Shown: positions 1 through 23,040 of the stretch, piece after piece
Numbering within the stretch: the first letter of the stretch is position 1
How the letters are laid out: every line of letters starts with the position of its first letter
Source: an uncultured Erysipelotrichaceae bacterium
Lineage (GTDB): Bacteria; Bacillota_I; Bacilli_A; Erysipelotrichales; Erysipelotrichaceae
DNA: 23,040 nt
Direction: 5' to 3'
NCBI GenBank assembly: GCA_964457525.1
Contig: CAYWGS010000016.1
Location: 1 to 23,040 of the forward strand
The notes under the pieces: generated by a model
The model's input: the letters and a program-made list of their open reading frames with translations, nothing else
Database searches by the model: none
What the model was told of the DNA's origin: nothing
Made by a program: the position numbers and the translations under genes

Positions 1-1
1 T

Positions 2-127
2 AGCTATCCTTTAGACCATATGTCAATCCATTTAGACTCACGTTTCACCGTTTCCAATCAGTGGCAAAAAAAAGATGCCCAACTGCTGGTGCATCGTGGT
101 AAAGTACTGGTGTACTTAAGTAAATAA
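2..127 (+). CDS. 3' end of a gene that starts left of the window; possibly the thiamine pyrophosphokinase C-terminal domain
   Basis: The frame starting at nt 2 is open from the window edge to TAA at 125-127. It encodes SYPLDHMSIHLDSRFTVSNQWQKKDAQLLVHRGKVLVYLSK. It is partial and short, so it is absent from the ORF track. The YPL...SN...G.l.v pattern and its convergence on rpmB recall the B. subtilis thiN(yloS)/rpmB arrangement. This is family memory only. Confidence 0.35.
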   Translation, partial: SYPLDHMSIHLDSRFTVSNQWQKKDAQLLVHRGKVLVYLSK

Positions 128-152
128 AAAAGGAGTCAGACTCCATTTTATT
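126..152. terminator. Bidirectional hairpin between the convergent left-edge gene and rpmB
   Basis: GGAGT-CAG-ACTCC stem-loop at 132-144. An A6 run (126-131) gives T6 on the minus strand, and ATTTTATT follows on the plus strand. Confidence 0.5.
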
Positions 153-339
153 AAGCTTGTTGAGCTTTTAAGGTTTTTAAAGCACGGGCGGAAATACGGA
201 TCCGTTGTGGTTTGCCATCCACAACAACTTTAACTTTTTGAAGGTTTACATTCCACTTACGACGACTTGCTTGTAATGAGTGAGAACGTTTATTTCCTGA
301 TAATGCTTTTTTACCGCTTACTGCACAAACTCTTGACAT
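151..339 (-). CDS. rpmB: 50S ribosomal protein L28
   Basis: [36 protein letters not shown]... is a typical L28 sequence. The internal ATG at 339 has a GGGGG Shine-Dalgarno 7 nt upstream. The 23-codon extension to 408 in the ORF track is hydrophobic junk without an RBS. Confidence 0.93.
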
Positions 340-374
340 ACCGTAGTACCCCCTTTCATTTGAATTGCTTATAA

Positions 375-403
375 AGAATATCATGAAAAAGAACACTTTG
401 CAA
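375..403 (-). promoter_or_regulatory. Putative rpmB promoter
   Basis: On the minus strand: TTGCAA (403-398), a 17-nt spacer ending in TGa, then TATTCT (380-375). This lies about 35 nt upstream of the rpmB ATG. Confidence 0.4.
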
Positions 404-422
404 GACATAATACTAAAAAACT

Positions 423-451
423 TTTTAATAAAAAAGAGGCTATGTTATAAT
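423..451 (+). promoter_or_regulatory. Putative ftsA-ftsZ promoter with extended -10
   Basis: TGtTATAAT at 443-451 with a weak TTTTAA -35 at 423-428. GAGGAGGGG RBS at 464-472. Confidence 0.45.
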
Positions 452-477
452 GATAAAGAAGTTGAGGAGGGGCGACA

Positions 478-1713
478 ATGAACGAACAAGATGTCCAAGT
501 TGGACTCGAAATAGCTGACCATGAAATACGCCTCGTAGTGGGTCAGTTTTTTAATACTCGATTAAACATTATGAAGGTTGAACGTGTTCTATCCTCAGGA
601 ATACACAACGCACAAATTGTGGATCAAATGGCTGTGATACAAAAGATATCTGCAGCAGTTAAACATGTTGAGGAGAATTTAGGATTATCCATTGAACGAG
701 TCATTCTTTCACTACCTAGTGTTGGTTTATCTCGTTATGTTAGACGTATCACAGTTCCCATTGAGGAACGTGTAACGTTAAGAGATGTTAAAGCGATTTA
801 TAAAGAAGCACTTAATACTGATTTACCAGATCATCAAGCACTCGTCAATGTAGCGATTACTAAATCATTGGTAAATGGAATAACCATGCGTAAATTGCCA
901 TTAAATGAAGTATGTGATTCTTTAACAATGGATGTGGATTTATTGTGTGCGGATAAAGAAATGGTTTATCGATATGTACAAACCGTTGAAAAAGCGGGTT
1001 TACAAGTATCTGAAATCAGTCTTGATAGTTTTGCGTTAGGCAAAGAAGCTTCATTGTTTGAAAAATCCTTGGAACAACATCTTATCGCAATTAAAGCAGA
1101 GAGACAGAGCACAAGTTTAAGTTTATTTGCAAAAGGTAAACTCGTAAGTACAGAAACCATTAATATGGGATCTAAGCAGATTATAAGCGCGATGGTGAAT
1201 CGTTTTAATTTACCCATTGATGTAGCAGATCGATTATTACATATGAATGCTCGCTTTGGTTTAGATCATTACCCAAATACACCGATCTATCTATGGTCAA
1301 ATGAAGGTAAAACGCATACCTTGAGTGAACAGGAATTGATGTCTGTTGTACAACCCATCTTAAATGTTTGGTTAGATGAAATAAAAACAACAATTAAACC
1401 AATTTTAGATACATCTAATGTTAAAATAGTATTGTTCGGTGAGTCGGGTGAAATCAATGGATTTGATCAACTGTTATCGAAGGAATTTGGTTGTGAATGT
1501 GAACTCTATATTCCAGAAACATTAGGTGTACGATCTTCAGCACTTGCAAGTGTTGCAGGTCTCTTCTATGTGATGAAGGATCAGAGTTCTATACGTGAGT
1601 TTTTACCGGCAGTTGATATGGGATTATTTAATCAAATGTTGGTTAAAGACAAAGATGCAGTAAATGAAGATACAATCTCAGGGAAATTTAAAGGTTTATT
1701 TGAAAGACGTTAA
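478..1713 (+). CDS. ftsA: Cell division protein FtsA (actin-like ATPase)
   Basis: 411 aa, sited directly upstream of ftsZ. It has FtsA-like N-terminal strands (VGLEIADHEIRLVVGQ) and a C-terminal amphipathic tail (GKFKGLFERR) resembling the FtsA membrane-targeting helix. Strong RBS. Confidence 0.85.
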   Translation: MNEQDVQVGLEIADHEIRLVVGQFFNTRLNIMKVERVLSSGIHNAQIVDQMAVIQKISAAVKHVEENLGLSIERVILSLPSVGLSRYVRRITVPIEERVTLRDVKAIYKEALNTDLPDHQALVNVAITKSLVNGITMRKLPLNEVCDSLTMDVDLLCADKEMVYRYVQTVEKAGLQVSEISLDSFALGKEASLFEKSLEQHLIAIKAERQSTSLSLFAKGKLVSTETINMGSKQIISAMVNRFNLPIDVADRLLHMNARFGLDHYPNTPIYLWSNEGKTHTLSEQELMSVVQPILNVWLDEIKTTIKPILDTSNVKIVLFGESGEINGFDQLLSKEFGCECELYIPETLGVRSSALASVAGLFYVMKDQSSIREFLPAVDMGLFNQMLVKDKDAVNEDTISGKFKGLFERR

Positions 1714-1728
1714 TAAAGAGGAAAAACT

Positions 1729-2799
1729 ATGAGTGAACTAAATTATAATCAAGTTGCGAAAATCAAGGTATTCGGTGTGGGTGGTGCTGGATGTAATGCG
1801 ATAAATCGAATGGTTGAAGAAGAAGTAAGAGGTGTTGAATTCTATGTTGCGAACACGGACTTACAAGTTCTTAATATATCACCTGCAAAAAATAAGCTAA
1901 TCTTGGGTAAAACAATTACTAAAGGTTTAGGAGCTGGCGCAAACCCTGAAATAGGCTATAAAGCGGCTCTTGAAAGTGAAGATGATATTCGTGAAGCGAT
2001 GAAGGGTGCCGATATGGTCTTTATCACTGCTGGTCTTGGTGGTGGTACGGGTACAGGGGCTGCGCCTTTGTTTGCTAAGATTGCGAAAGAATTTGATATC
2101 TTAACCGTTGGGATTGTGACTAAACCGTTTACTTTTGAAGGCAAGAAGCGTACTGAACAAGCCAACCGTGGTTTAGAAGAATTACGTAATTATGTGGATT
2201 CACTCATTATTGTCTCAAACAATCAATTATTAGAAGTTATAGGTCGTATTCCGTTTGTGGAAGCATTTAGAGAAGCAGATAATGTTTTACGTCAAGGTGT
2301 ACAAACCATTACAGACTTGATTGCAGTTCCTGCACTTATCAACTTAGACTTTGCGGATGTTAGAGCTGTTATGGAAGGTCAAGGATCTGCTTTAATCGGT
2401 ATTGGTATGGCTCAAGGCGATAATAAAGCGCAAGAAGCTGCAGCAAAAGCAATTACTTCTCCATTACTTGAGGCTCAAATTCGTGGGGCTCGTAATGCGA
2501 TTGTCAATGTGACGGGTGGCGAAAGTATTACCATTTATGATGCGAATGATGCGGTTGATTTTATTCGTGAATCAGCTGGTTCAGATATTGATATTATCTT
2601 TGGGGTCGCAATCAATGAATCCTTAGGGGATAATATTATTATTACTGTCATTGCGACTGGATTTGATTTACCAAAAGTAAACCAAGTTAAGAATCCAGTT
2701 CAAGATGCTCGAAAAGTGGTGGAAGAAATTCGTAAGGAAAGTACGCCAACATTTGAAGATGAAAGTGATATTCCAGGTTTCTTTAAATCAAGAGGTTAG
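1729..2799 (+). CDS. ftsZ: Cell division GTPase FtsZ
   Basis: Tubulin signature GGGTGTG (GLGGGTGTGAAP), plus the conserved IKVFGVGGAGCNAINRM and NTDLQVL stretches. Confidence 0.97.
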   Translation: MSELNYNQVAKIKVFGVGGAGCNAINRMVEEEVRGVEFYVANTDLQVLNISPAKNKLILGKTITKGLGAGANPEIGYKAALESEDDIREAMKGADMVFITAGLGGGTGTGAAPLFAKIAKEFDILTVGIVTKPFTFEGKKRTEQANRGLEELRNYVDSLIIVSNNQLLEVIGRIPFVEAFREADNVLRQGVQTITDLIAVPALINLDFADVRAVMEGQGSALIGIGMAQGDNKAQEAAAKAITSPLLEAQIRGARNAIVNVTGGESITIYDANDAVDFIRESAGSDIDIIFGVAINESLGDNIIITVIATGFDLPKVNQVKNPVQDARKVVEEIRKESTPTFEDESDIPGFFKSRG

Positions 2800-2821
2800 T
2801 CGTAAGACTAACTTTTCTTTT
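2795..2821 (+). terminator. Rho-independent terminator after ftsZ
   Basis: GTTAGTC-GTAA-GACTAAC stem-loop at 2795-2812 overlapping the TAG stop, followed by TTTTCTTTT. Confidence 0.6.
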
Positions 2822-2840
2822 GCGCATTTATTGTATAATA
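2811..2840 (+). promoter_or_regulatory. Putative nadE promoter
   Basis: TTGTATAATA at 2831-2840 (TATAAT at 2834-2839), about 26 nt before the ATG. The -35 is weak. Confidence 0.35.
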
Positions 2841-2865
2841 CAGATGTAGAAGTTGAGGTACACAC

Positions 2866-4728
2866 ATGAAAATTGCGATTGCACAGTTAAATATAAGAAG
2901 TGGTCAAATCGATCATAATTTAAATTCGATGAAACAAAAAATCGATCAAGCCGTTCTTGATCAAGCAGATATTATTGTGTTTCCAGAAATGTGTGTGGGT
3001 GGATATTTATTATCGGATCTATTCTTACAGAAATCATATATCTCACAATTATTAAAAGCGAATGATTTGATTAAATCATGGTCAAAGGATATTGGGATTA
3101 TCTGGGGAAATATTAGTCATTTTGATGAGTTAAAAGGAAATCGAGATGGACGATATAATCGATACAATACGGCATTCTTTGCGTATCAAGGAGAATGGGT
3201 TAAGAAAGAAAATAATCATCTAAATGGTCATTACTTTAAGCATTGTTTGCCTGATTATCGTTTTTTTGATGATTCTAGATATTTTAAGTCTGGGATGGAC
3301 TATGCACTAGAGAATCATATAGAACTTAAGGATTCAATCAATCCATTTATCTTTGAAAAGGATTATCAAATCACACGAATTGGATTAGAAGTCTGTGAAG
3401 ATTTATGGAGTAAGGATTATAATGTCAATCCTACCGCTATTTATGTTGATCATAAAGTTGATTTCATCATTAACATCTCTTCATCACCTTGGACACTAAA
3501 CAAGGAGTTGAGTCGTGAGAAACGGATAAAGGAACATGTTCAAATACATGGGGATAAAATGGTTCCACTTGTTTATGTCAATGCGTGTGGGATGCAAAAT
3601 AATGGGAAGAATGTACTAGTGTTTGATGGGGATAGTACGATTTATCAAAAAGATGGTAGTGTATTAGCTCAATTAAATGATGATTTTAATGAAGATTGTC
3701 AGGTTTTTGATTTAAAACAAACCTATCAGACACATATTACTCATAATAAATTACTCAATGCTTTGGTTGTTGCGATTCGTGAATTTGACCAACAGGTTCT
3801 AACCTTTAAACCGAAATGGATTATTGGGTTGTCGGGTGGTATTGATAGCAGTGTGAATGTTGCATTATTGTGTATGGCACTTGGAAGTGATCGTGTCATT
3901 GGATACAACATGGCGAGTCGATACAATCAAGCAAAAACAAAGAATATTGCCTATGAGACGGCTAAGAAACTTAATGTGGAGTATTATGCAGGAAGTATCG
4001 AACAACTTGTACAAGCCACTGAAAATACATTGATTGAATATAATATTAATCCTGTGGAAGGATTAGCGTATGAAAACATACAAGCACGCTTAAGAGGCCA
4101 TCTACTCTCATCGTTTGCCTCGTATAAGGGTGGAGTTATCTGCAATAATGGGAATAAAGTAGAATGTGCATTAGGTTATGCGACCTTATATGGGGATACC
4201 ATTGGGGCACTAAGTCCACTTGGGGATTGTACAAAACTACAGGTATTCGAACTCGCAAAATCGATTAATGATTACTATCAAGATGAGATTATTAATCAAA
4301 ATCTTATCCCAAGTATCACTGAAGGTAAGATCGAGTTTGGGTTTGCACCAAGTGCAGAATTAAGAGATAACCAAATAGATCCAATGAAATGGGGTTATCA
4401 TGATTGGCTTGTACAGTACTTCATACAATATCCAAGTCATAACATATTGGATTGGTTAAAAATCTATCAGAGTGGGGAATGGCGTAAAACTGAAGTTGCG
4501 TCTTGGATGATTTATTATGGTTTAGATAATCCTAAAGCATTTATTGAAGATATTCGCTGGTTTATGAAGTCATGGCACAGTGCGATCTTTAAACGCATTC
4601 AGTTCCCACCGATTGTGACGATTAGTCGAGGTAGCTTTGGGTTTGATTATCGTGAGAGTCAAATACCTTACATCGAAAATCATGAAATAAAGGAATTGAT
4701 AGAAACAATACTAAAGGGGGAAGCTTAA
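2866..4728 (+). CDS. nadE: Glutamine-dependent NAD+ synthetase (CN-hydrolase domain fused to NAD synthetase domain)
   Basis: The N-terminal nitrilase-type domain shows FPEM..., and EVCEDLW contains the catalytic Cys. The C-terminal domain has the PP-loop SGGIDSS. Length is 620 aa. Confidence 0.9.
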   Translation: MKIAIAQLNIRSGQIDHNLNSMKQKIDQAVLDQADIIVFPEMCVGGYLLSDLFLQKSYISQLLKANDLIKSWSKDIGIIWGNISHFDELKGNRDGRYNRYNTAFFAYQGEWVKKENNHLNGHYFKHCLPDYRFFDDSRYFKSGMDYALENHIELKDSINPFIFEKDYQITRIGLEVCEDLWSKDYNVNPTAIYVDHKVDFIINISSSPWTLNKELSREKRIKEHVQIHGDKMVPLVYVNACGMQNNGKNVLVFDGDSTIYQKDGSVLAQLNDDFNEDCQVFDLKQTYQTHITHNKLLNALVVAIREFDQQVLTFKPKWIIGLSGGIDSSVNVALLCMALGSDRVIGYNMASRYNQAKTKNIAYETAKKLNVEYYAGSIEQLVQATENTLIEYNINPVEGLAYENIQARLRGHLLSSFASYKGGVICNNGNKVECALGYATLYGDTIGALSPLGDCTKLQVFELAKSINDYYQDEIINQNLIPSITEGKIEFGFAPSAELRDNQIDPMKWGYHDWLVQYFIQYPSHNILDWLKIYQSGEWRKTEVASWMIYYGLDNPKAFIEDIRWFMKSWHSAIFKRIQFPPIVTISRGSFGFDYRESQIPYIENHEIKELIETILKGEA

Positions 4729-5870
4729 TGAAGAAATGGTTTGATTCAAGTCACATATCACTTATATTATCGATTACAATTGCAGGCTTACTCATTGTAT
4801 CCTTGTACTTTGCGATACTAAATATTCAAGTCTTTATTGGATTATGGAATGAATTGGTTGTGGTGTTAACACCATTCATGTATGGTTTGATCTTAGCGTT
4901 TCTCATGAGTCCAATTGTTAACTTCTTTGAGAAGAAAGTCTTTATTGGATTCAAATGGAAGAATAATACAAAACGAATTGTATCAGTTATTCTTTCTTTA
5001 CTCATTACATTTGAAATCATAATTCTATTCTTTTCATTTATCATACCTCAACTCATCTCAAGTCTTAGTTCGATTAGTGAGAAGTTACCAGAATATATTG
5101 TGATTGTGGAAGATTTATTGGGAGATTGGTTAGTTAATTATCGACTAGAAAATGAATGGATTAATCTATTGTTAAACTCTTCAGAAGACTTATTAGTCAA
5201 TTTTTTGAAGACGATTCAGGATTATATCCCTTTGATTCTCAATTATTCATGGCAGTTTACGAAGATGGTATTTAATTTGTTGCTGGGGGTTGTGATCGCG
5301 ATGTATGTATTGATTGATCGTGAACGATTTACCTTACAAGCGAAAAAACTTACTTATGCGATTACTGGTCAAAAGACAGGGGATTATATCGTTGATATTA
5401 GTCGTTTATCTTCGCATGTGGTTCATCGTTTTATCTTAGGTAAAATGTTGGATTCCTTCATTATTGGTGTTATTTGTTATATTGGTATGCTTGTGTTAGG
5501 TTTATCCTATCCAATCTTATTATCTGTTATTGTAGGTGTGACCAATATGATTCCTGTATTTGGTCCATTTATTGGGGCGATACCTGGGGGGTTAATCTTA
5601 CTCTTAGTCGATCCATTTCAAGCCTTATGGTTTATCTTGTTTATCATTCTCTTGCAACAATTTGATGGTAATTTCTTAGGTCCACGTATTTTAGGTGATT
5701 CAATGGGTTTACCAAGCCTATGGATCATGTTTGCGATTGTAGTAGGGGGAGGTTATTTTGGTATCATTGGTATGTTTTTAGGGGTTCCTATCTTCGCTGT
5801 TATTTATATTGTTAGTAAGAAGATCATTTCAAACAAACTCGAAAAAGAATCAATACAAATAAAAACTTAG
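4728..5870 (+). CDS. AI-2E family transporter (PerM/YhhT-like permease)
   Basis: Polytopic membrane protein with the family-typical C-terminal block MIPVFGPFIGAIPGGLILLL...LQQFDGNFLGPRILG. Its start overlaps the nadE stop (TAATG). Confidence 0.85.
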   Translation: MKKWFDSSHISLILSITIAGLLIVSLYFAILNIQVFIGLWNELVVVLTPFMYGLILAFLMSPIVNFFEKKVFIGFKWKNNTKRIVSVILSLLITFEIIILFFSFIIPQLISSLSSISEKLPEYIVIVEDLLGDWLVNYRLENEWINLLLNSSEDLLVNFLKTIQDYIPLILNYSWQFTKMVFNLLLGVVIAMYVLIDRERFTLQAKKLTYAITGQKTGDYIVDISRLSSHVVHRFILGKMLDSFIIGVICYIGMLVLGLSYPILLSVIVGVTNMIPVFGPFIGAIPGGLILLLVDPFQALWFILFIILLQQFDGNFLGPRILGDSMGLPSLWIMFAIVVGGGYFGIIGMFLGVPIFAVIYIVSKKIISNKLEKESIQIKT

Positions 5871-5888
5871 GATGTCCTAAGTTTTTTT
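5861..5888. terminator. Bidirectional terminator between the permease gene and glnN
   Basis: AAAAACTTAGG-ATGT-CCTAAGTTTTT perfect hairpin flanked by A and T runs. It serves both convergent genes. Confidence 0.65.
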
Positions 5889-7956
5889 AATCGAGTAAGA
5901 AGAGTAAGTCAAGATAGCTAGGAAAAGGATACATTTGTTTAGGCAATATCAATTCAAGTTTATCCACTTCTCCACGGATCAAATCTAGTAGTGGGAAAAC
6001 TTCATTTCTAAGCGCAAGTCCTTTATTTTTAAGTGATTCAATATAATGAACTTCATCTAGATTATTTTTGAGTTTTGTTAGTTGTCGATCGATTGATTCG
6101 ATAATTTCAACAACTTTTTTGATTTGATTATTGTAATAACTGATATCTTTGAGAGGTATTATTGAATTTAAATAAGCTGTTGTTTGTGGAATGATTTCTC
6201 TTTCAACCATACGAATAAGCGTTTTAGATTCAACTTCAATCGTTTTAATGTATTGCTCATATAATATTTCAGAACGAGCTTCAAGTTCATCTTTTGAGAA
6301 GACTTGATGCTTATCAAATAGATTTCTTGATTTCTCATTATCAAGATATTCAATTGCTTCTACGAAAGACTTGATATTCGGTAAACCACGTTCTTCTGCT
6401 TCTTTTATCCATTCATTTGAATAGCCATCTCCACTAAATAAGATTCGATGATGTTTACGCATAATCTCTTGGATAATTTTTAAAGCTTCATCACGTACGT
6501 CTTGTAAGTATTTAAAATTTTCTAATCGATCCGCAATATCCTTTAGTGCATCTGCAACAATCGTACTTATAACAGTATTGGAGAATGAAGCAGAGAGGGA
6601 TGAACCAAGCATTCTTAGTTCGAATTTATTTCCTGTAAATGCGAAAGGGGATGTACGGTTACGATCTGAATTATCTTTTGGTAGATAAGAAAGATTATTT
6701 AAACTGTTTTTATGACTTTCTTTATTTGCTTTGGTAACCTTTTTGTCAGCGAAGCTTAATAAAATGTTCTCTACTACATCTCCCATAAAAACAGAAATAA
6801 TTGCGGGAGGTGCTTCATTCGCACCTAAACGATGGTCATTGCCAGGACCAGAAGTAGATAAACGTAGAAGTTCAGGGTACTCATTGATTGCTTTGAGTAC
6901 AGCACTAATAAATAATAGGAATCGGATATTCTCATGTGGTTTATCACCAGGTTCGAATAAATTCTGTCCATCATCCGTTATGAGCGACCAGTTATTGTGT
7001 TTGCCAGAACCATTGATTCCTTTAAATGGTTTCTCATGTAATAAACACGCTAAATCATGTTTAAAAGCAATTTTCTTGAGTAAATCCATTAGAATCTGAT
7101 TCTGATCTACTGCGATATTTGCCTCAGCAAAGATAACTGAGAACTCAAATTGTCCTGGGGCAACTTCATTATGTTCAACTTTTGAGAAAATTCCGACTTT
7201 CCATAACTCGCGATTGACTTCATCCATGTAGGCTTTTACACGTGCAGGAATGGATCCGAAATAATGATCTTCAAACTCTTGACCACGAGGGGCTGCTGCA
7301 CCAAGTAATGTACGACCGGTTAATAATAAATCTTTACGTTGTTCATACATTGTCTTATCCACTAAGAAATACTCTTGTTCGAGTCCAACGGATAATTTGA
7401 CATGTTTAACTTGTTTATCACCTAGAGCCTGAACAACACGACTTGCTTGTGTACTGAGTCGGTCCAGTGCTTTTAGTAATGGAGCTTTCTGATCAAGGGG
7501 TTCTCCGTTATAAGATACAAAGATTGATGGAATACAAAGTACATTATCACGAATGAAGGCTGGAGAACTAATATCCCAATAGGTATAACCACGTGCTTCA
7601 AAGGTTGCGCGTAAACCACCACTTGGGAAGCTAGAGCCATCGGTTTCACCCTTAATCAAGCGTTTACCTGAGAATTGAGCAAGAGCACCTCCATCATTTG
7701 CGACTTCTAAGAAACTATCATGTTTTTCTGCTGTTTGGCCGGTAAGTGGTTGGAACCAATGAGTGTAGTGTGTGGCGCCTAATTCCATAGCCCAGGTTTT
7801 CATCGCATGAGCAATTGCGTCAGCTGTACTGCGGTCAAGAGCACTTTCTTTTATCAGTGCTGTTTTCCAACTCGTATAAACCGGATACGGTAAGCGTTCG
7901 CGCATTAACTTCTCACCAAATAAGTGAATTCCAAAATCTTCAAAAGGGTGTGTCAT
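5887..7956 (-). CDS. glnN: Glutamine synthetase type III
   Basis: 689 aa. It has the GSIII-typical N-terminus (FGEKLMRERLP...WK.A) and a GS catalytic core (NGSGKHNNWS, HEVAPGQFE). AAGGAG RBS. Confidence 0.9.
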   Translation of the reverse strand: MTHPFEDFGIHLFGEKLMRERLPYPVYTSWKTALIKESALDRSTADAIAHAMKTWAMELGATHYTHWFQPLTGQTAEKHDSFLEVANDGGALAQFSGKRLIKGETDGSSFPSGGLRATFEARGYTYWDISSPAFIRDNVLCIPSIFVSYNGEPLDQKAPLLKALDRLSTQASRVVQALGDKQVKHVKLSVGLEQEYFLVDKTMYEQRKDLLLTGRTLLGAAAPRGQEFEDHYFGSIPARVKAYMDEVNRELWKVGIFSKVEHNEVAPGQFEFSVIFAEANIAVDQNQILMDLLKKIAFKHDLACLLHEKPFKGINGSGKHNNWSLITDDGQNLFEPGDKPHENIRFLLFISAVLKAINEYPELLRLSTSGPGNDHRLGANEAPPAIISVFMGDVVENILLSFADKKVTKANKESHKNSLNNLSYLPKDNSDRNRTSPFAFTGNKFELRMLGSSLSASFSNTVISTIVADALKDIADRLENFKYLQDVRDEALKIIQEIMRKHHRILFSGDGYSNEWIKEAEERGLPNIKSFVEAIEYLDNEKSRNLFDKHQVFSKDELEARSEILYEQYIKTIEVESKTLIRMVEREIIPQTTAYLNSIIPLKDISYYNNQIKKVVEIIESIDRQLTKLKNNLDEVHYIESLKNKGLALRNEVFPLLDLIRGEVDKLELILPKQMYPFPSYLDLLFLLD

Positions 7957-8018
7957 CGTTTTTCTCCTTAAATATGGTTATATTTTATAGATAAAATTGG
8001 AAAAGTAAATAAAAAAAT

Positions 8019-8080
8019 GAAAAATATTTTAAAAAATCGAAAATATTTTGTAAAATACATAAAAAATCAGAAAAATATCA
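8019..8080. repeat. AT-rich direct and palindromic repeats in the glnN upstream region
   Basis: G-A(4-5)-TAT(TTT) occurs at 8019, 8039 and 8070. AAAAAATC occurs at 8031 and 8061. AAAATATTTT is itself a palindrome. Confidence 0.4.
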
Positions 8081-8118
8081 TTAAATGAGTGTGTTTTTCT
8101 GTTTTTTTTAGATAAACA

Positions 8119-8145
8119 TAAAAAAAGACTAGATTGCTCTAGTCT
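8119..8145 (-). terminator. Rho-independent terminator after the Nfu-like gene
   Basis: AGACTAGA-TTGC-TCTAGTCT hairpin at 8126-8145 overlapping the TAG stop. On the minus strand it is followed by a T run (plus-strand A7 at 8120-8126, whose last base is also the first stem base). Confidence 0.65.
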
Positions 8146-8369
8146 ATGACAATAACTTCTGTTACACCTAATACTTCTTCGATGAGTAATGTTTCTACTC
8201 CCATCTTTATGGTAACATCGATCGCACTACATCCTACACATGCACCGAAGACTCGCACATAAACACGACCTTCATCATCGATACTAACAAACTCAACATC
8301 TCCTCCATCTCTTTGAAGGTATGGGCGAATTTTATCTAATACATCTTTTACTTCTTTTTCTATATTCAT
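8139..8369 (-). CDS. NifU C-terminal-domain (Nfu-type) Fe-S cluster carrier
   Basis: 76 aa with the LQRDGGDVEF and GACVGC (CxxC) motifs typical of Nfu/NifU-C domains. Confidence 0.8.
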   Translation of the reverse strand: MNIEKEVKDVLDKIRPYLQRDGGDVEFVSIDDEGRVYVRVFGACVGCSAIDVTIKMGVETLLIEEVLGVTEVIVID

Positions 8370-8376
8370 GGCCTTA

Positions 8377-8832
8377 TCATCTCATAAAGAATAGGATAGA
8401 CGCAACCAATAAGCCCAATACGACGCCGCCGAAGACTTCGAACCATTGGTGTCCTAACACTTCTTTAACTTTCAATAAATAAATTGGATCATCGAGTTTG
8501 ACCGTGGTAAGTGTTTGGATATCACGGATTAATTGTTGAGTTATTTGAATGTTACGTCCAGCATAATAGCGAACATTAGCCGCATCAAACATGACAATCA
8601 AACTAAAAATTAAGACTACTGCAAATAATGTCGATGAGAATTTCTCTTGTATTCCGACCGCTAAGCAGAGTGCTGTAACCATGGAAGTATGTGAAGAGGG
8701 AAATCCACCGCTATCAATAAGAAGTCTTGTTTCCCATTTTCCTGTTCGATAATATCGAAACAGGGGTTTAATAATTTGCGCAATCAGGTTTGCGGAGATT
8801 GCGGCCCAAAATGGATAAAGATTACCTAACAT
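8377..8832 (-). CDS. Divergent PAP2 family membrane protein (YuiD-like, acid phosphatase/haloperoxidase-related)
   Basis: 151 aa membrane protein with the GGFPSSHTS and FDAANVR motifs characteristic of the YuiD/DUF212 family. Confidence 0.75.
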   Translation of the reverse strand: MLGNLYPFWAAISANLIAQIIKPLFRYYRTGKWETRLLIDSGGFPSSHTSMVTALCLAVGIQEKFSSTLFAVVLIFSLIVMFDAANVRYYAGRNIQITQQLIRDIQTLTTVKLDDPIYLLKVKEVLGHQWFEVFGGVVLGLLVASILFFMR

Positions 8833-8849
8833 ATTAACCTCGCCTCGAT

Positions 8850-8859
8850 ATTATAACAC
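8850..8859 (-). promoter_or_regulatory. Extended -10 element for the YuiD-like/Nfu operon
   Basis: The minus strand reads GTGTTATAAT (TGtTATAAT), about 18 nt upstream of the ATG at 8832, with a GAGGCGAGG RBS between. Confidence 0.45.
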
Positions 8860-8875
8860 ATTACAAAAAAGCTTG

Positions 8876-8884
8876 TGCTATAAT
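8876..8884 (+). promoter_or_regulatory. Extended -10 element for the S1-domain gene/pgi
   Basis: TGcTATAAT at 8876-8884. GGAGGA RBS at 8894-8899. Confidence 0.45.
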
Positions 8885-8906
8885 TATTTAGCCGGAGGAA
8901 TCATGA

Positions 8907-9272
8907 ATGGTGTATCACGTAGGACAAATAGTTGAAGGACAAATAACTGGTATAAAGCCTTATGGTGCATTTGTTAGCATTGATGCGAACACATCAGGAT
9001 TGATTCATATCTCAGAGTTGTCAGATGGTTTTGTGAGAGATGTAGAACTGTTTGTAAAGTTAGGAGAAAAGGTTAAGCTAAAGGTTCTTGAGATTGATCA
9101 AGAGAATCAACAGTTAAGATTATCTCTAAAGGCTTTACAATCCAATTCACGTAAAACAAGGCCTAGAATCAAACCGATTATTAAGTTAAGAGATAAGATT
9201 GGTTTTGCCTCATTGAAGGCACAACTCAATGGATGGATTAAGGAAGCACAAAAGGAGAAACACCATGATTAA
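8907..9272 (+). CDS. S1 RNA-binding domain protein (YabR/GSP13-like)
   Basis: VGQIVEGQITGIKPYGAFVSI....GLIHISELSDGFV is a canonical S1 OB-fold. The tail is basic. Confidence 0.85.
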   Translation: MVYHVGQIVEGQITGIKPYGAFVSIDANTSGLIHISELSDGFVRDVELFVKLGEKVKLKVLEIDQENQQLRLSLKALQSNSRKTRPRIKPIIKLRDKIGFASLKAQLNGWIKEAQKEKHHD

Positions 9273-10539
9273 GTTAGATTTATCGTATGCTCATGTCGAA
9301 AATGAATTAAGTAATTACCAAAATGAAGTGTCTCATTATCATAAACAATTAGTTGAAAAAACGGGTTTAGGAAATGATTATGTTGGATGGTATACATGGC
9401 CAACAGATTATGATAAGACTGAGTTTAATAAAGTTAAAGAATTAGCGAAGATGATTCGTGAGAATGCGGATACTTTAATTGTATGTGGTATTGGTGGTTC
9501 TTATCTTGGATCAAGAGCTGCGATTGAGATGGTACAAGGTTTATTCCCAAACCGTGATATTGATATTTATTTCGTGGGAAATACATTCTCATCGACGTAT
9601 ATTATGCAGTTATTAGAAAAAGTTAAAGATCGTAATGTTTATGTCAATGTTATTTCAAAATCAGGCACAACCACTGAAACGGCAATGGCATTTAGATTAT
9701 TTAAACATTTCTTAGAAAATAAATATGGGGCTGAAGAAGCACGTAAACGTATTATTGCGACAACCGATAAAGCACGTGGAACACTTAAGAACTTCGCAAC
9801 CAACATGGGTTATGAAACATTAACCATTCCAGATGATATTGGTGGTCGTTATTCTGTATTAACATCCGTTGGTTTATTACCAATTGCGGTTGCAGGGGTA
9901 GATATCGATGCGATGATGAAGGGTGCTTATGATGCGTCCATTGCTTATGCAAGTGAAGAGATTGCGAAGAATGATGCATATAAATATGCAGTAAGTCGTC
10001 GTATTCTTGAAAAACAAGGTAAGAATATTGAGTTGTTTGTAAGTTACGAATCACACTTATCGATGCTAGCTGAATGGTGGAAACAATTGTTCGGAGAATC
10101 AGAAGGTAAAGAAAATAAAGGCTTGTTCCCGGCATCGGTTAACTTCTCAACCGATCTACACAGCATGGGTCAATTTGTTCAAGAAGGCTCTAAAGATCTA
10201 TTTGAAACACTCGTTTTAATTGAGAAACCAAATCTTGATATGGTATTCCCAAGTGATAAGGATGACTATGATCAAATGAACTACCTCAGTGGTAAAACCT
10301 TAGATCAAGTCAATAAATCAGCCGCATTAGGTACCTTACAAGCGCATCATGATGAAGGTGGTATTCCAAATATTATCTTGAATCTTGAAGATACAAGTGC
10401 TTATAGTTTTGGATACTTAGCTCAATTTATGTTTATTGCTTGTGGTATGTCTGTGTATTTGTTGGGAGTTAATCCATTTAATCAACCAGGTGTTGAAGTC
10501 TATAAAAAGAATATGTTTAGACTTCTTGGTAAAAAATAA
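9265..10539 (+). CDS. pgi: Glucose-6-phosphate isomerase (short Firmicute type)
   Basis: Start taken at MIKLDLSY (ATG 9265) because AAAGGAG at 9251-9257 fits it. The track start at 9229 lies inside the S1 gene and has no RBS. PGI motifs are present: GIGGSYLG, ISKSGTTTET, GGRYSVL, GESEGK. Confidence 0.93.
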   Translation: MIKLDLSYAHVENELSNYQNEVSHYHKQLVEKTGLGNDYVGWYTWPTDYDKTEFNKVKELAKMIRENADTLIVCGIGGSYLGSRAAIEMVQGLFPNRDIDIYFVGNTFSSTYIMQLLEKVKDRNVYVNVISKSGTTTETAMAFRLFKHFLENKYGAEEARKRIIATTDKARGTLKNFATNMGYETLTIPDDIGGRYSVLTSVGLLPIAVAGVDIDAMMKGAYDASIAYASEEIAKNDAYKYAVSRRILEKQGKNIELFVSYESHLSMLAEWWKQLFGESEGKENKGLFPASVNFSTDLHSMGQFVQEGSKDLFETLVLIEKPNLDMVFPSDKDDYDQMNYLSGKTLDQVNKSAALGTLQAHHDEGGIPNIILNLEDTSAYSFGYLAQFMFIACGMSVYLLGVNPFNQPGVEVYKKNMFRLLGKK

Positions 10540-10543
10540 TTAT

Positions 10544-10579
10544 AAGATGGTTCGATTTGTATTGGACCATCTTTTTTTA
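10544..10579 (+). terminator. Rho-independent terminator after pgi
   Basis: AAGATGGTTC...GGACCATCTT stem of 10 bp including one G-U pair, with a 10-nt loop, running into T7. Confidence 0.7.
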
Positions 10580-10580
10580 A

Positions 10581-10589
10581 TGGTACACT
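10581..10589 (+). promoter_or_regulatory. Possible extended -10 element placed for a leaderless HD-GYP transcript
   Basis: TGgTACACT at 10581-10589 ends 6 nt before the ATG at 10596. No Shine-Dalgarno is present. Confidence 0.3.
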
Positions 10590-10595
10590 AGAGAT

Positions 10596-11837
10596 ATGGA
10601 ACATGATCTTACTGTAAAGCCTTATCAGTTTATAAAGGCTTTATCGATGGCCTTAGAGTTATCGACGACAGGGATTTCGAAACATCATCTTGGGACTGCA
10701 ATTTTGTGTAAAGCATTTGGGGAGGCATTGAACTTAAATCACGAGGAAATGCAAACACTGATTGTAGCAGCTTTATTACATGATATTGGGGCTGCTAGTC
10801 AATGGGATGAGAAGAATTTTATTGTACATAATGATAATGATCGTCATATTTTTGATCATGCGGAGAAAGGATATCTCATTCTTAAACAATTTCCTTTGTT
10901 TGAGCATGTAGCTCAAGTGGTTCGATATCATCATGATCGATATTGTGGCGATAATCCGAGTGGGTTTATCAAGGATGAAATACCACTCTTATCGCGTATC
11001 TTACATTTTGCGGATCGTATTGATGTATTGATTGATTTAAATGAAAATATCATGTTACAAAAGGAAAGGATTACGTTATCGATATTATCATCCGATTTCT
11101 ATGATCCAAAATTATTTCCAATATTCGAACGATTAGCATTAAAAGAAAGTTTCTGGTTAAATATTATTTCGGTTGAGTATGAGTATTTATTCGATGATTT
11201 TGATTCATTCTTTGGTAAGTTTGAACTCAATATTGATGACCTAATCGATTTATCTAAATTGTTTGCGTCAATCATTGATGCTTGTTCAATTTATACCTTT
11301 AATCATTCCTATAATGTAGCGAATGTGGCCAAGTTATTAGCTGAAATGAATTACTCAAATATACGTATGCATAAGGAATTTTACTTAGCAGGTTTATTAC
11401 ATGATTTAGGTAAATTAGCGATTCCAAATGAAATATTAAATAAAAATGGTCGATTGAATGATGAAGAACTCTTAATCATGAAACAACATCCTTATTACTC
11501 CATGTTTATTCTAAATAAAGTAGAAGGTTTTCAGGAAATAGCTAATTGGGTTGGCCATCACCATGAGTATGAGGATGGATTCGGTTATCCTAATCGTTTA
11601 TTGTCACATGAAATAAATGAAGGTATCCGGATATTACAATTAGCGGATATTTTCTGCGCATTGACTGAAAATCGTCCCTATCGAAATGCATTAAGTAATG
11701 AAGATATAATTCGTGAATTGGAAAAATTAGTAACACAAAATAAACTTGAACCATTAATGGTACAAAAAATGTCAAGTAAGATAGATGTATTTGTTCAAGC
11801 TGTTAATCGAAATGTTTCACAAAAAAACGTGAGTTAA
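10596..11837 (+). CDS. Tandem HD-domain protein with a C-terminal canonical HD-GYP domain (cyclic dinucleotide phosphodiesterase family)
   Basis: Domain 1 has LLHDIGA and YHHDRYCGDNPSGF, so its GYP motif is degenerate. Domain 2 has LLHDLGK and HHHEYEDGFGYP, the canonical HHExxDGxGYP. Confidence 0.8.
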   Translation: MEHDLTVKPYQFIKALSMALELSTTGISKHHLGTAILCKAFGEALNLNHEEMQTLIVAALLHDIGAASQWDEKNFIVHNDNDRHIFDHAEKGYLILKQFPLFEHVAQVVRYHHDRYCGDNPSGFIKDEIPLLSRILHFADRIDVLIDLNENIMLQKERITLSILSSDFYDPKLFPIFERLALKESFWLNIISVEYEYLFDDFDSFFGKFELNIDDLIDLSKLFASIIDACSIYTFNHSYNVANVAKLLAEMNYSNIRMHKEFYLAGLLHDLGKLAIPNEILNKNGRLNDEELLIMKQHPYYSMFILNKVEGFQEIANWVGHHHEYEDGFGYPNRLLSHEINEGIRILQLADIFCALTENRPYRNALSNEDIIRELEKLVTQNKLEPLMVQKMSSKIDVFVQAVNRNVSQKNVS

Positions 11838-11842
11838 TCACG
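11828..11842. terminator. Weak hairpin between the convergent HD-GYP and apbE genes
   Basis: CGTGA-GTTAA-TCACG preceded by A7. The stem is only 5 bp and overlaps the HD-GYP gene stop codon (TAA at 11835-11837). Confidence 0.25.
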
Positions 11843-11844
11843 CT

Positions 11845-12984
11845 TTATCGATAGAGTCTTGATTGGTCTTGTATGTCTTTACTATGGACGACAGTGAAAT
11901 CTCCACTGTCTTTTCCTTCTGCATTATGAGGTGCTTTACCTAAACCATATACCCATGTTGCATCAATAACATCATTTGGGTGTTCAGCCTTTAATTGGTT
12001 TAGTAAACTTAATGCCTCATCATACGGCAGTATAAACATCGCCTTAGAAAGTGCTTCTGCAGCTGCTGCAGATAAACTTGTCGCAATCGTAACACTGTGC
12101 AAATCAGTCACAACAGGGAATAGAGTACTAGGATCTATGAGGTGATGATAGGTCTTTCCATCTTCAGCGACATAATAATTTTGATTATCTCCAGAGGTTG
12201 AGATGTGTATCGAACCTTCAAAGTAGAGGGTATCAACACTGCTATCCGCAATAAGAACATTCTTCTTAGGTTGTGCGATTCCTACACCCCACTCATCCCC
12301 ATTTGGTTTTGTGCCAATAGTAATAATACTACTATCACCAATGTTTATAATGGCAATATCAAGTCCAGCTTCAACAAGATTTTCAACAACAATATCAGCA
12401 GCGAAACCTTTTGCGATTCCACCTACATCAAGTGATGCACAAGGATTGTTTATGTATACAGTGTTTGCGTCATCATTGATTTCGATATAATCCCAAGAGA
12501 CACAAGCGCGAGCTGCTTCTAGTTCTTCAATGCTTGGAACTTTTCCAAATTCAGCAGGATCTCCTGCATTAAGTACTTTTCCATCATTTCGATAGTTATG
12601 CCAGACTTCAAGAACGGATCCCATACTAATATCAAAGGTATTTTGTGTGATTGAATAATATTCTTTTGCGAATGTTATTAAATCAATAAGTGTTTGATCA
12701 ACTTCAACAGCTTGTATACCAGCATTGTCATTAATTGTCTTTAGATTATTAATTCCTTCATAATCATTGTATTTATCAAAGAGTTTACCTAGATAGGTTA
12801 ACTCAGTTCTCAATAGATCTTGATAGTTATTAAATTCAGTTTCGTTGTCTGTATATGCAACGAATGTGACTGGGGCATCATTGAATCCAACATCGATAAT
12901 AACATTGCTAAATCGAGTGGGTTCACTCTTACATGCACTTAAGCTTAAGATTAAAAGTATAAATAAGAAGTTTTTTAGTTTCAT
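11845..12984 (-). CDS. apbE: FAD:protein FMN transferase (ApbE family) lipoprotein
   Basis: Start taken at MKLKNF (ATG 12984, GGAGA RBS 5 nt upstream). Lipobox LSLSAC with Cys18. ApbE-like blocks are present (DVGGIAKGFAAD, HHLIDPST). It sits divergent from the rnf operon, whose subunits it would flavinylate. Confidence 0.88.
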   Translation of the reverse strand: MKLKNFLFILLILSLSACKSEPTRFSNVIIDVGFNDAPVTFVAYTDNETEFNNYQDLLRTELTYLGKLFDKYNDYEGINNLKTINDNAGIQAVEVDQTLIDLITFAKEYYSITQNTFDISMGSVLEVWHNYRNDGKVLNAGDPAEFGKVPSIEELEAARACVSWDYIEINDDANTVYINNPCASLDVGGIAKGFAADIVVENLVEAGLDIAIINIGDSSIITIGTKPNGDEWGVGIAQPKKNVLIADSSVDTLYFEGSIHISTSGDNQNYYVAEDGKTYHHLIDPSTLFPVVTDLHSVTIATSLSAAAAEALSKAMFILPYDEALSLLNQLKAEHPNDVIDATWVYGLGKAPHNAEGKDSGDFTVVHSKDIQDQSRLYR

Positions 12985-13000
12985 AGTTATCTCCGGAGAC

Positions 13001-13028
13001 ATTATAGCATAAGCGTTTTACTTTACAA
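13001..13028 (-). promoter_or_regulatory. Putative apbE promoter
   Basis: On the minus strand: TTGTAA (13028-13023), 16 nt, then TGcTATAAT (13009-13001). The leader is only about 10 nt and contains the RBS. Confidence 0.45.
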
Positions 13029-13035
13029 AAAGGTG

Positions 13036-13064
13036 TTTTTGTGTAAATGCATCTATGTTATAAT
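13036..13064 (+). promoter_or_regulatory. Putative rnf operon promoter with extended -10
   Basis: TGtTATAAT at 13056-13064. The -35 is weak and T-rich. Confidence 0.45.
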
Positions 13065-13080
13065 ATACAAGTAGTTTTTT

Positions 13081-13100
13081 ATACGTACAAATTCACGTAT
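13081..13100 (+). promoter_or_regulatory. Inverted repeat in the rnf 5' leader (possible operator or RNA hairpin)
   Basis: ATACGT-N8-ACGTAT lies between the putative -10 and the rnfC RBS. The right half contains TTCAC. Confidence 0.3.
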
Positions 13101-13122
13101 TAAGGAAAGGTTAGGTGAAGGT

Positions 13123-14415
13123 ATGTCTTTATTGACGGGACCAGGTCGAGTACATCTTGATGGTCACAAAGATGAAACATTGCATAATGACATTGTGCTA
13201 GTAAAACCTAAGAAAGAAGTATTTGTTCCTTTAAACAATGGATCTTCAACAAAAGTTGATGTCTATGTTAATGAAGGGGATAAAGTCTTTGTAGGAACAC
13301 TTTTGGCGCGCCGCAATGATCATTTCAATGTGCCTATTTACTCACCAGTTTCTGGTGTAGTTGGGGCGAAGAAGAATATGATGCATTCTGTGTTAAAACC
13401 ACAGGAACATCTCATTATTGAAGACGATGGTAAATATGAAAAGGTTGAATCATTTAAACCTCTTGATTATACAACCGCTACTCATGAAGAACTAGTTAAT
13501 TTTATGATGGAAGCTGGAATTGTAGGTTGTGGAGGTGCTGGGTTCCCATCTTATCTAAAGTATAAGAATCCAGAAAATATCAACACATTGATTATCAATG
13601 CGGTTGAATGTGAACCTTACATTACTGCAGACTATCGCTTCACAAAAGAAAATTTAGCTGATATGTTGCATGGCGTTCGCGCTTTATTAAAGATGAGCAC
13701 TGCACCTAAGGCAATTATTGCGATCAAGAAATCTAAGAAAGAACTTTGTGAGCAATTAGAAGAAGCTGTTAAGAACGATTCTAGCATCTCTGTTTTCAAA
13801 ACTCCAGATGTTTACCCTATGGGTTGGGAACGTACATTAGTGTATGAATACGCTAAGAAACGTTACAATCGTTTACCTTCTGAAGTGGGTATTATCGTTA
13901 ACAACGTTACAACTGCAATTGCTTTCGCACGTGCTCTTAAGTATGGTGAAGGTATTGTTGAGAAGGTAGTTACATTCTCTGGTGATGGATTGAAGAATCC
14001 AACAAACGTTCGTGTTCCTTTTGGTACGAAAGTTTCAGAAGTTGTGGCTCAAATTGGTGGTTATTCCAGTGAAGATGTTTTAGTCATCGCTGGTGGTCCT
14101 ATGATGGGTAAAACAATTCCTACAGATGAATTCGTTATTACAAATTATACCAATGCGATTACTATTCTAAAGAATGAAAAAGTTGAAGCAATGGAATGTA
14201 TGCGTTGTGGACGTTGTAATGATGCATGTCCTGCTGGATTATTACCAGTACGTATTAACAATGCGGAAAAGATGAAAGATCTAAATTGGATGACTCAACT
14301 AAGAGCTGACCAATGTATTGAATGTGGATTATGTACCTATGTATGTCCATCAAGAATTGATGTGACTGAAGGTGTTAGAAGAGCTAAACGTGCTTTAGCG
14401 TTGAAGAAAGGTTAG
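13123..14415 (+). CDS. rnfC: Rnf complex subunit C (NADH-binding, 2x[4Fe-4S])
   Basis: GCGGAGFPS nucleotide/FMN site. Two ferredoxin motifs: CMRCGRCNDACP and CIECGLCTYVCP. Confidence 0.93.
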   Translation: MSLLTGPGRVHLDGHKDETLHNDIVLVKPKKEVFVPLNNGSSTKVDVYVNEGDKVFVGTLLARRNDHFNVPIYSPVSGVVGAKKNMMHSVLKPQEHLIIEDDGKYEKVESFKPLDYTTATHEELVNFMMEAGIVGCGGAGFPSYLKYKNPENINTLIINAVECEPYITADYRFTKENLADMLHGVRALLKMSTAPKAIIAIKKSKKELCEQLEEAVKNDSSISVFKTPDVYPMGWERTLVYEYAKKRYNRLPSEVGIIVNNVTTAIAFARALKYGEGIVEKVVTFSGDGLKNPTNVRVPFGTKVSEVVAQIGGYSSEDVLVIAGGPMMGKTIPTDEFVITNYTNAITILKNEKVEAMECMRCGRCNDACPAGLLPVRINNAEKMKDLNWMTQLRADQCIECGLCTYVCPSRIDVTEGVRRAKRALALKKG

Positions 14416-14424
14416 GACAAAACG

Positions 14425-15924
14425 ATGAAATTTAACTTTAGAGTTTCTCCAAACTATCGTGCTCCTCTAAGCACACAACGCATTATGACTGAATTAACAG
14501 TTTGTATTGCGTTAGTACTTTCTTACTCTGTTTACTTCTATTTTACTAAGATGGGAACAGATTATGGAATTCATGCTTTGTTAATGATTTTAACCGCATT
14601 AGGTACTGCGATTGTTGTGGAAGTTTTATGGGCATTATTCTATAAAAAGAATATCTGGAAACATTTAAATACTTCATTCCCATGGGTTACCGCATTGTTA
14701 TATGTTGGTATGATGGGTGTTAACAAACCACTCTATGTTATCTTTATTGGTAGTTTCATTTCTATCTTTATTGGTAAGTTAGTATTTGGTGGTTTCGGAC
14801 ATAATATTTTCAACCCTGCTGGTGTGGGTCGTGCTGTTTCTGTTTTATCATTCGGTGGATTTATTACGGATAAATTTGCGGATGTTGTGACAGGTGCTAC
14901 ACCTAACCAAGTTATGGAAACATTAGGTTGGGTTATCAAGGATCCAGCGATTGTAACTCAATATTTAGACAGATTTGGTGGTTTGTGGGGCTTAGCGACT
15001 GGCGGTTACGTTGGTGGTTTAGGTGAAACAAACACATTATTAATTTTAGCTGTTGGTATTTACCTTGCTGTTCGTAAGATTATTGACTGGAGAGTTCCTG
15101 CAGTATTCTTAGGTTCATTATTTGCCTTTGCTTCTATCCTTGCAGTTATGAAGGGTATGGGAATTTGGTATCCTTTATTCCACTTAATGACAGGTGGTGC
15201 AATGTTTGGGGCTATCTTTATGATGACTGACCCTGTTACATCTCCAACTTCTATTCCTGGACGTATCTTATTTGCGTTTGGTGTTGCATTCTTGACATTT
15301 ATCATCCGTATCAAAGGAAGTTTACCTGAAGGGGTTATTCGTTCTATCTTATTTATGAATATGATGACTCCATTAATTGATCGTTCATTTGATGGTTGGA
15401 CATTTGAAAAAGTTAAGAAGTATGCCATTTCGTTAACTGTTATTGGAGCATTAGGCTTCTTAACGGTTGGTGTATTTGCGAACCAAGTTGACTATATCGC
15501 GCCAGTTGTTGAAGAAGAACCAGTTGTTACGATTAACTTAAAGGGTGAACCTGTTGTCATTTCTCAACAAACTTCATCAACTGCTGTTATTGTTTCTGAA
15601 ACTGCAGATGGCGATGTTACAACATTTGTTGTTAATATTAATGGTTATGCATTCCAAAGTGATCATGATGATAATCCTCAACCAAATACTTTAGAAGTTA
15701 AAGTTAATACTGCGACTCAAACAATCGAAAGTGTTGCCTATGTAACATTCTCTGATTCTAAGAATATTGGGGATAAGACAAATTCTGACGTATTCTTGTC
15801 TCAATTTGTTGGGGTTTCCATTGTAGATGAAACAGCAAGTGTTGATGTTGTCTCAGGTGCTACAATAACATCTCAATCAGTTGTTAAGGCTGTAAATGCT
15901 GCTATTGCTGCAGCGTTGGACTAG
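14425..15924 (+). CDS. rnfD: Rnf complex subunit D fused to an extra C-terminal TM helix and FMN_bind (RnfG-like) domain
   Basis: The RnfD/NqrB core spans aa 1 to about 325 and carries the flavinylation motif TGAT (nt 14890-14901). It is followed by the helix AISLTVIGALGFLTVGVFA and a roughly 150-aa domain ending in DVVSGATITS (SGAT at nt 15853-15864). Total length is 499 aa. Confidence 0.9.
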   Translation: MKFNFRVSPNYRAPLSTQRIMTELTVCIALVLSYSVYFYFTKMGTDYGIHALLMILTALGTAIVVEVLWALFYKKNIWKHLNTSFPWVTALLYVGMMGVNKPLYVIFIGSFISIFIGKLVFGGFGHNIFNPAGVGRAVSVLSFGGFITDKFADVVTGATPNQVMETLGWVIKDPAIVTQYLDRFGGLWGLATGGYVGGLGETNTLLILAVGIYLAVRKIIDWRVPAVFLGSLFAFASILAVMKGMGIWYPLFHLMTGGAMFGAIFMMTDPVTSPTSIPGRILFAFGVAFLTFIIRIKGSLPEGVIRSILFMNMMTPLIDRSFDGWTFEKVKKYAISLTVIGALGFLTVGVFANQVDYIAPVVEEEPVVTINLKGEPVVISQQTSSTAVIVSETADGDVTTFVVNINGYAFQSDHDDNPQPNTLEVKVNTATQTIESVAYVTFSDSKNIGDKTNSDVFLSQFVGVSIVDETASVDVVSGATITSQSVVKAVNAAIAAALD

Positions 15925-15936
15925 GAGGATCGTAAA

Positions 15937-16437
15937 ATGAAAAAAATTATTCATTTAACATTATTCTTAGCGATTATTAGTGCATTAGCAGGTGGCGTTC
16001 TTGGCTATGTAAATCAAATTACAGCTCCAATTATTGCTGAAAAGAAAATTGCTGCAGTTAAAGCAAGTTTACAAGAAATTTTCCCAGGTGCATCTGAGTT
16101 TGCGGAAATTACAATTGAAGAAAATGATGTTGTAATTAATGCTTATGAAGCGACTGGTGCAGGTTATGCATTTAATGTTAGTGTTCAAGGATATAAAGAT
16201 GTGATTGAATTCATCGTTGGATTTGATCTAGATGGTAAAATTGCTGGTTTAAAAATGAATTATGTCAATGATACTCCAGGTTTAGGTACTAAAGTTGGTG
16301 AACCTGAGTTCATTAATAGTATTGTTAGTAAATCGGTAGATGATAAGTTGGATACTATTTCTGGTGCAACTATTTCATCATCAGCTGTAATTAAAGGGAT
16401 CGATGCGGCGATTGCTGTATTTGAATCCTTGAAGTAG
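15937..16437 (+). CDS. rnfG: Rnf complex subunit G (FMN-binding)
   Basis: N-terminal TM helix. FMN_bind domain with ...TPGLGTKV... and the flavinylation motif DTISGATISS (SGAT at nt 16360-16371). Confidence 0.9.
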   Translation: MKKIIHLTLFLAIISALAGGVLGYVNQITAPIIAEKKIAAVKASLQEIFPGASEFAEITIEENDVVINAYEATGAGYAFNVSVQGYKDVIEFIVGFDLDGKIAGLKMNYVNDTPGLGTKVGEPEFINSIVSKSVDDKLDTISGATISSSAVIKGIDAAIAVFESLK

Positions 16438-16449
16438 GAGGGATAACCA

Positions 16450-17091
16450 ATGAAATCTATTTTAAATTATGGTTTGAATCTCTTAAAAGAGAATCCAGTA
16501 TTTGGATTGTATCTTGGAATTTGTTCTACATTAGCGATTACAATTAACTTGAATAATGCATTAGGTATGGGTGTTTCTGTTATTGCGATTTTAACGGTTT
16601 CTAACGTTATCATTTCTCTCATCCGTAATATCACGCCTGATGAAATTCGTATTCCAGTTTATATTGTTGTTATTGCAACTTTAGTTAAAGCGGTTGAATT
16701 GTTGATTAGAGCTTATGCTCCTGCAATTGATGCTGCTTTAGGTGTATTTATTCCATTGATCGTTGTTAACTGCATTATCTTAGGTCGTGCTGAAGCATTC
16801 GCATCTAAGAATGGTGTTGCTGCTTCTGCTTTAGATGGTTTAAATATGGGTGTTGCTTATACATTAAGTTTAACTGCAATGTCTTTAATTAGACAAATTC
16901 TAGCGACTGGTATGGTTAACTTTACAAATCCTTTTACAAATGTTGAAGTTTTCTCTGTAACGTTAATTCCTAGTCAGTTTACAATTCCTATTTTCAGTGG
17001 TCCTATCGGTGCTTTCTTAACCTTCGCTTTATTAGCTGCAGGTGTAAGTGCAATCCGTAACCACCAACCTAAGGTAAAGGAGGCAAAATAA
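16450..17091 (+). CDS. rnfE: Rnf complex subunit E
   Basis: RnfE/NqrD-type polytopic protein with LGICSTLA and IPLIVVNCIILGRAEAFA motifs. Confidence 0.92.
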   Translation: MKSILNYGLNLLKENPVFGLYLGICSTLAITINLNNALGMGVSVIAILTVSNVIISLIRNITPDEIRIPVYIVVIATLVKAVELLIRAYAPAIDAALGVFIPLIVVNCIILGRAEAFASKNGVAASALDGLNMGVAYTLSLTAMSLIRQILATGMVNFTNPFTNVEVFSVTLIPSQFTIPIFSGPIGAFLTFALLAAGVSAIRNHQPKVKEAK

Positions 17092-17092
17092 G

Positions 17093-17665
17093 ATGGAACT
17101 ATTTTCTTTATTCTTTTCTGCCGTAGTTATTAATAACGTCGTCTTAACAAAGTTCTTAGGTATGTGTCCTTTATTGGGTGTATCTCGTAAAACGAGTTCT
17201 GCACTTGGTATGGGTGCTGCTGTTGTGTTTGTTATCTTTGGATCTTCTGTATTTACGTATGTCTTGTATTACAATGTTCTTGTTCCACTTTCACTTGAAT
17301 ACATGGATTTAATTACCTTTATTCTAGTTATTGCGGCGTTTGTACAATTTGTTGAATTAATTCTTAAGAAATATTCTTCTGTATTGTATAAGGCACTTGG
17401 TATTTATCTACCTTTAATCACAACAAACTGTGTAGTGTTATATGTTACTTTAATTAACATTACTGAAGGATTTACATTTGTTGAAATGGTTGTTTATTCC
17501 TTAGCGACTCCAATTGGATTCATGATGGTTCTTTATATCTTCTCAACAATCCGTGAAAGATTGGATTATGCTGATGTACCAAATGCATTCAAGGGAAATC
17601 CAATTGCGTTAATTGTTGCTGCTATTATGGCAGGTATATTTACAAGTTTCGTAGGTCTAATCTAG
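17093..17665 (+). CDS. rnfA: Rnf complex subunit A
   Basis: RnfA/NqrE-type protein with NNVVLTKFLGMCP and LPLITTNCVVL motifs. Confidence 0.92.
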   Translation: MELFSLFFSAVVINNVVLTKFLGMCPLLGVSRKTSSALGMGAAVVFVIFGSSVFTYVLYYNVLVPLSLEYMDLITFILVIAAFVQFVELILKKYSSVLYKALGIYLPLITTNCVVLYVTLINITEGFTFVEMVVYSLATPIGFMMVLYIFSTIRERLDYADVPNAFKGNPIALIVAAIMAGIFTSFVGLI

Positions 17666-17666
17666 T

Positions 17667-17846
17667 ATGGAAGCAGTTCTTTACTTAGCGGCTTTAGGTG
17701 GTTTCTATGGTTTGGTTTATTTCTTAAATCATAAGACTCCTCGTCCTGAAGGGTGTGAAGATATTGAAGCAACTTGTAGTTCATGCTCATTAGGTCATTG
17801 TGGAAATCATCCTTCCCAACAAATTAAGGAGATAAAAAATGCTTAG
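17667..17846 (+). CDS. Unlisted 59-aa single-pass membrane protein with a C-x6-C-x2-C-x4-C cluster
   Basis: MEAVLYLAALGGFYGLVYFLNHKTPRPEGCEDIEATCSSCSLGHCGNHPSQQIKEIKNA. The ATG is 1 nt after the rnfA stop, and the TAG overlaps the rnfB start by 8 nt. It fills an otherwise unexplained 173-nt gap and is below the ORF-track size cutoff. The RBS is weak. Confidence 0.5.
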   Translation: MEAVLYLAALGGFYGLVYFLNHKTPRPEGCEDIEATCSSCSLGHCGNHPSQQIKEIKNA

Positions 17847-18144
17847 TGCAAGTTTAATGATGTTAGTTCTCGGCGCTGCTTTAGGACTATTATTAGCGAT
17901 TGCTGGTAAATTCCTTTATGTAGAAGTGGATACTCGTGTAGAACAAATTACTGGTATGTTACCTGGTTATAACTGTGGTGCTTGTGGTTACCCTGGATGT
18001 GCAGGTTTAGCTGAAGCATTAGTTAATGGTGAAGCTAAGAGTCCTACTCAATGTAAGCCATCTACAGAAGCTCATCGTACACGTATTACGACATTCATGG
18101 AAACAGGTGTCGATCCTCAAGCTGAAACAGCACATGCTCATTAA
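17839..18144 (+). CDS. rnfB: Rnf complex subunit B, minimal form (TM helix plus N-terminal Fe-S domain only)
   Basis: TM helix, then LPGYNCGACGYPGCAGLAEAL...C, the C-x2-C-x4-C-x16-C RnfB N-terminal Fe-S domain. No CxxCxxCxxxCP ferredoxin motifs follow. AAGGAG RBS, and a strong terminator sits immediately after. Confidence 0.8.
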   Translation: MLSASLMMLVLGAALGLLLAIAGKFLYVEVDTRVEQITGMLPGYNCGACGYPGCAGLAEALVNGEAKSPTQCKPSTEAHRTRITTFMETGVDPQAETAHAH

Positions 18145-18146
18145 TT

Positions 18147-18178
18147 AGACAAACTTTAAAAAGTTTGTCTTTTTTTTT
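18147..18178 (+). terminator. Strong rho-independent terminator ending the rnf operon
   Basis: AGACAAACTT-TAAA-AAGTTTGTCT perfect 10-bp stem followed by T8. Confidence 0.85.
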
Positions 18179-18229
18179 ATTTCTTTCAGGTTATTCTATT
18201 TTTTACTCATATATATGAATGAGGTTGAT

Positions 18230-18583
18230 ATGAAAGGGATAATTCAAGCGTATGCATTGTTTGTGTTGTTGATGGGAATTGCTTTAGGATACATGCTTTA
18301 TATTCGAATTGATGAGATGCAATACATGGCACGAATGATTCTTAATCAATCAGTACATGATTCGATGGTAATGCTGGATAAAATGAGTATTGCTGAAAGA
18401 GAAGATCGATTAATTGAAGTTGTTAATGAGAATATCCAACTTAGAGATGAATATGGATTAATCAAACAGGTACAAGTATTGGGGTATCATTTAGAACCAC
18501 TTGCTTTACGTGTAAAGTTGACAGTTAAGTTATCAGATTATGAATGGAATTTTGATGAAACAATGATTGAGGTGGGTTCATGA
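18230..18583 (+). CDS. Membrane-anchored minor-pilin/TadE-like protein (first gene of the Tad-like operon)
   Basis: Start taken at the second ATG (18230), which has GAGGT 4 nt upstream. The product begins MKGIIQAYALFVLLMGIALGYMLYI, then a helix, then beta-rich sequence. It shares architecture and local similarity with the 21878-22216 product. Confidence 0.45.
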   Translation: MKGIIQAYALFVLLMGIALGYMLYIRIDEMQYMARMILNQSVHDSMVMLDKMSIAEREDRLIEVVNENIQLRDEYGLIKQVQVLGYHLEPLALRVKLTVKLSDYEWNFDETMIEVGS

Positions 18584-19284
18584 TAAAGAAGGATAAATTA
18601 TTATTTCTTGGTTTATTTGTTTGTATTATTTTTATTTCATTTGGTATAAGCACACTTTATATCAATCGTGAGCTAGAACTTGTAGAAGTCTATGTAGCGA
18701 AAGATACTCTTGTGGCTCGTACTTTAATTGATCATGACTCAATTACACTTATTAAGGTACCAAAAGCATATTTAAGTGAGAATGTTGTGATGGATAAAGA
18801 AGAAATGTTAGGGAAATATGTAAAGTTGAACACATCCATTCCTAAAGGGAGTCTCATGTATCAATCAAGCTTAGAATGGTTGGATGATGCGATTGATGAA
18901 CCAGCATTACTTCTTAACGCAAATCAAGCTGTATTTGCATTAGATGTGAATATGAGTAGTACTGCAGGTAATTCAATCCAAAAGGGTTCAAAGATTGATT
19001 TGTATGGAACCCTAAAAGTTAATCGAGAAACACTCGTTGATTTATTGTTTAAACAAGTAAGAGTTTTGAGTATTAAGGATAAGAATGGAAATGAAGTTAA
19101 TCAAGAAACCAATCAAGTTCCTAAAATTATGTTAATTGCAGTTGATCAGTATGAAATACCTATACTCACTAAGTTGATTGCGATAGGGGACTTAACCATT
19201 ACTCCAACATCAGAGTTCTTTAGTGATGAAGAATGTATTCTATATGAAGGATCAAGTTTATTAGGATATTTATATGCTCAATGA
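18580..19284 (+). CDS. CpaB/RcpC-like Flp pilus assembly protein (TM anchor plus SAF domain)
   Basis: N-terminal TM helix, then VYVAKDTLVARTLIDHDSITLIKVP (SAF-like). It also has GKYVKLNTSIPKGSLMYQSSL and AVFALDVN...IQKGSKIDLYGTL...VRVLSI, the CpaB block order. ATGA start/stop overlap with the previous gene. Confidence 0.68.
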   Translation: MIKKDKLLFLGLFVCIIFISFGISTLYINRELELVEVYVAKDTLVARTLIDHDSITLIKVPKAYLSENVVMDKEEMLGKYVKLNTSIPKGSLMYQSSLEWLDDAIDEPALLLNANQAVFALDVNMSSTAGNSIQKGSKIDLYGTLKVNRETLVDLLFKQVRVLSIKDKNGNEVNQETNQVPKIMLIAVDQYEIPILTKLIAIGDLTITPTSEFFSDEECILYEGSSLLGYLYAQ

Positions 19285-20278
19285 ATTTGATTTTGGTGTA
19301 ATTCAGAGATTAATTGATGATAATCAAATAACGGATATTAACTACAATGGCAAACAAATATGGGTGGATCATCTTCAAAAAGGAAGATATCCTGTAGAAC
19401 CCTTTATTGCACATGATGCGATTCAAGCACTCGTTTATAAGATTGCGAATTATGTAAATCTTCCATTTAATGCGACCAGTCCTGTATTGGAAGCTGAAAC
19501 AAGTGAACTCAGAATTAGTATCCTACATCCTAGTGTTTCTCGAGGTGGTTTAAGTTTATCCATACGGAAAACACCTTCTGTTTGTCGCTTGCATGATGAA
19601 ATAACGGGGATTAAACATTATGCACCAATTTGGGTTATTGAGTTCTTACAAGAAGCAATTCAAAACAGAAAAAATATTATGATAAGTGGTTTGCCAGGTT
19701 CTGGTAAGACAGAATTTGTTAAATACTTGATGGAGAGTATACCGGCCTTTCAACGAGTTATAACAATCGAAGATAGTTTAGAGTTGCGTTATGGAGATAT
19801 TCATCCAAAAAAAGATCATGTTATGTTAAAGGTTCATGAACACTTTAGTTACGAGAAAGCAATTAAAACGAGTCTTAGACAAAGACCAGATTGGATATGT
19901 GTCTCAGAGATAAGAGGAATAGAAATCATTTATCTCTTGCAAAGTATCTCGACTGGTACAAGTTTAATCAGTACCGTACATGCGGAAAGTGCATATGCAA
20001 TCCCGCATCGAATGATGGTTATGATGCCTGGAACAGACTTAAGTAATCAAAGCATTCATACCATGATACATGATAGTTTGGATTTTGGTGTTCATCTTGA
20101 AGTGGTGACAAGTTCTAGAGGGGTTCAGAGAAGGATTCGTGAAGTTGTTTATTATGATGTGAATGAAGCGTATGAAGGGAAGAAACTTACGATCTATCAA
20201 AAAAATGAGAAAAATAAAAGTATTAAATTTAAACAGTTTATGGAAGATAACCCATTTAATCGAGAATATAACACTTAA
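19274..20278 (+). CDS. TadA/CpaF-family type IV filament secretion ATPase (T2SSE/VirB11 superfamily)
   Basis: Walker A GLPGSGKTE (nt 19688-19714), ITIEDSLEL, Walker B-like DWICVSEIRG, His box STVHA. The N-terminus ITDINYNGKQIWVD is typical of CpaF/VirB11 N-domains. At 334 aa it is short for CpaF. Confidence 0.88.
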   Translation: MLNEFDFGVIQRLIDDNQITDINYNGKQIWVDHLQKGRYPVEPFIAHDAIQALVYKIANYVNLPFNATSPVLEAETSELRISILHPSVSRGGLSLSIRKTPSVCRLHDEITGIKHYAPIWVIEFLQEAIQNRKNIMISGLPGSGKTEFVKYLMESIPAFQRVITIEDSLELRYGDIHPKKDHVMLKVHEHFSYEKAIKTSLRQRPDWICVSEIRGIEIIYLLQSISTGTSLISTVHAESAYAIPHRMMVMMPGTDLSNQSIHTMIHDSLDFGVHLEVVTSSRGVQRRIREVVYYDVNEAYEGKKLTIYQKNEKNKSIKFKQFMEDNPFNREYNT

Positions 20279-20282
20279 AGAT

Positions 20283-20990
20283 TTGACTGTAATTATTTCT
20301 GAGATACTTGTCATTATGCTATTTGGTACTGTGTTTAAATTACCCAATACTTATCAACTAATTCTATTAGGACTATCTTTTATACTTACTCCATTCTTTA
20401 TGCATTATCAGATGCGATGGAAAGAGGAGGAACAAGCCTTCTATGAATTGACGGACTTCCTTCAACAATTCTTAGTTAGTTTTAAACAACATCCTAAGAT
20501 TTATGCATCGCTTCTTGAATCAAGACCGAATACAACAGGAGTTCTAAGAGAACAAGTTGATTGCTGGATAAATCAGCTTGAAATGGGTGTTTACCCTAAA
20601 GAGAGTGCACAAAATTTTGTTAATAAGCAATCTCACTTTATTGTTTCAAACCTCATTCATTTAATGTTAGCGGTAGAGAACTATGGAACATTCAACTACA
20701 TCGAGGGATTAGAAATCATACAGAATGATATCGAAGACTGGATAGAAGATACGACAATCTTCAAGAACGAACAAAAGAGCACAAAGAATCGAATACAGAT
20801 ACTAGCATTATTAGCGTGTGGTATCGCTTGGATTTCACACAATATGTTATTTAAAACAGGATTAATTGAGACCATGAATTTCTATTACTTTAGTTTGTTT
20901 GTGTTCTTGGTCTTGGTACTATTAACACTATTCTTCTCATATAAACTAATCTCAGTCCCATGGATTGATGCGAGTGAGAATCTATGTTGA
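20283..20990 (+). CDS. TadB-like platform protein (single T2SSF-type domain); start uncertain
   Basis: N-terminal TM helices, then a roughly 130-aa helical cytoplasmic block (FYELTDFLQQFLVSFKQ...LESRP...), then C-terminal TM helices. The position is right for TadB. The track start (20163) would overlap tadA by 116 nt. TTG at 20283 and ATG at 20316 are the non-overlapping options, and neither has a good RBS. Confidence 0.55.
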   Translation: MTVIISEILVIMLFGTVFKLPNTYQLILLGLSFILTPFFMHYQMRWKEEEQAFYELTDFLQQFLVSFKQHPKIYASLLESRPNTTGVLREQVDCWINQLEMGVYPKESAQNFVNKQSHFIVSNLIHLMLAVENYGTFNYIEGLEIIQNDIEDWIEDTTIFKNEQKSTKNRIQILALLACGIAWISHNMLFKTGLIETMNFYYFSLFVFLVLVLLTLFFSYKLISVPWIDASENLC

Positions 20991-21730
20991 AGTATCTAGC
21001 CATTCTATGCTTAATGATTTGGGTATTCTTTGACGATAAGGTGTTTGAATTAACACACTACAAGTCCACAAAGTTTATTCAAATCGAAAAGATATTAGGT
21101 TATGAGTGTAATGAAAAATGGTATAAAGATCGATATTTCAAAATAAAGATAATTCGCTATTTAATTTTGTTAGTACTTGTATACGACCCTAAGATTGTTT
21201 TAATTACAGTATTTATTCTATGTTTATTGATTTATTTCTATCCTGTATTAAAACTTAACCAATTCGCTAAATTAAAAATAAGAAGTATTCAATATCACTT
21301 TCCAATTTACTTAAGACAGATTCAAGTATTACTTCAAAATAATACAGTTGTTCGATCAATTGAATTATCCCTAGAATATGTACCTAAAGTATTAAAACCT
21401 GATATTGAACGATTAAATGAGTTAATCAAAGAAGATCCAATGAATAGTCACCATTACATTAATTGCATGAAAGACTACGATTTGATTGAAATACAACGAT
21501 CGATGAAATGGCTTTACCGATACCAGAACTTTGGCTATAAAGATGCGTATTCGCAATTTAATCGTATGTTAATGTCTACATCTAAATGGCTTAGACAATC
21601 ACGAATTGAACAGAAACAGAGTTCAATTCAAGTGTATCAGTGGATGGGAATGTTACCACTTCTTGGTGTAACATTCGTATTTATATCTGCGATGATGAGT
21701 GTTGTAATCTCATTATTTGAAAGGGGGTGA
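20984..21730 (+). CDS. TadC-like platform protein (single T2SSF-type domain)
   Basis: Same architecture as the previous gene. HFPIYLRQIQVLLQNNTVVRSIELSLEYVP resembles the T2SSF helical core. The final TM helix is MGMLPLLGVTFVFISAMMSVVISL. It overlaps the upstream stop by 7 nt. Confidence 0.55.
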   Translation: MLKYLAILCLMIWVFFDDKVFELTHYKSTKFIQIEKILGYECNEKWYKDRYFKIKIIRYLILLVLVYDPKIVLITVFILCLLIYFYPVLKLNQFAKLKIRSIQYHFPIYLRQIQVLLQNNTVVRSIELSLEYVPKVLKPDIERLNELIKEDPMNSHHYINCMKDYDLIEIQRSMKWLYRYQNFGYKDAYSQFNRMLMSTSKWLRQSRIEQKQSSIQVYQWMGMLPLLGVTFVFISAMMSVVISLFERG

Positions 21731-21731
21731 A

Positions 21732-21878
21732 ATGATGAAAGCATTTTTTGAAGAATATGGTTTAGTGTTAGTTGTGACAGTTATTGCGACAGGAATGATT
21801 CTTTTCTCTGAAGGGTTTAAAGAAACGATGCAAGATACGCTTGAGACACAATGGACACAAATGACAGAGATTAACTAA
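21732..21878 (+). CDS. Unlisted 48-aa Flp-like pilin
   Basis: MMKAFFEEYGLVLVVTVIATGMILFSEGFKETMQDTLETQWTQMTEIN. It has an EYGL-plus-hydrophobic core like the Flp motif. AAAGGGGG RBS lies just upstream. TAATG overlap with the next gene. It is below the ORF-track cutoff. Confidence 0.55.
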   Translation: MMKAFFEEYGLVLVVTVIATGMILFSEGFKETMQDTLETQWTQMTEIN

Positions 21879-22216
21879 TGAAGGGGGCATTTGAAACCGT
21901 TATCGTTATGATCTTTGGGATGATGTTTATGGTGATGGGTATTGATTACATGAGAGTAATTCTTCTTAACAACAAGGCTCGTTTATATGCTGAAAACATT
22001 CTAGCGATCGTTGAGAATCAGAATCGTTATGATGCGGATGTAGATGAATTGATTCGTTTAAGTGAGATTCAATGTTCCGTATGTACGTATCAAGTAGAAG
22101 AACATATTGAAGTTGAAAAGCGTTTATGGATTACTGTCACTTATCCAATTGAAATGAATCATTTGAATTACTTTACTTTATCCAAGATAAGATTATTAAC
22201 TAGACCAATCGCTTAG
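21878..22216 (+). CDS. TadE-like minor pilin/pseudopilin
   Basis: The product begins MKGAFETVIVMIFGMMFMVMGI, a short polar start followed by a hydrophobic helix with an early Glu. It lies directly after the pilin gene, as tadE does in Tad loci. Confidence 0.5.
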   Translation: MKGAFETVIVMIFGMMFMVMGIDYMRVILLNNKARLYAENILAIVENQNRYDADVDELIRLSEIQCSVCTYQVEEHIEVEKRLWITVTYPIEMNHLNYFTLSKIRLLTRPIA

Positions 22217-22239
22217 TGCAGGAAACTGCACTTCTTTAT
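22215..22239 (+). terminator. Terminator-like hairpin ending the Tad-like operon
   Basis: AGTGCAG-GAAA-CTGCACT at 22215-22232, followed by TCTTTAT. The U-tract is imperfect. Confidence 0.5.
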
Positions 22240-22247
22240 GCTAAAAT
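22239..22247 (+). promoter_or_regulatory. Extended -10 element placed for a leaderless coaX transcript
   Basis: TGcTAAAAT at 22239-22247 ends 6 nt before the ATG at 22254. No Shine-Dalgarno is present. Confidence 0.35.
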
Positions 22248-22253
22248 AGAATT

Positions 22254-23018
22254 ATGTTATTAACCATTGATATAGGAAACTCGAATATAGTTTGTGTTGT
22301 TTACTCAGATTCAAAAGAAAAGCTTTATGATGCACGATATGAAACGATAAAGGAAGATGTGAAAAGTGCGTATAGAGTCTTCGTACAAGATCAGTTATTT
22401 CCTTTAAAGGATAAATTTAATTTAGAAGCATTTATCGTAAGTAGCGTGGTCCCGTCCGTTGATCAAGTATTTTTTGATACGGTTGAATCTGTATTAGAGA
22501 TAAAAGGGTATAAATGCAATACCGATACAGTAAGTGAATTAGAGATTTTATTAACGAATCCTAAAGAGTTAGGTGCTGATTTTATTGCAACAACCTATGG
22601 TGCAATGTCGAAGTATAACACCCCATTGATCGTGGCTGATTTAGGATCTGCAACAAAGTTAAGCGCAATTAATGATAAGCATCAGTTTGCGGGTGGAATA
22701 ATTATGCCAGGTTTAAGAATCTCTCAAGATGCTTTAAACAAGTTCATTCCTCATTTACCAACAATTCCTCTAGAGGTTCCAGAATCTGTTCTAGGGATAG
22801 ACACAATAACTGCGATGCAAGCTGGATTGATGTTCTCTACGATTGATTCAATTACAGGAATTGCGGATCGTATTGAAAAAGAGTTTGGTCAAAAGTGTAC
22901 TAAAATCTTAACAGGTGGGTTATCTGTATTGATTAAAGATCATACTGAAACCTTTGTATATGAACCTTTTCTATTAAATGAAGGTTTATTTGATATCTAT
23001 CAAAAATTAGTTAAATAA
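22254..23018 (+). CDS. coaX: Type III pantothenate kinase
   Basis: MLLTIDIGNSNIV (the DIGNT/S motif), ADLGSATK and GGIIMPG blocks typical of CoaX. Length is 254 aa. Confidence 0.92.
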   Translation: MLLTIDIGNSNIVCVVYSDSKEKLYDARYETIKEDVKSAYRVFVQDQLFPLKDKFNLEAFIVSSVVPSVDQVFFDTVESVLEIKGYKCNTDTVSELEILLTNPKELGADFIATTYGAMSKYNTPLIVADLGSATKLSAINDKHQFAGGIIMPGLRISQDALNKFIPHLPTIPLEVPESVLGIDTITAMQAGLMFSTIDSITGIADRIEKEFGQKCTKILTGGLSVLIKDHTETFVYEPFLLNEGLFDIYQKLVK

Positions 23019-23040
23019 TTTGGCTTAACTACTTTACTTT

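Follow-up and report, generated by a model that had tools for sequence, protein, structure and literature searches.

The window, a stretch of 23,040 nucleotides from an uncultured Erysipelotrichaceae bacterium, carries between the rnf operon and coaX seven co-directional, overlapping open reading frames on the + strand (18215-22216), here called g1 to g7 (Table 1). The same seven genes were found by independent gene callers on identical metagenome contigs, in agreement with the preliminary description of this DNA, and the overlapping or abutting junctions were also recovered as first given: g1 and g2 share a 4-nt ATGA (18580-18583), g2 and g3 overlap by 11 nt (19274-19284) and g4 and g5 by 7 nt (20984-20990), a gap of 1-4 nt precedes g6, and g6 meets g7 at TAATG (21878). 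For g1, the start originally placed at 18215 is less probable than 18230 (MKG...), which has a GAGG ribosome-binding site upstream and agrees with the MK start of 23/23 orthologues. The start of g4 is ambiguous (TTG 20283 or ATG 20316), and for g6 both 21732 and 21735 are possible. The terminator described upstream of the genes is real, with its stem-loop at 18147-18170 and the T-run next to it, and relatives possess a hairpin and T-run in the matching place after rnf; the hairpin reported downstream was located as well. A consensus promoter scan of 18180-18229 gave no call. Alignment of seven orthologous intergenic regions revealed a conserved TAGG...GCATAnATA...GAGG-ATGAAA pattern, and a promoter may lie ahead of g1. 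The arrangement supports a single compact operon encoding a type IV filament-like machine related to Tad.

Table 1. Features of the interval between rnf and coaX (window positions)
Feature	Position	Strand	Description
Intrinsic terminator	18147..18179	+	Closes the rnf operon; 10-bp stem, 4-nt loop, T-run (scan and sequence)
Leader	18180..18229	+	GAGG ribosome-binding site of g1; -10-like element possible (CATATATAT)
g1	18230..18583	+	117 aa; MKG start and hydrophobic helix, without conserved Glu
g2	18580..19284	+	234-aa CpaB/RcpC-family protein; N-terminal TM, SAF-like domain, RcpC domain
g3	19274..20278	+	334-aa T2SSE-family hexameric-type ATPase, VirB11/TadA size
g4	20283..20990	+	224-235-aa TadB-like half of the platform; a single N-terminal TM, then a helical bundle in the cytoplasm and two TMs at the C-terminus
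g5	20984..21730	+	248-aa TadC-like platform half, paralogue of g4
g6	21732..21878	+	47-48-aa Flp-like protein, (M)MKAFFEEYGLVLVVTVIATGMI..., without leader peptide
g7	21878..22216	+	112 aa; MKGAFE start and hydrophobic helix, invariant Glu6, conserved CxxC
Hairpin	22215..22232	+	Weak T tract; between g7 and coaX

None of the seven products matched the Flp, TadE, TadB or TadC models of Pfam or NCBIfam above threshold. Profile matches nevertheless identify g2 as a CpaB/RcpC protein, bearing out its first label: Pfam RcpC is matched at 1.6e-7, above the gathering score, SAF at 0.004 and TIGR03177 at 4.7e-12, under the model cut-off, and hhalign aligns it with an annotated Bacillus thuringiensis CpaB at 99.5 % and with that of proteobacteria at 92 %. 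One lineage (L024-L026) has no g2. By the same kind of evidence g3 is a T2SSE ATPase (Pfam T2SSE, 1.6e-25), with a Walker A motif GLPGSGKTE and conserved RQRPDWICVSE and TVHA motifs. Its matches to the NCBIfam models VirB11, TadA-conjugal and TrbB all fall far under cut-off, the best being VirB11 with a score of 139 against a cut-off of 250, and among PDB entries VirB11, archaeal GspE2 and CpaF match equally, at 65-70 bits. A rough NJ tree places g3 in a Firmicutes clade shared with the 'VirB11' proteins of pLS20-, pXO2- and pAW63-type plasmids (bootstrap 94). The T2SSE family assigned to the ATPase in the preliminary description thus stands and the CpaF/TadA grouping does not; a place in the proteobacterial VirB11/TrbB group, from which g3 is separate in the tree, was rejected too.

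The proteins g4 and g5 are paralogues (hhalign, E 1.8e-5) with three TMs each, and their confident AF2 models (pLDDT 87 for g4 and 85 for g5) have a GspF-like cytoplasmic bundle. Foldseek relates the g4 model to EpsF, OutF and SpoIIIAB (prob 0.85-0.93, TM 0.61-0.66) and the g5 model to EpsF (prob 0.96, TM 0.70), in both cases at E ~1. The sole Pfam family that recurs in g4, g5 and their fused relatives is T2SSF, always below threshold (6/36 orthologues of g4, best 9.7e-5; 5/36 of g5, best 4e-4), and profile searches against the PDB retrieved no T2SSF chain. On these folds and sub-threshold matches the platform assignment first made for 20283-21730 holds, if weakly. By hhalign, g4 corresponds to the first platform gene of B. 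thuringiensis (81 %), and g5 to the second (94 %) and to p39 of pLS20-type plasmids (90 %). In clostridial relatives g5 is fused behind g4, and such fusions, of 420-570 aa, are encoded by the majority of distant relatives.

The best-conserved gene of the operon is g6, with a dN/dS of 0.05 and a median identity of 76 % as against 52 % for the ATPase, which it exceeds in 44/44 loci. Positions 1-12 are nearly invariant among 44 distinct orthologues, and the invariant start MKAFFEEYG holds the Flp Glu-Tyr-Gly core, its EYGL matching that of an annotated Flp. Mature Flp pilins are of equal size (40-60 aa, PMC10710030). Although g6 does not match Pfam Flp, so that the Flp-like label given to it earlier stands on core motif and size and not on family membership, it is a candidate Flp-like major pilin. 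For g7 and g1, the original labels of TadE-like and minor-pilin-like protein find no HMM support, the weak matches being to other families: DUF4320 for g7 (0.0014, under the gathering score) and DUF5411 for two g1 orthologues (0.0019; 2.5e-5 for the plasmid counterpart). DUF4320 genes occupy the position equivalent to g7 in Firmicutes plasmid modules. We regard g7 as a candidate DUF4320-like minor pilin, and g1, which lacks the Glu and weakly resembles DUF5411, as a candidate pilin-like subunit of minor or initiator type.

All three small proteins start with MK and a small residue. Met1 and Lys2 are invariant in each of them, as is Glu6 in g6 and g7; residue 3 is Gly in 36/44 g7 and 19/23 g1 proteins and Ala in 40/44 g6 proteins, and Met, Ile, Leu, Ser or Val in some orthologues or relatives. 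For g7, an upstream stop codon makes an in-frame upstream start impossible in 41/43 loci. Because such stops exclude a longer leader, cleavage of g1, g6 and g7 by a prepilin peptidase is doubtful; g6 is apparently produced without a removable leader of the usual kind and, with a class III leader absent, a dedicated prepilin peptidase is probably needless for this system. As a counterpoint to the leaderless view, Lys followed by Gly or Ala at position 3 looks like the smallest form of a K-G site for prepilin cleavage, and a ComC-type A24 peptidase may be encoded elsewhere in the host genome.

Neither a TadZ/ParA-like gene nor an A24 prepilin peptidase was found in the window, or up to 10 kb to either side on identical contigs, and Dielma and one further relative likewise possess neither within +/-10 kb, which extends what had been noted for the locus itself. 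No gene for VirB4, VirD4, VirB6/8, a relaxase or a cell-wall hydrolase lies within +/-10 kb, and comEA, comEC and dprA are not linked to the locus. The earlier suggestion of a wall-less, Acholeplasma-like host finds no support, and that of an AT-rich, foreign origin is contradicted. The host is an Erysipelotrichaceae bacterium with a PASTA-domain kinase gene 3 kb upstream of ftsA, which argues for a cell wall. The placement of the operon between rnf and coaX is the same family-wide, Dielma and Erysipelothrix included, and all seven genes are conserved as an operon in gut Erysipelotrichaceae. Reading frames are intact in 44 loci across the family, dN/dS for the operon genes, at 0.04-0.25, is far under 1, and an identical copy of the g3 ATPase occurs in 163 metagenome blocks. 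GC per gene is 0.30-0.35 (window mean 0.348), GC3 is no lower than in the flanks, and the AT-rich stretch is limited to one 500-nt bin (21001-21500, GC 0.264). Synteny and composition thus indicate a module vertically inherited in Erysipelotrichaceae and not a recent island.

With the Tad/Flp (type IVc) pilus loci of Aggregatibacter, Caulobacter and Pseudomonas, which encode Flp, CpaB/RcpC, TadZ/CpaE, TadA/CpaF, TadB, TadC, TadE/F and TadV/CpaA, the operon shares its single-operon organization without a retraction ATPase, a CpaB-family protein, a T2SSE ATPase followed by two single-repeat platform genes, and a 40-60-aa helix-only subunit with a Glu-Tyr-Gly motif. It differs in lacking TadZ, peptidase and secretin, in a g3 without the CpaF N-terminal extension and outside the CpaF clade, in a g6 without leader or G/XXXXEY cleavage site, in accessory subunits that are DUF4320-/DUF5411-like and not TadE/F, and in platform proteins under the T2SSF threshold. 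Canonical Gram-positive tad loci (Bifidobacterium breve; Bulleidia extructa, PMC12786226) are likewise monoderm, without a secretin and with small pilins, but possess TadV, TadZ, recognisable TadB/C and TadE/F/G, and leadered pilins; the Bulleidia locus was reported as horizontally acquired (PMC12786226), whereas the operon here is syntenic family-wide. Archaeal type IV pili combine a FlaI-like ATPase with a two-repeat FlaJ/TadC-like platform, to which the closeness of g3 to GspE2 (2oap), equal to that to CpaF, and the fused platform of clostridial relatives may be compared. In these fusions, however, the g4-like (TadB-like) half occupies the N-terminus, opposite to the order reported for archaea (PMC6668835), which makes a secondary fusion the likelier origin. 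Class III leaders, cut by PibD or EppA, are a further difference of the archaeal pilins.

Of the relatives that bear a name, the closest are uncharacterised "VirB11" gene sets on Gram-positive plasmids, whose conjugation operons carry a matching set of ATPase, two platforms and DUF4320. The ATPase clade is shared by pLS20 (genes 36-41, a 'putative VirB11' and five unknowns), pXO2/pAW63/pBT9727, and conjugative plasmids of Listeria and E. faecium. Modules of pLS20 type encode a series matching in order and sizes, of N-TM protein, ATPase, ~265-aa and ~245-aa membrane proteins, DUF4320 and ~48-aa TM protein, but lie in conjugation operons with VirB4, VirD4 and VirB6, are without CpaB, and have an ATPase of 400-470 aa and small proteins without the MKAFFEEYG signature. 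The pXO1-type B. thuringiensis plasmid pBMB426 carries CpaB, a ParA-like ATPase, CpaF/VirB11, two membrane proteins and three pilins of 67 aa, and DUF5411 and DUF4320 occur close by; its CpaB and orthologous platform pair are those aligned above, and its ATPase belongs to the shared clade. It differs in its TadZ-like ParA ATPase, in pilins whose leader has 21 residues, the last of them Gly, and in being plasmid-borne. Relatives inside conjugation modules, which the preliminary description held to speak against a Tad system, thus exist in part (pLS20/pXO2/pAW63-type), but their ATPases are only 30-32 % identical to g3 and no VirB4, VirD4 or relaxase accompanies the operon here.

The explanation we favour, with a probability of roughly 0.62, is that this monoderm bacterium carries a Tad-like (type IVc-related) filament machine, minimal and highly divergent, vertically inherited and with near-mature leaderless subunits, which would represent a new variant among Tad-like machines. 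The pBMB426 locus with its complete layout speaks for this reading, as does the adhesin-type fusion of a Robinsoniella relative described below. On the basis of the genes, their homologies and conservation, the folds and the N-termini described above, we infer that a filament forms, that its subunits are left unprocessed, and which roles they and the machine have, as follows. The g3 ATPase hexamer would dock on a cytoplasmic-membrane platform of g4 and g5, equivalent to TadB/TadC, and the machine would pull the 47-aa helical g6 out of the membrane to build a thin filament of Flp type. The Glu-bearing g7 and Glu-less g1 may be low-abundance priming or tip subunits, and CpaB an extracytoplasmic collar. 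With their M-K-small residue start, g1, g6 and g7 would already be near-mature when translated, and loss of Met1 alone would bring the conserved Glu from position 6 to position 5. Its role is most likely in adhesion or in contact between cells within the gut.

A less probable, though serious, contender keeps the same machine and makes its subunits ordinary prepilins with the shortest of leaders, M-K-G/A, cut after position 3 by a peptidase encoded elsewhere, such as ComC of comG. Lys at -2 and the prevalent Gly or Ala at -1 would fit the usual site, prepilin peptidases are shared between systems and MSH loci without their own are known (PMC6668835), and comG is reported to be vertically inherited and widespread in Erysipelotrichales (PMC12786226). 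Such a cut, however, would leave the invariant Glu at +3 instead of +5 and remove two residues that align with the mature Flp N-terminus; the other residues found at position 3 do not favour it, and a leader of 3 residues is far below the long leaders of Tad pilins (PMC10710030). Unlikely is a T4SS- or conjugation-derived device for DNA/protein transfer or mating-pair formation, a domesticated remnant of pLS20/pXO2 type. VirB11 is the best NCBIfam match of a VirB11-sized ATPase whose nearest plasmid counterparts lie in conjugation operons, 224/284 plasmids with that ATPase are typed conjugative, and the gene order is that of pLS20 36-41 (PMC8557374). Against this, the VirB11 score is under cut-off, the tree sets g3 apart from proteobacterial VirB11 and TrbB, the conjugation genes sought are absent within +/-10 kb of the locus, CpaB, GspF-like platforms and a Flp-motif protein are filament parts and not T4SS parts, and pLS20 genes 36 and 38-41 are themselves without known function (PMC8557374).

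That the operon is a decaying or non-functional relic, as the lack of curated-family matches for most products and the loss of CpaB in one lineage might suggest, is very improbable given the intact frames, the low dN/dS, the conservation of g6 and the recurrence of an identical ATPase. A Tad-like pilus serving mainly DNA uptake in natural transformation, as in Micrococcus luteus, is improbable to about the same degree as a conjugation-derived device: transformation that depends on Flp/Tad is known from a Gram-positive bacterium (PMC4322843), and a place in the chromosomal core genome together with strong conservation would fit a housekeeping-type function, but the competence genes are unlinked and a separate comG system is reported to be kept in relatives (PMC12786226). 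Also counting against DNA uptake is a clostridial relative from Robinsoniella, in which a pilin-like N-terminus (MKVFIQEYG) is fused to a BspA-type LRR, an adhesin-type domain.

The seven-gene operon that the preliminary description had proposed between rnf and coaX was recovered as seven plus-strand open reading frames, called g1 to g7 here, whose products, according to gene callers on contigs with an identical ATPase, measure 117, 234, 334, 224, 248, 48 and 112 aa between rnfB and type III pantothenate kinase. The overlapping junctions, and the terminator and hairpin that bound the operon, were likewise found as described, with the start of g1 corrected and that of g4 falling at either of two positions. 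A search against Rfam returned a sub-threshold match on the terminator only, and a consensus promoter scan detected none ahead of g1. In the databases the ATPase (g3) is a 'CpaF family' protein and the other operon products are hypothetical, and a literature search turned up nothing about DUF4320, this type of locus or such Tad systems in Erysipelotrichaceae. The Bulleidia tad locus differs from the window operon in being a canonical 13-gene system with tadV (PMC12786226).

Positions of operon features, neighbouring genes and related loci (L numbers are DNA stretches from relatives or plasmids, with local coordinates; all others refer to the window)
Feature	Position	Remark
Seven-gene operon	18215-22216	plus strand
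Terminator	18147-18179	10-bp stem and T-run
g1 start	18230	GAGG site ahead; 18215 start corrected
Junction	18580	ATGA
Junction	19274	11-nt overlap
g4 start	20283 or 20316	
Junction	20984	7-nt overlap
Junction	21878	TAATG
Hairpin	22215-22232	
Compositional outlier	21001-21500	500-nt bin, GC 0.264; 5' half of g5, N-terminal membrane segments
rnf operon, RnfB	17667-18144 and 14425-15924	
S1-domain ORF	8907-9272	121 aa
Longest phosphoglucose isomerase ORF	9229-10539	
Virgibacillus plasmid	L087:8388-12220	putative Tad-like set with 'VirB11' label, pLS20-type operon
E. faecium plasmid	L089:7198-11216	as above
Listeria plasmid	L090:5030-8602	as above
B. thuringiensis pBMB426	L088:5968-12953	full Tad-like locus; pXO1-type plasmid
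Robinsoniella peoriensis	L073:12726-13850	374-aa protein
Kinase and phosphatase upstream of ftsAZ	L099:5895-7547	
Dielma fastidiosa	L101:6634-8860	exporter pair between rnfB and module
Strain with identical operon	L006:14008-19824	DNA past coaX differs
Erysipelotrichaceae lineage (also L025, L026)	L024:3836-10004	CpaB gene missing

The identification of g2 as CpaB-like held, with a PF16976 (RcpC) match of 31.7 bits, above the gathering score of 28.8, and hhalign values of 99.5 % and 92 % to annotated CpaB proteins, the match to TIGR03177 being under the cut-off. For g3, described earlier as a TadA/CpaF ATPase, the T2SSE domain is present and the Walker and His-box motifs are intact, but membership of the CpaF/TadA clade was not borne out by a rough neighbour-joining tree, in which the protein is separate from references for TadA and for plasmid-borne CpaF. 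The NCBIfam scores of g3 are 139 bits for VirB11 (TIGR02788; cut-off 250), 122 for TadA-conjugal (cut-off 373) and 113 for TrbB (cut-off 305). In the PDB, Brucella VirB11, archaeal GspE2 and Caulobacter CpaF match it equally well (65-70 bits). In the tree, g3 lies in a Firmicutes clade (bootstrap 94) that comprises chromosomal Erysipelotrichaceae and Lachnospiraceae ATPases (95), pLS20-type ATPases (100) and the B. thuringiensis ATPase, separate from the TrbB, VirB11 and CpaF proteins of proteobacteria. The tree does not order these three among themselves, nor does it resolve the deep branching, since it was computed from BLOSUM distances with a small reference set that had neither an archaeal nor a PilB/PilT outgroup. 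A grouping with conjugative VirB11 or TrbB, which had been named as evidence against a Tad assignment, is not what this tree gives for the proteobacterial references: g3 stands apart from them, but also from CpaF.

Homologues of g4 and g5 are all annotated as hypothetical and lack a Pfam domain, and the window proteins match T2SSF (PF00482) at 0.064 (g4) or not at all (g5). Sub-threshold T2SSF matches were obtained for 6/36 g4 orthologues, 5/36 g5 orthologues and 3/60 fused relatives (best E 1e-4 to 3e-5), and T2SSF is the only Pfam family matched by more than two members of each platform family. Compared profile against profile, g4 and g5 align over 130 columns (E 1.8e-5), and in clostridial relatives the two occur as one protein of 420-450 aa. 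A full HMMER search with the g5 profile gave 593 cluster representatives, and the matches beyond close relatives of about 250 aa are mostly proteins of 480-570 aa aligned in their C-terminal half. AF2 models of g4 (pLDDT 87) and g5 (pLDDT 85) have an N-terminal transmembrane helix, a helical bundle and C-terminal transmembrane helices, and Foldseek gave them specific matches only to the cytoplasmic domains, of GspF type, in EpsF and OutF and to SpoIIIAB, which is GspF-like (probability 0.85-0.96, target TM 0.61-0.70, rmsd 3.3-3.8 Å over about 115 residues, E about 1, a value usual with small helical bundles). Comparison by hhalign with single canonical TadB and TadC sequences was weak (best 1.5e-3), and no T2SSF chain turned up when PDB sequences were searched with profiles of the g4, g5 and fused-platform families. 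Taken together, the mutual profile match, the models, the Foldseek matches to GspF and the recurrent T2SSF matches point to g4 and g5 as a divergent two-repeat platform of the PilC/TadBC type, split as it is in Tad systems, which divide the platform into TadB and TadC (PMC6668835).

The subunit candidates are g1, g6 and g7. The Flp-like label of g6 stands in size (47-48 aa) and in its E-Y-G-L core, Flp pilins being proteins of 40-60 aa that consist of α1 only and conserve Glu5, Tyr6 and Gly7 (PMC10710030); it does not stand in the Flp HMM (PF04964), which gave no match, or in the leader and Gly cleavage site, both of which are missing because the protein starts MKAFFEEYG. Set against canonical Flp (…DG/ATAIEYGLF…, slash at the cleavage site), only 'MK' precedes the mature-type N-terminus. 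The first twelve residues of g6, MKAFFEEYGLVL, are nearly invariant in 44 distinct orthologues, and g6 is more conserved than the ATPase in 44/44 loci (median identity 76 % versus 52 %). In g7, an MKGAFE start with an invariant Glu6 is followed by a hydrophobic helix, with a weak match to DUF4320 (0.0014) and one to the product of pLS20 gene 40 (E 1.2e-3); g1 has an MKGII start without a Glu, then a hydrophobic helix, and two of its orthologues match DUF5411 weakly. The TadE-like label found no support: PF07811 matched neither g1 nor g7 nor any of their 67 orthologues and hhalign to annotated TadE was not significant; comparisons with single proteobacterial TadB, TadC, TadE and Flp sequences were weak or uninformative.

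All three subunit candidates start M-K-(G/A/S), and this appears from the reading frames to be their true start, because in 41/43 distinct loci g7 is shut off by a stop codon 0-8 codons upstream, with no other start available, and g6 has no alternative upstream start in 24/46. As the preliminary description had noted for the locus, no TadV/CpaA/A24 prepilin peptidase and no ParA-like TadZ/CpaE is encoded in the window or within ±10 kb in four genomic contexts, which include the host, Dielma and a third relative. The loss of Met1 alone would leave the invariant Glu of g6 and g7 at +5. It may be that a ComC-type peptidase acting in trans cleaves the subunits after K-G/A, but such a cut would leave the Glu at +3, and Met, Ile, Leu or Val turns up at position 3 in some proteins. 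We therefore favour the reading that the subunits need no prepilin peptidase. To our knowledge, removal of the leader by an A24 prepilin peptidase counts as universal in type IV filament biogenesis, and no literature on leaderless pilins was found. A conserved system with subunits that start two residues before the mature-type N-terminus would offer a natural test of why leader cleavage exists.

A scan with the ATPase alignment, at one genome per species, gave 80 loci, the closest of them in uncultured Erysipelotrichaceae MAGs (83-86 %); the family spans Traorella, a VE202 isolate, Erysipelothrix and Dielma fastidiosa, and reaches Lachnospiraceae, Eubacterium and Robinsoniella at 40-45 %. By tblastn with the seven products and flanking genes, the whole module is kept at the same site in relatives, with rnf upstream in 31/58 Erysipelotrichaceae loci and coaX downstream in 37/58, Erysipelothrix among them. 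Parts of the locus had been suspected of being AT-rich, but the single genes have GC values of 0.30-0.35 (window mean 0.348) and GC3 is no lower than in the flanks, the sole outlier being one bin in g5. Values of dN/dS for the operon genes against two relatives are 0.04-0.25, and are qualitative only because dS is saturated (>1, some undefined). A recently acquired AT-rich or foreign island is rejected on synteny and composition, and dN/dS also argues against it. Given the same-site synteny, the normal GC and GC3 and the low dN/dS, the module has long belonged to the Erysipelotrichaceae core genome, where it is inherited vertically and kept under selection. The idea of a wall-less host found no support, since the host is one of the Erysipelotrichaceae and, 3 kb upstream of ftsA, has genes for a PrkC-type Ser/Thr kinase carrying a PASTA domain and for a PP2C phosphatase; the flanks of ftsAZ hold no mur or fts wall genes, and the kinase hints that the organism has peptidoglycan.

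The flanks of the module are conserved and not fixed, as Dielma fastidiosa illustrates with an ABC exporter pair inserted upstream and a Mga-type regulator and PTS genes in place of coaX downstream. In a strain with an identical operon, the opp transporter past coaX gives way to proteins with HTH_38 and HTH_23/28/29 domains (transposase-like) and to a gene of threonyl-tRNA-synthetase type, which indicates a rearrangement breakpoint directly after coaX. One Erysipelotrichaceae lineage (L024 to L026) has the ATPase directly after g1, so that CpaB is dispensable there; about 6 kb of unrelated genes separate rnfB from the module in this lineage, namely those for a sensor histidine kinase and response regulator (LytS/LytTR-like by translation) and for a large membrane protein, with two further ORFs.

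Among plasmids, those of Firmicutes carry the closest homologues of the ATPase (30-32 % by tblastn), annotated 'CpaF/VirB11 family'. In the Virgibacillus, E. faecium and Listeria plasmids, the ATPase gene follows one for an N-terminally membrane-anchored protein of about 130 aa (DUF5411, 2.5e-5 in the Virgibacillus copy scanned) and precedes genes for membrane proteins of about 265 and 245 aa, a DUF4320 protein and a transmembrane protein of about 48 aa, after which come TrbC/VirB2-like, VirD4-like and pLS20_p028-family genes. This set matches pLS20 genes 36-41 in order and size, where gene 37 is labelled a putative VirB11 and the others, 36 and 38-41, 'unknown' (PMC8557374); by hhalign, g5 pairs with the product of gene 39 at 90 %, but g4 with that of gene 38 at only 32 %. 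The 'VirB11' of such operons would belong to a Tad-like set. No literature was found on a filament or pilus role of pLS20 genes 36-41. This ATPase type is present in 284 plasmids, 224 of them typed conjugative, and its carriers include pXO2, pBT9727, natto plasmids and Listeria and Enterococcus plasmids. The fuller locus of B. thuringiensis pBMB426 encodes CpaB, a 477-aa ATPase, two membrane proteins and, unlike the window locus, an AAA_31 ParA-like (TadZ-like) ATPase, together with three tandem 67-aa pilins that have a normal leader (...SSENG/MLIALAV); DUF5411 and DUF4320 genes are nearby. In profile comparison g4 pairs with its first platform gene (81 %) and g5 with its second (94 %), cross-pairs not being significant. 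Two polytopic hypothetical proteins (181 and 207 aa) are encoded downstream on pBMB426, and a peptidase that has escaped recognition could be among them.

The preliminary description would have had its filament assignment fail if relatives showed the same genes inside an annotated conjugation or phage module, and these plasmid relatives partly fit that case. They sit in conjugation operons, but at the window locus no conjugation-specific gene was found: VirB4, VirD4, VirB6/8, relaxase and cell-wall hydrolase are all missing from the 23 kb of the window and, in relatives, from the ±10 kb around the module, where the flanking genes are rnf, coaX, opp and fba, and the operon DNA had no match among plasmids. 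A phage module was rejected, PHROGs having given nothing relevant. What the window locus and the plasmid conjugation operons have in common is exactly the filament-like part.

On sequences and structural models, we class the operon as a putative type IV filament machine related to Tad, in which the platform is divergent, the ATPase falls outside the CpaF clade, TadZ is missing and the subunits have no leader. Its filament role is one that we infer throughout. In such a minimal machine of ATPase, platform, collar and subunits, g6 would be polymerised, with g7 and the Glu-less g1 as minor subunits. The broader reading is tentative, with a probability of roughly 0.3: that these are leaderless, peptidase-free type IV filaments of an old Firmicutes Tad-like lineage, with a split platform in Erysipelotrichaceae and a fused one in Lachnospiraceae, which was recruited into pLS20/pXO2/pAW63-type conjugation operons and labelled there as 'VirB11 plus unknowns'. 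If true, Gram-positive conjugation systems of this type, which are not known to have pili, would have a pilus-like or pseudopilus module. The link supplies a concrete hypothesis for the uncharacterised pLS20 genes 36-41 and their pXO2/pAW63, Listeria and Enterococcus counterparts, and also bears on Gram-positive donor-recipient contact.

Adhesion is the most likely role of the machine, in view of a leucine-rich-repeat (LRR) fusion, of adhesin genes beside pLS20-type modules and of a separate comG in Erysipelotrichales. The Robinsoniella peoriensis protein fuses a start of the same leaderless pilin type (MKVFIQEYG) to a BspA-type LRR domain (LRR_5, 8e-6), and is a candidate pilus-borne adhesin; two more short pilins of the MKA(F/V)LEEY type flank the ATPase and fused platform at that locus. 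Adhesin genes adjoin pLS20-type modules (also PMC8557374), and Erysipelotrichales relatives are reported to keep a separate comG for DNA uptake (PMC12786226). The operon belongs to the core genome of a family common in the gut, and some of its carriers are cultured (Dielma fastidiosa, Erysipelothrix spp.), so roles in adhesion and colonisation are directly testable.

Two further arrangements were observed in the window. RnfB has only 101 aa, with the PF04060 FeS domain and without ferredoxin-type 4Fe-4S domains, and ahead of it lies a conserved Cys-rich ORF of 59 aa that has a transmembrane helix; RnfD is fused to an FMN_bind domain despite a separate RnfG; this unusual rnf layout recurs in relatives. 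Elsewhere, the S1-domain ORF overlaps the longest phosphoglucose isomerase ORF, for which gene callers choose a later start and a product of 424 aa.

Follow-up and report, generated by a model that had tools for sequence, protein, structure and literature searches.

The window (the whole stretch of 23,040 nucleotides analyzed here) is chromosomal, with a GC content of 35%, and carries rpmB, ftsA, ftsZ, nadE, glnA-III, and rnfCDGEAB, followed by a seven-gene operon (18230–22216) and then by coaX. All seven genes lie on the + strand and are tightly packed, overlapping or abutting one another. The operon is bounded upstream by a terminator-like hairpin after rnfB (18147–18170, + strand), which has a 10-bp stem and a T-run behind it, and downstream, before coaX, by a second terminator-like hairpin (22215–22232, + strand). 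The first gene (18230–18583) encodes p117, a small pilin-shaped protein (MKGIIQAYALFVLLMG...); the mechanically called open reading frame begins at 18215, and relatives begin at MKG behind a GAGGT Shine-Dalgarno sequence, a start conserved in 13 loci. No Pfam match was found for p117, and its AlphaFold2 model (single sequence; pLDDT 75.5), with helices at residues 2–49 and 54–72 and four strands, gave no significant Foldseek match. The second gene (18580–19284) encodes a CpaB/RcpC-like protein that has a membrane anchor at its N-terminus and carries SAF and RcpC domains; it matches the RcpC model PF16976 with 31.7 bits, above the cut-off of 28.8 bits and with the same domain marked in relatives, and TIGR03177 (pilus_cpaB) with E = 4.7e-12, under the cut-off of that model. 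The third gene (19274–20278) encodes a TadA/CpaF/VirB11-type secretion ATPase of 334 aa that has no long N-terminal domain; PF00437 (T2SSE; 90 bits, E = 1.6e-25) identifies it as an assembly ATPase, and its best NCBIfam matches are VirB11, TadA-family, and TrbB models, all under their cut-offs.

Two genes for polytopic membrane proteins follow. The TadB-like gene (20163–20990) overlaps the ATPase gene and has three candidate starts (20163, 20172, and 20205); the similarity of its product to T2SSF is sub-threshold (E = 0.04–0.06). The TadC-like gene (20984–21730) encodes a protein without a Pfam match in the window, and one of the seven members of its family matches T2SSF (E = 0.024). No paralogy between the TadB-like and TadC-like families was detectable with hhalign, and PDB profile searches with these two families and with that of p112 found nothing relevant. 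With a trace of T2SSF similarity, the pair are candidate platform proteins, a role that their size, position, and membrane layout would fit. The last gene of the operon (21878–22216) encodes p112 (MKGAFETVIVMIFG...), a divergent DUF4320 protein of pilin-like architecture and a candidate minor subunit. DUF4320 is matched below threshold by 14 of the 16 members of the p112 family (best E = 9.5e-5); p112 showed no match to the TadE model PF07811, and one family member matched PF13400 at E = 0.21. The initial annotation had described the neighbors of the small gene discussed below as TadC-like and TadE-like; the upstream name is thus backed by trace T2SSF similarity only, and the downstream one gives way to divergent DUF4320. 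The AlphaFold2 model of p112 (pLDDT 92.8) has helices at residues 2–48 and 53–61 and three strands, and Foldseek found no significant match to it in the PDB. In the predicted structures, the layout of both p117 and p112 (a long N-terminal helix and a small sheet) appears pilin-like, with no Foldseek support in either case.

Between the TadC-like gene and p112 lies a small gene (21732–21878, + strand), a candidate for a Flp-like pilin, with a length of 48 aa, or 47 aa if read from 21735, and the product M(M)KAFFEEYGLVLVVTVIATGMILFSEGFKETMQDTLETQWTQMTEIN. The open reading frame exists as first reported, with a translation identical to the one quoted then, and its product has no Gly ahead of EY. 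The strong Shine-Dalgarno sequence of the small gene (AGGGGGTG; 21722–21729, + strand) overlaps the last codons and the TGA (21728–21730) of the TadC-like gene, and the TAA stop codon of the small gene shares bases with the ATG of p112 (TAATG, 21878). The initial length of 48 aa holds for the frame read from 21732; the start homologous to that of the family is the second ATG, at 21735 (MKAFF...), and the window product is probably 47 aa long, because this second ATG sits 7 nt after the G-run, as in relatives. From the conserved start, the N-terminus reads (M)KAFFEEYGLVLVVT, and the first residues of the 47-aa product are (f)M-K-A-F-F-E-E-Y-G-L-V-L-V-V-T. The gene had been described as hidden, and it was indeed absent from the original list of open reading frames; public annotations, however, already call family members, including an E. 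inopinata homologue (H9L01_01390, “hypothetical protein”) and several proteins labeled “Flp pilus assembly pilin Flp” in IMG.

Conservation and Nei-Gojobori counts across loci show that the small gene is a real gene under purifying selection. A genome scan identified 16 related loci, 14 of which extend to the position of the small gene; it is present in 14/14 of these and, at the same operon position, in E. inopinata. The gene order (p117, CpaB, ATPase, TadB-like, TadC-like, small gene, p112, coaX) is likewise shared by all 14 loci and by E. inopinata. A protein search found 110 clusters among 5.8 billion proteins and a profile search found 359; the named sources of the matches are all Erysipelotrichaceae or Erysipelothrix, and nearly all family members are 47–51 aa long. 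The same N-terminus is found in 183 protein clusters (90% identity clustering). Across loci, the small protein is 64–91% identical, as compared to 33–67% for the TadC-like protein and 29–72% for p112; the small gene is the best-conserved gene of the operon. Synonymous sites are near saturation (pS 0.56–0.9, versus pN 0.04–0.3), and dN/dS, where computable, is 0.04–0.1 for most pairs and 0.2–0.35 for comparisons with the two most distant loci. Within the first 24 codons, 9–15 synonymous and 0–2 non-synonymous differences separate most pairs, with up to ~7 non-synonymous differences in pairs that include the two most distant loci. Variation is concentrated in the C-terminus, whereas the N-terminal 23 residues hardly change. 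Conservation in homologous loci, on which the initial annotation had made its proposal depend, was thus borne out, including the low dN/dS. An Rfam scan found no match, and a scan of viral contigs found no relatives of the family.

The position of the start is also fixed. In the 15 loci read at the DNA level, the start codon before the invariant Lys is ATG in 14 and GTG in one; a Shine-Dalgarno sequence (GGGGGTGA or GGAGG) is kept in all loci, and the distance from the G-run to the start codon is 7–8 nt. The residue preceding the invariant Lys is only M, L, V, or I in 183/183 clusters; where the non-ATG cases were readable in DNA, the codon is TTG (three cases), GTG (one case), or ATA (three cases). 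The residue following the Lys is A in 177/183 clusters and otherwise T, M, S, I, or E. The G↓XXXXEY motif of Flp prepilins is missing, as Lys occupies the position of the Gly in 183/183 clusters and only Met precedes it. The frame is closed by a stop codon 11 codons upstream of the start in two loci (L015 and L016), with no start-capable codon between. The proposal that the protein has no conventional leader survived this comparison: relatives (15 loci read, 183 clusters) show no extended in-frame start that would add a leader ending in Gly, a finding that the initial annotation had named as one that would refute it.

Two kinds of apparent N-terminal extension were considered and set aside. 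A longer leader from an upstream TTG (MKGGEM-) was rejected, as “KGGE” is the in-frame translation of the ribosome-binding site, and no codon that could serve as a start is present there in three loci (L011, L015, and L016); database entries of 59–80 aa (“...LKGGE-”) represent the same upstream codon being called and the ribosome-binding site being translated. Extensions of four residues (MDAI-, MGFL-, MVEI-, MSCI-), which could be taken for a variable leader, start from a GTG that abuts the G-run with zero spacing; in these extended calls, the codon before the Lys is TTG or ATA, at a normal spacing of 8–9 nt. Judged by this spacing, the four-residue extensions are treated here as gene-calling artifacts, the ATA cases being less certain. 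When 1.84 billion representative proteins were scanned in full with HMMER, 18 matches were obtained; the small proteins among them align from profile position 1, which corresponds to protein residue 1 except in four calls with an artifactual upstream extension, and no relative with a real leader was found among these matches.

The resemblance of the small protein to Flp pilins is weak by sequence, and the protein may be called Flp-like by its register and gene context. The window peptide did not match Flp_Fap (PF04964) or Flp1_like (PF16982), even at E ≤ 10. Among 14 family members, four gave sub-threshold matches to Flp1_like and four to Flp_Fap (best E-values of 1.3e-3 and 9e-3 for the two models); the highest bit scores were 18.6 against a cut-off of 33.5 (Flp1_like) and 15.6 against a cut-off of 32.2 (Flp_Fap). 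The family profile places E-Y-G-L on E5-Y6-G7-L8 of mature Caulobacter PilA (8u1k; E = 0.13) and likewise on that of a Flp pilin (8u2b), and hhalign gave the same register (E = 7.9e-5, probability 61%). A tblastn search of plasmids with mature Caulobacter PilA, intended to gather canonical Flp sequences, found no match. EYGL is followed by 15 to ~17 mainly hydrophobic residues, and the protein, with a total of 47 aa, has no globular domain. In this alignment the register is exact, such that only Met-Lys is extra relative to the mature end of canonical Flp/PilA. Of the initial assignment to the Flp-like pilins, the core in register with mature Flp/PilA (including E5-Y6 of PilA) therefore stands; membership in the PF04964 or PF16982 families does not, as scores remain below thresholds and the window peptide itself is not matched by PF04964.

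Comparison with Tad (type IVc) systems shows the same mixture of likeness and difference. Flp/PilA of Tad pili is likewise a helical subunit of ~45–50 residues without a globular head, shares the E-Y-G-L core and ~17 hydrophobic residues in identical register, and is encoded in operons that, like the one described here, include a TadA/CpaF-type ATPase and a CpaB/RcpC protein. However, Flp/PilA precursors have a hydrophilic leader with Gly at −1, while only Met-Lys precedes the XXXXEY core here; Caulobacter PilA has CpaA and Aggregatibacter Flp1 has TadV, whereas the window locus has no TadV/CpaA gene. Unlike in canonical Tad systems, TadZ, TadE/F (PF07811), and TadG were not detected in the window system. 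A canonical Tad locus of E. rhusiopathiae, which belongs to the same bacterial family as the window and also combines Flp-type pilins with CpaB, illustrates the difference: it encodes an A24A peptidase (ERH_0823), two 57-aa Flp/Fap pilins (ERH_0824 and ERH_0825), CpaB, and CpaE. In that locus the peptidase gene adjoins the annotated 57-aa prepilins, while the window locus encodes a 47-aa protein and contains neither a peptidase gene nor CpaE/TadZ.

The N-terminus of the small protein is part of a template that recurs in the operon and in a related system. p112 starts with MK[G/A/M/Q]-[A/G/S]-[F/I]-E and p117 with MK[G/S]-h-h-x-x-Y, and the small protein, p117, and p112 share the N-terminal template MK-x-h-h-E/Q-x-Y; residue 3 is Gly in 12/13 p117 sequences and 11/15 p112 sequences. 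Two distant members of the small-protein family (P0123 and P0126) sit in four loci (L020–L023) of another, low-GC lineage, which carry a sister system. Its ATPase in L021 is 39.5% identical to the window ATPase, and a fused 502-aa protein represents the TadB-like and TadC-like proteins in tandem, with the TadB-like protein aligning to residues 45–219 (E = 4.5e-8) and the TadC-like protein to residues 294–487 (E = 3.7e-19) of the L021 protein. The sister system encodes six to seven pilin-like paralogues, two of them of 390 and 418 aa, and all begin with M-x-x-h-h-x-x-Y at residue 1 (MKAFLEEYGL, MYLFLEEYGM, MNTFFGEYGL, MKTFVNQYGL in the 390-aa protein, MRQVVESY, MKHLIEEFGF, MDAFFHEYGF, and MTSIFKEYSF in the 418-aa protein). 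In these paralogues, residue 2 (the −1 position in Flp register) is K, Y, N, R, D, or T and residue 3 is A, L, T, Q, S, H, or I; residues 2 and 3 are therefore too variable to represent an A24 peptidase site.

Peptidase genes were searched for at the locus and around it. No A24 peptidase gene was found in the window or in the 16 related genome loci, no Peptidase_A24 Pfam mark was found within ~10 kb on each side of the Pfam-marked loci, and the G[GAS]GD motif was absent from open reading frames of at least 100 aa across 378 kb of loci. The initial statement that there is no peptidase gene accordingly applies to the locus and its ~10-kb flanks; E. rhusiopathiae encodes an A24A peptidase (ERH_0823) in its separate canonical Tad locus.

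We propose, with a probability of roughly 0.5, that the small protein is a Flp-type major subunit that is synthesized leaderless, in a near-mature form, and needs no peptidase cleavage for its assembly by a Tad-like machine. Methionine aminopeptidase retains Met1 when residue 2 is Lys, and Met1 is expected to stay on the small protein because its residue 2 is Lys. A Tad-like (type IVc-like) filament machine would then use the 47/48-aa product as its major subunit. Lys2 would keep the N-terminal end of this product cytoplasmic, in line with the positive-inside rule, with residues 9–25 crossing the membrane and the ~20 C-terminal residues exposed on its outer side. Pulling subunits from the membrane and stacking them via their N-terminal helices would be the task of the ATPase and the two polytopic proteins; in the filament core, the N-terminal amine and Lys2 may be neutralized by Glu6 and Glu7. 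p117 and p112 would serve as minor or priming subunits, and the CpaB-like protein would span the cell wall.

It is unlikely, in our assessment, that the small protein, rather than being a filament subunit, is a small bitopic membrane part (e.g., a stator, a chaperone, or a channel lining) in a module for export or DNA transfer that is driven by a VirB11-type ATPase; the operon would in that case be related to genes 36–41 of pLS20-family plasmids and domesticated on the chromosome, and EYGL would be convergent or a relic. In favor of this reading, the window ATPase scores best against the VirB11, TrbB, and TadA conjugal models and shares 32–34% identity with the “putative VirB11” proteins encoded by pLS20-type and Virgibacillus plasmids, and its plasmid neighbors match in order and size (an N-terminally anchored protein of ~120–126 aa, the ATPase, and two membrane proteins, which have ~250 aa in the pLS20 and Virgibacillus modules as in the window operon). 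The match extends to a DUF4320 protein and a small membrane protein of 47–58 aa, and the plasmid module adjoins VirD4; the pLS20-type plasmid genes concerned are all listed as “Unknown”, and the similarity of the window proteins to Flp and T2SSF is below threshold throughout. The pLS20 and Virgibacillus modules are embedded in operons for type IV secretion (conjugation) and have no CpaB; the window operon, by contrast, is located between rnf and coaX, includes the Tad-specific CpaB/RcpC protein above the Pfam threshold, and is vertically inherited at a fixed chromosomal site beside coaX; no VirB4, VirD4, relaxase, or VirB6/8 gene was found in the window or in related loci. The small pLS20 protein (MLDQNADRMYWVIG...) is unrelated in sequence to the 47-aa protein and has no EYGL motif, and hhalign gave no signal between p112 and pLS20 gene 40. 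The pattern of constraint also argues against a part outside the filament, with the N-terminal 23 residues being the most constrained, as in the alpha1-N helix of pilins, and one N-terminal template being found in three operon proteins and six to seven sister proteins, as is typical of sets of major and minor pilins.

It is improbable, in our view, that the small protein is a true prepilin with a three-residue class III leader (M-K-A↓FFEEYGL), cut by an A24 peptidase encoded elsewhere (e.g., the TadV of a canonical Tad locus, or ComC) that would cut p112 (MKG↓AFE) and p117 (MKG↓IIQ) alike; in that case it would be a conventional type IV filament system, with leaders shorter than any others known from bacteria. 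To our knowledge, there are no examples of three-residue leaders in bacteria. The initial description of the protein as having no cleavable site is nevertheless too strong, as K-A↓F, along with K-G↓A in p112 and K-G↓I in p117, matches archaeal-type class III sites, in which [K/R][G/A] is followed by a hydrophobic residue (UpsA KA↓IS, UpsB KG↓IS, AapA RA↓LS). Archaeal class III substrates of PibD likewise carry M-[K/R]-[G/A] directly before the hydrophobic helix, which provides a precedent for a “leader” shrunk to three residues; PibD cuts such leaders, and natural substrates of that length have been predicted. Sulfolobus PibD processes class III signal peptides with three-residue leaders (reported by Ng et al. 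2009 and reviewed in PMC10117864 and PMC4371748), and an ancestry in archaeal pili of the Epd type is assumed for Tad systems (PMC6668835). Reviews give Gly or Ala as the final leader residue, consistent with the nearly invariant Ala3 of the small protein (177/183) and with Gly3 in most p117 and p112 sequences. A cut after residue 3 would also leave Phe at +1, like in classical type IV pilins. Peptidase genes are often apart from the pilus locus and serve several systems, E. rhusiopathiae has the A24A peptidase ERH_0823, and comG loci have been reported to be widespread in Erysipelotrichales.

Other features of position 3 and of the register do not fit such cleavage. Divergent family members have T, M, S, I, or E at position 3, some p112 orthologues have M or Q there, and the sister-system paralogues have L, T, Q, H, or I, such that the small residue of the archaeal-type site is lost in divergent members and in the sister system; we know of no A24 enzymes that accept T, M, S, I, E, Q, L, or H at the site. 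Cleavage would place Glu at +3/+4, not at +5, and, given the register, homology to the Ala at +1 in mature PilA (ATAIEYGL) would account for Ala3 equally well. Archaeal substrates are cut by a known peptidase, whereas the window locus has no linked peptidase gene, and no A24 gene was found in any locus examined. The far weaker idea of a chance open reading frame in an intergenic gap, or of a Sec-type signal peptide with a short secreted peptide, could appeal to the small size of the frame, to its missing curated-family match, and to the frequency with which random AT-rich frames encode an N-terminal hydrophobic stretch; it is already refuted by the 183 conserved clusters, the fixed start with its Shine-Dalgarno sequence, dN/dS of 0.04–0.1 in most pairs with saturated synonymous sites, a constraint that falls on the N-terminus rather than, as a signal peptide would predict, on an active peptide behind a variable N-terminus, and the finding of no Rfam RNA at the small-gene region.

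If the preferred reading of a near-mature, uncleaved subunit is followed further, the window system may tentatively be placed, from sequence comparison, in a class of Firmicutes Tad-like machines that make major and minor subunits directly mature (M-[K/R]-x-h-h-E-x-Y) and use no prepilin peptidase, although we consider this broader proposal somewhat doubtful. The class would be chromosomal and vertically inherited in Erysipelotrichaceae, with a multi-pilin version in a low-GC, probably gut, lineage. Type IV filaments are defined by pilins with class III signal peptides and, linked to these, by a dedicated aspartic prepilin peptidase. According to reviews, prepilins must be processed prior to assembly (PMC10191384), and literature searches for leaderless type IV pilins or pilins without a leader peptide found no description of such proteins. 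Members of such a class, if it exists, would be the first peptidase-independent type IV filaments, and they would show what the leader and its removal actually contribute, i.e., membrane targeting, topology, or assembly gating. The operon would then also offer a minimal kit for reconstitution, with seven genes and a 47-aa subunit, and the absence of a G↓XXXXE motif would explain why pilin finders based on this motif miss such loci. The same comparison may illuminate the unexplained genes 36–41 of pLS20-type conjugative plasmids.

A module resembling the seven-gene operon was found on two conjugative plasmids, a B. subtilis plasmid of the pLS20 family (L028, 5383-9441) and a Virgibacillus plasmid (L026, 6388-10056). 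Gene order and gene sizes match those of the window operon, but CpaB is missing from the plasmids. In the plasmid module, the gene for a protein of ~126 aa with an N-terminal anchor is followed by that for a VirB11/CpaF-type ATPase; next come two genes for membrane proteins (~250 aa each), then one for a DUF4320 protein, and one for a small membrane protein (47-58 aa). The module corresponds to pLS20 genes 36-41, which are entered as 'Unknown' in PMC8557374 and may specify a cryptic pilus-like apparatus.

A sister system was found in four further related loci, which belong to another lineage (L020, 502-3709; L021-L023, 3791-10744); it comprises a T2SSE ATPase, a fused TadB/C-like protein of 502 aa, and six to seven leaderless pilin-like paralogues, two of which are ~400 aa long. 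These loci have a GC content of 34-35%, most of their genes have no Pfam match, and proteins of 1600-2100 aa are encoded close by. Because the sister-system ATPase shares 43-49% identity with proteins of two human gut contigs labelled, without verification, as 'Bacteriophage sp.' (MT837507 and MT835474), the element carrying this system might be mobile or a phage-plasmid.

The family of the window organism also includes E. rhusiopathiae, which carries a canonical Tad locus (ERH_0823-0825) with an A24A peptidase, two 174-nt Flp/Fap pilin genes, CpaB, and CpaE; this locus is down-regulated in an avirulent derivative (PMC4968806 and its supplement). As to the chromosomal neighbourhood of the window operon and its relatives, coaX always lies directly downstream, while the upstream neighbour varies (window 13123-18144 versus L017 and L029): the window's clade has the rnf cluster at this place, and genomes resembling that of Erysipelothrix inopinata have apbE or menaquinone genes.

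For p117, the first gene of the operon, the mechanical ORF start in the window is 18215 (MNEVDMKG...); in 12 of the 13 relatives read, the gene begins at MKG, whose codon is equivalent to window position 18230, and this start is preceded by a GAGGT Shine-Dalgarno sequence that itself lies inside the apparent first codons of the 18215 ORF. Up to 116 nt at the 3' end of the ATPase gene are shared with the TadB-like ORF (20163-20278); the candidate starts of this ORF are 20163, 20172, and 20205, and the basic N-terminal tail of the protein is kept in relatives. In the small pilin-like gene, the codon before the invariant Lys is ATA in three independent relatives (L029, L030, and L034) and ATG, GTG, or TTG in all others; translation in these Erysipelotrichaceae either begins at ATA or has shifted its start to a GTG abutting the Shine-Dalgarno sequence.

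An 83-kb 'Bacteriophage sp.' contig (L027) carries a tandem pair of small genes (8335-8911) immediately upstream of its ATPase gene; their products begin MKETVAHILEIAVVVIALMAL... and present a pilin-like N-terminus, with a hydrophobic helix that is not preceded by Gly.
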